A stretch of DNA of 64,000 nt, taken from the sequence record NC_054917.1. One strand, given 5' to 3'. A program made the translations under genes and the position numbers. The notes under the pieces were generated by a model. It had not been told where the DNA came from, did not search any database, and saw only the letters and a program-made list of their open reading frames with translations. Positions 1 through 64,000 of this stretch are shown one piece after another. Source of the stretch: Escherichia phage vB_EcoM_G50. Positions within the stretch are counted from its first letter, which is position 1. The number at the start of each line of letters is the position of its first letter.

Positions 1-423
1 TATTCGGTAAAGTGAAGGACCCATCGCATATTGCCACTGAGTACGAGGAATAAGAGCAAAAGCGTCCATCTCTGGAATCATAACGCCATCTTTATTTTCA
101 AAATAAGACTCGCAATGGCAATTTCTGAACATCTCATGCTCTACTGGAATCGTATAATAAAACAACTGTAAGTCTTTATTACTAGAATATTTAAATACAC
201 CTAGGTCTTCTAGAAGGTCTGGATTATAATTACTAAAGCCAGTCTCTTCTAAACATTCTCTTTTTGCAGCTTCCAGTGCATTCAAATCAGAACTTTCTAC
301 ACGCCCCTTTGGAATATCCCAACGATGTGCCATCATTCCAGGCTTACGAGAACCAGTAACTCGTCCCATAAATAAATCTTTATCTTCTGTCATAAAGATA
401 ATACCAGCTGATAATGTTTTCAT
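1..423 (-). CDS. nudE: Nudix hydrolase NudE (C-terminus cut by window edge)
   Basis: Reverse-strand ATG at 421-423; translation MKTLSAGIIFMTEDKDL... contains Nudix box GRVESSDLNALEAAKRECLEETGF; frame stays open to position 1. Confidence 0.85.
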   Translation of the reverse strand, partial: MKTLSAGIIFMTEDKDLFMGRVTGSRKPGMMAHRWDIPKGRVESSDLNALEAAKRECLEETGFSNYNPDLLEDLGVFKYSSNKDLQLFYYTIPVEHEMFRNCHCESYFENKDGVMIPEMDAFALIPRTQWQYAMGPSLYRI

Positions 424-908
424 TTTAATTTCCTGCATTCAGTGATAAAATTATTTAAATTTTGAGTATATTTCTTTTCATCAAAAATCTTTTGCTGCCT
501 ACGTAACCGCCATGGCATTTCAATGAACACGCACCATATTCCTGATAGTACTGCTGCTGTAAAAATATTAACAAGTATAATTAAAAGAATCCAATCTTCC
601 GTTCTGCCTACTGGACTTTCTCCAAAGAAGCAAAATACAAATGATGTCACAGGAAAACTAATAATATACCACAGAATCATAATCTTATCTGTGAACCAAT
701 CAGCGTTCGTTAATTTAGCGCGACCATTATGAATACACACGAATTTATCATCTGTTGCAGTAGATGGCTTAACTGGTTGATATCCCATTCTAAACTCCCT
801 AATCAGCAAATTTTTCATATCTTCGGAACAGCCATTCCAGTCAACTCTATCAACTGAAATGCCATCATCCCCGTCATCTAAATCATACCAGCGAGTTTTT
901 AAAATCAT
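420..908 (-). CDS. small predicted 2-TM membrane protein, tandem paralog A
   Basis: ORF track 420..923 begins at TTG; first ATG at 906-908 overlaps upstream stop (ATGA); hydrophobic helices ILWYIISFPVTSFVFCFF and LLIILVNIFTAAVLSGIWCVF; C-terminal tail FITECRKLK. Confidence 0.5.
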   Translation of the reverse strand: MILKTRWYDLDDGDDGISVDRVDWNGCSEDMKNLLIREFRMGYQPVKPSTATDDKFVCIHNGRAKLTNADWFTDKIMILWYIISFPVTSFVFCFFGESPVGRTEDWILLIILVNIFTAAVLSGIWCVFIEMPWRLRRQQKIFDEKKYTQNLNNFITECRKLK

Positions 909-1267
909 TTGATTTTCCTGCAATCACTCACAAACTCTTTCATTGATTCATTTTCAATATAAGACATGTAGCTATTATATTCTTTTAATTGTATTTTGTA
1001 ATCCTTTTTTCTTTGCCAATTTATTTTAAAATTATCATAATGAAAATATAGCATGGTACCAAAGAATGAAAATAATGAAATAATTTTAGTATAGCGAAGT
1101 TCACTCCAAACTTCTATTATATTTACTGTGCCGTCGATGTTTAAAATAAGACAGTCAATTAATAATCCAAAAAGACTACCCGCAAGAGCTGCAGCCAACG
1201 CCACAGCAAAAATTAAAAATGACTCAGGAAGCGAATATTTGACTTTATTTAGTTTTGGCTTTTGCAT
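905..1267 (-). CDS. small predicted 2-TM membrane protein, tandem paralog B
   Basis: ATG start; helices FLIFAVALAAALAGSLFGLLIDCLIL and IISLFSFFGTMLYF; C-terminal tail EFVSDCRKIK; stop overlaps next start. Confidence 0.5.
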   Translation of the reverse strand: MQKPKLNKVKYSLPESFLIFAVALAAALAGSLFGLLIDCLILNIDGTVNIIEVWSELRYTKIISLFSFFGTMLYFHYDNFKINWQRKKDYKIQLKEYNSYMSYIENESMKEFVSDCRKIK

Positions 1268-1641
1268 CGTGATTCCTTAACAAATTTCATAATTTCATCA
1301 AATTCATACGCAGCAAGTTTAAGCTGATGTTCCTTTTTAATCTTTTTACACTGTGCTTTCCAATCACGTACGCGTTTACGATAATGCCTTCCTTGATACC
1401 AGTATCCTACCCAATTTACAGGTACTAATAAAAGTGGAACTATTAATGGAAGAATTAGCATTAACACAAGTATTTCGCCAGAATCAATATCAGTCATAAC
1501 ATCTAAAACACCTCCAATAATCAATAGAATTACAAATGATATGAGTATAACAGGACCTATTAATACATCAGTAGGAATTAGCTGGCGCTTTAATTCATAC
1601 TTCAAAGGTTTACTTGGAAGGTATAGTGATGGCTTTGACAT
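1249..1641 (-). CDS. small predicted 2-TM membrane protein, tandem paralog C
   Basis: ORF track 1249..1662 begins at TTG; first ATG at 1639-1641 (MSKPSLYLP...); helices LIGPVILISFVILLIIGGVLDV and ILVLMLILPLIVPLLLVPV; C-terminal tail KFVKESRCK. Confidence 0.5.
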   Translation of the reverse strand: MSKPSLYLPSKPLKYELKRQLIPTDVLIGPVILISFVILLIIGGVLDVMTDIDSGEILVLMLILPLIVPLLLVPVNWVGYWYQGRHYRKRVRDWKAQCKKIKKEHQLKLAAYEFDEIMKFVKESRCKSQN

Positions 1642-2218
1642 ATTCTCTACATTCCTTAACAAATTTTTCTAGTAATAAATCACTTTCAAAATTAGGATTT
1701 TCCACTAATTTATCAAAAAGATCATCAACAATATTCAAGATATTTCTTTTACTAAGAATACGTTTATTTTCATGCTTCGTTTCAGAATCAACTATAAGAG
1801 TAAAGAAATATTTCTTTCCCTGAAATTTTACTGTAGTATCAATATAGAATAAATTTGACTTTTGTAAGTTACGTTTAAACCATGCGTCACTTAAACTATA
1901 AACACCGAGATAATCAAAATCGTCGTTTAAATAACAAACTGTCCATTCAGGAGAAATGAAATCAGTAAATTCAACATCAAAATCACATGTCAATAAATGA
2001 ATTGATTCAATATTGTTAATAAGTATTCCAGGACGTATTAAAGACTTTTTACCTCTGGAAAATCTTCCAGAAAGACTTTCATCAGTTTCATATGAAGAAC
2101 CCCAATAATAATTACGTCCTTCTGCCATACGTTTAAGAGCATTTAGTAATTGATCTGGAACATCAACCTGTCTTTGGAACTCTTCAAACATTGAATTGAA
2201 ATCACTTTGCATTTTCAT
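1610..2218 (-). CDS. hypothetical protein (202 aa) with the same C-terminal tail motif
   Basis: Long ORF with SD GGAGTAAATAGGAATGAAAATG upstream; C-terminus EKFVKECREY matches tail of the three downstream membrane ORFs. Confidence 0.55.
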   Translation of the reverse strand: MKMQSDFNSMFEEFQRQVDVPDQLLNALKRMAEGRNYYWGSSYETDESLSGRFSRGKKSLIRPGILINNIESIHLLTCDFDVEFTDFISPEWTVCYLNDDFDYLGVYSLSDAWFKRNLQKSNLFYIDTTVKFQGKKYFFTLIVDSETKHENKRILSKRNILNIVDDLFDKLVENPNFESDLLLEKFVKECREYVKAITIPSK

Positions 2219-2239
2219 TCCTATTTACTCCAAGTAATA

Positions 2240-2253
2240 GGGGCCGAAGCCCC
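2240..2253. terminator. GC-rich stem-loop GGGGCCGAAGCCCC
   Basis: Perfect hairpin GGGGC-CGAA-GCCCC between ORF 2260..2853 and ORF 1610..2218. Confidence 0.5.
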
Positions 2254-2259
2254 TTATCA

Positions 2260-2853
2260 TTATTTCAGAGAATTAATGTATTCCTGAACATCGGCAGAAG
2301 TAGTTTCAACCCCAGAAATATTACCGTTAAAGGTTTCAACTCGAGCAAGGGTATCTTCAATATCAACCTTAGTCAGTGCTGCAATTTCAACTACATCATC
2401 AGCAGTACTAATTCCAAGGGCATTTGCCGCACGAGTTTCACGGATATATTCCAATTTAACTGCAAGTTCTTGGCGAGCATCATCTAACTCAACTACTTTC
2501 TTAGCGATTTCAATTCGCATTTCGGCATAACCGTCAGCCTTAGTAGTCAACTGCTCAGCTGTTCGACGATATAGTAAACCAAGTTTAGCATGCATTGTTA
2601 CATCTTGACCTTCGGAAAGAAGCTTGCGAATTTCACGCTCTTTTGATTCGGCCTGTTTATTCTTTTCAATAACAAGTTCACGAATACGTTTTTCTTCATT
2701 AATAGATTTAATAGAAGCAGTTTTTAGATCTTTAATTTTATCAAGTAGTTTTGCTGCTGCAGCGGTATATTGTTCTTCAACAGATAGATTTTTAGCCATA
2801 GCAGAACCAAGTTTAGTGCGAATAAAATCAACAATTTTCTTCAGTGTGTTCAT
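2260..2853 (-). CDS. coiled-coil protein, possibly PspA/IM30-like (197 aa)
   Basis: Long ORF with heptad-like charged/hydrophobic pattern ([31 protein letters not shown]); family assignment is a weak guess. Confidence 0.5.
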
Positions 2854-2899
2854 AGTATTTCCTTAGGTTAATTAAGATTTAAAATCCATGAGAGTATTA

Positions 2900-3073
2900 T
2901 ACTCCGGATAGTTTGTAAACTATTTCAACATCGCCTTTTGCTGCTTTATAACCTTCAGCCCAAGATACAACCGAGTTTTTATCTGAAGATTCAAATTCTG
3001 GCATTGGACTTTCATCAATGTTCACACAGTATGTTTCTTCATTTTCGTCAAACCAAATAGTTAAAGTAGTCAT
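2900..3073 (-). CDS. small hypothetical protein (~57 aa)
   Basis: ATG at 3071-3073 preceded by GGAGAAATAAATG; acidic product MTTLTIWFDENEETYCVNIDES...; below the ORF-track size cutoff. Confidence 0.3.
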
Positions 3074-3141
3074 TTATTTCTCCGCTTCTGTGATTGTTTT
3101 GATAAGTCTATAATAACACCGTCCTTGGTGTTTGTACACAC

Positions 3142-3417
3142 TTATTTCATATTATTGAAATATTCTTCTGCGATTTCATCGTTATCGTGGTAAACTTTAG
3201 AAGACAGTTTAACATAACCTTCAGCAGTGAACATATTAATCACAACTTTTACAGTATACCACTGACCGTCTTCATTACCCATTACTGCGTAAGTTTCAAA
3301 CATCAGATGGTCAGGACCGATAACTTTAATATCATTCACTGTACGACCGAAATCTTCTGAAACGCATTTCATAAAGAAGTTGAACAGTTCGCCGTAATTA
3401 TCCATTTCATTCTCCAA
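3142..3417 (-). CDS. hypothetical protein (91 aa)
   Basis: ORF with early-promoter-like module immediately upstream. Confidence 0.5.
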   Translation of the reverse strand: MENEMDNYGELFNFFMKCVSEDFGRTVNDIKVIGPDHLMFETYAVMGNEDGQWYTVKVVINMFTAEGYVKLSSKVYHDNDEIAEEYFNNMK

Positions 3418-3440
3418 GTTGTTTTCTGTATCAGTAGTTG

Positions 3441-3500
3441 ATAGTTGTATAGTACCACGGAAGAACAGAGATGTAAACAGTTTTGTGAAAAATTTTTTAA
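3441..3500 (-). promoter_or_regulatory. sigma70-type early promoter module (copy 1)
   Basis: Minus strand reads ttcacaaaactGTTTACatctctgttcttccgTGgTACTATAc; -35 GTTTAC and extended -10; shares flanking words with copies at 7585-7640 and 7945-8000. Confidence 0.5.
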
Positions 3501-3644
3501 AAAGTTTTAGGGAATTCTAGGGAAGGGAGGGGCAATTAAAGGATAGGATAATATATTATAAAGGGTAGAAACTAAATGATGCCTAGAGAGGTCCAGAAAG
3601 GCCTAGATGCCAAAAAGCCCTATCATTTAGATAGGGATTTAAAA

Positions 3645-4208
3645 TTATTTATCTAGTTTAGTTATTATAGCTTCTACGGCAGCTTTTAGCTTAGATGCGG
3701 TGTTAATACGATTTTTAATTTCAGTATACGCATCGCCAAGAACATCAAGGCTATCAGAATAAACACTTACACTATTGCGTTCGCTATTTGAAATAGAACC
3801 TTTAGTTTTACGATCAAAATCGGTGTACACGTCTTGAAGATCACGCGCTGCCTTCTTTGCATCATCCAATGCATCAAGAGCTTTATTCAAAGCATTAACG
3901 TATTTTTTAGTGTCGAACATATTCTTAGAAATTTTAGCAGGTGCACGTTCAGGAGTAGCTAATACAGATTTAGGAACCTGAGCGCCAGATGCCAATTTCT
4001 TAGAAATTTTGAAAAACGCTTTATTGAATTTATTTTCTTGACTCATCGTAAAAGAACTATTATCGATGTTGTACATTTCAATAGCTTTAGCTTTCCACTT
4101 AAGAAAATCGCCGCGGTCTTTTGGGTCCAAGTGGAAAAATACTTTAGTAAGATCTGCTTCAGATGGTAATTTTGCTGCTTCGGTTAAAAATTCGGCATAG
4201 GTTTTCAT
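3645..4208 (-). CDS. internal-protein-like head protein (IPIII-like, 187 aa)
   Basis: N-terminus MKTYAEFLTEA matches recalled T4 internal-protein capsid-targeting leader with L-x-E gp21 cleavage site; lysine-rich. Confidence 0.6.
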   Translation of the reverse strand: MKTYAEFLTEAAKLPSEADLTKVFFHLDPKDRGDFLKWKAKAIEMYNIDNSSFTMSQENKFNKAFFKISKKLASGAQVPKSVLATPERAPAKISKNMFDTKKYVNALNKALDALDDAKKAARDLQDVYTDFDRKTKGSISNSERNSVSVYSDSLDVLGDAYTEIKNRINTASKLKAAVEAIITKLDK

Positions 4209-4300
4209 TTAAAATCCTTGAAATAATTTATCGGTTGGTTATTAATTATTTATTACTTTGTTATTATCCGTAACAGCATTCTCTATGTGATTCAAACTAA

Positions 4301-4325
4301 AAACCCCAACCTTTCGGTCGGGGCT
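4301..4325 (-). terminator. stem-loop GCCCCGACCGAAAGGTTGGGG plus U-tract
   Basis: Hairpin directly 3' of ORF 4333..4806; near-identical copy at 4859-4885. Confidence 0.6.
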
Positions 4326-4332
4326 AAGAATG

Positions 4333-4806
4333 TTATTTGATTTGTTTAGCAGACCAAATGCGGTCTTTGATGATTTTTTGAATGTCTTCAACATACTCTA
4401 GGTCATGAGCATGTGGGTTATCTTTGAAACTATAAGCACGAGCTAGTTTTTGGCCTTCAGTTTTGATTACTAAAAGCTCTTTAAGGATAGCTTCATATTT
4501 AGCGATAATTCCTTTAACAATATTTTTTTCTTGTGCAGCTTTAGGATCTGCTTTAGGAGCAGGTTTACCCGAAGCCTTTGCAAAAGCAGCACCAGTAGCA
4601 ACTAAACTTTTCCAGGCCATACTAACCGCATTTCCTGTAAATCCTTCTGCTTTCATGTCGCGAGCAAACTGGAATCGTGATTCGTCAGAAGCATCTTTAT
4701 AGGAATATTTACCCGCTGCAATGGCTGCTTTTGCGACAGCTTGAATTTCGGTGCTAGATGCTTCATTTAACACCGCTTCATTTAAAAATTGAGCATATGA
4801 TTTCAT
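4333..4806 (-). CDS. internal-protein-like head protein (IPII-like, 157 aa)
   Basis: N-terminus MKSYAQFLNEA (capsid-targeting-like leader, L-x-E site); late promoter TATAAATA just upstream. Confidence 0.6.
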   Translation of the reverse strand: MKSYAQFLNEAVLNEASSTEIQAVAKAAIAAGKYSYKDASDESRFQFARDMKAEGFTGNAVSMAWKSLVATGAAFAKASGKPAPKADPKAAQEKNIVKGIIAKYEAILKELLVIKTEGQKLARAYSFKDNPHAHDLEYVEDIQKIIKDRIWSAKQIK

Positions 4807-4846
4807 CTTATTTCCTGTTTTAATTCGTGGATTTAATATACTACTA

Positions 4847-4854
4847 TATTTATA
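4847..4854 (-). promoter_or_regulatory. T4 late promoter TATAAATA
   Basis: Plus strand tatttata = minus-strand TATAAATA about 40 nt upstream of ORF 4333..4806. Confidence 0.6.
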
Positions 4855-4858
4855 CTAA

Positions 4859-4885
4859 AAAGCCCCAACCTTTCGGTCGGGGCTA
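4859..4885 (-). terminator. stem-loop GCCCCGACCGAAAGGTTGGGGC plus U-tract (repeat copy)
   Basis: About 33 bp nearly identical to 4293-4328; lies 3' of the structured region 4886-5195. Confidence 0.6.
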
Positions 4886-5195
4886 AGCCTTGCGGCAACC
4901 TTGTCGGGGTTCCACCTGCTAAGGCAAGTGTTTGTACGAAACGCCGGGATTCGAACCCGGTTATTAAGCAGTTGACGCTACTTAATATTTTTAAAAGGCC
5001 ATATCTCGACCATATCCGAACGTTCCGTCAAAAACGCTACTCGGCTTACGGCAAAGATATTTCCTCGAATCGATAATTCGGTGCGCCGTTTCTGCTGTGA
5101 TGTAAGAGGGCATCAACAAATCATAAAGATTTATTAACACAATTCCTTACCCAGGGAACATCAGTCCGACGACTTACCGGTAGCGACCCGGTTTC
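4886..5195 (-). ncRNA. candidate structured stable RNA
   Basis: About 310 nt with no ORF of 60 aa or more, downstream of the tRNA operon; minus strand has a tRNA T-arm-like CCGGGTTCGAATCCCGG and several GC hairpins; ends at a terminator. Confidence 0.3.
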
Positions 5196-5546
5196 TTAAT
5201 ATTCTTTTAAAGCATCAATCTGTTCACGACGTTTACGCCATAAATCAATTGCTTCATACGCAGATTCAGCATTTCGAATTGGACGGCATTTATATAAAGA
5301 CTTGTGATTTTGATATTGCGTAGATAACGGAATTTTATCTAAAAGGTCTTTACGTTCAAAGTATTCGTAACCATCTAAGCCAAATGAACGATTTTTGAGA
5401 AATTGCCAATGACCAAATTCGTTTTGAATATAAATATAATCCGCGTGTTGATAAAGTAAATTAATTTCACGAAATGAGATATGTTTTTCATATTCATTGA
5501 AGTAAAATGTTAAATCATGAACTACTAAATAAACATTACCTTTCAT
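5196..5546 (-). CDS. hypothetical protein (116 aa)
   Basis: ORF directly 3' of tRNA-Arg on the same strand; no recognised motif. Confidence 0.45.
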   Translation of the reverse strand: MKGNVYLVVHDLTFYFNEYEKHISFREINLLYQHADYIYIQNEFGHWQFLKNRSFGLDGYEYFERKDLLDKIPLSTQYQNHKSLYKCRPIRNAESAYEAIDLWRKRREQIDALKEY

Positions 5547-5565
5547 ATTTTCCTCACTTATAATT

Positions 5566-5641
5566 GGTCGAGGCAGTAGGGATCGAACCTACGACCTAGG
5601 ACTTAGAAGGTCCTTGCTCTTCCTTCTGAGCTATGCCCCGT
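5566..5641 (-). tRNA. tRNA-Arg (UCU)
   Basis: Cloverleaf; acceptor CGGGGCA/TGCCTCG; anticodon loop CTTCTAA; T-loop GGTTCGATCC; CCA encoded. Confidence 0.85.
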
Positions 5642-5645
5642 AATT

Positions 5646-5721
5646 GGGGTGACCGATGGGAGTCGAACCCATGACTACGAGAATCACAATCTTGAGTTCT
5701 ACCAACTGAACTACGGCCACA
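5646..5721 (-). tRNA. tRNA-His (GUG), tentative
   Basis: Acceptor GTGGCCG/CGGTCAC, discriminator C, CCA encoded; anticodon loop TTGTGAT; one A-C mismatch in anticodon stem; no encoded G-1. Confidence 0.6.
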
Positions 5722-5835
5722 TTAATACCTACTCCAACAATCAAGATGTCTTCACACGAAATTAAGAGAAGAGTGATCAGTTCAACCCCGATAATCGCGT
5801 CAAGTAGATATTAATGTGACAACTGTCACAAATTT
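5722..5835 (-). ncRNA. candidate small RNA in tRNA-cluster gap
   Basis: 113-nt gap between tRNA-Asn and tRNA-His; contains palindrome GTGACAGTTGTCAC; no ORF; no folding done. Confidence 0.2.
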
Positions 5836-5910
5836 GGCGGACGTGATAGGATTCGAACCTATAACCAATCGCTTAACAGGCGATCGCTCTGCCATTGAGC
5901 TACACATCCA
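5836..5910 (-). tRNA. tRNA-Asn (GUU)
   Basis: Acceptor GGATGTG/CACGTCC; anticodon loop CTGTTAA; T-arm ATAGGTTCGAATCCTAT; CCA encoded. Confidence 0.8.
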
Positions 5911-5914
5911 AATT

Positions 5915-6001
5915 GGTGGGGAGTGATGGAGTCGAACCACCCGAGTCGCAATGACAATGGATTTACAGTCCACACCGCTACCTCTACGGGATAACTCCCC
6001 T
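5915..6001 (-). tRNA. tRNA-Tyr (GUA), long variable arm
   Basis: 87 nt; acceptor GGGGAGT/ACTCCCC; anticodon stem-loop GTGGA-CTGTAAA-TCCAT; CCA encoded. Confidence 0.8.
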
Positions 6002-6014
6002 TAATTCTTAATTT

Positions 6015-6089
6015 GGTGGCCCTGGGTGGAATTGAACCACCATCTGGCGATTATGAGTCGCTTGCTTGAACCTTCCAGCTACAGGGCCT
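6015..6089 (-). tRNA. tRNA with CAU anticodon (Ile2 or Met)
   Basis: Acceptor GGCCCTG/CAGGGCC; anticodon loop CTCATAA; T-arm GTGGTTCAATTCCAC; CCA encoded. Confidence 0.75.
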
Positions 6090-6090
6090 T

Positions 6091-6166
6091 GGTGCTGATT
6101 GACGGAATCGAACCGCCGACCTTCTCATTACAAGTGAGTTGCTCTACCTACTAAGCTAAATCAGCA
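6091..6166 (-). tRNA. tRNA-Thr (UGU)
   Basis: GCTGATTTAGCTTAGTAGGTAGAGCAACTCACTTGTAATGAG...; anticodon loop CTTGTAA; CCA encoded. Confidence 0.9.
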
Positions 6167-6171
6167 AAACT

Positions 6172-6261
6172 GGCGGAGGCGATAGGATTTGAACCTATGA
6201 GTCGCCGGAGCGACTGCCGGTTTTCAAGACCGGTGCATTAAACCACTCTGCCACGCCTCCA
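6172..6261 (-). tRNA. tRNA-Ser (UGA), long variable arm
   Basis: 90 nt; acceptor GGAGGCG/CGCCTCC; anticodon stem-loop CCGGT-CTTGAAA-ACCGG; CCA encoded. Confidence 0.85.
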
Positions 6262-6263
6262 GT

Positions 6264-6337
6264 CTCCATACAAGGATTTGAACCTTGGACCTCCTGATCC
6301 CAAATCAGGCGCTCTACCAAACTGAGCTACACGGAGT
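6264..6337 (-). tRNA. tRNA-Pro (UGG), no encoded CCA
   Basis: Acceptor CTCCGTG/TATGGAG; anticodon stem-loop CCTGA-TTTGGGA-TCAGG; 2 nt from tRNA-Ser. Confidence 0.8.
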
Positions 6338-6346
6338 AAATTAAAT

Positions 6347-6421
<75 letters not shown>

Positions 6422-6426
6422 AATTT

Positions 6427-6513
6427 GGTGCGAGAAGTGGGACTCGAACCCACAAGGAAATCATTCCGCAGCATTTTAAGTGCTGTGCCTTTACCAATTT
6501 GACCATTCTCGCG
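6427..6513 (-). tRNA. tRNA-Leu (UAA), long variable arm
   Basis: 87 nt; acceptor GCGAGAA/TTCTCGC; anticodon stem-loop CAGCA-CTTAAAA-TGCTG; CCA encoded. Confidence 0.85.
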
Positions 6514-6514
6514 C

Positions 6515-6587
6515 TGGGAATAAAGGACTCGAACCTTTGCATCCTGGAATCAAAATCCAGTGCCTTACCAACTTGGCTAATTCCCAA
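6515..6587 (-). tRNA. tRNA-Gln (UUG), no encoded CCA
   Basis: Acceptor TGGGAAT/ATTCCCA; anticodon stem-loop CTGGA-TTTTGAT-TCCAG; 1 nt from tRNA-Leu. Confidence 0.8.
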
Positions 6588-6683
6588 TTATTAACAAAGG
6601 CTCTCAAGCAAGAACCCTTGATGATAGAGGGTATTAATCAGTGCGATATGAGTTAATAATAACAAATAATTCTTAAAGCATAT

Positions 6684-6971
6684 TTACCATTTATGATAAT
6701 ACATATTTACGATGCATTCAAGACCCAAAGGATTCTTGAAAATATCATATTCAAGAGGACCTTTTTCCGTTTCAATAAAGAAATCAAAATTTACTGTATT
6801 AAATTTACGGTCTTCCTTCACTAATTTAACTTGAGAAGATGAACGATCAATGTAAACCTTTTCAACTTCAAAACATGTTAAAATGCCATAATCATCAATC
6901 AAGGCTTTAGCTGCTTCTTGATCATATTTATATCCATTTTCAATGGATGATACTTTCGCATAAAGAATCAT
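6684..6971 (-). CDS. hypothetical protein (95 aa)
   Basis: ORF between tRNA cluster and ipI; no recognised motif. Confidence 0.5.
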   Translation of the reverse strand: MILYAKVSSIENGYKYDQEAAKALIDDYGILTCFEVEKVYIDRSSSQVKLVKEDRKFNTVNFDFFIETEKGPLEYDIFKNPLGLECIVNMYYHKW

Positions 6972-6973
6972 TA

Positions 6974-7378
6974 TTAACCTTTATCAACAATAGTATGTGT
7001 ATGGGCATTTACGATTTGCCACCAGTCAAAACTATCGCCAAATCGTTTTGATTTATTGTCTTCAATAATTTGGCGTAATTCATCTTCTGTTTCAGCATAC
7101 GCAATCAAATCATCATATCCACCGCAAGGATAGTAATTATCGCCTGCGAACAAAAGAAAATTTACTTTAGATGGGTCTACATAATAATGCTCTTTAGGAT
7201 ATTTAGTTCCTTTCCAATCAGTTACTTCAACATAACGATAAGAAAATCCATTTTTACTTTCAACCCAACTCCACGCTTCAAAAGGAGTATTAAAAACTCT
7301 ATCAGGTATTAAATTACCTTCAAAATGAGAAGGATTTGCATAATCCCCAGCATAAACATAATATTCGTTAATATTCAT
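6974..7378 (-). CDS. hypothetical protein (134 aa), Tyr/Trp-rich
   Basis: ORF tightly packed with neighbours; no recognised motif. Confidence 0.5.
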   Translation of the reverse strand: MNINEYYVYAGDYANPSHFEGNLIPDRVFNTPFEAWSWVESKNGFSYRYVEVTDWKGTKYPKEHYYVDPSKVNFLLFAGDNYYPCGGYDDLIAYAETEDELRQIIEDNKSKRFGDSFDWWQIVNAHTHTIVDKG

Positions 7379-7564
7379 TTATTCACCTTTAGAAATTTTA
7401 TCCATAACAATAGCGATTAAACCAATTAAAAATGCTACTACAAGTGAAAAAACATTTTCTGCTGTAGTCAATAATCCACATATAAATCCAACAAACATTG
7501 AAAAACTAAAAGCAGAAGCAGAAATTGCAATAGCAACATTTCGAATTAATTCACAACGTTTCAT
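7379..7564 (-). CDS. small hydrophobic membrane protein (61 aa)
   Basis: ORF with two hydrophobic stretches (VAIAISASAFSFSMFVGFICGLL, VVAFLIGLIAIV); early promoter module upstream. Confidence 0.45.
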   Translation of the reverse strand: MKRCELIRNVAIAISASAFSFSMFVGFICGLLTTAENVFSLVVAFLIGLIAIVMDKISKGE

Positions 7565-7584
7565 TTTATTCTCCTCAGTAGTTG

Positions 7585-7640
7585 ATAGGGTAATAGTATC
7601 ACAACTAAAACCCTATGTAAACAACTTTGTGAAATATTTA
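7585..7640 (-). promoter_or_regulatory. sigma70-type early promoter module (copy 2)
   Basis: Minus strand tttcacaaagttGTTTACatagggttttagttgTGaTACTATTaccctat; inverted repeat TAGGGT/ACCCTA brackets the -10. Confidence 0.5.
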
Positions 7641-7928
7641 TTACAAAAGATTTTTAGCAATAATCTTGAGATGTGCCGCAGAAATGTGTTTAGCTTTAAA
7701 CAACGCAGTTTCTTCAGCAGGAGAGATAATGATTGTAGCACCATCCTTTTTAGCAGACCACCCATCACCTAGGTAAACAGTACCTTTGATTTCTTCGCCA
7801 TCAACCAAACTAATCATTGGTTTACCTTCTCGTCCTTTATTTGCTTTAATAACTTCAGAAGTAAGAGTAGCTTCAGTAATAGTAGAAACCGGGGTAGTTG
7901 TAGAAGTAAATTCTTTGAAAGTTTTCAT
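7641..7928 (-). CDS. ipI: internal protein I (IPI) precursor
   Basis: 95-aa product MKTFKEFTSTTTPVSTITEATLTSEVIKANKGREGKPMISLVDGEEIKG... matches recalled T4 IPI. Confidence 0.85.
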   Translation of the reverse strand: MKTFKEFTSTTTPVSTITEATLTSEVIKANKGREGKPMISLVDGEEIKGTVYLGDGWSAKKDGATIIISPAEETALFKAKHISAAHLKIIAKNLL

Positions 7929-7944
7929 TTTATTTTCCTAATTA

Positions 7945-8000
7945 ATTTTGATGAGATAATAGTATCACTACCTCATCAACGTGTAAACAACTTTGTGAAA
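7945..8000 (-). promoter_or_regulatory. sigma70-type early promoter module (copy 3)
   Basis: Minus strand tttcacaaagttGTTTACacgttgatgaggtagTGaTACTATTatctcatcaa; inverted repeat TTGATGAG/CTCATCAA brackets the -10. Confidence 0.5.
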
Positions 8001-8697
<697 letters not shown>

Positions 8698-8698
<1 letters not shown>

Positions 8699-9411
8699 TA
8701 TAGTACCTTTAGTGTATTTTTAATTTTAGAAAAAAGTTCTTCAAGAGAACCATCGTTTGTAATTACTAAATCGCCATCACGAATTGGCAATCCAGCTTCT
8801 GTAATATGAGTATCATTGGATTTTTGACCAGGACGAACTACATGAATTACTGTAGCACCCATCGCCCTAGCCGCATCCATTTCATGATCTTGACGAGTAT
8901 CAGGAACGATATAATAATCATAACCTGAGTTAAATTTATCAAGATAATCTAAAGCAAATAATTTTACCCAATACATGCGGTCGAAGTTATTAACAATCAA
9001 ATCCGTACCTAGGGCTTGCATCAGACGACGGACTGACCATTGATCTTCAATATTATTTATAACGTCAGCAATCTTGTTAAATGCTACGAAATTAACTGCG
9101 TCATCAAAAACAAACACACCTTTAATTGGGCTTTTACTATTAAGATAGCAAAATGCTTGTTCCATAATCGTAATTACTTCTAATTTAGTCAGATTTAAAT
9201 TAGTCTCACGATCATAGTCAATTCCTTCAAACTCTTTACGAGTTAAGCAAGGATAGTCAGTGTTTGCTGCAAATACACCCCATGCATAAGCCAATGCATC
9301 CTTAATAGGACCAGCAAGTTGATATTTAACTGCAGAATAATTATTCATAATAAAATCTGCAGTAGTATCTTTTCCACTACGCTTTACACCACTTAAAAAG
9401 ATTAGTTTCAT
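8698..9411 (-). CDS. 1: deoxynucleoside monophosphate kinase gp1
   Basis: MKLIFLSGVKRSGKDTTADFI... P-loop GxxxxGK[ST]; T4 gene order. Confidence 0.9.
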
Positions 9412-9460
9412 ATGTTTCTCCTCAAATTTAGTTAAGATTATAACACATGAAACTGAAGCA

Positions 9461-9991
9461 TTAAACTTCTGCTATAATTTTGCCATCTTTTTCTACTTGA
9501 AAATACGTATAAGGAATCGTTGCTGTGCATACTAAGGCTGGGTCTGAATCTTCCGTGTAGCTAAATTCTACTTCAGACAGGTCAGAAACCCAAGGCTTAT
9601 AAAAATTTATTGACATCACGATTTCAGTTTTACTATTATCTAAAATGTAAAGCGTAATGTATTCAGGACCTGTTTTTTGGGCAGTATTTTCGCCTGTAAG
9701 ATAGTTACTAGTTCCTAGCATCCATTCATACATTCCTATCCACGACTTAAGCTCTTCATCAACTATAAATCTCACGATGAGTGGGTCGTACTCAAATGTA
9801 ACACCTGGACGTTGTGCTCGGCCTAGTCCAAACGGCCCAGTCACGGTATCAGTAACAGGTATCCTAATTCCTGGAATAGGAACTGACTGAGCATTTAAAG
9901 TAAAAGCAGATGTAGTATTACTATGCGGTATTGATACTACAAAGTTAGTTGTATTTGCTTGGTTAAAAATTTGTTGTAGTGCTTGCGACAT
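9461..9991 (-). CDS. 3: tail completion/sheath stabiliser gp3
   Basis: 176 aa as in T4; position 1-3-2-4. Confidence 0.8.
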   Translation of the reverse strand: MSQALQQIFNQANTTNFVVSIPHSNTTSAFTLNAQSVPIPGIRIPVTDTVTGPFGLGRAQRPGVTFEYDPLIVRFIVDEELKSWIGMYEWMLGTSNYLTGENTAQKTGPEYITLYILDNSKTEIVMSINFYKPWVSDLSEVEFSYTEDSDPALVCTATIPYTYFQVEKDGKIIAEV

Positions 9992-10097
9992 ATATTCCTC
10001 ATAATGCTTTATAAGTGTTGGTGGTATAATGGGTCTAAGTCCCTTCTATTCAATTCCAATTAGAACAAACAATAGAAAAGAATGGAAGATAATAGAA

Positions 10098-10922
10098 TTA
10101 GATATTTGACCAGACTTTGTTTGCAGAGAAACGTTTTCCTTTTGAAACGAACTGCTGAAGTGGCATTAATACAACGTTCGCCCAGTCTTTCGGGGCGATT
10201 TCAACAAGGCTACCCATGATATTACCAGGTATATATGCCTTAATCATTTGGTCTGCACCCCTAAATCCTTTCACTTGACTCCAATCAATTTTTAATTTCG
10301 TTTTATTAGTAATAGTAGGTGTATTTGAATATTGCTTTAAAAGCTCTTCTAGAAATTGCTGACGAGCTTTAGGTGGAATATAGTGCAAGTTCAATCCGTA
10401 CATTAAATTATGTTTACCTAAACCAAGGTAAATTATCAAAGGAAATTTATCCCAGTAAGGAAGAGTTTCCTTGTGTTTAGCATCATAAGCAAAAGCATAT
10501 ATTCGTCCCGGCTGCGGGCGAACAACTTTATGTCCTTTTACTTGCTTAATAGTTTCAGCAAACCACTTTCTGGTTTTATTATTAATTGCTGCACCTTCAT
10601 TACGAATTTTATCACGCAATGTTTGTCTGAATGAATTTATCATAAGCAGTTGTCTTTCTTGCTTATTGAGTTTATTCATTGGTTTTGATTCAAGCTTTTG
10701 AATCTTTTCAGCCGTTTTAATTCCTGAAGCATATTTTGACATTGCCGAAGTAAACGTAGAGTATTTGATTCCTCTTTCTTCAGCAAATTGCTTTCCTGTC
10801 ATTCCTTTTGCTTTGGCCTTTCTGTATTCAAGACCTATCTGAATCCATTTCTTTTCGTTTAATGATTGCTTAACCTTTGGAACTTGGGGAGTGCTTTCAT
10901 TAATTATTTGAAAAATAGCCAT
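10098..10922 (-). CDS. 2: DNA end protector gp2
   Basis: 274 aa as in T4; basic, lysine-rich. Confidence 0.8.
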
Positions 10923-11374
10923 TATGCCCCCTTAAAGCCAAGAGCTCGTAATCCATCTTCTGTTAGAATTCTAAATTTTATTCCACGCTTTTCAGCTAAA
11001 GATTGTGCTGCTTTCCATTTGTCAGTATTAACGGAATATGTATAAATTTCATTCATAAATCTTTTCTTCGCTGCGGTTGTTAGATGTGCTGGTTTAACTG
11101 GTGGTTGTGTTTCTTTTTTAGGTTTTATTTCAATAAAAAATTCTTGTCCAGAAGAATCTTTCATCCAAATATCCATGAAGTATCTACGTTTTTTCCCTTC
11201 TGCATTACAAAAATAAGGAATTACTGCTGTTTCACTACCCCATGCAATAATTTCTGGATTTTTATCTAACCATTCAAAAAAGAATTTTTCCCAATTTGAT
11301 CTATACGTAATTTTTTTAGGGTCACCTCTGTATTTTGATATATTTTTAGGAACCCATTTTCCAGAATATGCCAT
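10922..11374 (-). CDS. 4: head completion protein gp4
   Basis: 150 aa as in T4; stop/start overlap with gene 2. Confidence 0.8.
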
Positions 11375-11385
11375 TGGATTCTCCT

Positions 11386-11393
11386 TATAAATA
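11386..11393 (+). promoter_or_regulatory. T4 late promoter TATAAATA (for gene 53)
   Basis: Exact TATAAATA about 30 nt upstream of ATG at 11422. Confidence 0.6.
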
Positions 11394-11400
11394 GATAATA

Positions 11401-11408
11401 TATTTATA
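11401..11408 (-). promoter_or_regulatory. T4 late promoter TATAAATA (for gene 4)
   Basis: Plus-strand tatttata; divergent from and interleaved with the gene 53 promoter. Confidence 0.55.
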
Positions 11409-11421
11409 AACAGGAGGGCCC

Positions 11422-12012
11422 ATGCTCTTTACATTTTTTGATCCGATTGAATATGCGGCCAAAACGGTGAATAAAAACGCGCCGACTATTCCTATGACAG
11501 ATATTTTTAGAAACTATAAAGACTATTTCAAACGCGCTCTTGCGGGATACCGCTTACGTACTTATTATATTAAAGGTTCACCACGCCCGGAAGAATTAGC
11601 AAATGCTATATATGGAAATCCGCAGTTGTATTGGGTTTTATTGATGTGTAATGATAATTATGATCCGTATTATGGATGGATTACTTCACAAGAAGCTGCT
11701 TATCAAGCATCTATACAAAAATACAAAAACGTAGGTGGAGACCAAATAGTATATCATGTGAATGAGAATGGTGAAAAATTTTATAATTTAATATCATACG
11801 ATGATAATCCATATGTTTGGTATGACAAAGGTGATAAAGCTAGAAAATATCCTCAATATGAAGGAGCACTTGCTGCGGTCGATACGTATGAAGCTGCTGT
11901 TCTTGAAAATGAAAAACTTCGTCAAATAAAAATAATAGCAAAATCAGACATCAATTCATTTATGAACGACCTTATACGTATAATGGAGAAATCTTATGGA
12001 AATGATAAGTAA
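11422..12012 (+). CDS. 53: baseplate wedge protein gp53
   Basis: 196 aa as in T4; immediately upstream of gene 5. Confidence 0.85.
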   Translation: MLFTFFDPIEYAAKTVNKNAPTIPMTDIFRNYKDYFKRALAGYRLRTYYIKGSPRPEELANAIYGNPQLYWVLLMCNDNYDPYYGWITSQEAAYQASIQKYKNVGGDQIVYHVNENGEKFYNLISYDDNPYVWYDKGDKARKYPQYEGALAAVDTYEAAVLENEKLRQIKIIAKSDINSFMNDLIRIMEKSYGNDK

Positions 12013-13723
12013 TAACCTTAATTGGTTTGTTGGTGTTGTTGAAGATAGAATGGACCCATTAAAATTAGGTCGTGTTCGTGTTCGTGTAGTTGGTCTGCAT
12101 CCACCTCAAAGAGCACAAGGCGACGTAATGGGTATTCCAACTGATAAATTACCATGGATGTCAGTTATTCAACCTATAACTTCTGCAGCAATGTCTGGAA
12201 TTGGAGGCTCCGTTACTGGTCCGGTAGAAGGAACTAGAGTTTATGGTCATTTTTTAGACAAATGGAAAACTAACGGAATTGTTCTTGGCACGTACGGTGG
12301 AATAGTTCGCGAAAAACCTAATAGACTTGAAGGATTTTCTGACCCGACTGGACAGTATCCTAGACGTCTAGGAAATGATACTAACGTATTAAACCAAGGC
12401 GGAGAAGTAGGATATGATTCGTCTTCTAATATTATCCAAGATAGTAATCTAGACACTGCGATAAATCCCGATGATAGACCGCTATCAGAGATTCCAACTG
12501 ATGATAATCCAAATATGTCAATGGCTGAAATGCTTCGCCGTGATGAAGGATTAAGACTAAAAGTTTATTGGGATACTGAAGGATATCCGACAATTGGCAT
12601 TGGTCATCTTATCATGAAGCAACCAGTTCGTGATATGACCCAAATTAATAAAGTTTTATCAAAACAAGTTGGTCGCGAAATTACTGGAAATCCAGGTTCT
12701 ATTACAATGGAAGAAGCGGTAACTTTATTTGAGCGTGATTTGGCTGATATGCAACGTGACATTAAATCACATTCTAAAGTTGGCCCAGTTTGGCAAGCAG
12801 TTAATCGTTCTCGTCAAATGGCATTAGAAAATATGGCATTTCAGATGGGCGTTGGCGGTGTAGCTAAATTTAACACAATGTTAACTGCTATGTTAGCCGG
12901 AGATTGGGAAAAGGCATATAAAGCTGGTCGTGATTCACTGTGGTATCAACAAACAAAAGGCCGTGCATCCCGTGTTACCATGATTATTCTTACCGGGAAT
13001 TTGGAATCATACGGTATTGAAGTTAAAACACCAGCTAGGTCTTTGTCGGCAATGGCTGCTACTGTAGCAAAGTCTTCTGATCCAGCTGACCCTCCTATTC
13101 CGAATGATTCGAGAATTTTATTTAAAGAACCTGTTTCTTCATATAAAGGTGAATATCCGTATGTTCACACAATGGAAACTGAAAGCGGTCATATTCAGGA
13201 ATTTGACGATACCCCGGGACAAGAACGATACAGATTAGTTCATCCGACTGGAACATATGAGGAAGTATCACCGTCAGGAAGAAGAACAAGAAAAACTGTT
13301 GATAATTTGTATGATATAACAAATGCTGATGGTAATTTTTTGGTAGCCGGTGATAAAAAGACTAACGTCGGTGGATCAGAAATTTATTACAACATGGATA
13401 ATCGTCTTCACCAAATAGATGGAAGCAATACAATATTTGTGCGTGGCGATGAAACTAAGACAGTTGAAGGTAATGGAACTATCCTAGTCAAAGGTAATGT
13501 TACTATTGTAGTTGAAGGTAATGCTGACATTACAGTTAAAGGAGATGCTACCACTTTAGTTGAAGGAAATCAGACTAATACAGTAAATGGAAATCTTTCT
13601 TGGAAAGTTGCTGGTACAGTTGATTGGGACGTTGGTGGCGATTGGACAGAAAAAATGGCATCTATGAGTTCTATTTCATCTGGTCAATACACAATTGATG
13701 GATCGAGGATTGACATTGGCTAA
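11996..13723 (+). CDS. 5: baseplate hub / cell-puncturing protein gp5 with lysozyme domain
   Basis: 575 aa; MEMISNNLNWFVGVVED...; lysozyme domain (EGLRLKVYWDTEGYPTIGIGH); C-terminal VxGxxxxx beta-helix repeats; matches recalled T4 gp5. Confidence 0.95.
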   Translation: MEMISNNLNWFVGVVEDRMDPLKLGRVRVRVVGLHPPQRAQGDVMGIPTDKLPWMSVIQPITSAAMSGIGGSVTGPVEGTRVYGHFLDKWKTNGIVLGTYGGIVREKPNRLEGFSDPTGQYPRRLGNDTNVLNQGGEVGYDSSSNIIQDSNLDTAINPDDRPLSEIPTDDNPNMSMAEMLRRDEGLRLKVYWDTEGYPTIGIGHLIMKQPVRDMTQINKVLSKQVGREITGNPGSITMEEAVTLFERDLADMQRDIKSHSKVGPVWQAVNRSRQMALENMAFQMGVGGVAKFNTMLTAMLAGDWEKAYKAGRDSLWYQQTKGRASRVTMIILTGNLESYGIEVKTPARSLSAMAATVAKSSDPADPPIPNDSRILFKEPVSSYKGEYPYVHTMETESGHIQEFDDTPGQERYRLVHPTGTYEEVSPSGRRTRKTVDNLYDITNADGNFLVAGDKKTNVGGSEIYYNMDNRLHQIDGSNTIFVRGDETKTVEGNGTILVKGNVTIVVEGNADITVKGDATTLVEGNQTNTVNGNLSWKVAGTVDWDVGGDWTEKMASMSSISSGQYTIDGSRIDIG

Positions 13724-14252
13724 TATACTTCCAATGAGCGCTGATTTAGGAGAATCCATGGAAGGTTCTTCTATCGACGTCACCTTTACCGCTCAATTAG
13801 AAACAGGTGAAACGTTAGTATCTATAAATATAACTAGTTACGAAGAAACTCCTGGGGTTTTAGTAGAAGAAAATCGTTTATATGGAACGTATGAATCTGT
13901 ATTTGGATTTGGAAATGATGCGTTGAAATATCGTTTAGATAATGAATTTAAAACTGCTGCTTCATGGGAAGACCTTCCAACTGATTCTAATACTCAGTTA
14001 TATCTATGGAAAGCTCCTCAAAACCTCCAGAAGACATTCACTTACGAAGTAACATTAATATATGACTACCAAGAACAAAGTGAATCTGGAGGTTCTGGCA
14101 GTAATTCTAGGTCATCTTCTGATACTACTGAACCAACGAATCCTCCAGCTCCAATAAGAAAAACTCTTGTTAAAAATTATACAAAAACTATAGTTGGAAA
14201 TTGGAGTCGTTGGGCTAATAAATTGAGAAGCTATGTGTATGAGAGGCCATAA
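13695..14252 (+). CDS. hypothetical protein, T4 5.1-like
   Basis: ORF between genes 5 and 5.4; true start may be the ATG near 13734. Confidence 0.55.
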
Positions 14253-14546
14253 ATGTCAGGATTAAGTTACGATAAGTGTGTTACTGCTGGTCATGAAGCG
14301 TGGCCTCCAACGGTTGTGAATGCCACACAAAGTAAAGTATTCACTGGAGGAATTGCTGTTCTCGTGGCAGGTGATCCAATTACAGAACATACAGAAATTA
14401 AAAAGCCATATGAAACACATGGCGGAGTGACACAACCTAGAACTTCTAAGGTATATGTCACTGGAAAGAAAGCTGTTCAAATGGCTGATCCAATATCATG
14501 CGGTGATACTGTGGCTCAGGCATCATCTAAAGTATTCATTAAATAG
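14253..14546 (+). CDS. 5.4: PAAR-repeat spike tip protein gp5.4
   Basis: 97 aa; position and size as T4 gp5.4. Confidence 0.8.
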
Positions 14547-14554
14547 GATTTAAA

Positions 14555-16537
14555 ATGGCAAATACCCCTGTAAATTATCAATTAACAAGAACAGCAAATG
14601 CTATTCCCGAGATATTCGTCGGGGGCACATTTGCTGAAATAAAACAAAACCTCATTGAATGGCTTAATGGTCAAAATGAATTTTTGGATTATGATTTTGA
14701 AGGCTCAAGATTAAACGTTTTGTGTGACCTTTTGGCTTATAATACACTGTACATCCAGCAGTTTGGTAATGCTGCCGTGTATGAAAGCTTTATGCGTACT
14801 GCTAACTTACGTAGTTCAGTAGTTCAAGCGGCACAAGATAATGGATATTTACCTACTTCAAAATCAGCTGCTCAAACTGAAATTATGCTAACTTGTACAG
14901 ACGCATTGAATAGAAATTACATTACTATTCCTCGTGGTACTCGCTTTTTAGCATATGCAAAGGATACTTCTGTTAATCCTTATAACTTTGTATCTACCGA
15001 AGATGTTATTGCTATTCGCGATAAAAATAACCAATATTTTCCGCGTTTAAAGCTGGCTCAAGGACGTATAGTAAGAACTGAAATCATTTATGATAAATTA
15101 ATACCTATTATCATTTATGACAAAAATATAGATAGAAACCAAGTTAAGCTGTATGTTGATGGAGCAGAATGGATTAACTGGACAAGAAAGTCAATGGTTC
15201 ATGCTGGTTCTACATCAACAATTTACTACATGCGTGAAACTATTGATGGAAATACTGAATTTTATTTTGGTGAAGGTGAGATTTCTGTTAACGCGGCAGA
15301 AGGAGCATTGACCGCTAATTATATTGGAGGTCTTAAACCTACTCAGAACTCTACGATTGTTATTGAGTACATCAGTACTAATGGTGCAGATGCGAATGGC
15401 GCAGTCGGATTTTCATACGCAGATACATTAACAAATATAACTGTCATCAACATTAATGAAAATCCAAACGATGACCCAGATTTTGTTGGGGCAGATGGCG
15501 GCGGTGACCCAGAAGATATTGAACGTATTCGCGAATTGGGTACTATTAAACGTGAAACCCAGCAACGATGCGTAACTGCGACTGACTATGATACATTCGT
15601 TTCAGAGAGATTTGGTTCTATTATTCAAGCAGTTCAGACTTTCACTGATTCTACTAAACCTGGTTATGCATTTATTGCTGCTAAACCTAAATCAGGTCTG
15701 TATTTAACTACTGTACAACGCGAAGATATTAAAAATTATCTCAAAGACTATAATTTAGCTCCTATTACGCCATCAATTATTTCTCCTAATTATCTTTTTA
15801 TTAAGACTAATTTAAAAGTCACATATGCTTTAAATAAGCTACAAGAATCCGAACAGTGGCTCGAAGGTCAAATAATTGATAAAATTGATCGTTATTATAC
15901 CGAAGATGTAGAAATTTTTAACTCATCTTTCGCTAAATCTAAGATGTTGACATATGTAGATGATGCAGATCATTCTATCATTGGCTCATCGGCGACAATT
16001 CAAATAGTACGTGAAGTACAAAACTTCTATAAAACGCCTGAAGCGGGTATTAAATACAATAATCAAATAAAAGATCGTTCTATGGAATCTAATACGTTTT
16101 CATTTAATTCTGGACGAAAGGTTGTAAATCCTGATACTGGTTTAGAAGAAGATGTATTATATGACGTTCGTATAGTATCAACAGACCGAGATTCTAAAGG
16201 AATTGGTAAAGTTATTATTGGTCCATTTGCTTCTGGCGATGTTACAGAAAATGAAAACATTCAGCCGTATACAGGCAACGATTTTAACAAATTAGCAAAT
16301 TCTGATGGACGCGACAAATACTATGTTATCGGTGAAATAAATTATCCAGCTGATGTGATTTACTGGAATATCGCTAAAATTAATTTAACATCTGAAAAAT
16401 TTGAAGTTCAGACTATTGAATTATATTCTGACCCAACCGATGATGTTATCTTTACTCGCGATGGTTCACTGATTGTATTTGAAAATGACTTACGTCCACA
16501 ATACTTAACTATCGATTTGGAGCCTATATCACAATGA
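14555..16537 (+). CDS. 6: baseplate wedge protein gp6
   Basis: 660 aa as in T4; gene order. Confidence 0.9.
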   Translation: MANTPVNYQLTRTANAIPEIFVGGTFAEIKQNLIEWLNGQNEFLDYDFEGSRLNVLCDLLAYNTLYIQQFGNAAVYESFMRTANLRSSVVQAAQDNGYLPTSKSAAQTEIMLTCTDALNRNYITIPRGTRFLAYAKDTSVNPYNFVSTEDVIAIRDKNNQYFPRLKLAQGRIVRTEIIYDKLIPIIIYDKNIDRNQVKLYVDGAEWINWTRKSMVHAGSTSTIYYMRETIDGNTEFYFGEGEISVNAAEGALTANYIGGLKPTQNSTIVIEYISTNGADANGAVGFSYADTLTNITVININENPNDDPDFVGADGGGDPEDIERIRELGTIKRETQQRCVTATDYDTFVSERFGSIIQAVQTFTDSTKPGYAFIAAKPKSGLYLTTVQREDIKNYLKDYNLAPITPSIISPNYLFIKTNLKVTYALNKLQESEQWLEGQIIDKIDRYYTEDVEIFNSSFAKSKMLTYVDDADHSIIGSSATIQIVREVQNFYKTPEAGIKYNNQIKDRSMESNTFSFNSGRKVVNPDTGLEEDVLYDVRIVSTDRDSKGIGKVIIGPFASGDVTENENIQPYTGNDFNKLANSDGRDKYYVIGEINYPADVIYWNIAKINLTSEKFEVQTIELYSDPTDDVIFTRDGSLIVFENDLRPQYLTIDLEPISQ

Positions 16538-19500
16538 CAGTAAAAGCACCTTCAGTCACTAGTCTCAGAATTTCCAAGTTATCCGCAAATCAGGTGCAAG
16601 TACGCTGGGATGACGTTGGTGCTAATTTCTACTATTTTGTAGAAATCGCTGAGACAAAAACAAACTCGGGGGAAAATCTCCCGAGTAATCAATACAGATG
16701 GATTAACTTAGGATATACTGCAAATAACAGCTTCTTTTTTGATGATGCTGACCCATTGACATCATACGTTATTAGAGTAGCTACAGCTGCGCAAGATTTT
16801 GAGCAGTCTGATTGGATTTATACCGAAGAGTTTGAAACTTTTGCTACAAATGCTTATACATTTCAAAACATGATTGAAATGCAATTAGCCAATAAATTCA
16901 TTCAGGAAAAATTTACTCTTAATAATTCTGATTATGTTAATTTTAATAATGACACTATAATGGCTGCATTGATGAATGAATCGTTCCAATTCAGCCCGTC
17001 ATATGTTGATGTTTCATCAATAAGTAATTTTATTATTGGTGAAAATGAGTATCATGAAATACAAGGTTCTATTCAGCAAGTATGTAAGGATATTAACCGA
17101 GTTTATTTGATGGAATCAGAAGGGATTCTATATCTTTTTGAGCGTTATCAACCTGTAGTTAAAGTATCCAATGATAAAGGACAAACCTGGAAAGCTGTAA
17201 AGCTCTTCAATGACCGTGTAGGATATCCTTTATCTAAGACAGTATATTACCAATCTGCGAACACAACATACGTTCTAGGATACGACAAGATTTTCTATGG
17301 CCGCAAATCTACTGATGTTAGATGGTCAGCTGATGATGTCAGATTTAGTTCGCAGGATATAACATTCGCTAAACTCGGCGACCAATTACATCTAGGATTT
17401 GATGTAGAAATTTTTGCCACTTACGCGACTTTACCGGCTAATGTATACCGTATTGCAGAAGCTATTACTTGCACCGATGATTACATTTACGTTGTCGCTA
17501 GAGACAAAGTTAGATACATAAAAACGAGCAATGCACCTATAGATTCTGATCCATTATCTCCAACATATTCGGAAAGACTTTTTGAACCTGATACTATGAC
17601 TATAACCGGAAATCCTAAAGCAGTATGCTATAAAATGGATTCTGTCGGTGATAAAGTTTTTGCTCTTATTATTGGCGAAGTTGAAACATTAAATGCTAAT
17701 CCTAGAACATCAAAAATAATTGATTCTGCTGATAAAGGAATATATGTTTTAAATCATGACGCAAAAACGTGGAAAAGAGTTTTTGGCAATACTGAAGAAG
17801 AAAGAAGACGTATTCAACCGGGGTATGCGAATATGTCAACTGATGGCAAATTAGTTTCTCTATCTTCGAGTAATTTTAAATTTTTAAGTGATAACGTTGT
17901 TAATGACCCTGAAACTGCAGAAAAATATCAGTTAATCGGTGCCGTTAAATATGAATTTCCTCGTGAATGGTTAGCTGATAAACATTATCATATGATGGCA
18001 TTTATAGCGGATGAAAAGTCTGATTGGGAAACTTTTACTCCTCAGCCGATGAAATACTACGCAGAACCATTCTTTAACTGGTCTAAAAAATCTAACACGC
18101 GTTGTTGGATAAACAACTCTGATAGGGTTGTAGTAGTTTATGCTGATTTAAAATATACTAAAGTTATAGAAAACATTCCTGAAACATCACCAGATAGATT
18201 AGTTCATGAATACTGGGATGATGGCGATTGTACTATAGTAATGCCAAATGTTAAATTCACTGGATTTAAAAAATATGCATCTGGGATGCTTTTCTATAAA
18301 GCCTCTGGTGAAATAATTTCTTACTATGATTTTAACTATCGTGTTAGAGACACCGTCGAAATTATTTGGAAGCCAACTGAAGTATTTTTAAAAGCATTTT
18401 TACAAAACCAAGAGCATGAAACTCCTTGGTCGCCTGAAGAAGAGCGTGGATTAGCTGACCCTGATTTAAGACCATTGATTGGCACAATGATGCCTGATTC
18501 TTATTTGTTACAGGATTCGAATTTTGAGGCATTTTGCGAAGCATATATTCAGTATCTTTCTGATGGATATGGAACTCAGTATAACAATTTACGAAATTTA
18601 ATTCGTAACAAATATCCACGAGAAGAGCATGCATGGGAATATTTGTGGTCAGAGATATATAAAAGAAACATTTATTTAAATGCTGACAAACGCGATGCTG
18701 TTGCAAGATTTTTCGAATCACGCAGCTATGATTTTTATTCTACTAAAGGAATTGAAGCATCATACAAATTTCTTTTTAAAGTTCTTTATAATGAAGAAGT
18801 TGAAATTGAAATTGAATCTGGGGCTGGTACTGAATATGATATAATCGTTCAATCTGATTCTTTGACTGAAGACTTAGTAGGACAAACGATTTATACAGCT
18901 ACAGGAAGATGTAATGTTACTTATATAGAAAGAAGCTATTCTAATGGTAAATTGCAATGGACCGTAACTATTCATAATCTTTTGGGAAGATTAATTGCCG
19001 GTCAAGAAGTTAAAGCAGAAAGACTCCCTAGTTTCGAAGGCGAAATTATTCGTGGTGTTAAAGGAAAGGATTTGCTTCAAAATAATATAGACTATATTAA
19101 TAGAAGTCGATCATATTATGTAATGAAAATTAAATCCAATTTGCCTTCTTCCCGCTGGAAATCTGACGTTATTCGTTTTGTTCATCCAGTAGGATTTGGA
19201 TTTATAGCAATTACTCTTTTAACGATGTTTATTAATGTTGGTTTAACTCTTAAACATACAGAGACTATAATTAATAAATACAAAAACTATAAATGGGATT
19301 CTGGATTGCCTACTGAATATGCTGATAGAATAGCTAAATTGACTCCAACCGGTGAAATTGAGCATGATTCGGTAACAGGCGAAGCAATTTATGAACCTGG
19401 CCCAATGGCTGGTGTAAAATATCCTCTTCCTGATGACTATAATGCTGAAAATAATAATTCAATATTTCAAGGTCAATTGCCATCTGAACGACGTAAATTA

Positions 19501-19632
19501 ATGAGTCCTCTATTTGATGCATCTGGAACAACATTTGCACAATTTAGGGATTTAGTTAATAAACGTCTAAAAGATAATATAGGAAATCCAAGAGACCCTG
19601 AAAATCCAACACAGGTTAAAATAGATGAATGA
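16534..19632 (+). CDS. 7: baseplate wedge initiator gp7
   Basis: 1032 aa as in T4; gene order. Confidence 0.9.
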   Translation: MTVKAPSVTSLRISKLSANQVQVRWDDVGANFYYFVEIAETKTNSGENLPSNQYRWINLGYTANNSFFFDDADPLTSYVIRVATAAQDFEQSDWIYTEEFETFATNAYTFQNMIEMQLANKFIQEKFTLNNSDYVNFNNDTIMAALMNESFQFSPSYVDVSSISNFIIGENEYHEIQGSIQQVCKDINRVYLMESEGILYLFERYQPVVKVSNDKGQTWKAVKLFNDRVGYPLSKTVYYQSANTTYVLGYDKIFYGRKSTDVRWSADDVRFSSQDITFAKLGDQLHLGFDVEIFATYATLPANVYRIAEAITCTDDYIYVVARDKVRYIKTSNAPIDSDPLSPTYSERLFEPDTMTITGNPKAVCYKMDSVGDKVFALIIGEVETLNANPRTSKIIDSADKGIYVLNHDAKTWKRVFGNTEEERRRIQPGYANMSTDGKLVSLSSSNFKFLSDNVVNDPETAEKYQLIGAVKYEFPREWLADKHYHMMAFIADEKSDWETFTPQPMKYYAEPFFNWSKKSNTRCWINNSDRVVVVYADLKYTKVIENIPETSPDRLVHEYWDDGDCTIVMPNVKFTGFKKYASGMLFYKASGEIISYYDFNYRVRDTVEIIWKPTEVFLKAFLQNQEHETPWSPEEERGLADPDLRPLIGTMMPDSYLLQDSNFEAFCEAYIQYLSDGYGTQYNNLRNLIRNKYPREEHAWEYLWSEIYKRNIYLNADKRDAVARFFESRSYDFYSTKGIEASYKFLFKVLYNEEVEIEIESGAGTEYDIIVQSDSLTEDLVGQTIYTATGRCNVTYIERSYSNGKLQWTVTIHNLLGRLIAGQEVKAERLPSFEGEIIRGVKGKDLLQNNIDYINRSRSYYVMKIKSNLPSSRWKSDVIRFVHPVGFGFIAITLLTMFINVGLTLKHTETIINKYKNYKWDSGLPTEYADRIAKLTPTGEIEHDSVTGEAIYEPGPMAGVKYPLPDDYNAENNNSIFQGQLPSERRKLMSPLFDASGTTFAQFRDLVNKRLKDNIGNPRDPENPTQVKIDE

Positions 19633-20629
19633 TTCAAGTGTTATCTATCGTGCGATAGTTACTTCAAAATTTAGAACAGAAAAAATGTTGAATTTTTATA
19701 ATTCAATTGGAAGTGGTCCGGATAAAAACACTATCTTTATCACATTTGGAAGATCAGAACCATGGTCATCAAATGAAAATGAGGTGGGATTTGCCCCACC
19801 TTATCCCACCGATTCTGTATTAGGTGTAACTGACATGTGGACTCATATGATGGGAACTGTAAAGGTTCTTCCATCTATGCTTGATGCAGTTATTCCTCGT
19901 AGAGATTGGGGAGATACTAGATATCCGGATCCATACACATTTAGAATTAACGATATTGTAGTATGTAACTCAGCTCCTTACAATGCTACCGAATCAGGCG
20001 CAGGCTGGTTAGTATATCGTTGTTTAGATGTTCCTGATACCGGAATGTGTTCAATAGCATCTTTAACTGATAAAGATGAATGCCTTAAGTTAGGTGGAAA
20101 ATGGACTCCTTCTGCTAGGTCAATGACTCCTCCTGAAGGTCGAGGAGATGCGGAAGGAACAATCGAACCTGGAGACGGATATGTTTGGGAATATCTTTTT
20201 GAGATTCCGCCTGATGTATCTATAAATAGATGCACGAATGAATATATCGTGGTTCCTTGGCCTGAGGAATTAAAAGAAGACCCGACTAGATGGGGATATG
20301 AAGATAATCTCACATGGCAACAAGATGATTTTGGATTAATTTATCGGGTTAAGGCAAATACTATCCGTTTTAAAGCATATTTAGATTCAGTTTATTTTCC
20401 TGAAGCTGCATTGCCGGGAAATAAAGGATTTAGACAAATATCAATAATCACGAATCCTCTTGAAGCTAAAGCTCATCCAAATGACCCAAACGTTAAAGCT
20501 GAAAAGGATTATTATGATCCGGAAGATTTAATGAGGCATTCGGGCGAAATGATTTATATGGAAAATAGGCCACCTATTATCATGGCAATGGATCAAACAG
20601 AAGAAATCAATATTCTGTTTACATTTTAA
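19625..20629 (+). CDS. 8: baseplate wedge protein gp8
   Basis: 334 aa as in T4. Confidence 0.9.
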   Translation: MNDSSVIYRAIVTSKFRTEKMLNFYNSIGSGPDKNTIFITFGRSEPWSSNENEVGFAPPYPTDSVLGVTDMWTHMMGTVKVLPSMLDAVIPRRDWGDTRYPDPYTFRINDIVVCNSAPYNATESGAGWLVYRCLDVPDTGMCSIASLTDKDECLKLGGKWTPSARSMTPPEGRGDAEGTIEPGDGYVWEYLFEIPPDVSINRCTNEYIVVPWPEELKEDPTRWGYEDNLTWQQDDFGLIYRVKANTIRFKAYLDSVYFPEAALPGNKGFRQISIITNPLEAKAHPNDPNVKAEKDYYDPEDLMRHSGEMIYMENRPPIIMAMDQTEEINILFTF

Positions 20630-20636
20630 CTTAAGG

Positions 20637-20654
20637 GAGCCCATGGGCTCCCTT
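20637..20654 (+). terminator. stem-loop GGGAGCCCATGGGCTCCC plus T-tract
   Basis: Perfect 7-bp stem followed by TTTTTCTT after gene 8. Confidence 0.6.
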
Positions 20655-20660
20655 TTTCTT

Positions 20661-20668
20661 TATAAATA
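20661..20668 (+). promoter_or_regulatory. T4 late promoter TATAAATA (gene 9)
   Basis: Exact TATAAATA 25 nt upstream of gene 9 ATG. Confidence 0.65.
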
Positions 20669-20692
20669 CTATAAACTCATAAGGAAACCGCT

Positions 20693-21559
20693 ATGTTCAT
20701 TCAAGAACCAAAGAAATTGATTGATACCGGCGAAATTGGTAACGCTTCTACTGGTGATATCTTATTCGACGGTGGTAATAAAATTAATAGTGATTTTAAC
20801 GCAATTTATAATGCGTTTGGCGATCAACGTAAAATGGCAGTAGCAAATGGCACTGGAGCAGATGGTCAAATTATCCATGCTACTGGATATTATCAAAAAC
20901 ACTCTATCGCAGAGTACGCAACTCCAGTAAAAGTTGGCACTAGGCATGATATTGATACCTCTACTGTAGGTGTTAAAGTTATCATTGAAAGAGGCGAACT
21001 TGGTGATTGTGTTGAATTTATTAACTCAAATGGATCAATATCAGTTACTAATCCTTTAACAATTCAAGCCATTGATTCAATTAAAGGTGTTTCAGGTAAT
21101 TTAGTAGTAACTAGCCCATATAGTAAAGTAACTTTACGTTGTATTTCATCTGATAATTCTACATCGGTGTGGAATTATTCTATTGAAAGTATGTTTGGTC
21201 AAAAGGAATCACCAGCTGAAGGTACATGGAATATTTCTACATCCGGATCAGTTGATATTCCACTATTTCATCGTACTGAATATAACATGGCTAAATTGTT
21301 AGTTACATGCCAATCAGTAGATGGAAGAAAAATTAAAACGGCAGAAATAAATATTCTTGTGGATACTGTTAATTCAGCGGTCATTTCTTCTGAATATGCT
21401 GTCATGCGAGTTGGGAATGAAACCGAAGAAGACGAAATCGCTAATATTGCATTTAGTATTAAAGAAAATTATGTAACGGCGACTATAAGTTCTCCAACTG
21501 TCGGTATGAGAGCAGCAGTTAAAGTTATTGCTACGCAGAAAATCGGGGTGGCTCAATAA
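20693..21559 (+). CDS. 9: baseplate protein gp9 (long tail fibre socket)
   Basis: 288 aa as in T4. Confidence 0.9.
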   Translation: MFIQEPKKLIDTGEIGNASTGDILFDGGNKINSDFNAIYNAFGDQRKMAVANGTGADGQIIHATGYYQKHSIAEYATPVKVGTRHDIDTSTVGVKVIIERGELGDCVEFINSNGSISVTNPLTIQAIDSIKGVSGNLVVTSPYSKVTLRCISSDNSTSVWNYSIESMFGQKESPAEGTWNISTSGSVDIPLFHRTEYNMAKLLVTCQSVDGRKIKTAEINILVDTVNSAVISSEYAVMRVGNETEEDEIANIAFSIKENYVTATISSPTVGMRAAVKVIATQKIGVAQ

Positions 21560-23367
21560 TGAAACAAAATATTAATATCGGTAATGTTGTTGATGATGGT
21601 ACCGGTGACTACCTGCGTAAAGGTGGTATAAAAATAAATGAAAACTTTGATGAGCTTTATTATGAGCTTGGTGATGGAGATGTTCCATATTCAGCCGGTG
21701 CCTGGAAAACTTATGATGCTTCATCTGGCCAAACACTAAAAGCTGAGTGGGGAAAATCATACGCTATTAATACCTCTTCTGGAAGAGTAACTATAAATCT
21801 TCCAAAAGGAACTGTCAATGATTACAACAAGGTAATTAGAGCTAGAGACGTATTTGCTACATGGAACGTCAACCCAGTTACATTAGTAGCTGCTTCCGGC
21901 GATACGATTAAAGGGTCTGCAGTACCAGTTGAAATTAATGTTCAATTCAGCGATTTGGAATTAGTGTATTGCGCCCCAGGACGTTGGGAATATGTCAAAA
22001 ATAAGCAAATTGACAAAATTACCAGTTCAGACATCAGTAATGTAGCTCGTAAAGAATTTTTAGTCGAAGTCCAAGGGCAAACAGACTTTTTAGATGTTTT
22101 CCGTGGAACTAGTTATAATGTAAATAACATCAGAGTAAAACATCGTGGTAACGAATTGTATTACGGCGATGTATTTAGTGAAAACAGCGATTTTGGCTCT
22201 CCGGGCGAAAACGAAGGTGAATTAGTTCCTCTTGATGGATTTAATATTCGATTAAGACAGCCTTGTAATATTGGTGATACTGTTCAAATTGAAACATTTA
22301 TGGATGGCGTATCACAGTGGAGAAGTTCATATACAAGACGTCAAATTAGAGTGTTAGATTCAAAATTAACGTCAAAGACTTCTTTAGAAGGAAGCATTTA
22401 CGTTACTGATTTATCAACAATGAAATCAATTCCGTTTTCAGCTTTTGGATTAATTCCAGGTGAACCTATTAATCCTAATTCTCTTGAGGTTCGTTTTAAT
22501 GGAATTTTACAAGAATTGGCTGGAACAGTTGGAATGCCATTATTTCATTGTGTCGGTGCAGATTCAGACGATGAAGTAGAATGCTCTGTTTTAGGTGGAA
22601 CTTGGGAACAGTCTCATACCGACTATTCAGTTGAAACTGATGAAAACGGCATACCAGAAACATTGCACTTCGATAGAGTATTTGAGCATGGCGACATTAT
22701 TAATATCACCTGGTTTAACAATGATTTAGGTACATTATTAACAAAAGATGAGATTATTGATGAAACTGATAATCTCTATGTATCGCAAGGACCAGGAGTA
22801 GATATTTCCGGTGATGTAAATTTAACAGACTTCGATAAAATTGGTTGGCCAAATGTAGAAGCAGTTCAATCTTATCAACGTGAATTTAATGCTGTTTCAA
22901 ATATCTTTGATACGATTTATCCTATTGGAACTATATATGAAAACGCTGTTAATCCAAATAACCCTGTTACATATATGGGATTCGGCTCATGGAAATTATT
23001 TGGGCAAGGAAAAGTTTTAGTTGGATGGAATGAAGATATTTCGGACCCTAACTTTGCTCTAAATAACAACGATTTAGATTCGGGTGGAAATCCTTCACAT
23101 ACTGCGGGTGGAACAGGCGGTTCTACTTCTGTTACATTGGAAAATGCTAATCTTCCTGCAACTGAAACAGATGAAGAAGTTCTAATAGTTGATGAAAATG
23201 GATCAGTCATTGTTGGTGGATGTCAATATGACCCAGATGAATCCGGTCCAGTTTACACGAAATACCGTGAAGCTAAAGCATCTACTAACTCTACTCACAC
23301 TCCGCCAACATCAATAACTAACATTCAACCATATATTACAGTTTATCGTTGGATAAGGATTGCATAA
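21559..23367 (+). CDS. 10: baseplate wedge protein gp10
   Basis: 602 aa as in T4. Confidence 0.9.
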
Positions 23368-24026
23368 TGAGTTTACTTAATAATAAAGCGGGAGTTATTT
23401 CCCGCTTAGCCGATTTTCTTGGTTTTAGACCTAAAACTGGCGACATCGATGTAATGAATCGTCAATCAGTTGGGTCAGTGACAATTTCTCAATTAGCGAA
23501 AGGATTTTATGAACCAAACGTAGAATCAGCTATTAATGACGTTCATAATTTTTCTATAAAAGACGTTGGTACAATTATTACTAATAAAACTGGTGTTTCT
23601 CCTGAGGGTGTTTCTCAAACTGATTATTGGGCATTTTCGGGAACTGTAACAGATGATTCGCTTCCTCCTGGTTCTCCTGTTACTGTATTAGTATTCGGTC
23701 TTCCAGTTTCAGCAACAACCGGAATGACAGCTATTGAGTTTGTCGCCAAAGTTCGTGTTGCTCTACAAGAAGCTATTGCGTCATTTACTGCTATCAATTC
23801 ATATAAAGACCATCCAACTGACGGTAGTAAATTAGAAGTTACTTATTTAGATAATCAAAAACATGTATTAAGCACATATTCTACATATGGAATAACTATT
23901 TCCCAAGAAATTATTTCCGAATCTAAGCCTGGATATGGCACATGGAATTTGCTTGGTGCACAAACTGTAACTTTAGATAATCAGCAAACTCCAATAGTAC
24001 TTTATCATTTTGAGAGAACAGCATGA
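23367..24026 (+). CDS. 11: baseplate wedge / short tail fibre attachment gp11
   Basis: 219 aa from ATG overlapping gene 10 stop (TAATG); [20 protein letters not shown]... matches recalled T4 gp11. Confidence 0.9.
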
Positions 24027-25606
24027 GTAATAATACATACCAACACGTTTCTAATGAATCTCGCTATGTAAAATTTGATCCAACTGGTACAAATTTTCCA
24101 GCAGAGATTACTGATGTTCAGGCTGCTATAGCAGCCATTTCTCCTGCTGGTGTAAATGGAGTTCCTGATGCATCATCAACAACAAAAGGAATTTTATTTC
24201 TTGCCACTGAACAGGAAGTTATCGACGGAACTGATAATACCAAAGCAGTTACACCCGCAACGTTGGCAACAAGATTATCTTATCCAAACGCAACTGAAAC
24301 TGTTTACGGATTAACAAGATATTCAACCAATGATGAAGCGATTGCCGGAGTTAATAATGAATCTTCTATAACTCCCGCTAAATTTACTGTTGCCCTTAAT
24401 AATGCCTTTGAAACACGAGTTTCAACTGAATCATCAAATGGAGTTATTAAAATTTCATCTCTACCGCAAGCATTAGCTGGCGCAGATGATACTACTGCGA
24501 TGACTCCGTTAAAAACGCAGCAGTTAGCTATTAAACTAATTGCGCAAATCGCTCCTTCTGAAACCACAGCTACCGAATCGGACCAAGGTGTTGTTCAATT
24601 AGCGACAGTAGCTCAAGTTCGTCAAGGAACCTTAAGAGAAGGCTATGCAATTTCTCCTTATACGCTAATGAATTCTACTGCTACTGAAGAATATAAAGGC
24701 GTAATTAAATTAGGAACACAATCAGAAGTTAACTCGAATAATGCTTCTGTTGCGGTTACTGGTGCAACTCTTAATGGTCGTGGTTCTACAACGTCAATGA
24801 GAGGCGTAGTTAAATTAACTACAACTGCCGGTTCACAAAGCGGAGGTGATGCTTCATCGGCATTAGCTTGGAATGCTGACGTTATCCACCAAAGAGGTGG
24901 TCAAACGATTAATGGAACACTTCGCATTAATAATACGCTCACAATAGCTTCAGGCGGAGCAAATATTACCGGAACAGTTAACATGACCGGTGGTTATATT
25001 CAGGGTAAGCGTGTTGTAACACAGAATGAAATAGATAGAACTATTCCTGTCGGAGCTATTATGATGTGGGCGGCAGATAGTCTTCCTAGTGATGCTTGGC
25101 GCTTCTGTCATGGCGGAACTGTTTCAGCGTCGGATTGCCCATTATATGCTTCTAGAATTGGAACAAGATACGGCGGAAGCTCATCAAATCCTGGATTACC
25201 TGATATGCGTGGTCTTTTTGTTCGTGGCTCTGGTCGTGGCTCTCACTTAACAAATCCAAACGTTAATGGTAATGACCAATTTGGTAAGCCTAGATTAGGT
25301 GTAGGTTGTACCGGTGGATATGTTGGTGAAGTACAAAAACAACAAATGTCTTATCATAAACACGCTGGCGGATTCGGTGAGCATGATGATTCTGGAGCAT
25401 TCGGTAATACCCGTAGATCAAATTTTGTTGGTACACGTAAAGGACTTGACTGGGATAACCGTTCATATTTCACCAATGACGGATATGAAATTGACCCAGC
25501 ATCACAACGAAATTCCAAATATACACTAAATCGTCCTGAATTAATTGGAAATGAAACACGTCCATGGAACATTTCTTTAAACTACATAATTAAGGTAAAA
25601 GAATGA
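24023..25606 (+). CDS. 12: short tail fibre gp12
   Basis: 527 aa as in T4. Confidence 0.9.
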
Positions 25607-27066
25607 CAGATATTGTACTGAATGACTTACCATTCGTTGACGGCCCTCCTGCAGAGGGCCAGAGCCGCATTTCCTGGATTAAAAACGGCGAAGAAATATT
25701 AGGAGCTGACACACAGTATGGAAGTGAAGGCTCAATGAATAGACCTACAGTTTCTGTACTAAGAAATGTTGAAGTTCTTGATAAAAACATTGGAATACTT
25801 AAAACATCTTTAGAAACCGCAAATAGTGATATTAAAACAATTCAGGGTATCTTAGATGTATCTGGTGATATTGAAGCTTTGGCCCAAATAAGTATCAATA
25901 AAAAGGATATTTCTGACCTTAAAACGCTAACCAGTGAACATACAGAAATATTAAATGGAACCAATAGTACAGTTGACAGCATTCTTGCTGATATTGGTCC
26001 ATTTAACTCCGAGGCCAACTCTGTATACAGAACGATCAGAAATGATTTACTATGGATAAAGCGTGAACTTGGACAATACACGGGTCAAGATATTAATGGT
26101 CTTCCTGTTGTAGGAAATCCTAGCACAGGAATGAAGCATCGCATTATTAATAATACTGATGTCATTACTTCACAGGGAATACGTTTAAGCGAATTAGAAA
26201 CAAAATTTATTGAATCTGACGTAGGTTCTTTGACTATTGAAGTTGGTAATCTTCGCGAAGAACTTGGACCTAAACCACCATCATTTTCACAAACCGTTTA
26301 CAGTCGCTTAAATGAAATTGACACTAAACAGACAACAGTTGAGTCTGACATTAGTGCTATTAAGACCTCAATAGGATATCCAGGAAATACTTCGATTATC
26401 ACGAATGTTAATACAAACACTGATAATATTGCATCTATTAATTTAGAGCTAAATCAAAGTGGAGGTATTAAACAGCGTTTAACCGTTATTGAAACTTCCA
26501 TTGGTTCAGATGATATTCCTTCGAGTATTAAAGGCCAAATCAAAGATAACACAACTTCAATCGAAGCTCTAAATGGAATCGTCGGTGAAAACACTTCATC
26601 TGGTTTAAGAGCGAATGTTTCGTGGTTAAACCAAATTGTTGGAACTGATTCTAGCGGTGGACAACCTTCTCCTCCTGGGTCTCTTTTAAACCGAGTTTCT
26701 ACAATTGAAACTTCTGTTTCAAGCTTGAACAACGATGTTCAAAACCTACAAGTAGAGATTGGTAATAACAGCGCAGGAATTAAAGGGCAAGTTGTAGCGT
26801 TAAATACTTTAGTAAATGGAACTAATCCAAACGGTTCAACTGTCGAAGAACGTGGATTAACCAATTCAATAAAAGCTAACGAAACCAACATTGCATCAGT
26901 TACACAAGAAGTGAATACAGCCAAAGGCAGTATATCTTCTCTGCAAGGTGATGTTCAAGCTCTACAAGAAGCAGGTTATATTCCTGAAGCTCCGAAAGAT
27001 GGCCAAGCTTACGTTCGTAAAGACGGCGAATGGGTATTACTTTCTACCTTTTTATCACCAGCATAA
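25603..27066 (+). CDS. wac: fibritin (whisker antigen control)
   Basis: 487 aa; coiled-coil repeats; C-terminal foldon [27 protein letters not shown]. Confidence 0.95.
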
Positions 27067-27069
27067 CAT

Positions 27070-27085
27070 GGGGCCGCAAGGCCCC
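27070..27085 (+). terminator. stem-loop GGGGCCGCAAGGCCCC
   Basis: Perfect hairpin after wac stop. Confidence 0.5.
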
Positions 27086-27098
27086 AAAGGATTTTTAA

Positions 27099-28800
<1,702 letters not shown>

Positions 28801-28841
28801 TAAATATTATAAACTAATTAAAGCCCAGATTAGGAGAAATC

Positions 28842-31982
<3,141 letters not shown>

Positions 31983-32010
31983 TATTAAAGCATATTAAAG
32001 AGGATTAAAA

Positions 32011-33990
32011 ATGACTTTATTATCTCCGGGCATTGAGCTCAAAGAAACTACGGTTCAAAGCACCGTGGTTAATAACTCTACTGGTACAGCAGCTTTGGCC
32101 GGTAAATTCCAGTGGGGTCCTGCTTTTCAGATTAAACAGGTTACAAATGAAGTAGATTTAGTTAATACTTTTGGTCAACCTACAGCTGAAACTGCTGATT
32201 ATTTTATGTCTGCAATGAATTTCTTACAATATGGAAATGATTTACGAGTTGTGCGCGCTGTCGATAGAGATACCGCTAAAAACTCATCTCCGATTGCTGG
32301 TAATATTGAATACACTATTTCTACCCCAGGTAGTAACTACGCGGTTGGAGATAAAATCACAGTTAAGTATGTTTCAGAAGACATTGAAACGGAAGGTAAA
32401 ATTACCGAAGTAGATGCTGATGGAAAAATTAAGAAAATTAATATTCCTACCGCAAAAATTATCGCTAAAGCGAAAGAAGTCGGTGAATATCCAGCATTAG
32501 GTTCTAACTGGACCGCGGAAATTTCTTCGTCTTCCTCTGGTTTAGCTGCAGTAATAACTCTTGGAAAAATTATTACTGATTCTGGTATTTTATTAGCTGA
32601 AATTGAAAATGCTGAAGCTGCCATGACAGCGGTTGAATTTCAAACAAATCTTGAAAAATATGGAATTCCAGGAGTAGTAGCTCTTTATCCAGGTGAATTG
32701 GGCGATAAAATCGAAATTGAAATCGTATCTAAAGCTGACTACGCAAAAGGTGCTTCTGCATTACTCCCAATTTATCCAGGTGGCGGAACACGCGCATCTA
32801 CTGCCAAAGCAGTGTTTGGATATGGACCACAAACTGATTCACAATACGCTATTATAGTTCGTCGCAATGATGCTATTGTTCAAAGCGTTGTTCTTTCAAC
32901 AAAGCGTGGTGAAAAAGATATTTACGATAGTAACATCTATATTGATGACTTTTTCGCAAAAGGTGGTTCAGAATATATTTTCGCAACTGCACAAAACTGG
33001 CCAGAAGGCTTCTCTGGAATTTTAACTCTGTCTGGCGGATTATCATCAAATGCTGAAGTAACAGCAGGAGATTTGATGGAAGCTTGGGACTTCTTTGCTG
33101 ACCGTGAATCCGTTGATGTTCAGTTGTTTATTGCTGGCTCTTGTGCCGGTGAATCTTTAGAAACAGCATCTACTGTCCAAAAACATGTTGTTTCAATCGG
33201 GGATGCTCGCCAAGATTGCTTAGTATTGTGCTCACCACCGCGTGAAACTGTAGTTGGAATTCCTGTAACTCGTGCTGTTGATAACTTAGTCAATTGGAGA
33301 ACTGCAGCAGGTTCATACACTGATAATAACTTTAATATCAGTTCAACCTACGCAGCAATTGATGGTAACTACAAATATCAGTATGACAAATATAATGATG
33401 TAAATCGCTGGGTTCCATTAGCAGCTGATATTGCTGGTTTATGTGCAAGAACCGATAACGTTTCTCAGACTTGGATGTCTCCAGCTGGTTATAATCGCGG
33501 CCAGATTCTTAACGTTATTAAACTTGCTATTGAAACTCGCCAGGCGCAGCGCGATCGTTTATACCAAGAAGCTATCAACCCGGTAACCGGTACAGGTGGT
33601 GATGGTTACGTATTGTATGGTGATAAAACAGCTACTTCTGTTCCTTCTCCATTTGATCGTATTAACGTTCGTCGTCTGTTTAATATGTTGAAAACGAATA
33701 TCGGACGTAGTTCAAAATATCGTTTGTTCGAATTAAACAACGCATTTACTCGTTCATCATTCCGCACAGAAACTGCCCAATACTTACAGGGAATTAAAGC
33801 TCTCGGTGGAATTTATGAATATCGTGTAGTTTGCGATACAACAAATAACACTCCGTCAGTAATTGATAGAAATGAGTTTGTTGCAACATTCTACATCCAA
33901 CCGGCGCGCAGTATAAATTATATTACTTTGAATTTCGTCGCAACTGCTACTGGTGCAGATTTCGATGAGTTAACTGGTCTTGCAGGTTAA
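32011..33990 (+). CDS. 18: tail sheath protein gp18
   Basis: 659 aa as in T4. Confidence 0.95.
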   Translation: MTLLSPGIELKETTVQSTVVNNSTGTAALAGKFQWGPAFQIKQVTNEVDLVNTFGQPTAETADYFMSAMNFLQYGNDLRVVRAVDRDTAKNSSPIAGNIEYTISTPGSNYAVGDKITVKYVSEDIETEGKITEVDADGKIKKINIPTAKIIAKAKEVGEYPALGSNWTAEISSSSSGLAAVITLGKIITDSGILLAEIENAEAAMTAVEFQTNLEKYGIPGVVALYPGELGDKIEIEIVSKADYAKGASALLPIYPGGGTRASTAKAVFGYGPQTDSQYAIIVRRNDAIVQSVVLSTKRGEKDIYDSNIYIDDFFAKGGSEYIFATAQNWPEGFSGILTLSGGLSSNAEVTAGDLMEAWDFFADRESVDVQLFIAGSCAGESLETASTVQKHVVSIGDARQDCLVLCSPPRETVVGIPVTRAVDNLVNWRTAAGSYTDNNFNISSTYAAIDGNYKYQYDKYNDVNRWVPLAADIAGLCARTDNVSQTWMSPAGYNRGQILNVIKLAIETRQAQRDRLYQEAINPVTGTGGDGYVLYGDKTATSVPSPFDRINVRRLFNMLKTNIGRSSKYRLFELNNAFTRSSFRTETAQYLQGIKALGGIYEYRVVCDTTNNTPSVIDRNEFVATFYIQPARSINYITLNFVATATGADFDELTGLAG

Positions 33991-34025
33991 TACGGTGCAT
34001 TCTAAAGGCCTGTTTCGGCAGGCCA

Positions 34026-34033
34026 TATAAATA
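34026..34033 (+). promoter_or_regulatory. T4 late promoter TATAAATA
   Basis: Exact octamer upstream of gene 19. Confidence 0.5.
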
Positions 34034-34084
34034 CACTATATCCTTAATTCTTTAATTCTATATGCCCTAGGTTAAACATAGGGA

Positions 34085-34092
34085 TATAAATA
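34085..34092 (+). promoter_or_regulatory. T4 late promoter TATAAATA (gene 19)
   Basis: Exact octamer 15 nt upstream of gene 19 ATG. Confidence 0.55.
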
Positions 34093-34106
34093 CTACAGAG
34101 GCTAAT

Positions 34107-34598
34107 ATGTTTGTAGATGATGTAACACGAGCGTTTGAATCTGGTGATTTTGCTCGACCTAACTTATTCCAAGTAGAAATTTCTTATCTTGGACAAAATT
34201 TTACGTTTCAATGTAAAGCCACTGCTTTACCAGCTGGTATTGTAGAAAAAATTCCAGTCGGATTTATGAACCGTAAAATTAACGTAGCAGGCGATCGTAC
34301 ATTCGATGACTGGACTGTTACAGTAATGAACGATGAGGCACATGATGCACGCCAGAAGTTTGTTGATTGGCAAAGCATTGCTGCTGGGCAAGGGAACGAA
34401 ATTACTGGTGGAAAACCAGCAGAGTATAAAAAGAGCGCTGTTGTTCGCCAATATGCTCGTGACGCTAAAACTGTAACAAAAGAAGTCGAAATTAAAGGCC
34501 TGTGGCCTACTAACGTGGGTGAACTTCAATTAGATTGGGATTCAAACAATGAAATCCAAACCTTTGAAGTAACTCTCGCTCTCGATTATTGGGAATAA
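34107..34598 (+). CDS. 19: tail tube protein gp19
   Basis: 163 aa as in T4. Confidence 0.95.
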   Translation: MFVDDVTRAFESGDFARPNLFQVEISYLGQNFTFQCKATALPAGIVEKIPVGFMNRKINVAGDRTFDDWTVTVMNDEAHDARQKFVDWQSIAAGQGNEITGGKPAEYKKSAVVRQYARDAKTVTKEVEIKGLWPTNVGELQLDWDSNNEIQTFEVTLALDYWE

Positions 34599-34603
34599 AA
34601 TGA

Positions 34604-34619
34604 ATGGGGAGAAATCCCC
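34604..34619 (+). terminator. stem-loop TGGGGAGAAATCCCCA
   Basis: Hairpin directly after gene 19 stop. Confidence 0.45.
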
Positions 34620-34630
34620 ATCCTGCTTAA

Positions 34631-36255
<1,625 letters not shown>

Positions 36256-36256
<1 letters not shown>

Positions 36257-36501
36257 TGGAAGGTTTAATTGAAGCTATTAAATCAAACGACCTCGTAGCC
36301 GCTCGTAAATTATTTGCTGAAGCCATGGCTGCAAGAACGATTGATTTAATTAAAGAAGAAAAAATCGCTATCGCTCGTAATTTCTTAATCGAAGGTGAAG
36401 AACCTGAAGACGAGGATGATGAAGACGAAGATGGTGATGATAAAGACGACAAAAAAGACAAAGACTCTGACGAAGATGACGAAGACGAGGATGATGAATA
36501 A
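36256..36501 (+). CDS. 67: prohead core protein gp67
   Basis: 81 aa with poly-acidic C-terminus ([12 protein letters not shown]...). Confidence 0.85.
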
Positions 36502-36926
36502 TGCTTCTGATCCCTGAAACTCATGAATTAGTTCTCGAGAATGTCGAAGCACTTATTCCTGAAGCACAGGGTCGCTTTGACGAATTGTCTTCTGCTTTAA
36601 ATAAAGACGATATAAATACAATTGTCGAGAATATGCTTGATGATGAAACTGATTTAGCAGTTGCATTAGCTTCTATTAATGAAAATATGCCGTTAAATGA
36701 ATTCATTGTTAAGCATGTTTCAGCTCGTGGTGAAATTACACGTACTAAAGACCGCAAAACACGCGAACGTAATGCATTTCAAACCACTGGGCTGTCTAAA
36801 GCAAAACGTAGACAAATTGCTCGCAAAGCTACCAAAACGAAGATTGCCAATCCAGCAGGTCAATCTCGTGCTCAGCGTAAGCGTAAAAAAGCTCTTAAAC
36901 GCCGTAAAGCATTAGGATTAAGCTAA
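36501..36926 (+). CDS. 68: prohead core protein gp68
   Basis: 141 aa; basic C-terminus; between 67 and 21. Confidence 0.85.
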
Positions 36927-37564
36927 TGAATGAACCCCAATTACTAATTGAAACTTGGGGTCAACCTGGCGAAATTATTGATGGTGTGCCAATGCTTGAA
37001 TCCCACGATGGAAAAGACTTAGGTTTAAAACCGGGTTTATACATCGAAGGAATATTCATGCAAGCAGAAGTCGTCAATAGAAATAAACGTCTTTATCCAA
37101 AACGCATATTAGAAAAAGCGGTAAAAGACTATATTAATGAGCAAGTTTTAACTAAACAAGCTCTCGGAGAATTAAATCATCCTCCACGCGCTAATGTTGA
37201 CCCGATGCAAGCCGCTATCATTATAGAAGATATGTGGTGGAAAGGAAATGACGTATACGGACGAGCTCGTGTTATTGAAGGTGACCACGGTCCTGGAGAT
37301 AAATTAGCAGCTAATATTCGTGCCGGATGGATTCCAGGAGTTTCTTCTCGTGGATTAGGTTCATTGACTGACACAAATAAAGGTTATCGTATCGTAAACG
37401 AAGGATTCAAATTAACTGTAGGTGTTGATGCAGTATGGGGTCCAAGTGCTCCAGATGCATGGGTAACTCCTAAGGAAATTACCGAATCACAGACGGCGGA
37501 AGCCGATACAAGTGCCGATGACGCCTATATGGCTCTCGCAGAGGCCATGAAAAAAGCGTTATAA
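36926..37564 (+). CDS. 21: prohead core protease gp21
   Basis: 212 aa as in T4. Confidence 0.9.
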   Translation: MNEPQLLIETWGQPGEIIDGVPMLESHDGKDLGLKPGLYIEGIFMQAEVVNRNKRLYPKRILEKAVKDYINEQVLTKQALGELNHPPRANVDPMQAAIIIEDMWWKGNDVYGRARVIEGDHGPGDKLAANIRAGWIPGVSSRGLGSLTDTNKGYRIVNEGFKLTVGVDAVWGPSAPDAWVTPKEITESQTAEADTSADDAYMALAEAMKKAL

Positions 37565-37567
37565 ATA
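37560..37567 (+). promoter_or_regulatory. T4 late promoter TATAAATA (gene 22)
   Basis: Exact octamer overlapping gene 21 stop. Confidence 0.55.
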
Positions 37568-37594
37568 TTATTATCTAAACAACAGGACTACAAA

Positions 37595-38404
37595 ATGCTT
37601 AAAGAACAACTGATTGCTGAAGCGCAAAAAATTGATGCTTCCGTTGCTCTTGATAGTATTTTCGAATCAGTTAATATTTCTCCGGAAGCAAAAGAAACTT
37701 TCGGCACTGTATTCGAAGCTACCGTCAAGCAGCACGCCGTTAAATTAGCTGAATCTCATATCGCTAAAATTGCTGAAAAAGCAGAAGAAGAAGTAGAAAA
37801 AAATAAAGAAGAAGCCGAAGAAAAAGCTGAGAAGAAAATCGCTGAGCAAGCTTCTAAATTCATCGACCATCTTGCGAAAGAATGGCTCGCTGAAAATAAA
37901 TTAGCAGTTGATAAAGGCATCAAAGCCGAACTGTTTGAATCCATGCTTGGTGGATTAAAAGAGCTCTTTGTTGAACACAACGTTGTTGTTCCAGAAGAAT
38001 CAGTTGATGTTGTGGCTGAAATGGAAGAAGAGCTGCAAGAACATAAAGAAGAATCAGCTCGTCTGTTCGAAGAACTCAATATGCGCGACGCATATATCAA
38101 TTATGTGCAGCGTGAAGTGGCATTGAGCGAAAGTACTAAAGATCTGACTGAGTCTCAAAAAGAAAAAGTCTCTGCTCTGGTCGAAGGTATGGATTATTCA
38201 GATGAATTCTCAAATAAATTGAGTGCCATCGTAGAAATGGTGAAGAAGTCTAATAAAGATGAAAGCACTATTACTGAGGGTATAAATACTCCTGATACTG
38301 AAGCAGCCGGACTGAATTTCGTCACTGAAGCTGTAGAAGATAAAACTGCACCTGGTGCAGAAGATATTGTAAGTGTATATGCGAAAGTCGCATCTCGTTT
38401 CTAA
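37595..38404 (+). CDS. 22: prohead core scaffold protein gp22
   Basis: 269 aa; highly acidic, helical; gene order. Confidence 0.9.
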   Translation: MLKEQLIAEAQKIDASVALDSIFESVNISPEAKETFGTVFEATVKQHAVKLAESHIAKIAEKAEEEVEKNKEEAEEKAEKKIAEQASKFIDHLAKEWLAENKLAVDKGIKAELFESMLGGLKELFVEHNVVVPEESVDVVAEMEEELQEHKEESARLFEELNMRDAYINYVQREVALSESTKDLTESQKEKVSALVEGMDYSDEFSNKLSAIVEMVKKSNKDESTITEGINTPDTEAAGLNFVTEAVEDKTAPGAEDIVSVYAKVASRF

Positions 38405-38422
38405 TTTTAAAGGTTAACACAA

Positions 38423-39988
38423 ATGACTATCAAAACTAAAGCTGAACTTTTGAACAAATGGAAGCCATTACTGGAAGGTGAAGGTTTACCGGAAATTGCT
38501 AATAGCAAACAAGCGATTATCGCTAAAATCTTTGAAAACCAGGAAAAAGATTTCCAGACAGCTCCAGAGTACAAAGACGAAAAAATTGCTCAGGCATTTG
38601 GTTCTTTCTTAACAGAAGCTGAAATCGGTGGTGACCACGGTTACAATGCTACTAACATCGCTGCCGGTCAGACTTCTGGTGCAGTAACTCAGATTGGCCC
38701 AGCTGTTATGGGTATGGTACGTCGTGCTATTCCTAACCTGATTGCTTTCGATATTTGTGGTGTTCAGCCGATGAACAGCCCGACCGGTCAGGTATTCGCA
38801 CTGCGCGCAGTATATGGTAAAGACCCAATCGCTGCCGGTGCTAAAGAAGCATTCCACCCAATGTATGGTCCAGATGCAATGTTCTCTGGTCAGGGTGCTG
38901 CTAAGAAATTCGCTGCTTTGAAAGCAAGTGATACTCTTGAAGTTGGAACTATTTACACCCACTTCTTCCAGGACACTGGTACTGTGTATCTGCAAGCTAC
39001 AGAAGCTAAGCAAATTGATACTAGTGCAACTGACGCAGCTAAATTAGATGCTGAAATTAAGAAACAAATGGAAGCTGGTGTACTGGTAGAAATCGCTGAA
39101 GGTATGGCTACTTCTATCGCTGAACTCCAGGAAAGTTTCAACGGTTCTACCGATAACCCATGGAATGAAATGGGCTTCCGTATCGATAAACAAGTTATCG
39201 AAGCTAAATCTCGCCAGCTGAAAGCTGCTTACTCTATCGAATTAGCACAAGACCTCCGCGCTGTTCACGGTATGGATGCTGATGCTGAACTGTCTGGTAT
39301 TCTGGCTACCGAAATCATGCTGGAAATCAACCGCGAAGTTGTTGATTGGATTAACTACTCAGCCCAGGTTGGTAAATCTGGTATGACCCTGACTCCGGGT
39401 TCTAAAGCTGGTGTATTTGACTTCCAGGATCCGATTGATATTCGTGGTGCTCGCTGGGCGGGTGAATCCTTTAAAGCTCTGTTGTTCCAGATTGACAAAG
39501 AAGCAGTTGAAATTGCTCGTCAGACCGGTCGTGGTGAAGGTAACTTCATTATCGCTTCCCGTAACGTAGTTAACGTTCTGGCTTCAGTTGATACTGGCAT
39601 TTCTTATGCTGCACAGGGTCTGGCTACCGGCTTTAACACTGATACTACCAAGTCAGTATTTGCTGGTGTTCTGGGTGGTAAATACCGTGTATATATCGAC
39701 CAGTATGCTAAACAGGATTATTTCACCGTAGGTTATAAAGGTCCGAACGAAATGGATGCAGGTATTTACTATGCTCCATATGTAGCTCTGACTCCGCTGC
39801 GTGGTTCCGATCCGAAGAACTTCCAACCAGTAATGGGATTCAAAACTCGTTACGGTATCGGTATCAACCCATTTGCAGAATCCGCTGCTCAGGCTCCGGC
39901 TTCTCGCATCCAGAGCGGTATGCCTTCTATTCTGAATAGCCTTGGTAAAAACGCTTACTTCCGCCGTGTATATGTTAAAGGTATCTAA
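38423..39988 (+). CDS. 23: major capsid protein gp23
   Basis: 521 aa; MTIKTKAELLNKWKPLLEGEGLPEIANSKQAII... matches recalled T4 gp23; strong codon usage. Confidence 0.97.
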   Translation: MTIKTKAELLNKWKPLLEGEGLPEIANSKQAIIAKIFENQEKDFQTAPEYKDEKIAQAFGSFLTEAEIGGDHGYNATNIAAGQTSGAVTQIGPAVMGMVRRAIPNLIAFDICGVQPMNSPTGQVFALRAVYGKDPIAAGAKEAFHPMYGPDAMFSGQGAAKKFAALKASDTLEVGTIYTHFFQDTGTVYLQATEAKQIDTSATDAAKLDAEIKKQMEAGVLVEIAEGMATSIAELQESFNGSTDNPWNEMGFRIDKQVIEAKSRQLKAAYSIELAQDLRAVHGMDADAELSGILATEIMLEINREVVDWINYSAQVGKSGMTLTPGSKAGVFDFQDPIDIRGARWAGESFKALLFQIDKEAVEIARQTGRGEGNFIIASRNVVNVLASVDTGISYAAQGLATGFNTDTTKSVFAGVLGGKYRVYIDQYAKQDYFTVGYKGPNEMDAGIYYAPYVALTPLRGSDPKNFQPVMGFKTRYGIGINPFAESAAQAPASRIQSGMPSILNSLGKNAYFRRVYVKGI

Positions 39989-40003
39989 TCTTTGACGATT
40001 TAA

Positions 40004-40019
40004 GGGACCTTCGGGTCCC
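40004..40019 (+). terminator. stem-loop GGGACCTTCGGGTCCC plus T-tract
   Basis: Perfect hairpin followed by TTTAGTTGTTTTT after gene 23. Confidence 0.65.
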
Positions 40020-40036
40020 TTTAGTTGTTTTTATGG

Positions 40037-40044
40037 TATAAATA
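40037..40044 (+). promoter_or_regulatory. T4 late promoter TATAAATA (gene 24)
   Basis: Exact octamer about 28 nt upstream of gene 24 ATG. Confidence 0.6.
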
Positions 40045-40071
40045 AATCATATAAACCAAAAGGAAAGCGCA

Positions 40072-41355
40072 ATGGCTAAAATCAACGAACTTCTGCGCGA
40101 ATCAACCACAACGAATAGCAACTCAATCGGTCGCCCAAATCTCGTTGCTTTGACTCGCGCTACCACTAAATTAATATATTCTGACATTGTAGCAACACAA
40201 AGAACTAATCAACCTGTTGCTGCTTTTTATGGTATCAAATACCTTAACCCAGACAACGAATTTACGTTTAAAACTGGTGCTACTTACGCTGGCGAAGCTG
40301 GGTACGTAGACCGAGAACAAATCACAGAATTAACAGAAGAGTCTAAATTAACTCTCAATAAAGGCGATTTATTCAAATATAATAATATCGTTTATAAAGT
40401 ATTAGAAGATACACCATTTGCTGATATTGAAGAAAGCGATTTAGAATTAGCTCTTCAGATTGCAATTGTTCTTTTAAAGGTTCGTCTATTTTCTGATGCA
40501 GCATCAACAAGCAAATTTGAAAGCTCTGATAGCGAAATTGCGGATGCTAGATTCCAGATTAATAAATGGCAAACCGCAGTTAAATCTCGTAAACTTAAAA
40601 CTGGCATTACAGTTGAATTAGCACAAGATTTAGAAGCAAATGGATTCGATGCTCCTAATTTCTTGGAAGATTTGCTTGCAACTGAAATGGCGGATGAAAT
40701 CAATAAAGATATTCTGCAATCTTTGATTACAGTATCAAAACGCTATAAAGTTACAGGAATTACTGATACTGGATTCATTGATTTGAGTTATGCATCTGCA
40801 CCTGAAGCTGGTCGTTCATTATACCGAATGGTGTGTGAAATGGTTTCGCATATCCAAAAAGAATCAACTTATACTGCAACGTTCTGTGTTGCTTCAGCTC
40901 GTGCCGCTGCGATTCTTGCTGCATCAGGTTGGTTAAAACATAAACCAGAAGATGATAAATATCTTTCACAAAATGCCTATGGGTTCTTAGCTAATGGTTT
41001 ACCGCTTTATTGCGATACTAACAGCCCATTAGATTATGTAATCGTTGGCGTAGTAGAAAATATTGGTGAAAAAGAAATTGTCGGATCAATTTTCTATGCT
41101 CCGTATACAGAAGGTCTTGACTTAGATGACCCTGAACATGTAGGTGCATTTAAAGTTGTAGTTGATCCAGAAAGCTTACAACCATCTATCGGTTTATTGG
41201 TTAGATATGCTTTATCTGCAAATCCTTACACTGTAGCAAAAGATGAAAAAGAAGCAAGAATAATTGATGGTGGAGACATGGATAAAATGGCGGGTCGTTC
41301 AGATTTGTCTGTTTTATTAGGTGTTAAATTACCAAAAATTATCGTTGATGAATAA
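40072..41355 (+). CDS. 24: capsid vertex protein gp24
   Basis: 427 aa; gp23 paralog. Confidence 0.95.
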   Translation: MAKINELLRESTTTNSNSIGRPNLVALTRATTKLIYSDIVATQRTNQPVAAFYGIKYLNPDNEFTFKTGATYAGEAGYVDREQITELTEESKLTLNKGDLFKYNNIVYKVLEDTPFADIEESDLELALQIAIVLLKVRLFSDAASTSKFESSDSEIADARFQINKWQTAVKSRKLKTGITVELAQDLEANGFDAPNFLEDLLATEMADEINKDILQSLITVSKRYKVTGITDTGFIDLSYASAPEAGRSLYRMVCEMVSHIQKESTYTATFCVASARAAAILAASGWLKHKPEDDKYLSQNAYGFLANGLPLYCDTNSPLDYVIVGVVENIGEKEIVGSIFYAPYTEGLDLDDPEHVGAFKVVVDPESLQPSIGLLVRYALSANPYTVAKDEKEARIIDGGDMDKMAGRSDLSVLLGVKLPKIIVDE

Positions 41356-41359
41356 AACA

Positions 41360-41379
41360 AAGGGACCAAAAGGTCCCTT
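41360..41379. terminator. bidirectional stem-loop AAGGGACCAAAAGGTCCCTT
   Basis: Hairpin between convergent gene 24 (+) and rnlB (-), T-tract on + side. Confidence 0.6.
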
Positions 41380-41384
41380 TTTAT

Positions 41385-42389
41385 TTAACTTACCAATTCA
41401 ATCCAAGCCGGACGAAGTACATCTTGTACCATTTTAACTAATTCCTTTTTAATCAAAGAAGGATTATCTGCTTGAGTTAGAGTAATACCTTCACGAGAAG
41501 TTTCTTCCAAAATATCTTGAACAGTTAGTCCCATCACCTTTCCAAAATCTTTTGGACCAATTTCGCCAATTTTAGAAATAACGTTATTTACCCGGTTCAG
41601 TGTAACGTAGCAAGCTAAAATTCCCAGCAATTTATTATCAGCTTCTGACAGCTCAACTTTAGCTTTAATAGGCTTATCAGACTTTTTCTTTTCGCTAAAT
41701 TTAGAGTTCTTGCATTTAATAGCTACACGATTGCCATTAGGCATCCAAGAAGGATAACAAGGTTTCAATACATAACCTTCAGCGGTAAATACTTCGCCTT
41801 TTGCTTCGGCATTCCAGACGCATTTATTTGCATCAACTAATCCAGCATGGTCTACTGTAAAATTATAATCTTGGACGACAGAATCTAAATCATTTGGCAA
41901 TTTAATAAGCTCTTCAAATTTACCGCGACCTAAAAGTGGAGCCATTTTAAATTTAAATGTATTACAGAATGATTCCATCATATAATCATCGACATAAGTC
42001 ACATCACCACTTTCGGTAGTAACAATAATGTCAAATACATAAAAATCTTTATCACCATAATCGACATTCTTCTGAATGCCAGGTCCAGCAAATTCGCCAA
42101 AGACTTGATAAGATACAACTGCCGAAGTTTCCATAATATCTTGTACTGCTTTAATGGAATCAGCGTAATTCTTTAGAATAATTTCATACCCAAAGAAATC
42201 TTCAGCAGGAAGAATCGGTCCAGTACGTTTAGCACAAGTTGCTTTATCGCGTTCAATAATCAGTGAGAAATTTGTGCCATGAATCTTTTCACGAGCTACC
42301 CATTCGCCGCCAGTCAATCCTAAACTGTAAAGTTTTTCAATGAATTTAGAATTGTAATGATTTTCAAGACTGCTATACTTTTTAAACAT
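41385..42389 (-). CDS. rnlB: RNA ligase 2
   Basis: 334 aa; nucleotidyltransferase motif I KIHGTN; position after gene 24 as in T4. Confidence 0.85.
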
Positions 42390-42398
42390 AATTAATCC

Positions 42399-42677
42399 TC
42401 AAAATGTAATTTCTAACCAATCACCATCACGCTGATCACTATTGACTTTAAAGCTAAATCCTTCTTTTCTCAGCCAATCACCAATTTCTTCAGTAATCAA
42501 TTTATCGCGAGCAGTACAATAATAACTAAAATATGTTTTACCTTGTTCAGCTGCTTTATTAGCAAGTTCCGAAAAATCTTTAATAAAACACTCTAGCTTG
42601 AACTGCTTACTTTTAAGTGCTTTTTCGCGTAATTGATTAGCAAAAGATTCATTTTCATAAAGATCATACTGTTCCAT
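42399..42677 (-). CDS. hypothetical protein (92 aa)
   Basis: ORF between hoc and rnlB. Confidence 0.5.
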   Translation of the reverse strand: MEQYDLYENESFANQLREKALKSKQFKLECFIKDFSELANKAAEQGKTYFSYYCTARDKLITEEIGDWLRKEGFSFKVNSDQRDGDWLEITF

Positions 42678-42879
42678 TTTTCACCTTTTTATTGATATGT
42701 CTTTTTCTATAGACAACTTTTTCTCGAGTCTCAAATTTATTCTTAGCAGTCATAGCTCGAGCCCATAATACAGCCACTTCTTTCGCCTGTAAATTCAATT
42801 CACGAGCAATTTCAATGAATGACTTTCCAGACTCATGGAGTGTAAACACCACAACCTCAGTTCTCATAATCAATCTCAT
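42664..42879 (-). CDS. small putative helix-turn-helix protein (about 65-71 aa)
   Basis: Segment LHESGKSFIEIARELNLQAKEVAVLWARA resembles an HTH; basic C-terminus. Confidence 0.45.
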   Translation of the reverse strand: MRLIMRTEVVVFTLHESGKSFIEIARELNLQAKEVAVLWARAMTAKNKFETREKVVYRKRHINKKVKNGTV

Positions 42880-42948
42880 GTTATCGAGTTGGTGCCATTA
42901 TATACATCGTTTTCTGATTGTGTTTTGTGTGCTTTCAAAATGAAGAAA

Positions 42949-42962
42949 GGGGCCGAAGCCCC
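42949..42962 (-). terminator. stem-loop GGGGCCGAAGCCCC plus U-tract
   Basis: Hairpin 3' of hoc followed on minus strand by TTTCTTCATTTTG. Confidence 0.55.
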
Positions 42963-42967
42963 TGAGA

Positions 42968-44128
42968 TTATGGATAGGTATAGATGATACCAGTTTCTAA
43001 AGCAGTTTTATGAATGATGTATCCATTACGCGATTCTTGAACATCAACTTCTGGATAGTCTTTCATCATCTTCTGAAGAGTGTAACGATGCAGGTAGTAT
43101 TTACTATCTGGATCTTCAGTTTTCCAATCTTTACCTTCTTCAGTCATTTTTTGGATTTCATCCATAACCCACCAACCGCACCAGATATAAGCTGAAGTAC
43201 GATGTGGAAGAGGATGAACATAAGGCAATTCACCTTCCGGTTCCGGAGCAACTTTATCAGTTACCTGAACTTGACCTTCTGCTGTAATAGTTTTGCTATC
43301 ATAATCAGTGGCAGTAACAGTTGCAGTAACTTCAATGGTTTGACTTCCAATAGATGATGTATCAACGGTGTATACATTAGTTGACCCTTCTACAGGAGAA
43401 GAATCTTTCTTCCATGAATACGTAATTTGTGCTTCTTCTGGAGCATCCGTAACGTTAGCAGTAAATGTAGCCGAAGCATCTTGCTGAACATTAATAGAAG
43501 GAGGAGTCAATGTAACCTGTGGATTCATTGTCTTTTTATTAACCGTTAATGATACTTCATTAGAAGTAACTTCCTTTTCATTATCTTCATTAGAAGTAAC
43601 TTCCTTTTCATTATAATTTTCTGCAGTTACTTGGGCTACACACTTAATTGTTTTAACTCCGCTTGTGGAAGGAGTGTAATTGAATGTAGCAGAAGTTGCT
43701 TCGCCTACAGGAGAACCGTCAACGTACCATTGATACGTAGCAGTTGCGCCAGATGGCTGTGAAGCTAAGGCAGCAGTAAATTCAACGGCTGTTCCGATTA
43801 CTCCTTCTGGAGGACTATTAGGAGTTACAGCTAAGGTAGTTGTTTGTGTCTTATTTTGAACTGTGATAGTTGTAGTAGCTTCTGCTGTTTCAGCATCAGT
43901 ATCTGGGACTGGGTTTGTTGCAACTACTTTAATAGTCTTTTGACCGGCAGGTCCTTTTAATACATAATTAAAAGTTGCTTCAGCTCCATCTTGTGGAAAA
44001 TCATCTACAGTCCAAGCATATGTAATAGGTCCATCTCCAGTTTGACCACTGGGTGTAGCAGTAAACTGCTTAGTTTCATCAATAACCCCTGTCGGTGTTT
44101 TAGGAGTTATATCAACTGTAAAAGCCAT
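42968..44128 (-). CDS. hoc: highly immunogenic outer capsid protein Hoc (Ig-like domains)
   Basis: 386 aa; MAFTVDITPKTPTGVIDETKQFTATPSGQTG... and C-terminal ELPYVHPLPHR...IIYTYP match recalled T4 Hoc. Confidence 0.9.
   Translation of the reverse strand: MAFTVDITPKTPTGVIDETKQFTATPSGQTGDGPITYAWTVDDFPQDGAEATFNYVLKGPAGQKTIKVVATNPVPDTDAETAEATTTITVQNKTQTTTLAVTPNSPPEGVIGTAVEFTAALASQPSGATATYQWYVDGSPVGEATSATFNYTPSTSGVKTIKCVAQVTAENYNEKEVTSNEDNEKEVTSNEVSLTVNKKTMNPQVTLTPPSINVQQDASATFTANVTDAPEEAQITYSWKKDSSPVEGSTNVYTVDTSSIGSQTIEVTATVTATDYDSKTITAEGQVQVTDKVAPEPEGELPYVHPLPHRTSAYIWCGWWVMDEIQKMTEEGKDWKTEDPDSKYYLHRYTLQKMMKDYPEVDVQESRNGYIIHKTALETGIIYTYP
43555..43614 (-). repeat. perfect 30-bp tandem duplication inside hoc
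   Basis: cttcattagaagtaacttccttttcattat occurs twice back to back; encodes NEKEVTSNED twice in frame. Confidence 0.9.
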
Positions 44129-44137
44129 AAGTTATCC

Positions 44138-44818
44138 TTATTTTAATGTTACGAAAGAAGAATTGCGTGTTTCACGAATTAAAACTGATCCGTCGCGGTT
44201 AATGTAATAAATTAAGCTAAATAAAGTTTGGTGTGCTGACGCATGTTCAAAACTAGTTGGGTGAGATTTCCAATCCGGAGTTTCAGCAATCCATTGATAA
44301 ATCCACCAAGGAACAGTGCAGAATCCTGGATTTTTTCCAATCAGCTGAAGATTTGGGCTAAAGTTTTCCGGAAGAGTAAATACAGACAGCTTTTCAGATT
44401 CAATAATCTCAGCTACAGCCTGCTCGAATTTTTCTTCAACAAAAGGAGTATCTTCAATCAAAACATCGGTATTTTCAGGAATTTTATCCGTTTCTACTAC
44501 TTCAATTTTAATGTCAGATTTAACCGGAGAATCAATCAGAAGTGCTGCCTCTGGATTGACTTCTTCATCGTCATATTTTAATCCGTCTGCAGCATCAGCA
44601 GCATCAATTAAGTCTTTAATAGATAACCCATCAGTCTCTGGCATAGGTTCACTAGCGAGCTGCTGGAGGGCTTCTTCAATATCAACAACGATATTATCAA
44701 AAGATTTATTCTTTTTGACTTTTATACCAAACTGTTCAGCATATTCAGCTAATTTAGCCTTAGCTTCTTTATTATCATCAAGAGCCTTCAGCTCTGCAAT
44801 ATAATCTTTATCTATCAT
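44138..44818 (-). CDS. inh: prohead protease inhibitor Inh
   Basis: 226 aa as in T4; adjacent to hoc. Confidence 0.75.
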   Translation of the reverse strand: MIDKDYIAELKALDDNKEAKAKLAEYAEQFGIKVKKNKSFDNIVVDIEEALQQLASEPMPETDGLSIKDLIDAADAADGLKYDDEEVNPEAALLIDSPVKSDIKIEVVETDKIPENTDVLIEDTPFVEEKFEQAVAEIIESEKLSVFTLPENFSPNLQLIGKNPGFCTVPWWIYQWIAETPDWKSHPTSFEHASAHQTLFSLIYYINRDGSVLIRETRNSSFVTLK

Positions 44819-44831
44819 AATATTTCCTCAG

Positions 44832-44839
44832 TATAAATA
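44832..44839 (+). promoter_or_regulatory. T4 late promoter TATAAATA (uvsW)
   Basis: Exact octamer about 30 nt upstream of uvsW ATG. Confidence 0.55.
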
Positions 44840-44868
44840 TAGATATATTTATTACATGGTATTTAGAC

Positions 44869-46380
44869 ATGACTGACATTAAAGTACATTTTTATGATTT
44901 TAGTCACGTGAGAATTGATTGTGAAGAAAGTACATTTCATGAACTCCGTGATTTCTTTAGCTTTGAAGCTGATGGATATCGTTTTAATCCGAAATACAAA
45001 TATGGTCACTGGGATGGACGAATCCGTCTTTTAGATTATAATCGCCTTCTTCCGTTTGGCTTAGTCGGGCAAATTAAAAAGTTCTGTGATAACTTTGGCT
45101 ATAAAGCCTGGATTGACCCACAAATTAACGAAAAAGAAGAATTATCAAGAAAAGATTTTGATGAATGGCTTTCTAAATTAGAAATCTATTCAGGAAATAA
45201 AAGAATTGAACCGCATTGGTATCAAAAAGACGCAGTGTTCGAAGGGTTAGTTAATCGTCGTAGAATTCTTAATCTTCCAACATCCGCAGGTAAATCTTTA
45301 ATTCAAGCTTTGCTTGCACGTTATTATTTGGAAAATTATGAAGGTAAAATTCTTATCATTGTTCCAACAACTGCTCTGACAACTCAGATGGCTGATGACT
45401 TTGTTGATTATCGTTTATTCAGTCATGCAATGATAAAGAAAATTGGCGGCGGAGCATCAAAAGATGATAAATATAAAAATGATGCACCGGTAATTGTTGG
45501 TACATGGCAAACTGTAGTAAAACAACCAAAAGAATGGTTCTCACAGTTTGGAATGATGATGAATGATGAATGCCATCTTGCTACAGGAAAAAGTATTTCA
45601 TCTATCATATCAGGTTTAAATAACTGCATGTTCAAATTCGGTTTGTCTGGTTCATTACGTGATGGCAAAGCCAATATCATGCAGTATGTTGGAATGTTTG
45701 GTGAAATATTTAAGCCAGTAACGACTTCTAAATTAATGGAAGATGGACAAGTAACTGAGCTAAAAATTAATAGTATTTTTCTTCGCTATCCCGATGAGTT
45801 CACTACTAAATTAAAGGGAAAAACTTACCAAGAAGAAATAAAAATTATTACTGGGCTCAGTAAAAGAAATAAATGGATCGCTAAATTAGCTATTAAACTT
45901 GCGCAAAAAGATGAAAACGCTTTTGTCATGTTTAAACACGTATCGCACGGTAAAGCTATTTTCGATTTAATTAAAAATGAATACGATAAAGTTTATTACG
46001 TATCAGGGGAAGTTGATACCGAAACTCGAAACATAATGAAAACCTTAGCTGAAAACGGTAAAGGAATAATTATAGTAGCTAGTTATGGTGTATTTTCTAC
46101 TGGTATTTCAGTTAAAAATCTGCATCATGTTGTTTTAGCGCACGGTGTTAAATCTAAAATTATTGTATTGCAAACAATAGGTCGTGTATTACGTAAGCAT
46201 GGTTCTAAAACAATCGCAACGGTCTGGGACCTCATTGATGATTGCGGTGTTAAGCCAAAATCTGCTAATACAAAAAAGAAATATGTTCATTTGAACTATC
46301 TTTTAAAACACGGCATTGATCGTATTCAGCGCTACGCAGATGAAAAATTTAATTACGTAATGAAAACAGTTAATTTATAA
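44869..46380 (+). CDS. uvsW: UvsW RNA-DNA and DNA-DNA helicase
   Basis: 503 aa; SF2 helicase Walker A LPTSAGKS and DECH box. Confidence 0.9.
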   Translation: MTDIKVHFYDFSHVRIDCEESTFHELRDFFSFEADGYRFNPKYKYGHWDGRIRLLDYNRLLPFGLVGQIKKFCDNFGYKAWIDPQINEKEELSRKDFDEWLSKLEIYSGNKRIEPHWYQKDAVFEGLVNRRRILNLPTSAGKSLIQALLARYYLENYEGKILIIVPTTALTTQMADDFVDYRLFSHAMIKKIGGGASKDDKYKNDAPVIVGTWQTVVKQPKEWFSQFGMMMNDECHLATGKSISSIISGLNNCMFKFGLSGSLRDGKANIMQYVGMFGEIFKPVTTSKLMEDGQVTELKINSIFLRYPDEFTTKLKGKTYQEEIKIITGLSKRNKWIAKLAIKLAQKDENAFVMFKHVSHGKAIFDLIKNEYDKVYYVSGEVDTETRNIMKTLAENGKGIIIVASYGVFSTGISVKNLHHVVLAHGVKSKIIVLQTIGRVLRKHGSKTIATVWDLIDDCGVKPKSANTKKKYVHLNYLLKHGIDRIQRYADEKFNYVMKTVNL

Positions 46381-46392
46381 GGGCTTCGGCCC
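46381..46392 (+). terminator. stem-loop GGGCTTCGGCCC between uvsW and uvsW.1
   Basis: Perfect GC hairpin immediately after uvsW stop, followed by GGAGAAAAAGATG. Confidence 0.45.
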
Positions 46393-46405
46393 TTTGGAGA
46401 AAAAG

Positions 46406-46636
46406 ATGTTACTAGAATTTAAACAATTTCTTTATGAAGCTTCTATTGATGAATTTATGGGTAAAATTGCCTCTTGTCAAACATTAGAAGGTCTAGAAGA
46501 ACTTGAAGCTTATTATAAGAAAAGAGTTAAAGAAACTGAATTAAAAGATACTGATGACATCTCCGTGAGAGATGCTTTGGCAGGAAAAAGAGCTGAATTA
46601 GAAGATTCAGACGATGAAGTAGAAGAAAGCTTTTAA
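46406..46636 (+). CDS. uvsW.1: UvsW.1 small acidic protein
   Basis: 76 aa from ATG with SD GGAG; ORF track starts it at a TTG at 46394; different frame from uvsW. Confidence 0.7.
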   Translation: MLLEFKQFLYEASIDEFMGKIASCQTLEGLEELEAYYKKRVKETELKDTDDISVRDALAGKRAELEDSDDEVEESF

Positions 46637-46691
46637 ATTAAAAAAGGCCCAACCAAAAAGGAAGGGCCAAAACTATAGACTAAAGGTCACA

Positions 46692-46859
46692 CTATAGCAA
46701 AAGTTGCGTTTCATTTAATTGTTCTTCCGAACTTTCTGAAACTGGTAGTTCTTTGATGTAATTATAGCAAGGCCCAGGATGTACAGGACCTTTGTCTGTT
46801 TCAACAACCAATGCAGAATCGATTGGAGTTTTACAGACAACACAAATCTTATCTGACAT
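46692..46859 (-). CDS. small Cys-containing protein (55 aa), possible zinc ribbon
   Basis: ATG at 46857-46859; MSDKICVVCKTPIDSALVVETDKGPVHPGPCYNY...; CxxC...PC; below ORF-track cutoff. Confidence 0.35.
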   Translation of the reverse strand: MSDKICVVCKTPIDSALVVETDKGPVHPGPCYNYIKELPVSESSEEQLNETQLLL

Positions 46860-46887
46860 GATTGTCTCCTCTAAATTATATATCTAT

Positions 46888-47112
46888 TTATATAACTCTC
46901 ATATGCATATCAATGCCCATATCTTTAGAATAAAAATATTCATCAAGATATCCGGCAAATTTTCCTTTAATATAAAGGACATCTTCACCGCATGGGTGGT
47001 CGGCCAGGATACGAATATCCTGACGCTTGAGATTATACTTTTTCATTAAGAATTGAATTTCCGTTTCGAATTCTTCTTCATAATTAAAAGCATCATCAAT
47101 GCTATATTTCAT
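46888..47112 (-). CDS. hypothetical protein, uvsY.-2-like (74 aa)
   Basis: ORF immediately downstream of uvsY with stop/start overlap. Confidence 0.55.
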   Translation of the reverse strand: MKYSIDDAFNYEEEFETEIQFLMKKYNLKRQDIRILADHPCGEDVLYIKGKFAGYLDEYFYSKDMGIDMHMRVI

Positions 47113-47525
47113 TATTTTCCAGCCTCAAATGCTCGCATGTCTTGAATATGCTTGATAGCAAATCCACGTGATTTAATAGCATCAAGAGCTCCGCTACAGA
47201 AATCCAATAAAATTCCCCAATATTGTAATGAAGTATCAACTTTTAAAACATCCTTATCAGCTGATAGAACTGTCTTCATTTCTGATTTCTCATAACGATC
47301 CATACTAAATTCATCACCATCTCCTCGTCCCGAGTAGTAGTCTAATTTAGCTTTAAGAGCAACTTTTTTCTGTGCGTCAATTCTAAGCATTTCCTTTTTA
47401 ATACTTGAATGCTTATTGAGCCATTTACTATATAACATCACATTATTAGCTGCTTCATACTGTAATTTAGTCGAATCTATAAACACATCTTTCTTCAATT
47501 CTTCTTGAAGATCTTCTAATCTCAT
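47112..47525 (-). CDS. uvsY: recombination mediator UvsY
   Basis: 137 aa as in T4. Confidence 0.85.
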   Translation of the reverse strand: MRLEDLQEELKKDVFIDSTKLQYEAANNVMLYSKWLNKHSSIKKEMLRIDAQKKVALKAKLDYYSGRGDGDEFSMDRYEKSEMKTVLSADKDVLKVDTSLQYWGILLDFCSGALDAIKSRGFAIKHIQDMRAFEAGK

Positions 47526-47591
47526 ATTGTTCTCTATTCAATTGTTATTGGATGGACTTAGATTCATTATACCACGTTTACACGTGAAGCA

Positions 47592-47990
47592 TTATACTCT
47601 ATTACTGGAAGCCAGTTGTAGTTTTATCTGCTCAATATCATCAGGGTTATCGATGACCGAAAAGCGTATTTCTACTATCAGAGTATAATCATCATAAACT
47701 GGTATTACATTAACTGCTAATTTATCAATACGTGGCTCGTAGTTTCTTACTGCGCTTTCAATGTTACGCTCAACAGTATCAGCAGTAAGAGGAGTCATAT
47801 TCTCAAAAAGCTGATCAGATAAATCACATCCAAATTCCGGGTCAAATGGTCTCGACCCTTTTCTAGTTGTAATAATTCCCAAAAGGCTATTTTTAATTGA
47901 CCTTAATCCAAGGGATCTAGAAACATCTTTGTCCCAATCCATTTTCATTTCTGGGTCAATGTCAGAATAAAGCTTATTAATATTTGCCAT
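47592..47990 (-). CDS. 25: baseplate wedge protein gp25
   Basis: 132 aa as in T4. Confidence 0.9.
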   Translation of the reverse strand: MANINKLYSDIDPEMKMDWDKDVSRSLGLRSIKNSLLGIITTRKGSRPFDPEFGCDLSDQLFENMTPLTADTVERNIESAVRNYEPRIDKLAVNVIPVYDDYTLIVEIRFSVIDNPDDIEQIKLQLASSNRV

Positions 47991-48616
47991 TACAATAGCT
48001 CAAAGAATTCTTTGAGTCCTCTTATTACATGAGCGTGAGTTTTTCCACACTCTGGACATTTAATTGGAACAGCCAAATAAACAGTAGGCTTTAAAAGCAT
48101 ATCTTTTATAGCTACAATATCTGACTCTGTGATGATAGAATATAAATCTTCCAACTCTTTTTCATTTAAGTCTTCAATTGGAATGCTTTCCCCGTTAGCA
48201 TGAATCGTTTCTATACATGATACTATCATGTGGGCTATATTTTTATCATCAAAAATTTTAGGGTAATGGAACTTAATTTTAATGTCACCCAGTGTATACC
48301 AGAGGTCTTCTGGTGCATCTATTTGTGTATGTAATAGATTTATATGGGTTGGTATTTCAGTTCCACAGGTGCACTTCCAGGAGTTTTCGTGATTAACTTC
48401 TCCAAGAGAATGCGCCCATAAATGAATCAGCAGTAGTTCTGATTCTTGGCGGTTTAAATCTTTTGCATTTGTACAGTCTTTGATTAGCTTTTTAACGATC
48501 TCTTCTACTGAACCGTTCTTTTTAGCAGTAATAAGTTCTAGATATTCTTTAAGAGTAAATGCGCGACAGTTGATTATTTTAGAACCAACTCTCACGTCAA
48601 ATTTGTATTCATACAT
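47990..48616 (-). CDS. 26: baseplate hub assembly protein gp26
   Basis: 208 aa as in T4. Confidence 0.85.
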
Positions 48617-48637
48617 ATTTAGCTCCTTTATTTATCA

Positions 48638-48645
48638 TATTTATA
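48638..48645 (-). promoter_or_regulatory. T4 late promoter TATAAATA (gene 26)
   Basis: Plus-strand tatttata; overlaps the + strand promoter by 4 nt. Confidence 0.5.
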
Positions 48646-48649
48646 AATA
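48642..48649 (+). promoter_or_regulatory. T4 late promoter TATAAATA (gene 51)
   Basis: Exact octamer 18 nt upstream of gene 51 ATG. Confidence 0.55.
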
Positions 48650-48666
48650 GAATAAAAGGAGCATCT

Positions 48667-49416
48667 ATGGCAAACATTATTCGTTGTAAATTACCAGATG
48701 GTGTTCATCGTTTTAAACCATTTACGGTAGAAGATTATCGAGATTTTTTGTTAGTTCGAAACGATATAGAACATCGGTCACCACAAGAACAAAAAGAAAT
48801 AATTGCTGATTTAATTGCTGATTATTTTGGAGACTATCCGAAGACTTGGCAACCATTTATATTTTTGCAGGTATTTGTAGGGTCAATAGGTAAAACTAAA
48901 GTACCGGTCACATTTGTATGTCCAAAATGTAAAAAAGAAAAGACAGTTCCATTTGAAATATATCAAAAAGAATTAAAGGAACCTGTTTTTGATGTAGCTA
49001 ATGTTAAAATTAAATTAAAGTTTCCTTCTGAGTTTTATGAAAATAAAGCAAAGATGATTACTGAAAATATTCATTCTGTTCAAGTAGATGAAATATGGTA
49101 TGATTGGAAGGAAATTAGTGAATCAAGTCAAATAGAACTTGTTGACGCCATCGAGATAGAAACATTAGAAAAAATTCTCGATGCAATGAATCCTATTAAT
49201 TTAACGCTACACATGTCATGCTGTGATAAGTATGTAAAAAAATACACTGATATAGTAGATGTGTTTAAGCTATTAGTTAACCCAGATGAGATATTTACTT
49301 TTTATCAAATTAATCACACACTCGTAAAAAGTAATTATAGTTTAAATTCAATAATGAAAATGATTCCTGCCGAGCGCGGATTCGTATTAAAACTGATTGA
49401 GAAGGATAAACAATAA
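48667..49416 (+). CDS. 51: baseplate hub assembly catalyst gp51
   Basis: 249 aa as in T4. Confidence 0.85.
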
Positions 49417-50591
49417 TGAGTATGTTGCAACGCCCAGGATATCCAAATCTCAGCGTTAAATTGTTTGATAGCTACGACGCTTGGAGTAATAATAGATTTG
49501 TTGAATTAGCTGCTACTATTACCACATTAACTATGCGGGATTCTCTTTATGGTCGAAATGAAGGAATGCTGCAGTTTTATGATTCTAAAAACATCCATAC
49601 AAAAATGGATGGAAATGAAATAATTCAGATTTCTGTAGCTAATGCAAACGATATTAATAATGTTAAAACAAGAATTTATGGATGTAAGCATTTTTCCGTG
49701 TCAGTAGATTCAAAGGGTGATAACATCATTGCTATTGAATTGGGAACTATTCATTCTATAGAAAATCTTAAATTTGGCAGACCGTTTTTCCCTGATGCAG
49801 GTGAATCTATAAAGGAAATGCTTGGTGTCATTTATCAAGACCGTACGCTATTGACTCCACCTATAAATGCTATAAATGCTTATGTTCCTGATATTCCGTG
49901 GACTAGTACATTTGAAAACTATTTGTCATATGTCAGAGAAGTTGCTCTAGCTGTAGGAAGTGACAAATTTGTGTTTGTGTGGCAAGACATCATGGGAGTT
50001 AACATGATGGACTATGATATGATGATAAATCAAGAACCGTATCCAATGATTGTCGGTGAGCCATCTTTAATAGGTCAATTCATCCAAGAATTAAAATATC
50101 CATTAGCATATGATTTCGTTTGGTTGACTAAATCGAATCCTCACAAACGCGACCCAATGAAAAACGCTACCATCTACGCGCATTCATTTTTAGATTCTTC
50201 ATTGCCAATGATTACTACAGGAAAAGGCGAAAACTCTATTGTAGTGTCAAGGTCAGGTGCTTATTCTGAAATGACTTATAGGAATGGATATGAAGAAGCT
50301 ATTCGTCTTCAAACTATGGCGCAATACGATGGCTATGCTAAATGTTCTACTGTCGGTAATTTTAACTTGACTCCTGGCGTTAAAATTATTTTTAATGATA
50401 GTAAAAACCAATTTAAAACAGAATTTTACGTTGATGAAGTCATCCATGAATTATCAAATAATAATTCAGTAACTCATCTATATATGTTCACTAATGCAAC
50501 GAAACTGGAAACAATAGACCCAGTTAAGGTTAAAAATGAATTTAAATCTGATACTACCACTGAAGAAAGTAGTTCTTCCAATAAGCAATAA
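49416..50591 (+). CDS. 27: baseplate hub protein gp27
   Basis: 391 aa as in T4. Confidence 0.9.
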
Positions 50592-51069
50592 AGAAGTTTC
50601 TATTCCTAAAATGGGTCTTAAACACTATAACATTTTAAAAGATGTTAAAGGTCCTGATGAAAATTTAAAACTTCTTATTGATTCTATTTGTCCGAATTTA
50701 TCACCGGCAGAAGTTGATTTCGTTTCTATTCATTTATTGGAATTTAATGGAAAGATTAAATCTCGCAAAGAAATAGATGGTTATACTTATGACATTAATG
50801 ATGTTTATGTATGCCAAAGATTGGAATTTCAATACCAAGGAAATACATTTTATTTTAGACCTCCTGGAAAATTTGAACAATTTTTAACGGTGAGCGATAT
50901 GTTATCCAAATGCTTGCTTAAGGTCAATGATGAAGTTAAAGAAATTAATTTTCTTGAGATGCCAGCATTCGTTTTAAAATGGGCAAATGATATTTTTACA
51001 ACTTTAGCAATTCCTGGCCCTAATGGTCCAATAACCGGAATTGGCAATATTATTGGATTATTTGAATGA
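50536..51069 (+). CDS. 28: baseplate hub distal subunit gp28
   Basis: 177 aa as in T4; overlaps gene 27 3' end. Confidence 0.85.
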
Positions 51070-52838
51070 AAAAGCCACAAGAAATGCAAACGATGCGTAG
51101 AAAAGTTATTTCAGATAATAAACCAACACAGGAAGCGGCTAAATCCGCTTCTAACACTTTATCTGGACTTAACGATATATCTACGAAATTGGATGATGCT
51201 CAAGCTGCTTCTGAATTAATTGCTCAAACTGTCGAAGAAAAATCGAATGAAATAATTGGAGCAATTGACAACGTAGAAAGCGCAGTGAGTGATACTACTG
51301 CCGGTTCTGAGTTAATTGCTGAAACTGTCGAAATTGGCAATAATATTAATAAAGAAATCGGTGAATCACTCGGGAGCAAATTAGATAAATTAACAAGTTT
51401 ACTAGAACAAAAAATTCAGACAGCCGGAATTCAACAAACAGGAACTAGTTTAGCTACGGTTGAAAGCGCTATTCCTGTTAAAGTTGTTGAGGATGATACA
51501 GCTGAATCTGTGGGTCCTTTATTACCGGCTCCTGAAGCAGTTAATAATGATCCTGATGCTGATTTTTTCCCTACCCCTCAGCCAGTTGAACCTAAACAAG
51601 AATCGCCAGAAGAAAAACAGAAAAAAGACGCATTTAACTTAAAATTATCTCAAGCTTTAGATAAATTAACAAAGACTGTTGATTTCGGATTTAAGAAATC
51701 TATTTCAATTACTGATAAAATATCAAGCATGCTATTTAAGTATACCGTCAGTGCTGCTATTGAAGCTGCTAAAATGACTGCAATGATATTGGCTGTTGTT
51801 GTTGGAATAGATCTGCTGATGGTTCACTTTAAATATTGGTCAGATAAATTTTCGCAGGCTTGGGATTTGTTTAGTTCAAACTTTACTAAATTCTCTAGCG
51901 AAACCGGAACATGGGGTCCTTTATTACAGAGCATCTTTAGTTCTATTGATGAAATTAAAAAATTCTGGGAAGAGGGAGATTGGGGCGGTTTGACGGTAGC
52001 TATTGTAGAAGGGCTTGGAAAGGTTCTTTATAATTTAGGTGAACTTATTCAATTAGGTATGGCTAAATTATCTGCGGCAATTCTTCGAGTCATTCCTGGT
52101 ATGAAGGATACTGCTGATGAAGTAGAAGGAAGAGCACTAGAAAATTTCCAAAATTCTACTGGAGCATCTCTCAATAAAGAAGACCAGGAAAAAGTTGCAA
52201 ATTATCAAGATAAACGAATGAACGGAGACCTTGGTCCGATAGCAAAAGGATTAGATAAAATTGCTAATTGGAAAACTCGTGCATCTAACTGGATTCGTGG
52301 CGTTGATAATAAAGAAGCACTAACTACCGACGAAGAACGCGCAGCAGAAGAAGAAAAATTAAAGCAACTTTCACCAGAAGAAAGAAAAAATGCTTTAATG
52401 AAGGCTAATGAAGCTCGGGCCGCGATGATTCGTTTTGAAAAATATGCTGATTCAGCTGATATGAGTAAAGACTCAACGGTTAAATCAGTTGAAGCTGCCT
52501 ATGAAGACCTTAAAAAACGGATGGATGACCCGGATTTAAATAATTCACCGGCAGTTAAAAAAGAACTTGCTGCTAGATTTTCTAAAATTGATGCTACTTA
52601 TCAAGAGCTCAAGAAAAATCAGCCTAATGCCAAACCTGAAACTTCTGCTAAATCGCCAGAAGCAAAACAAGTCCAGGTAATAGAAAAGAACAAAGCACAG
52701 CAAGCTCCTGTTCAACAAGCATCTCCTTCGATCAATAATACTAATAACGTTGTTAAGAAAAATACTGTCGTTCATAATATGACACCCGTAACGAGCACGA
52801 CTGCTCCTGGTGTATTTGATGCGACTGGAGTTAATTAA
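51066..52838 (+). CDS. 29: baseplate hub / tail length determinator gp29
   Basis: 590 aa as in T4. Confidence 0.9.
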   Translation: MKKPQEMQTMRRKVISDNKPTQEAAKSASNTLSGLNDISTKLDDAQAASELIAQTVEEKSNEIIGAIDNVESAVSDTTAGSELIAETVEIGNNINKEIGESLGSKLDKLTSLLEQKIQTAGIQQTGTSLATVESAIPVKVVEDDTAESVGPLLPAPEAVNNDPDADFFPTPQPVEPKQESPEEKQKKDAFNLKLSQALDKLTKTVDFGFKKSISITDKISSMLFKYTVSAAIEAAKMTAMILAVVVGIDLLMVHFKYWSDKFSQAWDLFSSNFTKFSSETGTWGPLLQSIFSSIDEIKKFWEEGDWGGLTVAIVEGLGKVLYNLGELIQLGMAKLSAAILRVIPGMKDTADEVEGRALENFQNSTGASLNKEDQEKVANYQDKRMNGDLGPIAKGLDKIANWKTRASNWIRGVDNKEALTTDEERAAEEEKLKQLSPEERKNALMKANEARAAMIRFEKYADSADMSKDSTVKSVEAAYEDLKKRMDDPDLNNSPAVKKELAARFSKIDATYQELKKNQPNAKPETSAKSPEAKQVQVIEKNKAQQAPVQQASPSINNTNNVVKKNTVVHNMTPVTSTTAPGVFDATGVN

Positions 52839-52846
52839 GGAATAAT

Positions 52847-53941
52847 ATGGCAATTGTTAAAGAAATAACTGCTGATTTAATTAAAAAGTCCGGTGAGAAA
52901 ATTTCAGCCGGACAGAGTACTAAATCAGAAGTAGCAACTAAAACATACACTGCCCAGTTTCCAACTGGGCGTGCTAGTGGTAATGACACTACAGGGGACT
53001 TCCAGGTAACAGATCTATATAAGAATGGATTATTATTTACTGCATACAATATGTCATCTAGGGATTCTGGAAGTCTTAGATCGATGAGATCTAACTACTC
53101 TTCTTCATCTTCGAGTATTTTAAGTACAGCTAGAAACACTATTAGTAGTACAGTATCAAAACTATCAAATGGATTAATATCAAACAATAATTCAGGAACA
53201 ATAAGTAAAGCTCCTGTGGCAAATATTCTTTTACCGAGATCTAAATCTGATGTTGATACATCATCACATAGATTTAATGATGTTCAAGAAAGTCTTATCA
53301 GCAGAGGCGGAGGTACTGCTACTGGCGTGTTAAGTAATATTGCTTCAACTGCAGTATTTGGTGCGCTAGAAAGTATAACACAAGGTATAATGGCTGATAA
53401 TAATGAACAGATTTATACGACAGCCAGAAGTATGTATGGCGGTGCTGAGAATAGAACTAAAGTGTTTACATGGGATTTGACTCCACGTTCAACAGAAGAT
53501 TTAATGGCTATTATTAATATCTATCAATATTTTAACTATTTTTCTTATGGTGAAACGGGTAAATCTCAATATGCTGCTGAAATAAAGGGGTATTTAGATG
53601 ATTGGTATCGTTCTACGTTAATTGAACCTTTATCTCCGGAAGACGCGGCTAAAAATAAAACACTATTTGAGAAAATGACATCGAGTTTAACTAACGTTCT
53701 AGTAGTTTCAAACCCGACAATTTGGATGGTGAAAAACTTTGGTGCAACATCTAAGTTTGATGGAAAAACGGAAATATTTGGCCCATGCCAAATACAGAGC
53801 ATCAGATTTGATAAAACACCTAATGGTAACTTTAACGGATTAGCTATTGCTCCAAACCTCCCTAGTACATTTACTCTTGAGATTACTATGAGAGAAATTA
53901 TCACGTTAAACCGTGCTTCTTTATATGCGGGGACTTTTTAA
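52847..53941 (+). CDS. 48: baseplate-tail tube junction protein gp48
   Basis: 364 aa as in T4. Confidence 0.9.
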   Translation: MAIVKEITADLIKKSGEKISAGQSTKSEVATKTYTAQFPTGRASGNDTTGDFQVTDLYKNGLLFTAYNMSSRDSGSLRSMRSNYSSSSSSILSTARNTISSTVSKLSNGLISNNNSGTISKAPVANILLPRSKSDVDTSSHRFNDVQESLISRGGGTATGVLSNIASTAVFGALESITQGIMADNNEQIYTTARSMYGGAENRTKVFTWDLTPRSTEDLMAIINIYQYFNYFSYGETGKSQYAAEIKGYLDDWYRSTLIEPLSPEDAAKNKTLFEKMTSSLTNVLVVSNPTIWMVKNFGATSKFDGKTEIFGPCQIQSIRFDKTPNGNFNGLAIAPNLPSTFTLEITMREIITLNRASLYAGTF

Positions 53942-54906
53942 TGTATTCTTTAGAGGAATTTAATAATCAAGCAATAAACGCAGATTTCCAACGTAATAAT
54001 ATGTTTAGCTGCGTTTTTGCGACAACTCCATCAACTAAAAGCTCTTCGTTGATAAGTTCAATTAGCAACTTTTCTTATAATAACTTGGGCCTAAATTCAG
54101 ATTGGTTAGGATTAACTCAAGGCGATATTAATCAGGGAATTACCACGCTAATTACTGCTGGCACACAAAAACTGATAAGAAAATCAGGGGTTAGTAAATA
54201 TCTTATTGGTGCCATGAGTCAACGCACAGTTCAAAGTTTATTGGGCTCATTTACAGTTGGTACATATTTAATTGATTTCTTTAATATGGCATATAACTCA
54301 TCTGGATTGATGATATACTCTGTAAAAATGCCAGAGAATAGATTATCCTATGAAACTGACTGGAACTATAATTCTCCTAATATTCGTATAACTGGGAGAG
54401 AATTAGACCCTTTGGTTATTTCATTTAGAATGGATTCAGAAGCTTGTAACTATCGTGCAATGCAAGACTGGGTTAACGCTGTTCAAGACCCAGTAACTGG
54501 ATTGCGTGCTTTGCCGCAAGATGTCGAGGCAGATATTCAGGTTAATCTTCATGCTCGTAATGGATTACCTCATACTGCTGTGATGTTCACTGGATGCATT
54601 CCAGTGTCAGTGAGTGCTCCTGAGTTATCATATGATGGAGATAACCAAATAACTACATTTGATGTTACTTTTGCGTATAGAGTCATGCAGGCTGGGTCAG
54701 TTGATAGACAAGCTGCGCTTGAATGGCTTGAATCTGCTGCTATAAATGGCATTCAAAGCGTTCTCGGAAATAGTGGAGGTGTTACTGGACTATCTAATTC
54801 GCTTTCACGACTTAGTAGATTAGGAGGAACTGCGGGAAGCATTTCAAACATTAATACTATGACGGGAATTGTCAACTCGCAAAGTAAAATATTAGGAGCA
54901 ATATAA
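53941..54906 (+). CDS. 54: baseplate-tail tube initiator gp54
   Basis: 321 aa; T4 gp54 is about 320 aa. Confidence 0.9.
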   Translation: MYSLEEFNNQAINADFQRNNMFSCVFATTPSTKSSSLISSISNFSYNNLGLNSDWLGLTQGDINQGITTLITAGTQKLIRKSGVSKYLIGAMSQRTVQSLLGSFTVGTYLIDFFNMAYNSSGLMIYSVKMPENRLSYETDWNYNSPNIRITGRELDPLVISFRMDSEACNYRAMQDWVNAVQDPVTGLRALPQDVEADIQVNLHARNGLPHTAVMFTGCIPVSVSAPELSYDGDNQITTFDVTFAYRVMQAGSVDRQAALEWLESAAINGIQSVLGNSGGVTGLSNSLSRLSRLGGTAGSISNINTMTGIVNSQSKILGAI

Positions 54907-54908
54907 CA

Positions 54909-54930
54909 ATGGGGACCGAAAGGTCCCCAT
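54909..54930. terminator. bidirectional stem-loop ATGGGGACCGAAAGGTCCCCAT
   Basis: Perfect hairpin plus T-tract between convergent gene 54 (+) and ORF 54935..55225 (-). Confidence 0.6.
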
Positions 54931-54934
54931 ATTT

Positions 54935-55225
54935 TTATTTACGGAATGAAATAAAAGCAGCAACTGAAGCAACTAAACTGTCTTCAATATAAACTTCAAT
55001 TTTTACCGGAGCTTCTGACTCAAATTTACCTGTTACTACACCTTGGAAAATACTTTCAGTCTGCTCTGGCTTTGAAAAATTTTCAGAAGGAAAAATTCCG
55101 AACTTTTTATCTGTTCCAAAAATTTTGATAAATTCATCGTAAACTGCTTCATTAAAAGCATTATCAGCAGGAATAACGCCTTCAACTACAAGTTCTTGAC
55201 CTAAAAAGCGTAAAGAAGATTTCAT
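54935..55225 (-). CDS. hypothetical protein (96 aa)
   Basis: ORF downstream of the alt genes. Confidence 0.5.
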   Translation of the reverse strand: MKSSLRFLGQELVVEGVIPADNAFNEAVYDEFIKIFGTDKKFGIFPSENFSKPEQTESIFQGVVTGKFESEAPVKIEVYIEDSLVASVAAFISFRK

Positions 55226-55285
55226 TTTGTGTTCCTCATGTTATGTAAGTAAAATTATTATAACACAACACGAGGGACTTGTAAA

Positions 55286-57343
55286 CTACATTTTGAACTT
55301 TTTAGACATTCCGTTGATGTTAACCAAAGAAGCCAAGATTTGAGAAACTTCGTTTTCCTCTTCTTTTGATTCTTCTACAAGGAATTGATTAAATCCAGCC
55401 ATTGGACGAACTTCACCAGTTTCCATCAGATGATCGCCATCATATACCGATTCTTCTAATTGTTCAGAAGGAGGAACGATTGTGCCTTCGATTAAATACT
55501 TGTTATAAGCAGTTTCTTTCATCATGTACGTGCTCACTTTATTAATCTTCAGCAAAATTCCACGCGGTAAAATAACTTCAGCTTCTGATGGAAATCCTGA
55601 TAAATGACCTGGAACGATAACTTTGATTCGCTCAGCTCCTTTTATTACCATACCTACGCTAGTTTCAGCATCTTCATTAGCATATGCGGAATGACTACCC
55701 GTATGCATTAAATCTTCAGCATCAACTGAACCTTCTCCTTCACCAGAAAATACTGCACTGGAATCATCTAGGGCCATATAGTTTTTACCATACTCACCGA
55801 AGATATTTGGTTTAAGCGATGTGGATACGAAGTTCTTGAAATAGAACATTTTATTTTCAATATTATGACGTAAAGTTTTAAAGGTAACTTCTTGTCCACG
55901 GTAAAGTGTAGTTCCTGGAGGAAGAACTGATCCTTTGGCAAAGGCAGAATCCATTGTCTCGATGTGTTTAATAGCTCGTTCCATGTATTCTTCACGGGTA
56001 GAATCTGGTTTACCCAAGAGGAACGAGTTCATTTCAACATATGAATCTGCACAATAATCTTCAATTACATCGGACTCAGCCTGAGTTAATCCTTTTGGGG
56101 GTACTTCAGTACTTGCATATTCATACGCTTGAGAAGCAGACTCATTAATCAATTTATAAATGCCATTCATGACAAATTGAATAATAGCTACCTTTTCATC
56201 TGGCGTGGCTTTAGAACCTTTAACTAAATCATTGACAATTTTCTTAATAACATCAAAGCTATTAGAAATATTAATGTCAGCGAGATCGCTTAAAATTTTA
56301 TCAGTTTTATAATCAAAAAATTCTTTATTCTTTAAATATTCCTGAGAACCTTGATATGTTATATCGCTCTGTAACTTGATAGATGGATCACGTAAACGTG
56401 CATGAGCCAATGCAATATGATTTCGGAAGCTTTCTAATTCATAATCGCTAGATTTAAAACGAGAAGCACTTCTCATACCACCGATAGCTCCTTTGCTGAA
56501 GTTTGAACCAACCTGAATAACGCCAGAGTTCATTGGTCCTTCTGCTTTATATACCGGAACTTTAGATTCAAACTCTTGATATTTCTTAGCAGCGAAGCTA
56601 TCACCCTGAAGTGAAGCATCGACAGTAGAATATTGAGCTTGTGCTGCTAATCGACGACTAATTTTAGTTTTCTGAATAACAGCTTGATCCGTACGCTTAT
56701 CATTTTCTAAAGCAATAGAAGCAGCAACAGCAACAGCTTTAGGAACAGCATTACCTGTTTTAACGTCTACATAAACATCACCAACCTTTGATTCAACCTT
56801 TGTGAATAACTCAGTTGAAATAGGAGGTACACCTGGAATGTCTTCTAAATTGGCATTTTTACGGTAAACCATAATATATGTGTACTTTTTATCGTAATCC
56901 CAGATTTCCTTTAAAAGAACATATCGACCTGCTCCTTTAGTACGCACTAAACGATCGGCAATAACTTGCATTTGACGAGCTGCACCGTTTGTTTTACTCT
57001 TTAATACGCGGAATAGGCATGCGTCAATTTTGTACTGTTTCATTGTCTGAAGAGCAGTATCAAAAACCGCATTAATGACACCAATTGGATTTCCACCTAA
57101 GTTTTTAAGTTTAACTAATGATAGTTTCTCATTAACGCCTATCATTACGATATGCATCATTTTATCGCCTGGCTTAACGTTTTTATTTGTATCACCGCCA
57201 GAGGTGTATGTACAAAATCTAAATCCAGGAAGCACACTTTCTTCACCGGCTTGAATAGCAAAAATTTGAGGTATTTTATGCTTAGGATTTAAGTTAACAA
57301 CCGGCGCCGAAGCGCCGTCAAATAATTCTGTAATAAGTTCCAT
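55286..57343 (-). CDS. Alt-family ADP-ribosyltransferase paralog (685 aa)
   Basis: N-terminus MELITELFDGASAPVVNLNPKHKIPQIF... parallels the upstream Alt; ART-like motifs FVSTSL (S-T-S) and EAEVILPRG (E-x-E). Confidence 0.75.
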   Translation of the reverse strand: MELITELFDGASAPVVNLNPKHKIPQIFAIQAGEESVLPGFRFCTYTSGGDTNKNVKPGDKMMHIVMIGVNEKLSLVKLKNLGGNPIGVINAVFDTALQTMKQYKIDACLFRVLKSKTNGAARQMQVIADRLVRTKGAGRYVLLKEIWDYDKKYTYIMVYRKNANLEDIPGVPPISTELFTKVESKVGDVYVDVKTGNAVPKAVAVAASIALENDKRTDQAVIQKTKISRRLAAQAQYSTVDASLQGDSFAAKKYQEFESKVPVYKAEGPMNSGVIQVGSNFSKGAIGGMRSASRFKSSDYELESFRNHIALAHARLRDPSIKLQSDITYQGSQEYLKNKEFFDYKTDKILSDLADINISNSFDVIKKIVNDLVKGSKATPDEKVAIIQFVMNGIYKLINESASQAYEYASTEVPPKGLTQAESDVIEDYCADSYVEMNSFLLGKPDSTREEYMERAIKHIETMDSAFAKGSVLPPGTTLYRGQEVTFKTLRHNIENKMFYFKNFVSTSLKPNIFGEYGKNYMALDDSSAVFSGEGEGSVDAEDLMHTGSHSAYANEDAETSVGMVIKGAERIKVIVPGHLSGFPSEAEVILPRGILLKINKVSTYMMKETAYNKYLIEGTIVPPSEQLEESVYDGDHLMETGEVRPMAGFNQFLVEESKEEENEVSQILASLVNINGMSKKFKM

Positions 57344-57346
57344 GAT

Positions 57347-59443
57347 TTATCCTTGAACGAACTTGTAAGGCATGTTTGTAATATCTATGCAAGACGCAAT
57401 AATTCCAAGAGATGATTCTACTTTCTGTTTAACATTTGATGAAACAAACGATGCAAAGTCAACTCTGTCTTCTATTTCAATATCATCTGTCATTGCAACT
57501 ACTTCACCGGTTTCCATTAGACGGTCACCGTCATAAATGACTGATTCGGTGAGCTCTTCTGTAGTCATAACTTCAGCTTGAATGAGTTTTGTATTATTAG
57601 ATGTTGTTCCGTCATTATTAGAAGCATCAGTTATTTTATTAACTTTGACCATCAATCCGCGTGGTAGAATAACTTCAGCTTCTGTTGCTATTCCGAGACT
57701 TCCTGGATATACAACATTAACTTTATGAGCTCCATCAATTGCCCATCCTATTTGAACTTTAACGTATTCAGGATTTTCTTTATACGCTCTTATTTCGTTT
57801 GGATTAATAGTTATTCCTTCTTCATTTTTATCAACTGTTAATTCATTACGAGCTTCTGGTTCTAAAAGACCAATACCAGCATGCGTAATTCCAAAACGTC
57901 CAAAAATGATAGGAGTTAAAGAAGTAGATACAAAATTTCTGAAATAGAACACTTTATTTTTAACTAGCGCTTCGTATATAGGAGCAGTCATACTTTGAGC
58001 ACGATAAACTGTAATGCCTTCTGGTATACGGTCACCATTTTCAAAAGCTGAATCTAAATTATTTATCGCAGATTCAATTTCTTTTTCACTCATTACATCA
58101 TATCGTTCTGGATTGTAGCGGCCTAAAAGAAGATTATTGATGTCAGTATATCCTGATCCACAATACTCTCTAATGCCGCGCTTTTGTGATGGAGTATATT
58201 TAGAACCATCACGGGCAATAGTAATATCAATCATTGGACCTGCACCAATTCCAGAAAAGCTATAAATCATTCGTTTGAGGAATTTAGTTTTTGCTGCGTT
58301 CCAGGAATTTTTAGTTATTTCTTCCCAGACTTCATCTGGCTGTCCTTTACGGGTTTTATTATGTTTATCAAGCCAATTATCTTTATATTCTTCAAAGAAT
58401 TGATTAACAGCTGCTGCGTATTTCTCTAAACATTTTATTGAAGTGGTTGGTTCATTTTTAATCGCATTAAGAATTACATCTTTAATTTTTTCAGAAACTT
58501 CATTAACCTCACTTTTTGAAAAGAATTTATAGTCATAGTGAAGTTCATCTGCGGTTCCTTCGGCAATGATTTTTGCTGCCTTAGTTTTAGAAGCTAATGA
58601 ATTAATTCCAAGCTTCATTTCTTCTGCTTCGGGAATTAAAGGAGCTGTAGCAGGTTTATTGAAATTAGCTGCGGTAGATTCATATTTCTGGAATAATTCA
58701 CTTTCAAATCTAGAAGATTCCAATGACTGACTTTGCGCAATTGCTCTACGGGAAATTTTAACTTTAACGATTACAGCTTGGTCAGAACGTTTATCGTTTT
58801 CTTGCGCAATAGATGCCGCAATTGCCTCATTTTTAGTTACTTGAGCTCCAGTATCTTTATTGATATAAACATCGCCGACTTTCGATTCAACTTTAGTAAA
58901 GAGCTCGGTACTAATTTCCGGAACTCCTGGAATGTCTTCTAGTGATACATTTTTGCGATGTATAAGAATATATGCATACTTTTTATCGTAATCCCAGAGT
59001 TCCTTAAGAAGGACGTATCTGCCACCTGAACGACTGCGGATAAGTCTATCAGCAATAACTTGAATTTGTCGAGCTTGACCAGCAGTTTTAGACTTAAGAA
59101 TACGAAGCATACAGGCATCAATTTTATACTGACGCATCGTTTGCATCGCAACAGTAAAAACTGAATTGATGTAATTAATTGGGCTTGGACCGAGACCTTT
59201 CAATTTAGCAATTGAACCTTTAGCAGTTAATGTAAAAGGAACAATGTGCATCATTTTATCGCCCATCTTTAGATCACGGTTAGTATCACCTCCAGATGTA
59301 TAGGTACATAAACGAAAGCCTGGTTGTTCAATTGCGTCATCAACATGAACTGAAAAAATTTGCGGTATTTTCTTCTTTGGATTTAAGTTTGTAATCGGAA
59401 GAGTAGTATCTTCGTCAAATAATTCTGTAATGAGTTCCATCAT
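57347..59443 (-). CDS. alt: NAD-protein ADP-ribosyltransferase Alt (head-packaged, injected)
   Basis: 698 aa; MMELITELFDEDTTLPITNLNPKKKIPQIFSVHVDD... matches recalled T4 Alt; motifs R, FVSTSL, EAEVILPRG. Confidence 0.85.
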   Translation of the reverse strand: MMELITELFDEDTTLPITNLNPKKKIPQIFSVHVDDAIEQPGFRLCTYTSGGDTNRDLKMGDKMMHIVPFTLTAKGSIAKLKGLGPSPINYINSVFTVAMQTMRQYKIDACMLRILKSKTAGQARQIQVIADRLIRSRSGGRYVLLKELWDYDKKYAYILIHRKNVSLEDIPGVPEISTELFTKVESKVGDVYINKDTGAQVTKNEAIAASIAQENDKRSDQAVIVKVKISRRAIAQSQSLESSRFESELFQKYESTAANFNKPATAPLIPEAEEMKLGINSLASKTKAAKIIAEGTADELHYDYKFFSKSEVNEVSEKIKDVILNAIKNEPTTSIKCLEKYAAAVNQFFEEYKDNWLDKHNKTRKGQPDEVWEEITKNSWNAAKTKFLKRMIYSFSGIGAGPMIDITIARDGSKYTPSQKRGIREYCGSGYTDINNLLLGRYNPERYDVMSEKEIESAINNLDSAFENGDRIPEGITVYRAQSMTAPIYEALVKNKVFYFRNFVSTSLTPIIFGRFGITHAGIGLLEPEARNELTVDKNEEGITINPNEIRAYKENPEYVKVQIGWAIDGAHKVNVVYPGSLGIATEAEVILPRGLMVKVNKITDASNNDGTTSNNTKLIQAEVMTTEELTESVIYDGDRLMETGEVVAMTDDIEIEDRVDFASFVSSNVKQKVESSLGIIASCIDITNMPYKFVQG

Positions 59444-59463
59444 ATCCTCTCTAGTGTTTATTC

Positions 59464-59471
59464 TATTTATA
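59464..59471 (-). promoter_or_regulatory. T4 late promoter TATAAATA (alt)
   Basis: Plus-strand tatttata about 20 nt upstream of alt start. Confidence 0.5.
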
Positions 59472-59492
59472 AAATTAAAGGCCCGAAGGCCT

Positions 59493-59681
59493 TTAATAAT
59501 CTAATGGTAAGAGAGTACGATATATTTCAAACTTTGGACCTTTTTCATAGGCATCAAATGTTTCTGTGAATTTATTATAAGCATATGCATCTATAAATTC
59601 AATCATAATTTGTGATACAGAAGTAGAAACATCTCCACCTTCTTTTTGAGCAACGACAATTGTTTCTAAGTAAGCTTTCAT
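59493..59681 (-). CDS. hypothetical protein (62 aa)
   Basis: ORF with stop/start overlap with ligase gene. Confidence 0.45.
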   Translation of the reverse strand: MKAYLETIVVAQKEGGDVSTSVSQIMIEFIDAYAYNKFTETFDAYEKGPKFEIYRTLLPLDY

Positions 59682-61141
59682 AGACCAGTTACCTCATGAA
59701 AATCACCAAATACATCCTCGAATGTATTAGCTTTAGTTTTATCTTCACGTAAACGAATCGCAATCGGAAGAAATAATTTAACGTAATCAGTGCGGCCATC
59801 AGATTTTAACCAACCGTTGCATTCGCACTCTAGAATTTTTCCAATATAATAATTTTGGTTTTCCATAATGCGAGTACGGTCAAGTTCATGCGATTTTACA
59901 CCGGCTTTATCTTTTAAGCCTGAACCTGCATTTACTTTAATTTTTCCACACTCTGATTCAAGAATAAATCCACCAGCTTTAGTAGGGTCTTTACGGTGAG
60001 GATAAATTCCTACAATTTTTAAATCAACATCAATTACTTCTTTAAATTTATAGAGATTTTTTGAACGAGCATTTTCCCACAATCCGTCGGTATTTTTGAG
60101 AATAATACCTTCAAAACCTTGGTCAATATATTTTTTATAAATTACCTTAGCTTCATCTAGGTTATTTACTACTTGGTTTTCAATTAAAATTACTTTATCA
60201 TATCCTGATGTCATTTGTTCTAGTTTAGAAAAACGTACATCATATTTTAAACGAAACGCCGGAAGACCGTATATTTCTACCAACGGGACATAATCCCAGA
60301 CCTGAAACTTCATGCATTTGGCTTCTTTTTCGGAAATGGTTCCTTTTAAGGATTTATTAGCGATTCCATTAGAAGTAGTACGAGATTCCGCTACTTCGGC
60401 GAATTCTTTAGCTTTACTAATTTCAGGATAAGCATCAAAAAGAAAATCTAGGCCTTCTGGTTCCTTTTTAACTTGCTCATGGTATACCAATTCGCCATCA
60501 ATTAACACACCTTCTGGATGAATCTGGCGGGCTTCAGCAGTCATTTTGATTAATTCTTCCTTAAGAAGATCTAATCCTAGATATTCATTACCAGCTCGTG
60601 ATAAAAGACGAACATCATCTAATTCATCACCTCGAACTTCAGCAAAACACCGAGATCCATCTGCTTTTAACTGTGCAAAAGCTGGAAACTTGATATTCTT
60701 ACTAATGCCTTTTTCATCATAAGAACTTGCCAGCATTTGAGGTTGTTCAGGAATTAAACCTGGCCAAACTTTGTTTGCAATAGATACTGAAGCACCGCAT
60801 TCAAGGTCTCGCATCATCACTCGACGCAAAACTTCAACATCATCCTTTTTACCATCGGTGATATATCCAGTCAATTCCTCAATTGCAGCATTTCCAGTCA
60901 ATTTCCGAGTAGCTAACGTGAATTCAATGAAGTCAAGCATATCGGTAATAGTCAGCATTCCAAAACTCTGGGTAGCAATACCAGGTTTAGGCCATTTCTT
61001 TATATAATACTGTAACCCACGAGAATAAGTCAGACGATATACCCGTTTAAGCAATTCATTATCTTTATTCTTTTCAAGAATTGCTTGCTTCTGCTTAGTT
61101 GATCCAATAGATGCTATTTCATTCAGAATTTTAAGAATCAT
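59678..61141 (-). CDS. 30: ATP-dependent DNA ligase gp30
   Basis: 487 aa as in T4; adenylation motif KADGSR. Confidence 0.95.
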   Translation of the reverse strand: MILKILNEIASIGSTKQKQAILEKNKDNELLKRVYRLTYSRGLQYYIKKWPKPGIATQSFGMLTITDMLDFIEFTLATRKLTGNAAIEELTGYITDGKKDDVEVLRRVMMRDLECGASVSIANKVWPGLIPEQPQMLASSYDEKGISKNIKFPAFAQLKADGSRCFAEVRGDELDDVRLLSRAGNEYLGLDLLKEELIKMTAEARQIHPEGVLIDGELVYHEQVKKEPEGLDFLFDAYPEISKAKEFAEVAESRTTSNGIANKSLKGTISEKEAKCMKFQVWDYVPLVEIYGLPAFRLKYDVRFSKLEQMTSGYDKVILIENQVVNNLDEAKVIYKKYIDQGFEGIILKNTDGLWENARSKNLYKFKEVIDVDLKIVGIYPHRKDPTKAGGFILESECGKIKVNAGSGLKDKAGVKSHELDRTRIMENQNYYIGKILECECNGWLKSDGRTDYVKLFLPIAIRLREDKTKANTFEDVFGDFHEVTGL

Positions 61142-61407
61142 TGTTCATCCTTCAGAGTTTGATTTACAGCTCTATTATAAATCAATTCATCATTAAGCTC
61201 AGGCAAAGACTTATGATATGTAGTTCTAACTTTATTTCCTTGCATCCAGTGCTTGACATAAATGAAACCTTGCTCTACACATTTTTTAAAAATTCGTTCG
61301 TCTTTTTGAGCTCGGAATTCTGGATTGCATCTAAAAAATTGATTTACGTGACCGTAATCACGTGTAGTATTACCTTCATTTTCATAAATAGTGTGAACGA
61401 CAAACAT
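61138..61407 (-). CDS. hypothetical protein, 30.1-like (89 aa)
   Basis: ORF immediately upstream of ligase, overlapping termini. Confidence 0.55.
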   Translation of the reverse strand: MFVVHTIYENEGNTTRDYGHVNQFFRCNPEFRAQKDERIFKKCVEQGFIYVKHWMQGNKVRTTYHKSLPELNDELIYNRAVNQTLKDEQ

Positions 61408-62270
61408 TAGAATGCTCCTTGGAAAATATTATCACCACTAGTAAATCTATTAAAATACCCTGCATCGCCAGGCTTGGTATAACTCCACGTATGGAATGGA
61501 TTCATATGATATGGGTGTGTATAATATGGATTATATGGATGTGTATAATATGGATTATACGGATTAAATCCAGGAGTTCTCCAGGTAGTGTTCCAACGAA
61601 AAGAATCGTTTTTAACCATCTTCTCAATTACATCTTTTATAGCTTTTTCACTATCAAAACTTTCTTTATTTTCCTTTGGTGAAAAAAGCTTATTTTCTAC
61701 ATCATTCCATGTATAAACTCGCTGAGCGGTTTTTGGAATATTGTCACGCTCTCCTCGCGCCATCCAATAAACAGGAACATTTAATATTTCACTCGCATGA
61801 TCGCAATGGTGAGCGAGATCGTCAATGTAACAAATTACGTTATATTTCTCTTTTGCCTTTTTGAACAACTCTTCTTTTGAAGAATCATGACCACACATCA
61901 TTACTTCTGAGAAGGCACCAGGAAAAAGAGCATTCAAATTAAATTGACGATTCAACAGAGCGTCAATAGAATCACCCAATGCTGTAACAGCTACAAAATT
62001 ATAATCTTCTTTTAATTTGTTAATTACACACAGGGCATCTTTATACGGAGACAAATAACGAATAAAATCTGAACGATTGTATTTTTCAATTAACTTGACG
62101 CCAAGTTCTTCATCACAATTAAAGAGTTTACCTGGAGAAATAAATTTCTCATCTTGGATCATTTTTAAAATATGTTCTAACGGAAGATTATATTTCTGAG
62201 CAAAATAAGGAAGGCCTGATTGCCAGCTTAAACATACTCCATCAATATCAGTTAAAATAGTAGGCTTCAT
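61407..62270 (-). CDS. HAD-like hydrolase with Tyr/Pro/His-rich C-terminal repeats, 30.2-like
   Basis: 287 aa; N-terminal HAD motif I LTDIDGV; C-terminus NPYNPYYTHPYNPYYTHPYHMNPF. Confidence 0.6.
   Translation of the reverse strand: MKPTILTDIDGVCLSWQSGLPYFAQKYNLPLEHILKMIQDEKFISPGKLFNCDEELGVKLIEKYNRSDFIRYLSPYKDALCVINKLKEDYNFVAVTALGDSIDALLNRQFNLNALFPGAFSEVMMCGHDSSKEELFKKAKEKYNVICYIDDLAHHCDHASEILNVPVYWMARGERDNIPKTAQRVYTWNDVENKLFSPKENKESFDSEKAIKDVIEKMVKNDSFRWNTTWRTPGFNPYNPYYTHPYNPYYTHPYHMNPFHTWSYTKPGDAGYFNRFTSGDNIFQGAF
61511..61558 (-). repeat. 24-bp tandem repeat (2 copies) in C-terminal coding region
   Basis: atgggtgtgtataatatggattat / atggatgtgtataatatggattat, one mismatch; encodes NPYYTHPY units. 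Confidence 0.85.
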
Positions 62271-62731
62271 AGAGAGTCTCTTAATAGATTTAACACATCA
62301 ATAAATTCAGCTTCGGTTAGTATTGTATCATCTTTTGTTAGACCACTAGCCATGCTGTGCTTCAAAACTTTTCCTTTCGAGGCTTGTAATGCATCGCGAA
62401 AGCCCTTGTTTTGGAACGCTGCTTCAAAATATGCATTTGTGTATAATTCTTTCCATGCTTCGGAATATCTTGAAAACGGAGTTCCAAGCCAGAACAACGT
62501 GCCACGGTCCTGAGCTCTTGCATAAGACCTTCCAGCTTGTTGGGCGGCAAGCCCGGATAACCCAAATATACGACGCTGTTGTTCAACATTTTTCACCTTG
62601 CATCCTTGGAGGAATCCTTCGAGACCTCCAAATTGGATACCATCCATAACAAAAGGCCATTGGGCGAAATTACTTAATGCACATGATGGCCATCTAAAAT
62701 TGCTTCTAATCTCTAACTCAGACATTTTCAA
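62267..62731 (-). CDS. NADAR (YbiA/DUF1768)-like protein, 30.3-like
   Basis: 154 aa; segment LSNFAQWPFVMDG resembles recalled E. coli YbiA motif LSNFAAWPIKVDG. Confidence 0.65.
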   Translation of the reverse strand: MKMSELEIRSNFRWPSCALSNFAQWPFVMDGIQFGGLEGFLQGCKVKNVEQQRRIFGLSGLAAQQAGRSYARAQDRGTLFWLGTPFSRYSEAWKELYTNAYFEAAFQNKGFRDALQASKGKVLKHSMASGLTKDDTILTEAEFIDVLNLLRDSL

Positions 62732-62924
62732 TACTTATAATTTCAACATCAGCCCAATGACCATAGCAAGGAAGACGAAATTCAACTGGCCAGTTAGGGT
62801 CCTTTTCTAATATAATAGACTGAACTTGTGGCTCTTCATGTTCATCGGTATACGGACCTTTATACGTTACTTTATATGTGACCTTAATGTACTGAATTCC
62901 AAAAATCTTATTAATTATATTCAT
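62718..62924 (-). CDS. hypothetical protein (68 aa)
   Basis: ORF with overlapping termini in the 30.x array. Confidence 0.45.
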   Translation of the reverse strand: MNIINKIFGIQYIKVTYKVTYKGPYTDEHEEPQVQSIILEKDPNWPVEFRLPCYGHWADVEIISIENV

Positions 62925-63118
62925 ATTAATTCCTTTAATCCATAGATAGGAGATAATTCATCACCCATACGAAGGTCTTCATTTCCATCTACCCAGGAAA
63001 CAATATAAGCCTCTTTTATTTGAATACCACTCCATTTAAATGGAGGTAGAACCTTAGAAATTAATCCAGGTATACCAACTCCCTTTAATTCAACAGTTTG
63101 ACCTAAAAAGAATTTCAT
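62921..63118 (-). CDS. hypothetical protein (65 aa)
   Basis: ORF with overlapping termini in the 30.x array. Confidence 0.45.
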   Translation of the reverse strand: MKFFLGQTVELKGVGIPGLISKVLPPFKWSGIQIKEAYIVSWVDGNEDLRMGDELSPIYGLKELI

Positions 63119-63405
63119 TAAAACCTCATCTGAAAACCGTGCGATTTAACATTACCGCCGCCAATATCAGAAATATTAATTTCGCGCGCAATTGAAGGGT
63201 CAATGTCAATTTCACGATTGAGTTTAGTAATAGCTAGAGTATCACGCCCATTTACAGTACGGAACTCTAAAGGGCAGACTACATTAACGTAGTTTTTAAT
63301 TGATTCACTGGTAGGTTGCAAATGAGCAGGAAGGTCTTTAGGTGCCTTAGAGAAAACCACTTCACAGAAATTTTTGCGGGTATCAAAATAAGTAGTCATA
63401 AACAT
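63118..63405 (-). CDS. hypothetical protein (95 aa)
   Basis: ORF in the 30.x array. Confidence 0.5.
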   Translation of the reverse strand: MFMTTYFDTRKNFCEVVFSKAPKDLPAHLQPTSESIKNYVNVVCPLEFRTVNGRDTLAITKLNREIDIDPSIAREINISDIGGGNVKSHGFQMRF

Positions 63406-63446
63406 AGTATTTTCCTCAGTAAGGGGCCGAAGCCCCTCATTTTATT

Positions 63447-63812
63447 TTAAATATCAAATTCGTTAAGAACTACATCAAAGATCGCTTCAAGATGCTCAGG
63501 TTTAGCTCTGTTACTCAGAATATGACGAATCCAAGTTTTAACCAGAAGCTTACGATTGACGCCATTCCAGCAAGGATGAGTACCTAAATCGCGTTGACGG
63601 AAATCATCATCTAATGCGATTTTAAAAGAAGAACCTTCTTTCGTGATTGAAACCGTGATGCCATTTTCAAATCGCATATAAACGTAGTTAGGAGTCATAT
63701 ACTGTTCAATTTCGCATACTGATCCATTTTGATGTTTCCAAAGGCAGATAGTATCAATAGAACCTGCAATACCATTAGAAACATATTTACGTTCAAAGTT
63801 GATGTAGTTCAT
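63447..63812 (-). CDS. hypothetical protein (121 aa)
   Basis: ORF preceded by hairpin GGGGCCGAAGCCCC at 63423-63436. Confidence 0.5.
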   Translation of the reverse strand: MNYINFERKYVSNGIAGSIDTICLWKHQNGSVCEIEQYMTPNYVYMRFENGITVSITKEGSSFKIALDDDFRQRDLGTHPCWNGVNRKLLVKTWIRHILSNRAKPEHLEAIFDVVLNEFDI

Positions 63813-63880
63813 TTTTATTCTCCGAGATGTTTAATTGCGGTACAGGTATATAATATCATATCCTGTACCAAAGTAAACAA

Positions 63881-64000
63881 TTATTTTACTACTTTCCAAT
63901 GTTGCATGTCAAGTTTACCAACTTTTTTCATCTTCTCAATTAAGCGTTCGGCACGTTGGCGGGCTGTAACATAATACCATTCACCCAATTCATTTTGTTC
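63881..64000 (-). CDS. partial CDS (C-terminal 39 codons of an upstream gene)
   Basis: Open frame from window edge to TAA at 63881-63883 (...EQNELGEWYYVTARQRAERLIEKMKKVGKLDMQHWKVVK); hairpin GGTACAGG...CCTGTACC downstream. Confidence 0.4.
   Translation of the reverse strand, partial: EQNELGEWYYVTARQRAERLIEKMKKVGKLDMQHWKVVK

Follow-up and report, generated by a model that had tools for sequence, protein, structure and literature searches.

Why do four consecutive small genes of a T4-like phage encode proteins that end in the same short peptide? The question is raised by the window analysed here, a stretch of 64,000 nucleotides of Escherichia phage vB_EcoM_G50 (NC_054917.1), a Tequatrovirus 99.7% identical to REP4. 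T4 is the best-studied lytic phage, and about half of its genes, e.2-e.6 included, are without an assigned function. T4 e.2-e.5 are listed as hypothetical, and e.2-e.4 as 'predicted membrane proteins'. Neither a published function of e.2-e.5 nor an earlier description of a shared tail was found in the literature searched, and the main texts of HIDEN-SEQ and CRISPRi-ART make no mention of e.2-e.6.

Organization of the e.6-nudE region

The four ORFs are orthologues of T4 e.5, e.4 and e.3 together with a full-length e.2, in the gene order e.6 to nudE. The initial annotation had placed them in the slot that T4 fills with e.2-e.8; PHROG matches and T4 synteny identify them as e.2-e.5 themselves. 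The region comprises the following features:

2260..2853, minus strand: e.6, 197 aa, all-helical, directly upstream of the tail-bearing genes
2239..2254, minus strand: hairpin GGGGC-UUCG-GCCCC between e.6 and e.5, which may serve in mRNA processing, in stability or as a partial terminator
1610..2218, minus strand: e.5 orthologue, 202 aa, soluble, ending in the tail helix (phrog_2607, E 9.2e-109, full length)
1249..1641, minus strand: e.4 orthologue, 130 aa, 2-TM hairpin with basic cytoplasmic tail (phrog_2604, E 5.8e-71, full length)
905..1267, minus strand: e.3 orthologue, 120 aa, 2-TM hairpin with basic tail (phrog_2330, E 3.9e-60, full length)
420..908, minus strand: full-length e.2, 162 aa (phrog_2203, E 1.5e-79, full length)
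1..423, minus strand: nudE (Nudix hydrolase), 5' part, its start overlapping the e.2 stop (ATGA)

The order e.6-e.5-e.4-e.3-e.2-nudE is syntenic with T4 and REP4, and neighbouring ORFs overlap by 32 nt (e.5/e.4), 19 nt (e.4/e.3), 4 nt (e.3/e.2) and 4 nt (e.2/nudE). The e.3 and e.4 proteins share 90% identity with those of T4, and e.3, e.4 and e.5 equal their T4 counterparts in size; e.5 also occupies the same position and has no TM segment. In 526 phage records there is a match that covers 80% or more of full-length e.2; laboratory T4 carries a 102-aa truncation caused by a -1/+1 frameshift pair. An ATG at position 2212 is a possible alternative start codon of e.5.

A common C-terminal tail

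A search of all six frames of the 64-kb window for F[VIL]x[ED][CS]R gave exactly four matches, all of them at the C-termini of e.5, e.4, e.3 and e.2 (100 shuffles: mean 0.68, maximum 3). For the broader pattern [FW][IV]xxC[RK], required to lie close to the end of an ORF with 80 codons or more, 0.01 occurrences are expected per shuffle. The motif is likewise confined to the ends of the e.2-e.5 ORFs in the scanned parts of T4 (1-74 kb, 128-169 kb). Its copies in the window are:

1646..1672, minus strand: e.5 tail motif LEKFVKECR, L183-R191 (pattern scan)
1267..1293, minus strand: e.4 tail motif IMKFVKESR, with Ser in place of Cys and a Cys after the Arg
917..943, minus strand: e.3 tail motif MKEFVSDCR (pattern scan and DNA repeat)
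432..458, minus strand: e.2 tail motif LNNFITECR (pattern scan and DNA repeat)

It had been claimed that all four genes terminate in one near-identical DNA block, which encodes a conserved C-terminal peptide. The peptide was confirmed, as all four proteins end in F-[IV]-x-[ED]-[CS]-R. The block is terminal in e.3 (...KEFVSDCRKIK) and e.2 (...NNFITECRKLK) but not in e.5 (...EKFVKECREYVKAITIPSK) and e.4 (...MKFVKESRCKSQN), which extend 11 and 5 codons beyond the Arg. Instead of one four-copy block the DNA contains two pairs: 420-449 with 905-934 (30 nt, 80% identity) and 1272-1287 with 1651-1666 (16 nt, 100% identity).

The consensus of the tail is [ED]-h-[ED]-x-F-[IV]-K-E-C-[RK], a short amphipathic helix whose hydrophobic face is formed by positions -3, 0, +1 and +4, followed by a basic residue. 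The spacing between the hydrophobic positions is constant across all carriers, and the 0-15 residues that separate the motif from the true C-terminus are variable in sequence. AF2 places a tail helix at residues 180-196 of e.5 with low confidence.

Distribution of the tail in Straboviridae

The tail is far more widespread than is visible in the window alone. One to six tail ORFs lie downstream of e.6 in 46 of 53 Straboviridae loci, with none upstream in those loci, and the first tail ORF starts at most 120 nt after the e.6 stop in 44 loci. Of 448 ORFs upstream of e.6 one had the strict motif within its last 26 aa, versus 90 of 485 downstream, gene-neighbourhood counts that come from one phage family and are confounded by shared ancestry. 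At least 20 BLAST-distinct bodies carry the tail (about 30 were counted, a few short ORFs being possibly chance matches). Its amino acids are kept in RB69, VR26, Bp7, IME523, pKp20, ZPAH1, EcS1 and SW69-9, with codons free.

The gene set itself varies. There are 0-6 tail copies per locus, e.4 is absent in Bp7, and SW69-9 and L040 are single-carrier phages. In RB43-type phages e.6 is present and the motif is internal in an e.5-like protein, and there are no tailed membrane proteins.

The proteins encoded at the e.5 position in other genera are homologues of e.5 (hhalign Prob 98%, E 2e-13). In a 15-member alignment of this family (about 15% identity) F186 and C190 are the sole invariant residues besides the start Met. 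Profile and sequence searches with e.5 against PDB and Pfam gave chance-level matches only, and a word-indexed search yielded few distant relatives even with the 15-genus alignment as query.

At the +4 position Cys was found in 56 of 56 soluble carriers, whereas V, I, M or S replaces it in 31 of 80 TM carriers, including the e.4-type proteins of other genera. These substitutions argue for a small hydrophobic contact and against an obligate reactive residue. The Cys had also been considered as a metal ligand or reactive site, a candidate that is weakened by the replacements in the membrane carriers.

Topology and relatedness of the protein bodies

Hydrophobicity predicts the following segments in the three membrane proteins:

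1495-1563, minus strand: e.4 TM1 (KD profile)
1408-1473, minus strand: e.4 TM2 (KD profile)
1139-1219, minus strand: e.3 TM1
1037-1084, minus strand: e.3 TM2, weaker
621-683 and 519-596, minus strand: TM segments of e.2, between an N-terminal soluble domain of about 75 aa and a basic tail

Thus two hydrophobic helices followed by a basic tail, as postulated for three products, are clear in e.4 and e.2, while e.3 has one strong and one weak segment; e.5 has none. The K/R counts, in e.4 for example N-terminus 5, loop 0 and tail 15, fit an N-in/C-in topology of the membrane proteins and place their tails in the cytoplasm.

The same three products had been regarded as paralogues, which holds for e.3 and e.4 only. 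These two align over their full length by hhalign (Prob 97%, E 1e-10, 118 columns) and have a common N-terminus MxKPxL; without the tails the comparison gave Prob 31% and E 5e-4, versus 0.05 for a reversed-sequence control. The hhalign alignments of e.2 and e.5 with the others are restricted to 7-14 tail columns, and the body of e.2 scores at control level against e.3 or e.4 in profile comparison, so that its similarity is confined to the tail. Among nine TM families, all body-only profile comparisons except e.3/e.4 were at the level of the reversed-sequence control. Judged by these profiles, e.3 and e.4 appear to be the only demonstrable paralogues. The tail sits on unrelated bodies, namely the soluble e.5, the paralogous hairpins e.4 and e.3, and e.2 with its soluble domain and two TM segments.

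The e.6 product as a candidate scaffold

Proteins of the PspA/Vipp1/ESCRT-III fold possess an N-terminal amphipathic helix alpha0, a long alpha1/alpha2-3 hairpin, a short alpha4 and a C-terminal alpha5. The e.6 protein has an amphipathic helix at residues 3-18, a long hairpin (25-80/86-145) and a C-terminal helix (186-196), and its top matches are Vipp1, PspA and CdvB2. Seven of 31 e.6 homologues matched PF04012 below the gathering threshold (best E 7e-5), and the homologue P0177 reached 26.9 bits versus a cut-off of 33.9. The e.6 of the window gave no PF04012 or Snf7 match in Pfam, its profile did not significantly match the single E. coli PspA sequence by hhalign (Prob 1.6%), and PspA was absent from the 51 clusters obtained in an exhaustive HMMER search with the e.6 profile. 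We regard e.6 as a weak to moderate candidate for a PspA/Vipp1/ESCRT-III-like protein.

The C-terminus of e.6 fits a relaxed heptad pattern that is also present in 4 of 302 control ORFs. Since the tail HMM scored negatively against it, only the heptad pattern and not the tail motif is claimed for e.6. Conservation along e.6 is nearly flat, rising only slightly at residues 88-98 close to the turn of the hairpin, and thus does not pinpoint a binding site.

Comparison with known systems

For their recruitment PspA homologues depend on small membrane proteins from the same operon, LiaH on LiaI and PspA on PspB/PspC (PMC9239133). Like the Psp and Lia systems (E. coli PspA-PspB/PspC, B. subtilis LiaH-LiaI), the e.6 locus has the gene for a helical-hairpin protein first, followed by genes for small inner-membrane proteins, and in both cases the hairpin protein has an N-terminal amphipathic helix. 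The layout of E. coli pspABCD, with the scaffold gene before the membrane partners, resembles that from e.6 to e.4-e.2. Nevertheless, the link between e.6 and PspA is weak, the e.2-e.6 system is phage-encoded, and the e.6 locus adds e.5 as an obligatory soluble partner. No PspB, PspC or LiaI-LiaF-TM domains were found in e.2-e.4 with Pfam/NCBIfam at E up to 1. Furthermore, we know of no shared C-terminal motif in Psp partners.

A second parallel concerns the tail itself. The MIM1 consensus (D/E)xxLxxRLxxL(K/R) binds the MIT domain. Its spacing, with hydrophobic residues at i, i+4 and i+7 and a basic residue at i+8, is matched by the tail, but the defining residues are not: tail position 3 is F or Y instead of R, and Cys replaces the last Leu. 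In ESCRT-III/Vipp1 proteins alpha5 docks on the hairpin tip of the neighbouring subunit, a contact essential for polymerisation (PMC8281802). The ESCRT-III alpha5/MIM helices likewise are short C-terminal amphipathic docking helices; in ESCRT-III, however, the docking helix belongs to the scaffold, whereas the phage tail helix is found on the partner proteins and not only on the scaffold. By analogy, the resemblance of the tail to MIM/alpha5 may serve as a lead. No gene for an MIT-domain protein or AAA ATPase was noticed in the loci, in which no targeted search for such genes was made.

Proposed role of the tail

We tentatively propose, by analogy with these systems, that the tail serves in the cytoplasm as a docking helix through which e.2-e.5 attach to e.6, the candidate scaffold, a reading that we consider possible rather than probable. 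The tail helix would couple its carriers to one common partner, most likely the e.6 product. The e.4, e.3 and e.2 proteins would act as membrane anchors or sensors, as LiaI or PspB/PspC do for PspA homologues, with e.5 as the constant soluble partner, and e.2-e.6 together might constitute a dispensable module, adaptable to the host, for managing its inner membrane in the course of infection. Knock-downs of T4 e.2-e.6 in the 2025 CRISPRi-ART data set (PMC11879866 supplement) were neutral on the laboratory host and are listed as 'Unknown' and 'Not Fit', so the model has no anchoring phenotype.

More doubtful is an extended version, in which the majority of Straboviridae would encode their own ESCRT-III/PspA scaffold (e.6) and an alpha5-mimicking LxxF[IV]xxC[RK] helix would plug e.5 and variable membrane proteins onto the hairpin tip. 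The e.4, e.3 and e.2 proteins and many others would then be host-specific, fast-evolving and interchangeable anchors of a viral system for membrane maintenance or remodelling.

Whatever its partner, the 9-residue tail joins five consecutive T4 genes and dozens of unrelated small proteins in at least 10 genera, and is a useful annotation marker for this class of genes. It turns orphan ORFs into one testable module with the F, C and R of the tail as a mutational handle. If e.6 were a scaffold of the PspA/ESCRT-III type on which the tails dock, the phage would possess its own counterpart of the phage-shock system of bacteria. This might be relevant to the way in which T4 maintains an energised inner membrane in its host, be it during infection and lysis inhibition or under membrane-targeting abortive-infection defences triggered by the host.

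Alternative binding partners

Rather than e.6, the tail could bind a conserved host protein, with e.2-e.5 acting as independent exclusion, anti-defence or host-takeover factors. The initial annotation had suggested exclusion or anti-defence factors; we consider the host-target reading rather unlikely. Small membrane proteins in a cluster that we read as early, dispensable on the laboratory host and varying as a set (T2 and RB32 have lost e.2 and T4 has a truncated form, besides the variation in e.4 and in copy number described above), would suit such factors, and PHROGs assigns e.2 to the category 'moron, auxiliary metabolic gene and host takeover'. The superinfection exclusion proteins Imm and Sp of T4 likewise are small phage membrane proteins dispensable in the laboratory. 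However, Imm and Sp have no sequence relationship to e.2-e.5 in Pfam and PHROG searches and were not recovered by the tail-motif scan of T4 (1-74 kb, 128-169 kb). PADLOC gave no match for any of the five proteins, nor is there similarity to any Pfam or NCBIfam family. As the hosts range from Escherichia to Aeromonas, such a target would need to be very conserved. Moreover, it would leave unexplained why tailed genes are confined to the region downstream of e.6, why e.6 and e.5 are constantly adjacent, and why the F and C of e.5 are invariant. That the tailed genes are so strictly linked to e.6 and e.5 favours a module built around a membrane scaffold over exclusion or anti-defence.

The tails might also bind each other and assemble e.5, e.4, e.3 and e.2 into a membrane complex via a hetero-oligomeric helical bundle without e.6. 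A heptad-like amphipathic pattern on several co-expressed, translationally coupled proteins and the constant residue spacing in all carriers would agree with this, but the helix is short, with a conserved face of about 9-12 residues. The single-carrier phages SW69-9 and L040 also speak against tail-tail pairing, because a lone carrier in which F and C are still invariant argues for a partner that is not a second tail. We therefore judge a bundle of tails improbable. A C-terminal degron that times protein abundance would fit a position near the C-terminus of co-expressed proteins, yet it is hardly credible, since the C-terminal degrons known to us need the extreme terminus whereas the motif is followed by up to 15 variable residues, and the amphipathic helix, whose buried face is conserved, resembles a binding interface.

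DNA sequence at the junctions and loss of e.2

The purine-rich codons of the tail have a second function, as Shine-Dalgarno sequence for the gene that follows and is translationally coupled. AAGGAA (Lys-Glu codons) is located 6 nt before the e.3 start and AGGAAA (Arg-Lys codons) 6-7 nt before the starts of e.2 and nudE. Thus, as had been noted earlier, the following gene does obtain its Shine-Dalgarno sequence and its overlapping start from the block. The Arg codons AGA/AGG account for 49% at the motif versus 17% overall in these loci.

These sites and this codon bias, together with the near-identity within the two DNA pairs (16 and 30 nt) and a precise deletion at the block in T2 and RB32, could suggest that conservation acts on the nucleotides, as a translation-initiation/coupling element or recombination junction that is incidentally translated. 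Nevertheless, within-genome codon identity between tails (386 observed versus 367 expected) is near expectation, all six Arg, both Phe and both Cys codons are used at the motif, the next ATG follows the motif at differing distances (10, 10, 2 and 7 nt), and the amino acids are kept across genera with diverged DNA. Comparison with Rfam gave no match. Promoter-like sites are not in excess over chance and none lies at the junctions, which also have no promoter plus stem-loop. From the codon identity and the variable distance we conclude that the tail is conserved at the protein level and not as a DNA cassette junction. As the primary cause, nucleotide-level conservation is largely refuted and very unlikely.

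Two further candidates were dropped: a RegA-operator-like RNA element, as the codon analysis revealed no RNA-level constraint, and a likeness to gp21 protease/capsid-targeting sequences (F-[IL]-x-E).

The initial annotation further suggested a cassette family diversifying at the conserved junction. Mobile promoter-early stem-loop cassettes reportedly shuffle small ORFs in T4-type hyperplastic regions, as Arbiol et al. are said to have described in 2010. The present locus likewise shows variable small accessory ORFs in a plastic T4-type region, with short boundary repeats through which genes can be gained or lost, but the mobile cassettes involve a DNA repeat with promoter and stem-loop, whereas the tail repeat is coding and conserved in its amino acids. 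Of the proposed diversification, an example of recombination was found but no conserved DNA junction.

This example is the loss of e.2 in T2 and RB32. The gene is deleted exactly, leaving a hybrid e.3 end, GATTG[C/T]AGGAAATTAAAATG, joined to nudE. The crossover is located within a shared TGCAGGAAA inside the e.2 tail motif, which in the e.2 tail is also the Shine-Dalgarno sequence of nudE. Micro-homology provided by the tail codons thus allows precise in-frame gene loss.

Gene content of the array

The window phage is a Tequatrovirus. Between bases 300 and 2900 it shares 99.7% identity with Escherichia phage REP4, and 641 phage records match the same segment. The minus-strand ORFs were named by comparison with the annotated T4 record and by PHROG profile matches.

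Genes of the array and its flanks in the window, with the C-terminal sequences of the four array products
2260-2853, minus strand: e.6, 197 aa, phrog_1203
1610-2218, minus strand: e.5, 202 aa, phrog_2607, ending in LLLEKFVKECREYVKAITIPSK
1249-1641, minus strand: e.4, 130 aa, phrog_2604, ending in EIMKFVKESRCKSQN
905-1267, minus strand: e.3, 120 aa, phrog_2330, ending in SMKEFVSDCRKIK
420-908, minus strand: e.2, 162 aa, phrog_2203, ending in NLNNFITECRKLK
1-423, minus strand: 5' part of nudE (Nudix hydrolase), from the comparison with T4

The array had been placed in the slot that T4 fills with e.2-e.8, and indeed its ORFs are the known T4 genes e.5, e.4, e.3 and e.2. Pfam, NCBIfam, PADLOC and PDB sequence searches with these proteins gave no significant match. 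Some GenBank records (e.g. OP856590, OP870144, OQ446694) label e.3 or e.4 'sulfurtransferase', which is unsupported by the Pfam and NCBIfam searches and probably an annotation artefact; in E. coli, the psp operon encodes a rhodanese sulfurtransferase, PspE. T4 e.2-e.6 are still listed as 'Unknown' in a 2025 CRISPRi-ART data set, where their knock-down had no fitness effect (PMC11879866 supplement).

A common C-terminal tail

The conserved C-terminal peptide described for the four ORFs in the initial annotation was confirmed. Translated in all six frames, the 64 kb window contains exactly four matches to F[VIL]x[ED][CS]R, always at the ends of e.5, e.4, e.3 and e.2, compared with a mean of 0.68 matches in the shuffled window; the expected count of the broader [FW][IV]xxC[RK] near a long-ORF end is 0.01. 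In T4, scanned over 1-74 kb and 128-169 kb (the window being the equivalent of the remaining part), the only ORFs with the motif close to their ends are e.5, e.3 and, in a version with Ser, e.4. The shared tail is real, and more general than could be seen at first.

Three products had also been taken for paralogous 2-TM proteins. This holds for e.3 and e.4, whose full-length profiles align over 118 columns (hhalign, Prob 97%, E 1e-10), which share the N-terminus MxKPxL and which still match after removal of the tails (E 5e-4 vs 0.05 for a reversed-sequence control); we regard them as true paralogues. It does not extend to e.2, since profile comparison of e.2 and e.5 with the others yielded matches confined to 7-14 tail columns. 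Judged from these profiles, what all four have in common is a module, not a whole protein.

The consensus of 84 distinct tails is [KQR]-E-[ESD]-[LIV]-E-[EDN]-F-[IV]-K-E-C-R-[KG]-K, in which the hydrophobic residues -3, 0, +1 and +4 share one helix face, with a basic residue next in line. All 56 soluble tail carriers (proteins ending in the tail) have Cys at position +4; the 80 membrane carriers have Cys (49), Val (10), Ile (9), Met (6) or Ser (6). That other residues occur here makes a small buried contact more likely than an obligate role as metal ligand or reactive thiol. A degron would be highly improbable if it needs the extreme terminus, as the motif ends 0-15 residues before the stop (0-11 in membrane, 2-15 in soluble carriers). 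Counts of Lys and Arg in N-terminus, loop and tail are 5, 0 and 15 for e.4 and 4, 2 and 10 for e.3; e.2 has 1 in the loop and 9 in the tail. Because these counts put both hairpin ends in the cytoplasm, the tails are predicted to be cytoplasmic, where the soluble e.5 would be as well.

Conservation at the protein level

A near-identical block of about 25 nt had been reported for all four genes. At the DNA level it resolves into two pairs, e.2/e.3 (80% identity across 30 nt) and e.4/e.5 (100% across 16 nt). The proposed double use of the block as Shine-Dalgarno sequence and overlapping start of the next gene was borne out: the genes overlap by 32, 19, 4 and 4 nt, and each downstream Shine-Dalgarno falls within the motif, in differing codons (AAGGAA, Lys-Glu, before e.3; AGGAAA, Arg-Lys, before e.2 and nudE). 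At the motif 49% of Arg codons are AGA or AGG, vs 17% elsewhere, a real DNA-level imprint that fits this double use.

Nevertheless, a DNA-level element as the conserved entity is hardly credible. The motif Arg codons of the four genes are AGG, AGG, CGA and AGA, and lie 10, 10, 2 and 7 nt from the next ATG. Among 97 distinct tail sequences from many phages all six Arg codons occur, Phe is encoded by TTT (60) or TTC (34) and Cys by TGT (44) or TGC (36). Identical amino acids in same-genome tails had identical codons in 386 cases, compared with 367 predicted by codon usage, which speaks against gene conversion and a hidden RNA or DNA element. The Rfam search found only the tRNA cluster at 5568-6586, and promoter-like sites were present at chance level. 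The evidence therefore points to conservation of the encoded peptide.

Distribution of the tail across Straboviridae

The tail is kept on the e.5, e.4 and e.3 counterparts of RB69 (Mosigvirus), VR26 (Gaprivervirus) and Bp7 (Dhakavirus), as FIMECREY, FVKEIRC, FIKECRK, FITECREY, FIKEVRN and FIKECKS. In 526 records e.2 is matched across 80% or more of its length. With 1105 phage records, e.6 has a much broader distribution than e.2-e.5. The next gene after e.6 in Kanagawa-, Jiaoda-, Ishiguro-, Kagamiyama- and Biquartavirus encodes a soluble protein with F[IV]xxC[RK] at its end, and is succeeded by genes for 0-5 additional small proteins that end likewise. In 42 IMG/VR loci retrieved with the e.6 profile, the strict motif occurred within the last 26 residues of 90 of 485 downstream ORFs and 1 of 448 upstream ORFs. 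One to six tail ORFs (median 3) follow e.6 in 46 of 53 loci, and none precedes it in any; the first begins at most 120 nt from the e.6 stop in 44. The seven exceptions are RB43-type phages, whose e.5-like protein carries the motif internally (FIHSCKKNV, then about 27 residues), and incomplete contigs. These results show an amphipathic C-terminal motif, conserved as protein and specific to genes downstream of e.6, whose predicted location is the cytoplasm.

BLAST clustering after tail removal gave about 30 separate bodies, a few of which are probably chance matches in short ORFs; the remainder comprise e.5-type soluble domains, the e.3, e.4 and e.2 types, many other 2-TM proteins and several small soluble proteins. 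The e.5-position proteins of different genera are homologous (hhalign, Prob 98%, E 2e-13), and in a 15-genus alignment (about 15% identity) only the start Met and the tail residues F186 and C190 are invariant.

A second tandem family with a common C-terminus, absent from the window, consists of 3-6 small, acidic soluble proteins (65-105 aa) encoded immediately behind e.3 in RB69 (L003, 3731-4526), VR26 (L004, 3691-4959), Bp7 (L006, 2183-3221) and IME523 (L007, 5210-6803). These end in W-[VIF]-x-S-S-x-x-C (GAWVSSSAMC, GGWVSSSSEC, TSWVSSSYEC, GFWFNSSMSC, KIWYPSSC), and their genes interleave with FIxxCR-tailed ones.

Recombination at the junctions

That the junction is able to recombine is supported by T2 and RB32, in which e.2 is precisely missing. 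Their e.3 ends in ...GATTG[C/T]AGGAAATTAAAATGAAAAC, a hybrid of the e.3 body, the common TGCAGGAAA and the e.2 end fused to the nudE start. Because JS98 and VR7 also have e.2 homologues, this state is a deletion, produced by crossover inside the stretch of about 10 identical nt to which the protein motif gives rise. Recombination is a by-product of the motif and not the cause of its conservation. In laboratory T4 (L001, 5653-5961) e.2 is broken by two frameshifts, -1 and +1, separated by a TAG, and is annotated in T4T as e.2a/e.2b. The reading frame of RB32 e.3 (L005, 2501-2797) is shifted at a lengthened poly-A run (A6GG to A13); either genuine slippage or a sequencing error could account for this.

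The neighbour e.6 as candidate partner

An AlphaFold2 model of e.6 (31 homologues, pLDDT 73) predicts an amphipathic helix (3-18), a long hairpin (25-80 and 86-145), short helices and a confidently predicted C-terminal helix (186-196). Nine of the best ten Foldseek PDB matches are Vipp1, PspA and archaeal CdvB2, all of the ESCRT-III superfamily (E from 5e-3; TM-scores of the nine 0.30-0.47). No Pfam family was matched by more e.6 homologues than PF04012 (PspA_IM30), with 7 of 31, always under the gathering score (best E 7e-5); a distant family member reached E 4.5e-6. The e.6 profile is collinear with Vipp1 (E 0.5-1.5), and one source calls an RB43-type homologue 'phage shock protein A'. The hhalign comparison with E. 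coli PspA was not significant, and no PspA was among the 51 clusters of an exhaustive HMMER search. On balance we lean towards a PspA/ESCRT-III-type scaffold. Many GenBank records call e.6 'host specificity protein', a label for which nothing supportive was found.

The tail may be a docking helix for one common partner. The most economical candidate would be e.6, because its neighbour is always an e.5-type protein that has the two invariant tail residues, F and C, because all tail carriers belong to a single block that is probably co-transcribed, and because small membrane proteins of the same operon recruit PspA homologues, as in LiaI-LiaH and PspB/C-PspA (PMC9239133). We propose docking to e.6 tentatively. 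In ESCRT-III-type proteins helix alpha5 docks at the hairpin tip of a neighbouring molecule, a contact essential for polymerisation (PMC8281802). The tip of such an e.6 would offer a ready docking site; tails mimicking alpha5, a version we consider rather unlikely, would serve as anchor, nucleator or cap for an e.6 polymer at the inner membrane. A conserved host protein as the tail's partner appears similarly doubtful, and bundling of tails with one another still less probable.

The C-terminus of e.6 itself, in an 11-residue stretch, fits the tails' relaxed heptad pattern, which in the window matches only e.3, e.2 and e.6 and has a background of 4 of 302 control ORFs; the tail HMM gave negative scores for it. 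The matching control ORFs form one family, ending in EDAKFYVNLIKK (RB69 frd.3 homologue, L003 1489-1716; also L020, L021 and L056), which sits just upstream of e.6 in RB69-type phages.

The genes had been catalogued before this analysis. Apparently undescribed, by contrast, are the common tail, its distribution over the phage family, its strict link with e.6 and the possible PspA/ESCRT-III nature of the latter; no paper was found describing e.6 as of this type.

Upstream region

The e.7 slot (2897-3073, minus strand) holds a 58-aa ORF different from that of T4, and an e.8-like ORF lies at 3142-3417 (minus strand). One sigma-70-type promoter-like site with an extended -10 TG precedes each (3138-3110 and 3477-3449, minus strand), and the two may drive the whole e.8-to-e block. 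The cluster at 5568-6586 (minus strand) comprises 11 tRNA genes (Rfam); the T4 annotation has 8 in the corresponding region. Two proteins, encoded at 3645-4208 and 4333-4806 (minus strand), begin with MKTYAEFLTEA and MKSYAQFLNEA, which resemble the capsid-targeting sequence of T4 internal proteins, cut after L/I-x-E. Both, encoded between e.8 and the tRNA cluster, are probably alternative internal proteins.

Follow-up and report, generated by a model that had tools for sequence, protein, structure and literature searches.

Three segments on the minus strand of the window, the whole 64,000-nucleotide stretch of phage DNA analysed here, are very probably sigma-70 early promoters that belong to a dispersed family of cassettes, that in two cases also encode a hairpin carried by read-through RNA, and that double as crossover points for internal-protein genes. 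The window is Tequatrovirus DNA, 99% identical to phage REP4, with a gene order syntenic with that of T4. Each segment displays the pattern TTTCACAAA(G/A)(T/C)TGTTTACA-N17-TACTAT (n = 3) and lies upstream of a gene: e.8 (copy 1), trna.4 (copy 2) and ipI (copy 3).

Three predicted early promoters

Copy 1, the predicted early-promoter cassette of e.8, occupies positions 3406..3490 of the minus strand. It comprises the 19-mer TTTCACAAAACTGTTTACA (3490-3472), the -35 element GTTTAC (3473..3478) and the extended -10 element TGG TACTAT (3449..3457, with TACTAT at 3454-3449), and transcription is predicted to start at the A at 3442 (+1). The e.8 homologue on the same strand spans 3142..3405, its true start being the ATG at 3405 (MDNYGELF) and not the TTG at 3417.

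Copy 2 (7565..7634, minus strand) is the predicted early-promoter cassette that serves trna.4, trna.3, trna.2 and the tRNA cluster. The 19-mer TTTCACAAAGTTGTTTACA (7634-7616), the GTTTAC element (7617..7622) and the extended -10 element TGA TACTAT (7593..7601, with TACTAT at 7598-7593) precede a predicted +1 at the A at 7586. The trna.4 homologue (7379..7564, minus strand; 61 aa) heads the tRNA-region early operon, and tRNAs alone matched in an Rfam search.

Copy 3 (7929..8000, minus strand), the predicted early-promoter cassette of ipI, begins at the stop codon of 57B and ends just ahead of the ipI ATG. Its 19-mer (8000-7982) is identical to that of copy 2, and is followed by GTTTAC at 7983..7988, TGA TACTAT at 7959..7967 (TACTAT at 7964-7959) and a predicted +1 at the A at 7952. 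The gene ipI (7641..7928, minus strand) encodes internal protein I (phrog_4363 'internal virion protein', E 3.7e-48), which according to the literature is injected and inhibits GmrSD.

The presence of a common module upstream of these three genes, proposed in a preliminary description of this DNA, was confirmed. Allowing up to three mismatches, the 19-mer matches exactly three times in the window (two mismatches in copy 1, none in copies 2 and 3), against 0.07 expected from shuffled sequences, and none of 100 shuffles reached three matches. A repeat search likewise groups the three copies as one 54-nt family (D2), and GTTTACA-N17-TANNNT occurs five times in the 64 kb, against 0.21 expected. 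The motif as first written, GTTTAC-N17-TGnTACTAT, matches none of the three sites, its spacing having been miscounted; the correct form, GTTTAC-N15-TGnTACTAT (that is, TTTACA-N17-TACTAT), fits all of them. The downstream word attributed to copies 1 and 2, TATCAACTACTGA, was indeed found on the minus strand from 3443 (3431..3443) and from 7587 (7587-7575), with no other copy in the window, and covers the start site and leader.

The promoter scan finds, in all three copies, the GTTTAC -35 element and a -10 element TAnnnT placed 17 nt from TTTACA and extended by TGn. Ahead of the -35 element, at about -40 to -60, runs an A/T-rich, UP-like stretch (AAAAAATTTTT, AATAAATATTT and TTTAAAATAATTT). The copies stand on the right strand, upstream of an early-region gene, with an SD and an ATG within about 60 nt. 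Start sites were placed 7 nt after the -10 element, a rule that reproduces Pe133295 as curated in the T4 record. The orthologous sites in T4 lie at 70696 (copy 1), 73572 (copy 2) and 73939 (copy 3), and in the record of Yersinia phage fPS-2, which is 99% identical here, all three sites are labelled 'predicted early promoter'.

The T4 early consensus comprises GTTTAC at -36 to -31, an UP element, TGn, the -10 element and 'additional regions of consensus' (Hinton 2010, PMC2988021; Nolan 2006, PMC1524935). The three copies share with T4 early promoters the position of GTTTAC, the TGn, the TAnnnT -10 element, the A/T-rich upstream region, a C-rich -4 to -2, an A start, and a location on the early-gene strand followed by SD and ATG. 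There is no material difference, since TACTAT instead of TATAAT is likewise the -10 element of many T4 promoters. The sequence features, the T4 orthology and the fPS-2 annotation thus support the early-promoter reading that had been put forward for the modules, namely that they are T4-type early promoters of e.8, the trna.4 operon and ipI. Host RNA polymerase would read these sigma-70-dependent promoters straight after infection, from about 3442 into e.8, from about 7586 into the trna.4-trna.3-trna.2-tRNA operon and from about 7952 into ipI.

A dispersed cassette family and gene shuffling

The three copies are not a private trio, and their family is the general T4 early-promoter family. A scan of T4 for GTTTAC-N17-19-TAnnnT yielded 43 sites; 40 lie on the early-gene strand, and one of the sites is Pe133295. 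Primary lists of T4 early promoters are reportedly those of Liebig and Rueger (1989), Wilkens and Rueger, and Miller (2003). The longer word TCACAAA[AG][CT][TG]GTTTAC occurs eight times in T4, always on the minus strand and always at early sites of the GTTTAC type; TATCAACTACTGA occurs six times, also on the minus strand only, and in five of the six cases immediately after an early -10 element. Seven family members align across about 95 nt with 73% column identity, and copy 1 is a member of this dispersed repeat sub-family. The three copies thus belong to paralogous promoter-plus-leader cassettes dispersed throughout T4-type genomes.

The cassettes preferentially adjoin variable accessory ORFs and show recombination between copies. 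The ORF of ipI has a conserved N-terminal leader (MKTFKEF...) and an early-promoter block on each side, and relatives carry other MKT(Y/F)(Q/K)EF ORFs between the same promoter blocks. The interval between 57B and trna.4 contains, in different relatives, one internal-protein gene, a different one, two, or at least two, each with a cassette ahead of it, and ipI is kept between conserved flanks in only 168 of the 733 matching phage records. In one case (L017), the upstream flank of copy 3 is joined to the core of copy 2. These comparative data, from mosaic relatives and from ipI retention counts, bear out the portability that had been suggested for the cassettes.

Near-identical direct repeats on either side of small accessory genes indicate that the cassettes are also used for crossovers, by which internal-protein genes would be deleted, swapped or added. 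A 696-bp ipIII deletion with a TATATT minihomology has been described in T4 (Wu 2021), and in T4 the two cassettes on either side of ipIII have their -10 boxes exactly 696 bp apart. The distance of the 689-bp ipIII deletion from the same study (CACAATT) was not reproduced, the two CACAATT sites being 698 bp apart.

Functional convergence would account for the likeness differently: strong early promoters must look alike, so that the copies would not be portable units and recombination between them would be incidental. The invariant blocks do coincide with RNA-polymerase contacts (-35, TGn, -10 and the upstream region), and T4 joins DNA at minihomologies of 3-13 nt throughout its genome, so the cassettes may be convenient rather than specialised crossover points. 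However, the likeness exceeds the polymerase contacts, extending over the 95-nt alignment and including a transcribed leader of about 40 nt common to five T4 promoters, while other T4 early promoters function even though their upstream and leader sequences are quite unlike these. Together with the finding of the same core on different flanks in relatives, and of an ipIII deletion endpoint within the cassettes, this makes convergence unlikely as the explanation.

Hairpins enclosing the -10 element

Short inverted repeats had been described around the -10 element of copies 2 and 3; they are real and do bracket it, but are longer than first stated. In copy 2, the left arm ATAGGGT (7610..7616, minus strand) pairs with the right arm ACCCTAT (7585..7591, minus strand), with an additional inner TAG(T)/(A)CTA. 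In copy 3, the left arm TTGATGAGGTA (7969..7979, minus strand), within the promoter spacer, and the right arm TATCTCATCAA (7948..7958, minus strand), over the start-site region, form 11 pairs including one G.T; the T4 counterparts of these arms, TGATGAGGTA/TACCTCATCA, form 10 perfect pairs. The hairpin overlaps the promoter in both copies, from the spacer to +8. The spacer and the start-site region, the two promoter parts whose sequence is free, can pair with each other, and this places the -10 box in the hairpin loop. The predicted RNA folds reach -18.8 kcal/mol in copy 2 (z -3.1) and -15.5 kcal/mol in copy 3 (z -2.6). No hairpin is found in the RNA fold of copy 1 (-3.3 kcal/mol, z +0.6), and 'promoter plus stem-loop' therefore fits only two of the three copies.

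The arrangement recurs in T4: of 40 early promoters, 17 enclose the -10 element between perfectly paired arms 6 bp or more in length, compared with 3.5 for permuted partners (maximum of 10 in 2000 permutations) and 2.4 for shuffles. Independently, 45 promoter contexts from IMG/VR include 16 with a repeat of 6 bp or longer (against 4.1) and eight with one of 8 bp or longer (against 0.73), and the MFE is -11.1 against -6.9. A first IMG/VR scan, with a 17-mer, gave mostly chance matches within ORFs of unrelated phages and was set aside.

Arm sequences are unrelated from promoter to promoter. Among orthologous trna.4 promoters the hairpin is kept across three different arm arrangements, with changes that include GGGT/ACCC to GGGCT/AGCCC, as well as G.U pairs. 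In T4, the sense strand gives more stable folds than the antisense strand, in excess of the permuted control; in the IMG/VR set this bias amounts to about 2 sd only, with the invariant core controlled for. The comparison of sense and antisense stability is suggestive as to whether the structure acts in RNA or in DNA.

It is proposed, tentatively and as a doubtful generalization, that selection for structure has made hairpins with the -10 element in the loop a general trait of T4-type early promoters, shared by about 40% of them and extending beyond the internal-protein loci. The spacer and the start-site region would be reused to form the two arms, in an RNA hairpin present only on read-through. 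In the literature searched, which did not reach the older T4 literature, there was no statement of this hairpin as a feature of the whole class. The statistics showing that it is class-wide and conserved as a structure are a possible addition to knowledge.

Relation to described elements

The proposal that cassettes of promoter and stem-loop drive gene shuffling in T4-type genomes has a literature behind it, which covers the ipI locus: the cassettes and their shuffling role are already described (Repoila 1994, EMBO J 13:4181; Arbiol 2010, PMC2839356; Comeau 2014, PMC4122927). By the account of Arbiol 2010, Repoila 1994 reported PeSL-like elements at both T-even internal-protein loci, built on T4 early promoters and with weaker, AT-rich stem-loops of variable size; Arbiol 2010 terms them analogues, not homologues, of PeSLs. 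As far as that account goes, copies 3 and 2 agree with these elements in that they lie on both sides of ipI, at one of the two classical loci, and have at the promoter a stem-loop that is weak, AT-rich and variable in size, whereas copy 1, ahead of e.8, is not at an internal-protein gene and has no stem-loop.

Modular shuffling by PeSLs has been proposed and in part demonstrated (Arbiol 2010; Comeau 2014), and Comeau 2014 extended PeSLs to the T4/PST pair, with TTTACW-N17-TAYWAT as the PST/T4 consensus. The present cassettes share with PeSLs a repeated early promoter, stem-loop and SD/start in hyperplastic regions beside variable small ORFs; the promoter is of the strong sigma-70 early type, AT-rich upstream, with SD and start codon at the 3' end. 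In contrast, the PeSL stem-loop lies upstream of the promoter, while the hairpins of copies 2 and 3 overlap it. No stem-loop is found just upstream of the promoter in any of the three copies. Copies 2 and 3 have no room for one, since the stop codons of ipI and 57B abut the upstream motif, and the hairpin nearest to copy 1, a terminator, lies about 130 nt upstream. The hairpin with the -10 element in its loop might take the place of the separate upstream hairpin of PeSL-type promoters; in T4 the two kinds show a complementary distribution in the expected direction that is not significant (p = 0.16).

A promoter between two arms is also described for T4 gene e and related lysis genes (Uzan and Miller 2010, PMC3014915), with the full hairpin on read-through RNA only and the 5' arm missing from the promoter's own transcript. 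The difference is that there the promoter is late and the hairpin hides the ribosome-binding site.

Possible roles of the hairpin

Transcripts of the promoter itself would start inside the right arm and form no hairpin, so that both arms would be present only on RNA reading through from upstream. On such transcripts the hairpin may act as RNA and mark the end of the upstream cistron, through 3'-end protection, pausing or attenuation, and its overlap with the promoter would follow from an intergenic space of only about 70 nt. Hiding of the ribosome-binding site on read-through RNA, as in the gene e/soc/49 model, was considered and rejected. Across the promoter class, SD accessibility on read-through RNA falls from 0.70 to 0.33, but the drop is the same with permuted, shuffled or random upstream halves (0.34-0.39), and in copies 2 and 3 the predicted accessibility stays at 0.65-0.74.

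Termination or attenuation of upstream transcripts, as for PeSL stem-loops, would suit the intergenic position of the repeats and the stability and sense-strand preference of the hairpins in copies 2 and 3. One G/C-rich RB49 PeSL stem-loop was cloned in a lacZ reporter to test termination, and the abstract of Arbiol 2010 describes stem-loops of this kind as effective terminators. Unlike it, the hairpins of copies 2 and 3 are AT-rich and neither is followed by a T-run, so they are not intrinsic terminators; nor did the terminator scan detect them, finding only 4884-4861, 4325-4302 and 3636-3618 in the region, which leaves a termination role unsupported. Moreover, the late-promoter word TATAAATA is absent between 57B and ipI, so any late ipI transcript would need to read through copy 3. 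Terminators or attenuators are thus a quite improbable reading of the repeats.

A role at the DNA level, as a cruciform or a site for a structure-specific protein that either tunes promoter opening and early shut-off or stimulates recombination, is less probable again. The -10 box in the loop would fit it, early-promoter shut-off is unexplained according to reviews, and the variation of the arms around a constant structure is compatible with structure recognition while arguing against a sequence-specific operator. However, the G.T pairs and the greater stability of the sense strand favour RNA, and stems of only 7-11 bp, AT-rich, make cruciform extrusion unlikely.

Chance complementarity, which short, AT-rich stems might suggest, is hardly conceivable for the individual repeats, given fold z-scores of -2.6 and -3.1 and a structure conserved despite changed sequences, and is already refuted for the hairpin class as a whole, where counts and mean stem length lie above all 2000 permutations in both the T4 and the IMG/VR sets.

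Biological significance

Recognition of these cassettes is of use for annotation and for the engineering of phage host range, yet this is established knowledge. The cassettes explain how the small accessory genes of a T4-like phage are turned on within seconds of infection, and how injected internal proteins, described in the literature as inhibitors of GmrSD-type restriction enzymes, can be swapped without upsetting the neighbouring genes.

Genomic Context of the Modules

The region 3000-8400 shares 99.1% identity with Escherichia phage REP4 and is matched by more than 1100 phage records, the majority of them T4-like phages of enterobacteria. The gene order of the window is that of T4, with all genes on the minus strand: gene 1, 57A and 57B (8001-8456) are followed by ipI (7641-7928), trna.4 (7379-7564), trna.3, trna.2, a cluster of 11 tRNA genes (5565-6586), rnaD and rnaC and, further down, e.8 (3142-3405). 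PHROG matches agree with the assignment of ipI, trna.4 and e.8.

The tRNA region (5196-6586) encodes 11 tRNAs (Arg, His, Asn, Tyr, Met/Ile(CAT), Thr, Ser, Pro, Gly, Leu and Gln), compared with 8 in T4. The homing endonuclease segB is missing from it, and an unrelated ORF (5196-5546; phrog_3355, function not known) is located in the interval from tRNA-Arg to rnaD. A 16-nt inverted repeat (5718-5733/5803-5818), 94% complementary and with 69 nt separating the arms, is found in the 114 nt between tRNA-His and tRNA-Asn; it has no match among the Rfam families.

A 1.27-kb insertion with respect to T4 (3618-4887, minus strand) is placed exactly after the rnaC terminator and carries two genes resembling those of the injected internal proteins (IPs), at 4333-4806 and 3645-4208. 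Both match phrog_2280, with the N-termini MKSYAQFLNEA and MKTYAEFLTEA, respectively. The first is flanked by a 30-nt terminator hairpin repeat, 97% identical between its copies (4299-4328 and 4858-4887). This gene also has, at 4854, a late-promoter word (TATAAATA); the third terminator spans 3618-3636. Yersinia phage fPS-2 carries a single gene of this kind, with an annotated terminator on either side, and T4 carries none. The insertion has the appearance of a third polymorphic IP locus, with terminator repeats instead of promoter repeats at its boundaries.

Sequence Anatomy of the Three Modules

The three modules, all read on the minus strand, lie upstream of e.8 (copy 1, 3406-3490), trna.4 (copy 2, 7565-7634) and ipI (copy 3, 7929-8000). 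Copy 1 reads TTTCACAAAACT GTTTAC ATCTCTGTTCTTCCG TGG TACTAT ACAACTATCAACTACTGATACAG, copy 2 TTTCACAAAGTT GTTTAC ATAGGGTTTTAGTTG TGA TACTAT TACCCTATCAACTACTGAGGAG, and copy 3 TTTCACAAAGTT GTTTAC ACGTTGATGAGGTAG TGA TACTAT TATCTCATCAAAATTAATTAGG, each continuing into the leader. The existence of a shared module, as proposed in the preliminary description, is borne out by the 19-mer TTTCACAAAGTTGTTTACA, which matches only copies 1, 2 and 3 (with 2, 0 and 0 mismatches) when 0.07 matches are expected. A spacing of GTTTAC-N17-TGnTACTAT had been given for it, which matches none of the three sites; the true spacing is N15 before TGn, corresponding to the canonical 17 nt from TTTACA to TACTAT.

The pattern GTTTACA-N17-TANNNT is found five times in the 64 kb, with 0.21 matches expected. 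A further GTTTACA site on the minus strand (2891-2920) fits a loose promoter pattern, its best -10 (TATAAT) being only 13 nt from GTTTAC, too close for sigma-70. Its T4 counterpart, 69967, has normal spacing and lies upstream of e.7, in the place of which the window has an ORF of 58 aa (2897-3073).

The inverted repeats reported around the -10 of copies 2 and 3 do exist, with arms longer than originally indicated: ATAGGGT/ACCCTAT plus an inner TAG(T)/(A)CTA in copy 2, and TTGATGAGGTA/TATCTCATCAA, with one G.T pair, in copy 3. The RNA folds reach -18.8 kcal/mol (z -3.1) and -15.5 kcal/mol (z -2.6), respectively, while no hairpin is found in the fold of copy 1 (-3.3 kcal/mol, z +0.6). The downstream word TATCAACTACTGA, said to be common to copies 1 and 2, is indeed shared by them and has no other occurrence in the window.

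The Modules as Probable T4-Type Early Promoters

Reviews of T4 early promoters (PMC2988021, PMC1524935) describe a GTTTAC element spanning -36 to -31, preceded by A/T-rich DNA, then TGn and the -10, together with "additional regions of consensus". As far as sequence can tell, the three modules carry every one of these features. Scanning the whole assembled T4 genome with GTTTAC-N17-19-TAnnnT yields 43 sites. Forty lie on the early-gene strand, nearly all of them immediately 5′ of an SD-ATG. Site 133331 coincides with the early promoter Pe133295 of the T4 record, which confirms the scan and places the +1 seven nucleotides beyond the -10. The T4 counterparts of copies 1, 2 and 3 are 70696 (e.8), 73572 (trna.4) and 73939 (ipI), and in phage fPS-2, 99% identical at the locus, a "predicted early promoter" is annotated at all three positions.

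The trio belongs to a large cassette family. TCACAAA[AG][CT][TG]GTTTAC occurs eight times in T4, always on the minus strand and at early promoters (those of imm.1, 55.6, nrdC.10, e.8, trna.4, ipI, frd.3 and motA), and TATCAACTACTGA occurs six times, five of them directly 3′ of an early -10. Copy 1 and the T4 cassettes of e.8, imm.1, denB, motA, nrdC.10 and frd.3 can be aligned over about 95 nt, from around -55 to the start codon, with 73% column identity. Since this similarity runs deep into the transcribed leader, further than promoter function needs, it suggests that entire cassettes have been duplicated or converted. The imm.1 (27080) and denB (167086) cassettes of T4 have the promoter, a 40-nt leader and the first codons in common (ATGAAAATCGCT), so the duplicated unit seems to extend into the coding sequence.

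Hairpins with the -10 in the Loop

The hairpin overlapping the promoter is found across the promoter class. In 40 T4 sites, the longest perfectly complementary stretch shared by the spacer and the 22 nt that follow the -10 averages 5.6 bp, and in 17 sites it is at least 6 bp long. When the halves are re-paired among T4 promoters (2000 permutations), the mean falls to 4.05 (maximum 4.7) and the number of sites with 6 bp or more to 3.5 (maximum 10); when the right half is shuffled, 2.4 such sites are obtained. The longest T4 stems lie at IP genes or close to them, with 14 bp in the ipIII-ipII interval and 10 bp both ahead of ipI and in the ipII-denV interval; further long ones are found elsewhere, as at 57990 (13 bp) and 20612 (9 bp). 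An independent sample of 45 distinct promoter-to-gene contexts, left after filtering an IMG/VR scan with GTTTAC-N14-GTGATACTAT, has stems of at least 6 bp in 16 contexts (4.1 with permuted partners) and of at least 8 bp in 8 (0.73 with permuted partners), with a mean MFE of -11.1 versus -6.9 kcal/mol.

The conserved trait of the arms is structure, their sequences being unrelated between promoters (e.g., TGGTAGGAGC/GCTCCTACCA, CCGGAAGT/ACTTCCGG and GTTGATAGGGT/ACCCTATCAAC). Among orthologues of the trna.4 promoter, the hairpin is kept through three arm arrangements, the changes including matching insertions in both arms (GGGT/ACCC to GGGCT/AGCCC) and the replacement of A-U by G.U. The sense fold is more stable than the antisense one, by -2.65 kcal/mol in T4 (permuted, -0.98 ± 0.26) and -1.77 in IMG/VR (permuted, -1.12 ± 0.30), a bias that leans towards structure at the RNA level without proving it. 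No statement of a class-wide, structurally conserved hairpin of this kind was found in the searchable literature, which does not reach the older T4 work, and it is rather improbable that the feature is both new and functional.

Possible Role of the Hairpin

The hairpins of copies 2 and 3 are not intrinsic terminators, as no T-run follows them; the only terminators found by scan in this region are 4884-4861, 4325-4302 and 3636-3618. Nor do they mask the ipI or trna.4 ribosome-binding site, for which an SD accessibility of 0.65-0.74 is predicted on read-through RNA, and the class-wide drop in SD accessibility on such RNA is not above that given by shuffled or random upstream sequence.

The host sigma-70 polymerase would fire these promoters at infection, and the promoter's own transcript would begin within the right arm and so form no hairpin. 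Read-through RNA from upstream would hold the whole hairpin, directly 3′ of the upstream stop codon, where it might mark a cistron boundary through 3′-end protection, pausing or attenuation. Its confinement to the sole unconstrained positions of the promoter could be due to an intergenic space of about 70 nt.

A G+C-rich hairpin with a T-run, lying 13-30 nt 5′ of the -35, is seen in some T4 promoters that lack an overlapping hairpin (15288, 55384, 58780, 146875 and 163673, minus strand). This is the layout of the PeSLs (promoter-early stem-loops) of Comeau 2014 (PMC4122927). The inverse relation between overlapping and upstream hairpins in T4 is a non-significant trend (p = 0.16).

Relation to Published Elements and Shuffling of IP Genes

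A passage of Arbiol 2010 (PMC2839356) relates that Repoila 1994 saw "PeSL-like sequences" at two variable T-even IP loci, and presents these elements as analogues, not homologues, of PeSLs, made up of T4 early promoters and weaker, AT-rich stem-loops of variable size. Comeau 2014 (PMC4122927), citing back to the 1994 observation, defines the PST/T4 PeSLs as TTTACW-N17-TAYWAT with stem-loops just upstream of the promoter. The modules differ from strict PeSLs in the position of the stem-loop. Their match to the published descriptions identifies copies 3 and 2 as the IP-locus elements that flank ipI, and copy 1 is an ordinary representative of the early-promoter family. The promoter cassette is a known feature, and its observation here is confirmed.

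Between the end of 57B and the start of trna.4, T4 and the window carry ipI, one relative (locus L017) a different IP gene, another (L026) two IP genes, and three more (L030, L008 and L059) two or more; every IP gene in the compared intervals has a cassette 5′ of it. The 501-nt ipI locus is matched by 733 phage records, of which only 168 span 80% or more of its length; in the others the flanks and cassettes are kept and ipI is not. In L017, the upstream flank of copy 3 is fused to the core of copy 2, as a crossover within the 20 nt common to the two copies (ATTTCACAAAGTTGTTTACA) would produce. In a 57B-trna.4 deletion carrying a hybrid of copies 3 and 2, the join would be expected within ATTTCACAAAGTTGTTTACA or GTGATACTATTA. 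In L030, the arms are mixed.

T4 recombination at minihomologies of 3-13 nt has been shown experimentally to be UvsX-dependent, and Wu 2021 described a 696-bp CRISPR-escape deletion of ipIII in T4 at a TATATT minihomology. The two cassettes flanking ipIII (T4 66471 and 65775) each have a TATATT word in the -10 region, and these words are separated by just this length. A second deletion from that study (689 bp, CACAATT) does not fit the measured spacing of 698 bp. The L017 hybrid, the variable IP content and the ipIII deletion distance support the published proposal, mentioned in the preliminary description, that cassettes of promoter plus stem-loop may drive modular gene shuffling in T4-type genomes.

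Follow-up and report, generated by a model that had tools for sequence, protein, structure and literature searches.

Two leader-bearing genes between rnaC and e.8 of a T4-like phage as probable T4-type internal proteins in a third ip locus

Two genes of an ime09-like Tequatrovirus, A187 and B157, probably encode T4-type internal proteins of PHROG 2280 that occupy a third internal-protein (ip) locus and would follow the mechanism proposed below. Both lie on the minus strand of the window (the whole 64-kb stretch of phage DNA analysed here), A187 at 3645..4208 (187 aa) and B157 at 4333..4806 (157 aa). The initial annotation had placed open reading frames at these positions, naming no strand, and had read their starts as MKTYAEFLTEA and MKSYAQFLNEA; the translations agree. 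The dN/dS values, 0.06–0.11, indicate that the two are real genes. Each bears a leader of the capsid targeting sequence (CTS) type, MKTYAEFLTE/A in A187 (nt 4208..4179) and MKSYAQFLNE/AVLNE/A in B157 (nt 4806..4762; slashes mark predicted cleavage), and judging by these leaders both products are very probably directed into the phage head as cargo.

The CTS of IPIII consists of 10 residues; according to suppressor genetics, positions 4 and 7 control targeting and positions 8 and 10 processing, and the prohead protease gp21 cleaves after L/I-x-E (PMC9026906). Y4, F7, L8 and E10 are all retained in A187 and B157, and the resemblance to the T4 internal-protein leader and its L-x-E site, proposed from the outset, holds for both proteins at these functionally defined positions. 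At the sequence level, the leader is closed by LTE in A187 and by LNE in B157, where a second LNE at residues 13–15 follows the one at 8–10; this double site probably arose by an in-frame 15-nt duplication. A strict search for MK[TS][YF]x[EQ]F at true ORF starts of the window returned only A187, B157 and ipI (7641..7928, minus strand). The latter served as an internal positive control: it begins with MKTFKEF, as had been noted earlier, matches Pfam PF11634 IPI_T4 with an E-value of 2e-53 and falls into phrog_4363 ('internal virion protein'). A looser expression also matched UvsW.1 (46406..46636, a 76-aa ORF beginning MLLEFKQFLYE) and an internal Met of DNA ligase; thus, the loose motif is not specific, while the strict form is.

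Both proteins match PHROG 2280, a family of unknown function, over nearly the whole profile (E-values 8.1e-53 for A187 and 5.7e-60 for B157). Compared directly, by pairwise BLASTP and by hhalign of the two families, they show weak similarity confined to the leader and one C-terminal helix. On the basis of the shared PHROG, and of the architecture that becomes apparent when remote members are aligned, they are diverged paralogues of one small family of T4-like phages. By sequence comparison, the leader is the best conserved part of this family. In an alignment of 12 members with 24–49% identity, no column other than M1 and F7 is invariant; conservation reaches 92% at L8 and 90% at E10, all 12 sequences have an aromatic residue at position 4, and column entropy is 1.10 bits in the leader versus 1.87 elsewhere. 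The cleavage-site Glu is kept even in relatives with an altered leader length. Since the leader is the most conserved segment down to 24% identity, its functional positions included, selection appears to act on the leader itself.

A187 is found in 163 phage records and B157 in 510, and an exhaustive profile search of 1.84 billion representatives returned only 13 relatives and no link to a cellular family. Neither gene occurs in the syntenic region of T2, T4 or T6; the family has probably been overlooked because these phages have nothing between rnaC and e.8. Nearly all copies that we checked are labelled hypothetical, with one exception found, a remote Klebsiella-phage homologue called 'Internal head protein'. 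The annotation of RB14 names Ip4, Ip5 and ipI and leaves the A187 homologue as 'RB14ncORF136c hypothetical protein'. Like known internal-protein genes, A187 and B157 are non-essential, variably present and located in a plastic T-even region: the slot may hold B only, A only, B and A, or a third cargo, and copies are frequently disrupted by frameshifts or truncation, as in RB69, fPS-65 and several cluster members. Phages with both genes include ime09, SA21RB, CrRp10 and PhAPEC2, and B157 is present in the BASEL phages AndreasVesalius (bas42_0248), AdolfPortmann and WilhelmHis.

The locus is delimited by homologues of rnaD and rnaC (T4 species 2 and 1 RNAs; about 4935..5199, minus strand) on one side and of e.8 (3142..3417, minus strand) on the other. 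The rnaD/rnaC homologues were placed by alignment to the T4 annotation; a search of this region against Rfam gave no match. The two genes had been described as standing next to the tRNA cluster; they are near it and not directly adjacent, since a 116-aa ORF and the rnaD/rnaC homologues separate them from tRNA-Arg. Judged by sequence, each gene is a self-contained cassette in which a late promoter and a Shine-Dalgarno precede the ORF and a terminator follows it. A terminator hairpin, AGCCCCGACCGAAAGGTTGGGGCT followed by a T-run, lies downstream of rnaC (4861..4884, minus strand) and marks the 5′ boundary of the inserted cassette; a second copy, 97% identical, is located between B157 and A187 (4302..4325, minus strand), and a third terminator with a different hairpin, CCCTATCTAAATGATAGGG plus T-run, follows A187 (3618..3636, minus strand). 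In T4 the AGCCCCGACCGAAAGGTTGGGGCT-type hairpin is present in single copy between rnaC and e.8. Downstream of the third terminator, the sequence returns to the T4 intergenic sequence ahead of e.8.

The exact T4-form late promoter that had been assigned to B157, TATAAATA, is indeed present at 4847..4854 (minus strand), 48 nt upstream of the start codon. It is likewise found in SA21RB, fPS-65, fD1, L014, L015 and L017; PhAPEC2 has AATAAATA at –37 in its place. A187 has a late promoter as well, overlooked by the initial annotation: the A(–13) variant AATAAATA at 4247..4254 (minus strand), 46 nt upstream of the start codon. This form accounts for 9 of the 50 T4 late promoter sites listed in PMC2988020, more than any other variant. 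It is kept in SA21RB, fPS-65, RB69 and PhAPEC2, and RB14 has GATAAATA. T4 ipI, ipII and ipIII have early-type promoters, with no TATAAATA within 130 nt; the expression programme of A187 and B157 therefore differs from theirs.

The cassettes are modular. Among relatives, two genes, one of B type and the other encoding 205 aa with a different N-domain, share a 116-nt block at 96.6% identity. The block comprises the hairpin, the late promoter, the Shine-Dalgarno and 48 nt of leader, and identity drops to 42% exactly past the predicted cleavage site. Mobile promoter/stem-loop cassettes (PeSLs) of T4-type phages were reportedly described by Arbiol, Comeau, Krisch and colleagues in 2010. As with PeSLs, single genes are here bracketed by repeated regulatory hairpins whose positions match the limits of insertions and swaps; the repeat, however, consists of a terminator, a late promoter and a leader-coding segment, whereas a PeSL is an early promoter stem-loop.

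A module that so clearly moves between cargos could bestow a leader passively. The leaders of A187 and B157 might then be hitch-hiking remnants of ip-type cassette recombination, and the proteins ordinary late proteins of the cytoplasm that are never packaged. We consider this quite improbable, given that the leader outlasts all other segments in conservation, at exactly the functional positions, and that its cleavage-site Glu persists when leader length changes. The virion data point the same way, weak as they are. In the public LC-MS/MS dataset PXD026812 of purified fD1 virions, g140, which is 97% identical to B157, was above the strict particle-associated threshold, together with g129 (a 157-aa 'Head protein' at the Ip4 position) and g146 (a 94-aa 'Head protein' at the ipI position). 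Particle-associated calls in this dataset amount to 137 of 277 proteins (49%), with DenV, lysozyme e and NudE among them; because of this low specificity, detection of g140 adds only a small likelihood ratio. A literature search for virion proteomics of any A187-carrying phage found none.

The machinery expected to read the leader, gp21 (36926..37564, plus strand; phrog_207) and the scaffold protein gp22 (37595..38404, plus strand; phrog_237), is encoded within the same window. So are gp67 and gp68 (36256..36926), which belong to PHROGs different from that of A187 and B157. A core-directed leader and late expression are shared with these accessory proteins of the prohead core, and A187 and B157 could by analogy be transient, degraded by gp21 and gone before DNA is packaged. 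B157 does contain an additional LKE at residues 108–110 that gp21 might cut. In A187, however, the leader LTE is the only L/I-x-E of the whole protein, and IPI, IPII and IPIII are equally devoid of such sites beyond the leader. The scarcity fits packaging as internal proteins, though with two proteins it is not statistically significant (by a rough estimate, about 1.4 sites would be expected in A187). A187 and B157, with zero and one internal site, respectively, are also basic, while the gp67 of the window is strongly acidic at its C-terminus; they are non-essential, with no copy in the syntenic region of T2, T4 or T6; and mature particles yielded tryptic peptides of the B157 orthologue. A transient core role is thus the least probable of the alternatives, and we give it very little credence.

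The composition of both proteins agrees with the internal-protein assignment. They are small, basic and, as had been claimed, as lysine-rich as IPII and IPIII (14.4% Lys in A187 and 13.4% in B157, against 15.0% and 13.5%). Mature B157 would have a mass of 16.0 kDa and a pI of 9.40, and mature A187 19.7 kDa and 9.46; the pI of IPII/IPIII is 9.6. After the leader, B157 has a small N-terminal helical domain that a Pro/Ala/Lys linker connects to a helical hairpin at the C-terminus, and A187 has the same layout; in the 205-aa relative the Pro/Ala/Lys-rich linker is enlarged to about 40 residues. AF2 models, of moderate confidence only (pLDDT 72.6 for B157 and 59.7 for A187), are all-helical, and Foldseek of the B157 model against BFVD returned only its own family, with no functional fold match.

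Such properties would also suit proteins that are packaged but act inside the particle, as basic DNA counter-ions or as aids to condensation or ejection, and not against host defences. Their mature pI and lysine content, along with the linker, are compatible with DNA contact, and solid-state NMR has found internal-protein lysines touching DNA phosphates (PMC3012670). Strong purifying selection and low diversity, too, suit housekeeping better than an arms race by point mutation. A particle role nevertheless seems unlikely to us: the genes are dispensable, since the syntenic region of T2, T4 and T6 lacks them and copies elsewhere often carry frameshifts, and all T-even internal proteins to which a function has been assigned counteract restriction. 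The genes are patchily distributed and horizontally exchanged, a pattern typical of accessory genes for counter-defence; between genera, nucleotide identity is 95.5% for the A gene and 73–88% for its flanks.

A187 and B157 are not orthologues of the known internal proteins. With leaders removed, BLASTP against IPII and IPIII gave E-values of at least 0.46, and hhalign of the A187/B157 family against them aligned residues 1–12 only. High identity to IPII/IPIII with unchanged synteny, which would make these known genes, was thus not observed, and no likeness to IPI, IPII, IPIII or Ip4 extends beyond about 12 residues. Neither protein matches PF11634, and sequence searches of Pfam, NCBIfam and PDB returned nothing specific. 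What is shared with IPII and IPIII is the 10-residue leader (MKTYQEFIAE/A against MKTYAEFLTE/A and MKSYAQFLNE/A) with L/I-x-E at residues 8–10, and a small, basic, lysine-rich and dispensable product of variable occurrence. The differences are in location (denV/e versus rnaC/e.8), in the type of upstream promoter (early versus late), in domain layout, the conserved pair of helical domains with a connecting Pro/Lys linker being peculiar to A187 and B157, and in function, IPII and IPIII being inhibitors of GmrSD-ECOR21 and GmrSD-ECOR17, respectively, and the new proteins candidates. That the locus is distinct from the ipII/ipIII site, as first suspected, is evident from the close relative SA21RB, where ipIII and Ip4 occupy the canonical site and both genes are present as well. 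IPI, the GmrSD-CT596 inhibitor, is likewise injected head cargo with an MKTFKEF-type leader, but its leader has 19 residues and its fold is compact alpha/beta, in contrast to the predicted all-helical A187 and B157.

The Ip4–Ip10 proteins of T-even phages are reportedly documented by Repoila et al. in 1994 and in the RB genome annotations of the Karam laboratory. In them, too, a single conserved leader precedes varied cargos, which recombination exchanges within plastic loci; from the RB annotations and the wording of recent work, these proteins appear to be placed at the two classical loci (PMC12373910).

In the mechanism that we propose, the first 10 residues would serve as the CTS and attach the protein to the gp22 scaffolding core while the prohead assembles, and gp21 would cut at L-x-E after Glu10 and, in B157, also after Glu15. 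Cut B157 is predicted to yield the N-terminal peptides AVLNEASSTEIQAVAK and ASSTEIQAVAK (after E10 or E15), and intact B157 MKSYTQFLNEAVLNEASSTEIQAVAK or SYTQFLNEAVLNEASSTEIQAVAK; processed A187 should begin with AAKLPSEADLTK. The product, basic, lysine-rich, mostly helical and of 16–20 kDa, would stay in the head with the DNA and enter the host. In the cell it would most likely neutralise a host defence, by precedent a type IV enzyme of the GmrSD or McrBC kind.

Ip1, Ip2 and Ip3 inhibit GmrSD enzymes, a different one in each case (PMC12373910), and Bas37_0260 inhibits McrBC (bioRxiv 10.1101/2025.11.20.689424, HIDEN-SEQ preprint). The latter was spotted by the N-terminal packaging signal that it shares with IPI–III and otherwise has no homologues of known function, which makes it similar to A187 and B157; it differs in residing at the classical ipI locus and in having a demonstrated target. 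By their leader tag, A187 and B157 probably extend the class of internal proteins, candidates for an injected anti-defence role, and 'candidate', the word used in the initial annotation, is the right strength. Ip4–Ip10, assayed against 15 GmrSD groups, have no confirmed target (PMC12373910); a demonstrable role against host defence thus need not accompany an IP-type leader. By analogy, we give such a role for A187 and B157 even chances. Since all four T-even internal proteins of known function block type IV enzymes, an enzyme of this type is the leading guess for the specific target, albeit a tentative one. We also entertain, with similar reserve, a broader possibility: the rnaC/e.8 slot may be a third internal-protein hotspot, harbouring one family of fixed design that inhibits defences for which no phage inhibitor is known. 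The design would comprise the leader, a small helical head, a Pro/Lys-rich spacer and a long helical hairpin, with cargo heads swapped behind a mobile module of terminator, late promoter and leader; candidate targets would be the five active orphan GmrSD groups (2025) or a system outside type IV.

In T-even phages, internal proteins are the only class of accessory gene product to enter the cell along with the DNA; the four of known function inactivate modification-dependent restriction enzymes and are narrowly specific. The recent literature refers to 'two Ip loci' (PMC12373910) and lists active GmrSD variants for which no inhibitor is known. To this picture, our analysis would add a widespread family (163 and 510 deposited genomes) and a third locus. 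Because the syntenic region examined in T2, T4 and T6 contains neither gene, a clean gain-of-function test is possible. Finally, the identical promoter-plus-leader module on different cargos offers a concrete view of how new injected effectors may be assembled.

The initial annotation had proposed two genes for internal-protein-like products, and both ORFs are real at the coordinates it gave, on the minus strand: A187 (3645..4208, 187 aa, N-terminus MKTYAEFLTEAAKLPSE) and B157 (4333..4806, 157 aa, N-terminus MKSYAQFLNEAVLNEASS). Over the surrounding 1.7 kb, identity to many ime09-type Tequatrovirus genomes (F26, SH-2, CrRp10, SA21RB and others) is 97-99%. The ipI gene (7641..7928, minus strand) indeed starts with MKTFKEF and matches Pfam IPI_T4 (E 2e-53); IPII and IPIII both begin MKTYQEFIAEA in the T4 record. 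At true ORF starts throughout the 64 kb, the strict motif MK[TS][YF]x[EQ]F was found in ipI, A187 and B157 only. A looser leader regular expression also caught an internal Met of DNA ligase and UvsW.1 (46406-46636, plus strand). The N-terminus of the latter, MLLEFKQFLYE, loosely resembles a capsid targeting sequence (CTS) with a one-residue shift, and was treated as a chance match since UvsW.1 is a member of a helicase-associated family (phrog_1143).

The first 10 residues of IPIII are enough for head incorporation, with residues 4 and 7 mainly governing targeting and 8 and 10 processing, and gp21 cleaves after L/I-x-E (review of Black's work, PMC9026906). A187 and B157 both carry Y4, F7, L8 and E10, which bears out the claimed T4-like leader and L-x-E site. 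A scan of the whole of A187 revealed no L/I-x-E outside the leader, and the motif is likewise confined to the leader in IPI, IPII and IPIII; B157 has one internal LKE, and a second L-N-E five residues after the first. Shorter relatives lack these five residues, indicating that they probably arose by an in-frame 15-nt duplication. In the B157 leader region (4759-4785, minus strand), a 12-nt stretch recurs almost perfectly with a period of 15 nt (TTAAATGAAGCG GTG / TTAAATGAAGCA), giving two predicted L-N-E/A sites; relatives whose leader has 10 residues do not have the extra five codons. The prohead protease gp21 and the scaffold gp22 are also encoded in the window. As described earlier, both proteins are lysine-rich like IPII and IPIII (14.4% and 13.4% versus 15.0% and 13.5%), and their mature pI values (9.46 for A187, 9.40 for B157) compare with ~9.6 for the T4 proteins.

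The suggested comparison with T4 IPII and IPIII gave no significant similarity behind the leader. Leader-less A187 and B157 showed none to IPI, IPII, IPIII or Ip4, and the alignment of the family profile with IPII and IPIII covers residues 1-12 only; by these comparisons, A187 and B157 are neither IPII nor IPIII. Pfam, NCBIfam and PDB sequence searches returned no match, while PHROG 2280 (‘unknown function’) was matched full-length by A187 (E 8e-53) and B157 (E 6e-60). Compared pairwise, the two resemble each other convincingly in the leader only. An exhaustive profile search yielded just 13 representatives, which were aligned together with a 205-aa ORF of relatives. In all of them the leader is followed by a small helical domain, in most cases bearing an AWKS motif, then a spacer rich in Pro, Ala and Lys, and finally a long C-terminal helical hairpin. 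AF2 models show the same layout (pLDDT 72.6 for B157, 59.7 for A187); fold searches brought up nothing beyond generic hairpins and the family's own members. No segment of the family alignment (24-49% identity) is better conserved than the leader: M1 and F7 are the sole invariant columns, L8 and E10 reach at least 90%, and position 4 is aromatic throughout.

B157 has the claimed exact late promoter, TATAAATA, 48 nt upstream (4847-4854, minus strand). A187 has no exact match but carries AATAAATA 46 nt upstream (4247-4254, minus strand), kept in SA21RB, fPS-65, RB69 and PhAPEC2 and replaced by GATAAATA in RB14. It is the variant with A for T at -13. A list of 50 late promoters of T4 has 9 sites of this variant and 32 exact ones (Geiduschek and Kassavetis, PMC2988020). 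T4 ipI, ipII and ipIII, in contrast, have promoters of the early type and lack TATAAATA within 130 nt. Each of the two genes has a Shine-Dalgarno sequence and its own intrinsic terminator. Two copies of the hairpin AGCCCCGACCGAAAGGTTGGGGCT (4861-4884 and 4302-4325, minus strand) flank B157, and a different hairpin follows A187. In T4, a single AGCCCCGACCGAAAGGTTGGGGCT hairpin after rnaC leads directly into the sequence found here past the third terminator, so that on this alignment the 1.24 kb is an insertion relative to T4, comprising two cassettes between rnaC and e.8. The locus thus differs from that of ipII and ipIII, as had been noted.

The neighbourhood is otherwise plastic as well. A 58-aa ORF (2897-3073, minus strand), another small replacement, occupies the T4 e.7 position, likewise in RB14 (ncORF134c), fD1 and T2. 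The small stable RNAs of T4, rnaC (species 1) and rnaD (species 2), have clear homologues at 4935-5199 (minus strand); an Rfam search gave no family for these at E <= 0.1. Between rnaD and tRNA-Arg is a 116-aa ORF (5196-5546, minus strand; phrog_3355, like RB69ORF150c), present in T2, fPS-65 and PhAPEC2 and not in T4 or T6, whose tRNA cluster has segB instead. Eleven tRNA genes follow (5565-6586, minus strand) versus eight in T4, the surplus being His, Asn, Tyr and a CAU-anticodon tRNA (Ile2 or Met in relatives' annotation).

By tblastn, A187 occurs in 163 phage records and B157 in 510, in Tequatrovirus and Mosigvirus, with an N-domain match in Jiaodavirus. All matches listed are annotated as hypothetical or ‘phage protein’, as are the cluster look-ups with one exception, a UniRef entry for a remote Klebsiella-phage homologue (‘Internal head protein’); in RB14, Ip4, Ip5 and ipI are named and the A187 homologue is left as ‘ncORF’. 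T2, T4 and T6 have neither gene in the syntenic region, which is plausibly why classical work never met them. The interval between rnaC and e.8 holds B alone in fD1, L009 and L010 (L-numbers denote relatives' sequences), A alone in RB14 and RB69, and B plus A in the window, SA21RB, PhAPEC2, L011, L012 and L018. In L014 and L016 (both 3260-3877), it holds a third cargo type, the 205-aa protein, whose ~40-residue Pro/Lys/Ala spacer (KPAKPAKAPVAKPAAQPKVAAPKPTPKPEPVKEAPK) recalls TonB or histone-H1-like tails; the start of the 184-aa ORF ahead of it (MKLLKYLSWILLVPLDFISMVLAVILAP) looks hydrophobic. Copies are often damaged or rearranged: in RB69 a frameshift splits the A-type gene (L006:11429-11991) into ORF148c and ORF149c, in fPS-65 the B-type gene (L003:1900-2238) is cut to 112 aa, and F26 has a partial duplicate of the A gene 3′ end (L019:1746-1868). 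Further ORFs with IP-type leaders lie elsewhere (L013:422-694; L015:528-752 and 754-1026; L017:544-816; RB69 ORF123c and ORF124c, L006:1450-2120). Their leaders MKTYQEFIAE, MKTYQEFITE, MKSYQEFI[AT]E and MKTYKEFIAE are of perfect IP type; in ORF123c (MKTYQEFIAA) the closing Glu is absent. Those in L013, L015 and L017 are ~3.3 kb upstream of e.8 and adjoin tRNA.4-like ORFs, the ipI locus position; the RB69 pair adjoins denV and is annotated as hypothetical only.

Both genes are under purifying selection (dN/dS 0.06-0.11). The A187 gene (3645-4208) is 95.5% identical in nucleotide sequence to its counterpart in Mosigvirus PhAPEC2 (L007:3089-3652; dS 0.16), while neighbouring genes are 73-88% identical (dS 0.55-2.0 for the flanking e.8, e.6 and 116-aa ORF), which indicates recent transfer of the A187 cassette between genera. 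We also aligned the 5′ regions of the 205-aa gene (L014:3140-3420) and a B-type gene (L015:2688-2968). A 116-nt block comprising the terminator hairpin, TATAAATA, the Shine-Dalgarno sequence and the first 48 coding nt is 96.6% identical and, at its 3′ end, breaks directly after the predicted cleavage site. Identity is only ~42% on both sides, in the cargos and the upstream flanks. The block is direct evidence that regulatory sequence and leader are exchanged as a unit, separately from the cargo, a behaviour long attributed to ip genes.

Yersinia phage fD1 encodes g140, 97% identical to B157 and scored as particle-associated in the fD1 virion study, as were the ‘Head proteins’ g129 (157 aa, Ip4 position) and g146 (94 aa, ipI position). 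Since 137 of 277 proteins received that score, DenV, lysozyme e and NudE among them, these data lend weak support to B157 packaging. A literature search found no virion evidence for A187. What was observed directly comprises the leader residues and cleavage motif, how promoters and terminators are arranged, membership in the family, selection, distribution and the swapping of modules. The leaders would dock the proteins to the scaffold core and be processed by gp21; the proteins would then stay in the head, be injected and may act against host defence. In Silas et al. 2025 (PMC12373910), the GmrSD type IV enzyme that is blocked differs between Ip1, Ip2 and Ip3, no confirmed targets emerged for ip4-10, and other active GmrSD groups are described as lacking an inhibitor. 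Bas37_0260, at the ipI locus, is an McrBC inhibitor that has only the leader in common with IPI-III (HIDEN-SEQ preprint).

The initial observation is thus correct and its interpretation supported as far as sequence reaches: A187 and B157 appear to be two paralogues of an unnamed family, with a bona fide-looking CTS and late-expression cassettes, at a third locus; Silas et al. speak of ‘two Ip loci’ (PMC12373910). Internal proteins are a well-known kind whose diversity was anticipated. These genes stand above the routine because they are widespread and consistently left unannotated, because none of the three classical T-even phages has them, and because orphan targets that would suit them were described only recently.

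What the first reader, a model, noticed from the sequence alone, without database searches (positions are those of the whole stretch)
4859..5195. About 310-nt ORF-free structured region with a tRNA-like T-arm, bounded by duplicated terminator hairpins
Minus-strand sequence downstream of the tRNA operon has no ORF of 60 aa or more. It contains CCGGGTTCGAATCCCGG (a perfect T-stem/loop) followed by a possible acceptor strand, plus several GC hairpins, and ends at GCCCCGACCGAAAGGTTGGGGC with a U-tract. A near-identical copy of that terminator lies at 4293-4328. It could be a stable RNA analogous to the T4 tRNA-region species 1/2 RNAs, or a degenerate or split tRNA.
Basis: seen in the sequence. Interest (0 to 1): 0.6.

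Follow-up and report, generated by a model that had tools for sequence, protein, structure and literature searches.

The report
T4 stable RNAs rnaD and rnaC
This ORF-free stretch is the copy, in a T4-like phage, of two small stable RNAs (species 2/rnaD and species 1/rnaC) known in phage T4 since the 1970s. One of them folds like a tRNA, so the find is real but already known, and the function of both RNAs is still unknown.

Summary
Window 4859-5195 (minus strand) has no ORF of 60 aa or more. It holds a unique perfect T-arm (4944-4960) and ends in an intrinsic terminator (4857-4884). A second copy of that terminator lies at 4299-4328.

The window is a Tequatrovirus. The region aligns with annotated T4 rnaD (species 2 RNA; 107/119 identical; window 5199..5080) and rnaC (species 1 RNA; 136/139; window 5073..4935). 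A 3' trailer and the operon terminator follow. Phage RB68 (NC_027979) carries the same layout, annotated as tRNA-Arg, CDS, rnaD, rnaC, CDS.

What this work adds:
- rnaC has a cloverleaf-like fold backed by covariation: a 7-bp acceptor stem, a 70-nt hairpin where the D arm would be, a 10-bp arm with a 6-nt loop, and a canonical T arm.
- Two rnaC loops (UUGACG and CGUCAA) are exactly complementary, with one compensatory change, which suggests a kissing loop.
- rnaD is a separate structured RNA, also backed by covariation.
- The two RNAs occur independently inside tRNA gene clusters of several Tevenvirinae genera. rnaD also occurs in a Vequintavirinae phage.

The papers read give no function for either RNA. 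Novelty: already known. Interest is low to modest.

The parts
5080..5199 (-). rnaD (species 2 RNA) orthologue, about 120 nt
   Evidence: 107/119 identical to T4 rnaD, NC_000866 71171..71053. Covariance model R2 matches 5080-5198 at 138.4 bits. RB68 annotates the same element as ncRNA rnaD. The ends are mapped from the T4 annotation and were not measured here.
5176..5192 (-). rnaD 5' hairpin P1 (ACCGG-GUCGCUA-CCGGU)
   Evidence: All 5 pairs show compensatory changes across homologues and 100% of cells are paired. The 7-nt loop is invariant in the T4-type and A5-4 copies. The plus-strand 'terminator-like' hit at 5176-5192 is the reverse complement of this hairpin.
5074..5079 (-). 6-nt spacer between rnaD and rnaC (GAAUUA)
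   Evidence: Mapping from the T4 annotation.
4935..5073 (-). rnaC (species 1 RNA) orthologue, 139 nt, tRNA-like cloverleaf
   Evidence: 136/139 identical to T4 rnaC, 71046..70908. Model R1 matches 4931-5073 at 165.5 bits, the only strong hit in the window. Minimum free energy -50.1 kcal/mol, z = -4.1. 93.7% of cells paired and 28 of 48 pairs with compensatory changes.
5066..5072 (-). rnaC acceptor stem, 5' strand (CGAUUCG)
   Evidence: Pairs with 4943..4937. The A-U pair becomes G-C in 9 of 17 homologues. The two U.U mismatches become U-A and C-G in Tegunavirus.
4996..5065 (-). rnaC long hairpin in the position of a D arm (rnaC nt 9-78); apical UUGACG at 5031..5026
   Evidence: Helices 2-4: 17 pairs with compensatory changes. 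The apex UUGACG is retained even where the rest of the hairpin is a different sequence (VPA32, L017).
4962..4987 (-). rnaC 10-bp 'anticodon-like' arm with the 6-nt loop CGUCAA (4977..4972)
   Evidence: 8 of 10 pairs show compensatory changes. The loop is the exact complement of the long-hairpin apex, with 6/6 pairs kept in 17 sequences and one C-G to U-A compensatory change.
   Evidence: Unique in the window. The stem covaries (G-C, U-A and A-U at the third pair; C-G and U-A at the second) and is 100% paired.
4937..4943 (-). rnaC acceptor stem, 3' strand (CGUUUCG), followed by UA (4936..4935)
4885..4934 (-). 3' trailer with small hairpins (CACUUGC-CUUA-GCAGGUG at 4930..4913; GCC-GCAA-GGC), presumably removed during maturation
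   Evidence: 45/48 identical to T4 over the first 48 nt downstream of annotated rnaC. The same trailer follows rnaD directly in Dhakavirus phages that lack rnaC. Fold.
4857..4884 (-). Intrinsic terminator of the tRNA/rnaD/rnaC transcription unit
   Evidence: 10-bp stem with 7 G-C pairs, GAAA loop and T-run. Conserved in T4. PMC2330249 states that the T4 tRNA-cluster transcript terminates after the species I gene.
4299..4328 (-). Second copy of the terminator, after the next ORF (4333..4806); part of the observation, not of the RNAs
   Evidence: 30 nt, 97% identical. Terminator-like site at 4325..4302.
5196..5546 (-). 116-aa ORF (phrog_3355, unknown function) between tRNA-Arg and rnaD; absent at this position in T4
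   Evidence: Present in RB68 and slur03.
5565..6586 (-). Cluster of 11 tRNA genes upstream; inferred to be the same transcription unit
   Evidence: ARAGORN and Rfam tRNA hits. No terminator-like site lies between the cluster and 4884 on the minus strand.

Best explanation
**Identity (shown).** The region encodes the orthologues of two small stable RNAs of phage T4: rnaD (species 2, about 120 nt, window 5199..5080) and rnaC (species 1, 139 nt, window 5073..4935). A 3' trailer and the intrinsic terminator of the tRNA operon (4884..4857) follow.

**Structure (shown by covariation).**
- rnaC folds as a tRNA-like four-way junction. It has a 7-bp acceptor stem with a conserved pair of U.U mismatches, stacked next to a canonical T arm. 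A 70-nt hairpin takes the place of the D arm. A 10-bp arm with the 6-nt loop CGUCAA takes the place of the anticodon arm.
- rnaD is an unrelated irregular hairpin closed by a long-range helix. It is preceded by a 5-bp hairpin with the conserved loop GUCGCUA.

**Biogenesis (inferred).**
- Both RNAs are transcribed as the tail of the long tRNA-cluster transcript.
- The host tRNA-maturation machinery cuts them out. RNase P recognises the acceptor/T-arm stack and cuts at the 5' end of rnaC. The same cut frees rnaD, whose 3' end is then trimmed back to its closing helix.
- The rnaC trailer is removed by endonuclease and exonuclease action.
- In other genera both RNAs sit directly between tRNA genes, which fits this route.

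**Function (inferred, weak; unknown in the papers read).** rnaC lacks an anticodon loop and an encoded CCA end, so it is not a decoding tRNA. My best guess is a tRNA mimic that engages a tRNA-binding host or phage factor. The complementary loops UUGACG and CGUCAA would lock a compact fold or pair two molecules together.
For: **Homology and synteny**
- The T4 record annotates rnaC and rnaD directly after tRNA-Arg.
- The window aligns with them at 136/139 and 107/119, through to the same terminator.
- RB68 annotates rnaD and rnaC in the identical layout.
- 805-810 phage records, mostly of Escherichia and Shigella phages, match the region.

**rnaC structure**
- Minimum free energy -50.1 kcal/mol, z = -4.1.
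- RNAalifold gives 46 pairs, 28 of them with compensatory changes.
- In the named structure 93.7% of cells are paired, against 37-46% when partners are slid. 28 pairs have two-sided changes, against 3-8 when slid. No shuffle of 500 reaches these values.
- Loop-loop complementarity holds at 6/6 pairs in 17 sequences, with one compensatory change.
- True tRNAs align end to end with the rnaC model at 14-27 bits.

**rnaD structure**
- Alifold gives 24 pairs.
- 97.1% of cells are paired and 13 of 24 pairs have two-sided changes, against 29-46% paired when slid. That alignment was fitted to the model, so it leans towards the structure.

**Position among tRNA genes**
- The rnaC homologue lies between tRNA genes in Moonvirus, Karamvirus and Winklervirus phages.
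- rnaD homologues start directly after a tRNA 3' end.

**Literature**
- T4 makes one primary transcript of about 1.75 kb that covers the tRNA cluster and ends after species I (PMC2330249).
- RNAC was detected by northern blot in T4 infection (PMC9697503).
- The function of both RNAs is described as unknown (PMC3014915, PMC9697503, PMC12685909).
Against: - Nothing argues against the identity.
- No expression or end-mapping data exist for this particular phage. The ends are transferred from the T4 annotation.
- In this phage a 116-aa ORF lies upstream of rnaD instead of a tRNA, so the rnaD 5' end cannot arise in quite the way it would in T4.
- RNase P cleavage at rnaC is inferred from shape. My recollection of the 1970s-80s T4 processing literature agrees, but I could not retrieve those papers here.
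- The acceptor stem carries two U.U mismatches in most genera.
- An alternative pairing of the 3' strand with internal ACGGAACG is possible (88% of cells paired), although it shows no compensatory change.
- The kissing loop rests on exact complementarity plus a single evolutionary event. Whether it can form within one molecule is unclear.
- The proposed function has no direct support. Each RNA occurs without the other in some phages, so they do not depend on each other.
Confidence: 0.9

Rival explanations
1. The T-arm belongs to a real but unusual tRNA: a class-II-like tRNA whose long variable arm is the 10-bp hairpin. Its acceptor stem would be formed by internal ACGGAACG (window 5028..5021) and CGUUUCGU. 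This is how ARAGORN reads the region, and it is how the Enterobacter phage SonariX record annotates its homologue ('tRNA-Met', 95 nt).
For: ARAGORN at default settings calls a 95-nt tRNA-Met(cat) on the SonariX homologue. At a relaxed threshold (-ps80) it calls a 95-nt 'tRNA-?(ttta)' at window 5028..4934. The SonariX record carries that annotation. The alternative acceptor helix is 88% paired across homologues.
Against: - The alternative helix has no compensatory change.
- The U-to-C change in the 3' strand is compensated at the 5' end of rnaC (A to G; 8 A-U against 9 G-C), not in the internal strand.
- The internal G-to-A change improves the hairpin pair of the cloverleaf model.
- The D and anticodon stems of this fold are poor. 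The 'anticodon' differs between phages (cat against ttta).
- ARAGORN at default settings and Rfam tRNA find nothing here in the window.
- This fold would leave 45 well-paired, covarying nucleotides unexplained.
Confidence: 0.03
2. The region is evolutionary debris: decaying tRNA pseudogenes and leftover hairpins with no function of their own. It would serve only as a structured 3' UTR and terminator region for the upstream ORF or the tRNA operon.
For: No function is known after 50 years (PMC3014915). From memory, T4 deletions of the tRNA region are viable on laboratory hosts. rnaC or rnaD is missing in some related phages. The rnaD central hairpin is swapped between three unrelated versions.
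Against: - rnaC is 98% identical to T4 and is conserved across at least five genera, with compensatory base changes that preserve the pairing.
- rnaD is likewise conserved, and it is found in a different phage subfamily. Neutral decay would not keep helices by double substitutions or keep loops invariant.
- RNAC was detected by northern blot in T4 infection (PMC9697503).
- A convergent SNP in rnaD arose in all phage lines adapted to one host (PMC12685909).
Confidence: 0.05
3. The region encodes a small protein: the 49-aa ORF at 4991..5140 on the minus strand, spanning the rnaD-rnaC junction.
For: The ORF exists. Part of its peptide is similar in several related phages, simply because the DNA is conserved.
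Against: The start codon and its position differ between phages (GTG, TTG or ATG at different sites). The ORF is shorter in T4 and absent in two homologous loci (L026, L029). Substitutions follow base-pairing rather than codon constraints.
Confidence: 0.01

Closest known systems
Phage T4 species 1 RNA (rnaC)
   Same: Orthologue: 136/139 identical, same position after rnaD and before the operon terminator, same predicted fold.
   Different: Three substitutions. Two lie in the 10-bp arm and keep the pairing (A-U against G.U; U.G against U-A). Expression was not examined for this phage.
Phage T4 species 2 RNA (rnaD)
   Same: Orthologue: 107/119 identical. The 5' hairpin, closing helix and internal loops are the same.
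   Different: In T4 it starts 1 nt after tRNA-Arg. Here, as in RB68, slur03 and other relatives, a 116-aa ORF precedes it and its stop codon overlaps the start of the RNA. The apical hairpin differs by several substitutions. Other relatives carry two unrelated apical versions.
Canonical tRNA
   Same: rnaC has a 7-bp acceptor stem contiguous with a 5-bp T stem, the T loop UUCGAAU, a four-way junction and a location within a tRNA operon. True tRNAs give weak end-to-end matches to the rnaC model.
   Different: No D arm (a 70-nt hairpin instead). A 10-bp arm with a 6-nt loop and no anticodon loop. A 1-nt 'variable region'. No encoded CCA (the sequence is G-UACAAA). Two U.U mismatches in the acceptor stem. 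Not detected by ARAGORN at default settings or by Rfam tRNA.
tRNA-like domains of other non-decoding RNAs (tmRNA tRNA-like domain; bacterial Y-RNA-like YrlA; tRNA-like structures of plant viral RNAs)
   Same: An acceptor/T-arm mimic fused to a non-tRNA module. From general knowledge, these are processed or recognised by tRNA enzymes such as RNase P (RNase P substrates are listed in PMC11143913).
   Different: No tag reading frame and no tmRNA call. No YrlA, tmRNA or any other Rfam match on this stretch. rnaC is only 139 nt and has its own arm architecture.
Large ornate phage-associated RNAs found near tRNA genes (ROOL, GOLLD) (comparison from memory)
   Same: Phage-borne structured non-coding RNAs of unknown function that lie near tRNA genes. 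Complementary loops could support self-association.
   Different: Those RNAs are several hundred nucleotides long and unrelated in sequence. No Rfam hit was found here. Self-association of rnaC is only a hypothesis.

Membership tests
T4 rnaC (species 1 RNA) | Sequence homology to T4 rnaC | tested here: met
   136/139 identical. Model R1 matches at 165.5 bits.
T4 rnaC (species 1 RNA) | Position at the distal end of the tRNA gene cluster, after rnaD and before the intrinsic terminator | tested here: met
T4 rnaC (species 1 RNA) | Accumulates as a discrete stable RNA of about 140 nt in infected cells | not testable with these tools
   Shown for T4 by northern blot (PMC9697503). No data for this phage.
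T4 rnaD (species 2 RNA) | Sequence homology to T4 rnaD | tested here: met
   107/119 identical. Model R2 matches at 138.4 bits.
T4 rnaD (species 2 RNA) | Conserved secondary structure shared with homologues | tested here: met
   24 consensus pairs. 97.1% of cells paired and 13 pairs with two-sided changes (that alignment was fitted to the model).
T4 rnaD (species 2 RNA) | Accumulates as a discrete stable RNA of about 120 nt | not testable with these tools
   PMC9697503 classifies T4 RNAD, with RNAC, as a late RNA. Not examined for this phage.
Canonical tRNA | Detected by tRNA gene finders or the Rfam tRNA model | tested here: not met
   No ARAGORN call at default settings. No RF00005 hit in 4859-5199 even at E up to 10. 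Only a relaxed-threshold call with a 4-nt 'anticodon'.
Canonical tRNA | 7-bp acceptor stem stacked on a 5-bp T stem with a 7-nt T loop | tested here: met
   The acceptor stem has two U.U mismatches in most genera.
Canonical tRNA | 5-bp anticodon stem with a 7-nt loop (U33, anticodon, purine 37) | tested here: not met
   10-bp stem with the 6-nt loop C-R-U-C-A-A in all 17 homologues.
Canonical tRNA | D arm | tested here: not met
   Replaced by a 70-nt hairpin.
Canonical tRNA | 3' NCCA end and aminoacylation | not testable with these tools
   The genome encodes ...CGUUUCG-UACAAA with no CCA. Addition after transcription cannot be excluded in silico.
tmRNA | tRNA-like domain plus a tag-peptide reading frame | tested here: not met
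   ARAGORN finds no tmRNA. Rfam gives no tmRNA hit on this stretch.
YrlA / Y-RNA-like | Match to the Rfam YrlA model | tested here: not met
   YrlA sub-threshold hits fall only on the true tRNA genes, none in 4859-5199.

The most novel reading that the evidence does not exclude
rnaC and rnaD may be two independent, portable 'tRNA-slot' RNA cassettes that phages carry inside tRNA arrays and mature with the host tRNA machinery.

- rnaC would be a tRNA-shaped decoy or scaffold. Its two exactly complementary loops (UUGACG and CGUCAA) would form a kissing complex, possibly between molecules to give dimers or chains. It would bind a tRNA-recognising host factor, such as a processing or modification enzyme or a tRNA-targeting defence nuclease.
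- rnaD is shared by Tevenvirinae and a Vequintavirinae phage and acquired a convergent SNP during host adaptation (PMC12685909). It would act on host compatibility.

This would give a function and a 3D logic to RNAs that have had neither since the 1970s.
Probability: 0.15. Interest if true: 0.6.

Novelty: already known. Interest (0 to 1): 0.2.

Why it matters
As a discovery it does not matter much.

It has some value as a reminder. Two abundant phage RNAs known since the 1970s still have no function. Comparative data now define their folds well enough for targeted experiments on three points:
- a tRNA-like cloverleaf for rnaC, with a candidate kissing loop;
- a covariation-backed fold for rnaD;
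- evidence that each RNA moves independently among tRNA clusters of different phage genera, and that rnaD reaches another phage subfamily.

It also exposes an annotation trap: the rnaC homologue in Enterobacter phage SonariX is labelled 'tRNA-Met'.

Tried and rejected
- **Rfam** with permissive thresholds over 4000-7000 gave nothing in the region. The only hits were chance-level: isrK on the plus strand (16.2 bits, E = 2.5) and anti-hemB (14.3 bits, E = 6.6).
- **ARAGORN** at default settings found no tRNA or tmRNA here. The relaxed-mode calls were tested as an alternative acceptor helix and rejected on covariation.
- **Small-protein reading.** The 49-aa ORF is not conserved.
- **Bacterial genomes.** A pattern scan of 185,579 genomes gave 7 hits, all chance matches in GC-rich sequence with no T arm.
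- **More rnaC variants.** Two further viral-contig patterns and one metagenome scan, aimed at testing the kissing loop, returned only the same lineages plus two chance hits. The loop-loop pairing therefore still rests on one compensatory event.
- **Literature.** Searches for the original species 1 sequence and processing papers (Paddock and Abelson, 'p2Sp1', PMC150520, PMC389853) found nothing in the library. Statements about RNase P processing of species 1 therefore remain inference or memory.
- **rnaD as a tRNA.** I considered whether rnaD is itself tRNA-like because it ends in ...GCGCACC(A). The consensus fold pairs that 3' end into the closing helix, so I dropped the idea.
- **Promoter after the first terminator.** I considered whether the duplicated terminators belong to early-promoter/stem-loop shuffling cassettes. 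The sigma-70 scan found no promoter after the first terminator, where a T4 late-promoter-like TATAAATA lies instead.

Full report
**1. The observation**

On the minus strand of the window, eleven tRNA genes occupy 5565-6586. A 116-aa ORF follows at 5196..5546. After it, down to 4857, no ORF of 60 aa or more exists: the longest are 49 aa on the minus strand and 34 aa on the plus strand.

The motif CCGGGTTCGAATCCCGG lies at 4944-4960. It is unique in the 64 kb even when two mismatches are allowed, with none in 100 shuffles. A terminator-like hairpin (AGCCCCGACC-GAAA-GGTTGGGGCT plus a T-run) lies at 4884..4857. A 30-nt copy, 97% identical, lies at 4299-4328.

The one inaccuracy is the word 'bounded'. 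The second terminator copy is not at the other end of the region. It follows the next ORF (4333..4806).

**2. What the region is**

The stretch 4800-5250 matches 805 phage records, mostly from Escherichia and Shigella phages. Two of them, Shigella phage SF2-1 and Escherichia phage vB_Eco_F26, match at 100% identity.

The T4 reference record annotates two 'small, stable RNA' features directly after tRNA-Arg: rnaD (species 2 RNA, 71171..71053) and rnaC (species 1 RNA, 71046..70908). The window aligns with this T4 stretch essentially without gaps, from GAAACCGGG through the terminator.

Mapped across from T4:
- rnaD is window 5199..5080, with 107/119 identical.
- rnaC is window 5073..4935, with 136/139 identical.
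- The first 48 nt of the trailer are 45/48 identical.

Phage RB68 (NC_027979) has the window's exact layout, already annotated as tRNA-Arg, 351-nt CDS, ncRNA rnaD, ncRNA rnaC, 474-nt CDS, e.8. The element is therefore known and named.

Rfam holds no family for either RNA. A permissive scan returned only chance-level hits in the region.

**3. What the literature says**

- PMC2330249 describes a primary transcript of about 1.75 kb. It runs through the whole T4 tRNA cluster, ends after the species I gene, and is the precursor of the eight tRNAs and of species I and II RNAs.
- PMC9697503 classifies RNAC and RNAD as late RNAs of unknown function and used an RNAC probe for northern validation.
- PMC3014915 states that their biological roles are unknown.
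- PMC12685909 reports that all lines of a T4-like phage adapted to one semi-permissive host acquired the same SNP inside rnaD.
- I could not retrieve the original sequence and processing papers.

**4. The fold of rnaC**

The 139-nt sequence folds at -50.1 kcal/mol, with z = -4.1 against shuffles. It forms a four-way junction:
- Nt 2-8 pair with nt 131-137, giving a 7-bp acceptor-like stem with two U.U mismatches.
- Nt 9-78 form a long interrupted hairpin.
- Nt 87-112 form a 10-bp arm with the loop CGUCAA.
- The 3' tail is UA.

Blastn found the rnaC part alone in other genera: Moonvirus, Winklervirus, Tegunavirus, Karamvirus and an unclassified Enterobacter phage. In four of those five phages it lies between tRNA genes. 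With viral contigs added, this gave 17 distinct sequences.

RNAalifold returned the same cloverleaf: 46 pairs, 28 of them with compensatory changes. Counting a named 48-pair structure gave the following:

| Measure | Named structure | 3' partners slid by 1-3 columns |
|---|---|---|
| Cells paired | 93.7% | 37-46% |
| Pairs with two-sided changes | 28 | 3-8 |

No shuffle of 500 reached any of the five measures.

Telling cases:
- T-stem pair 3 is G-C in 8 sequences, U-A in 8 and A-U in 1.
- Acceptor pair 3 is A-U in 8 and G-C in 9.
- In Tegunavirus the two U.U mismatches become U-A and C-G.

A covariance model built from this alignment finds one strong copy in the window (4931-5073, 165.5 bits). 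It gives weak end-to-end matches of 14-27 bits to genuine tRNAs in other loci. That fits a tRNA-shaped scaffold.

**5. The alternative tRNA reading**

ARAGORN calls a 95-nt 'tRNA-Met' on the SonariX homologue, and the GenBank record carries that label. With a relaxed threshold it calls a 95-nt pseudo-tRNA at window 5028..4934. That fold pairs the 3' strand with internal ACGGAACG.

Across homologues this helix is 88% paired but has no compensatory change. The substitutions that break it are exactly those compensated in the cloverleaf model. I reject it as the main fold, but cannot exclude a minor conformer.

**6. A candidate tertiary contact in rnaC**

The apex of the long hairpin (UUGACG, window 5031..5026) is the exact complement of the 6-nt loop of the 10-bp arm (CGUCAA, 4977..4972).
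- All six pairs hold in all 17 sequences.
- The Tegunavirus lineage carries UUGAUG with CAUCAA, a compensatory change.
- The apex is retained in two phages whose long hairpin is otherwise a different sequence.

Further scans of viral and metagenome contigs produced no more loop variants. The evidence is therefore exact complementarity plus one evolutionary event. Whether the contact forms within one molecule or between two cannot be decided here.

**7. rnaD**

rnaD folds less strongly on its own (-35.0 kcal/mol, z = -2.1). Twenty distinct homologues share these features:
- a 5-bp hairpin with an invariant 7-nt loop, GUCGCUA;
- a long-range closing helix, GUCGUCG with CGGCG-C-AC;
- conserved internal loops;
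- an apical hairpin that comes in three unrelated sequence versions.

A model built from them also finds more distant copies:
- a second copy in the Vequintavirinae phage A5-4;
- diverged homologues of about 99 nt in Karamvirus and Moonvirus genomes. The A5-4 and Karamvirus-type copies begin within about 4 nt of a tRNA 3' end.

On the model-fitted alignment, 97.1% of cells pair and 13 of 24 pairs show two-sided changes, against 29-46% paired when slid. The fitting biases these numbers upward.

Dhakavirus phages have rnaD followed directly by the trailer and terminator, with no rnaC. Tegunavirus and Winklervirus loci show rnaC only. The two RNAs are therefore separable modules.

**8. How it most likely works**

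*Shown:*
- The identity of the two RNAs and their conserved folds.
- Their position at the end of a tRNA cluster, with no terminator-like site between the cluster and 4884 on the minus strand.

*Inferred:*
- The RNAs are cut from the operon transcript by the tRNA-processing machinery.
- RNase P recognises the rnaC acceptor/T-arm stack and cuts at its 5' end.
- rnaD is trimmed back to its closing helix.
- The hairpin-rich trailer is removed.

In this phage the rnaD 5' end must come from cleavage of an mRNA-RNA junction rather than from a tRNA 3' end.

*Function:* rnaC cannot decode. It has no anticodon loop, no D arm and no encoded CCA. My best guess, with low confidence, is a tRNA mimic that engages a tRNA-binding factor.

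**9. Verdict**

The finding is real and correctly interpreted, but already known. Interest is low.

The residual novelty lies in four points:
- the covariation-backed cloverleaf of rnaC;
- the candidate kissing loop;
- the modular spread of both RNAs, including rnaD in a second phage subfamily;
- a mis-annotated 'tRNA-Met'.

Noticed in passing
window 4847-4854 (minus strand), 4333-4806, 3645-4208, 4302-4325, 3618-3636: Directly after the operon terminator lies TATAAATA, which from memory is the T4 late-promoter consensus, about 40 nt upstream of the ORF 4333..4806. That ORF and the next one (3645..4208) are paralogues (both phrog_2280, unknown function). Each is followed by a terminator-like hairpin. 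Their starts are also repeated at the DNA level (family D4). Their N-termini (MKSYAQFLNEA / MKTYAEFLTEA) recall, again from memory, the capsid-targeting sequence of T4 internal head proteins. Together this looks like tandem gene-plus-terminator cassettes.
   Followed up: partly
L004 (Enterobacter phage SonariX, PQ898399) 1554-1648: The record annotates a 95-nt 'tRNA-Met' that is really the 3' two-thirds of the rnaC homologue (L004 1509-1651, 153 bits with model R1). ARAGORN reproduces this call at default settings. It is probably a recurring mis-annotation in genomes of T4-like phages.
   Followed up: yes
L025 (Escherichia phage A5-4, Vequintavirinae) 309-408 and 1203-1321: Two rnaD homologues (93.6 and 121.5 bits) occur in a phage of a different subfamily. 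Each starts directly after a tRNA gene (tRNA-Met 234-308; tRNA-Tyr 1118-1199). Stem changes in the 5' hairpin are compensatory. Blast also hits phages W70 and UPEC06, which have genomes of similar size. This suggests horizontal spread of the rnaD module.
   Followed up: partly
L004 408-506, L007 325-423, L003 1118-1216, L008 6806-6904: Diverged rnaD-like elements of about 99 nt (26-29 bits, E about 1e-5 to 1e-6) occur in Karamvirus-type and Moonvirus genomes. In L004 and L007 they start about 4 nt after tRNA-Asn. They keep AAGUCGUC, UCCCUG and the closing helix, with compensatory stem changes. Blastn had not detected them.
   Followed up: partly
L023 (Dhakavirus AnYang) about 1132-1195; also L014, L030, L031: Between tRNA-Arg and rnaD these phages carry an extra element of about 64 nt: GAAGACUAUUAUAUAGUC AAGCCGUCG ... 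GACUGA ... CACCGGCGCAAC. It looks like a miniature or remnant of rnaD. The rnaD model did not report it.
   Followed up: no
window about 5146-5100 (rnaD apical hairpin) and homologues: The apical hairpin of rnaD exists in three unrelated sequence versions among otherwise near-identical rnaD genes: T4/window type, AnYang/212/A5-4 type, and L010/L031 type. This suggests cassette-like replacement of one sub-element.
   Followed up: no
window 5815-5830 (minus strand), in the 114-nt spacer between tRNA-Asn and tRNA-His: A near-perfect palindrome, TGTGACA-GT-TGTCACA, sits in the only long spacer inside the tRNA cluster. In T4 the two tRNA subclusters are instead separated by the segB homing-endonuclease gene. 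[quoted passage not shown]
   Followed up: no
window 4901-4934 and 4862-4883: The rnaC trailer contains CCCCGACAAGGUUG, a partial direct repeat of the terminator stem CCCCGACCGAAAGGUUGGGG, along with two small hairpins. The same trailer follows rnaD directly in phages that lack rnaC. It may be a conserved processing or termination module in its own right.
   Followed up: no
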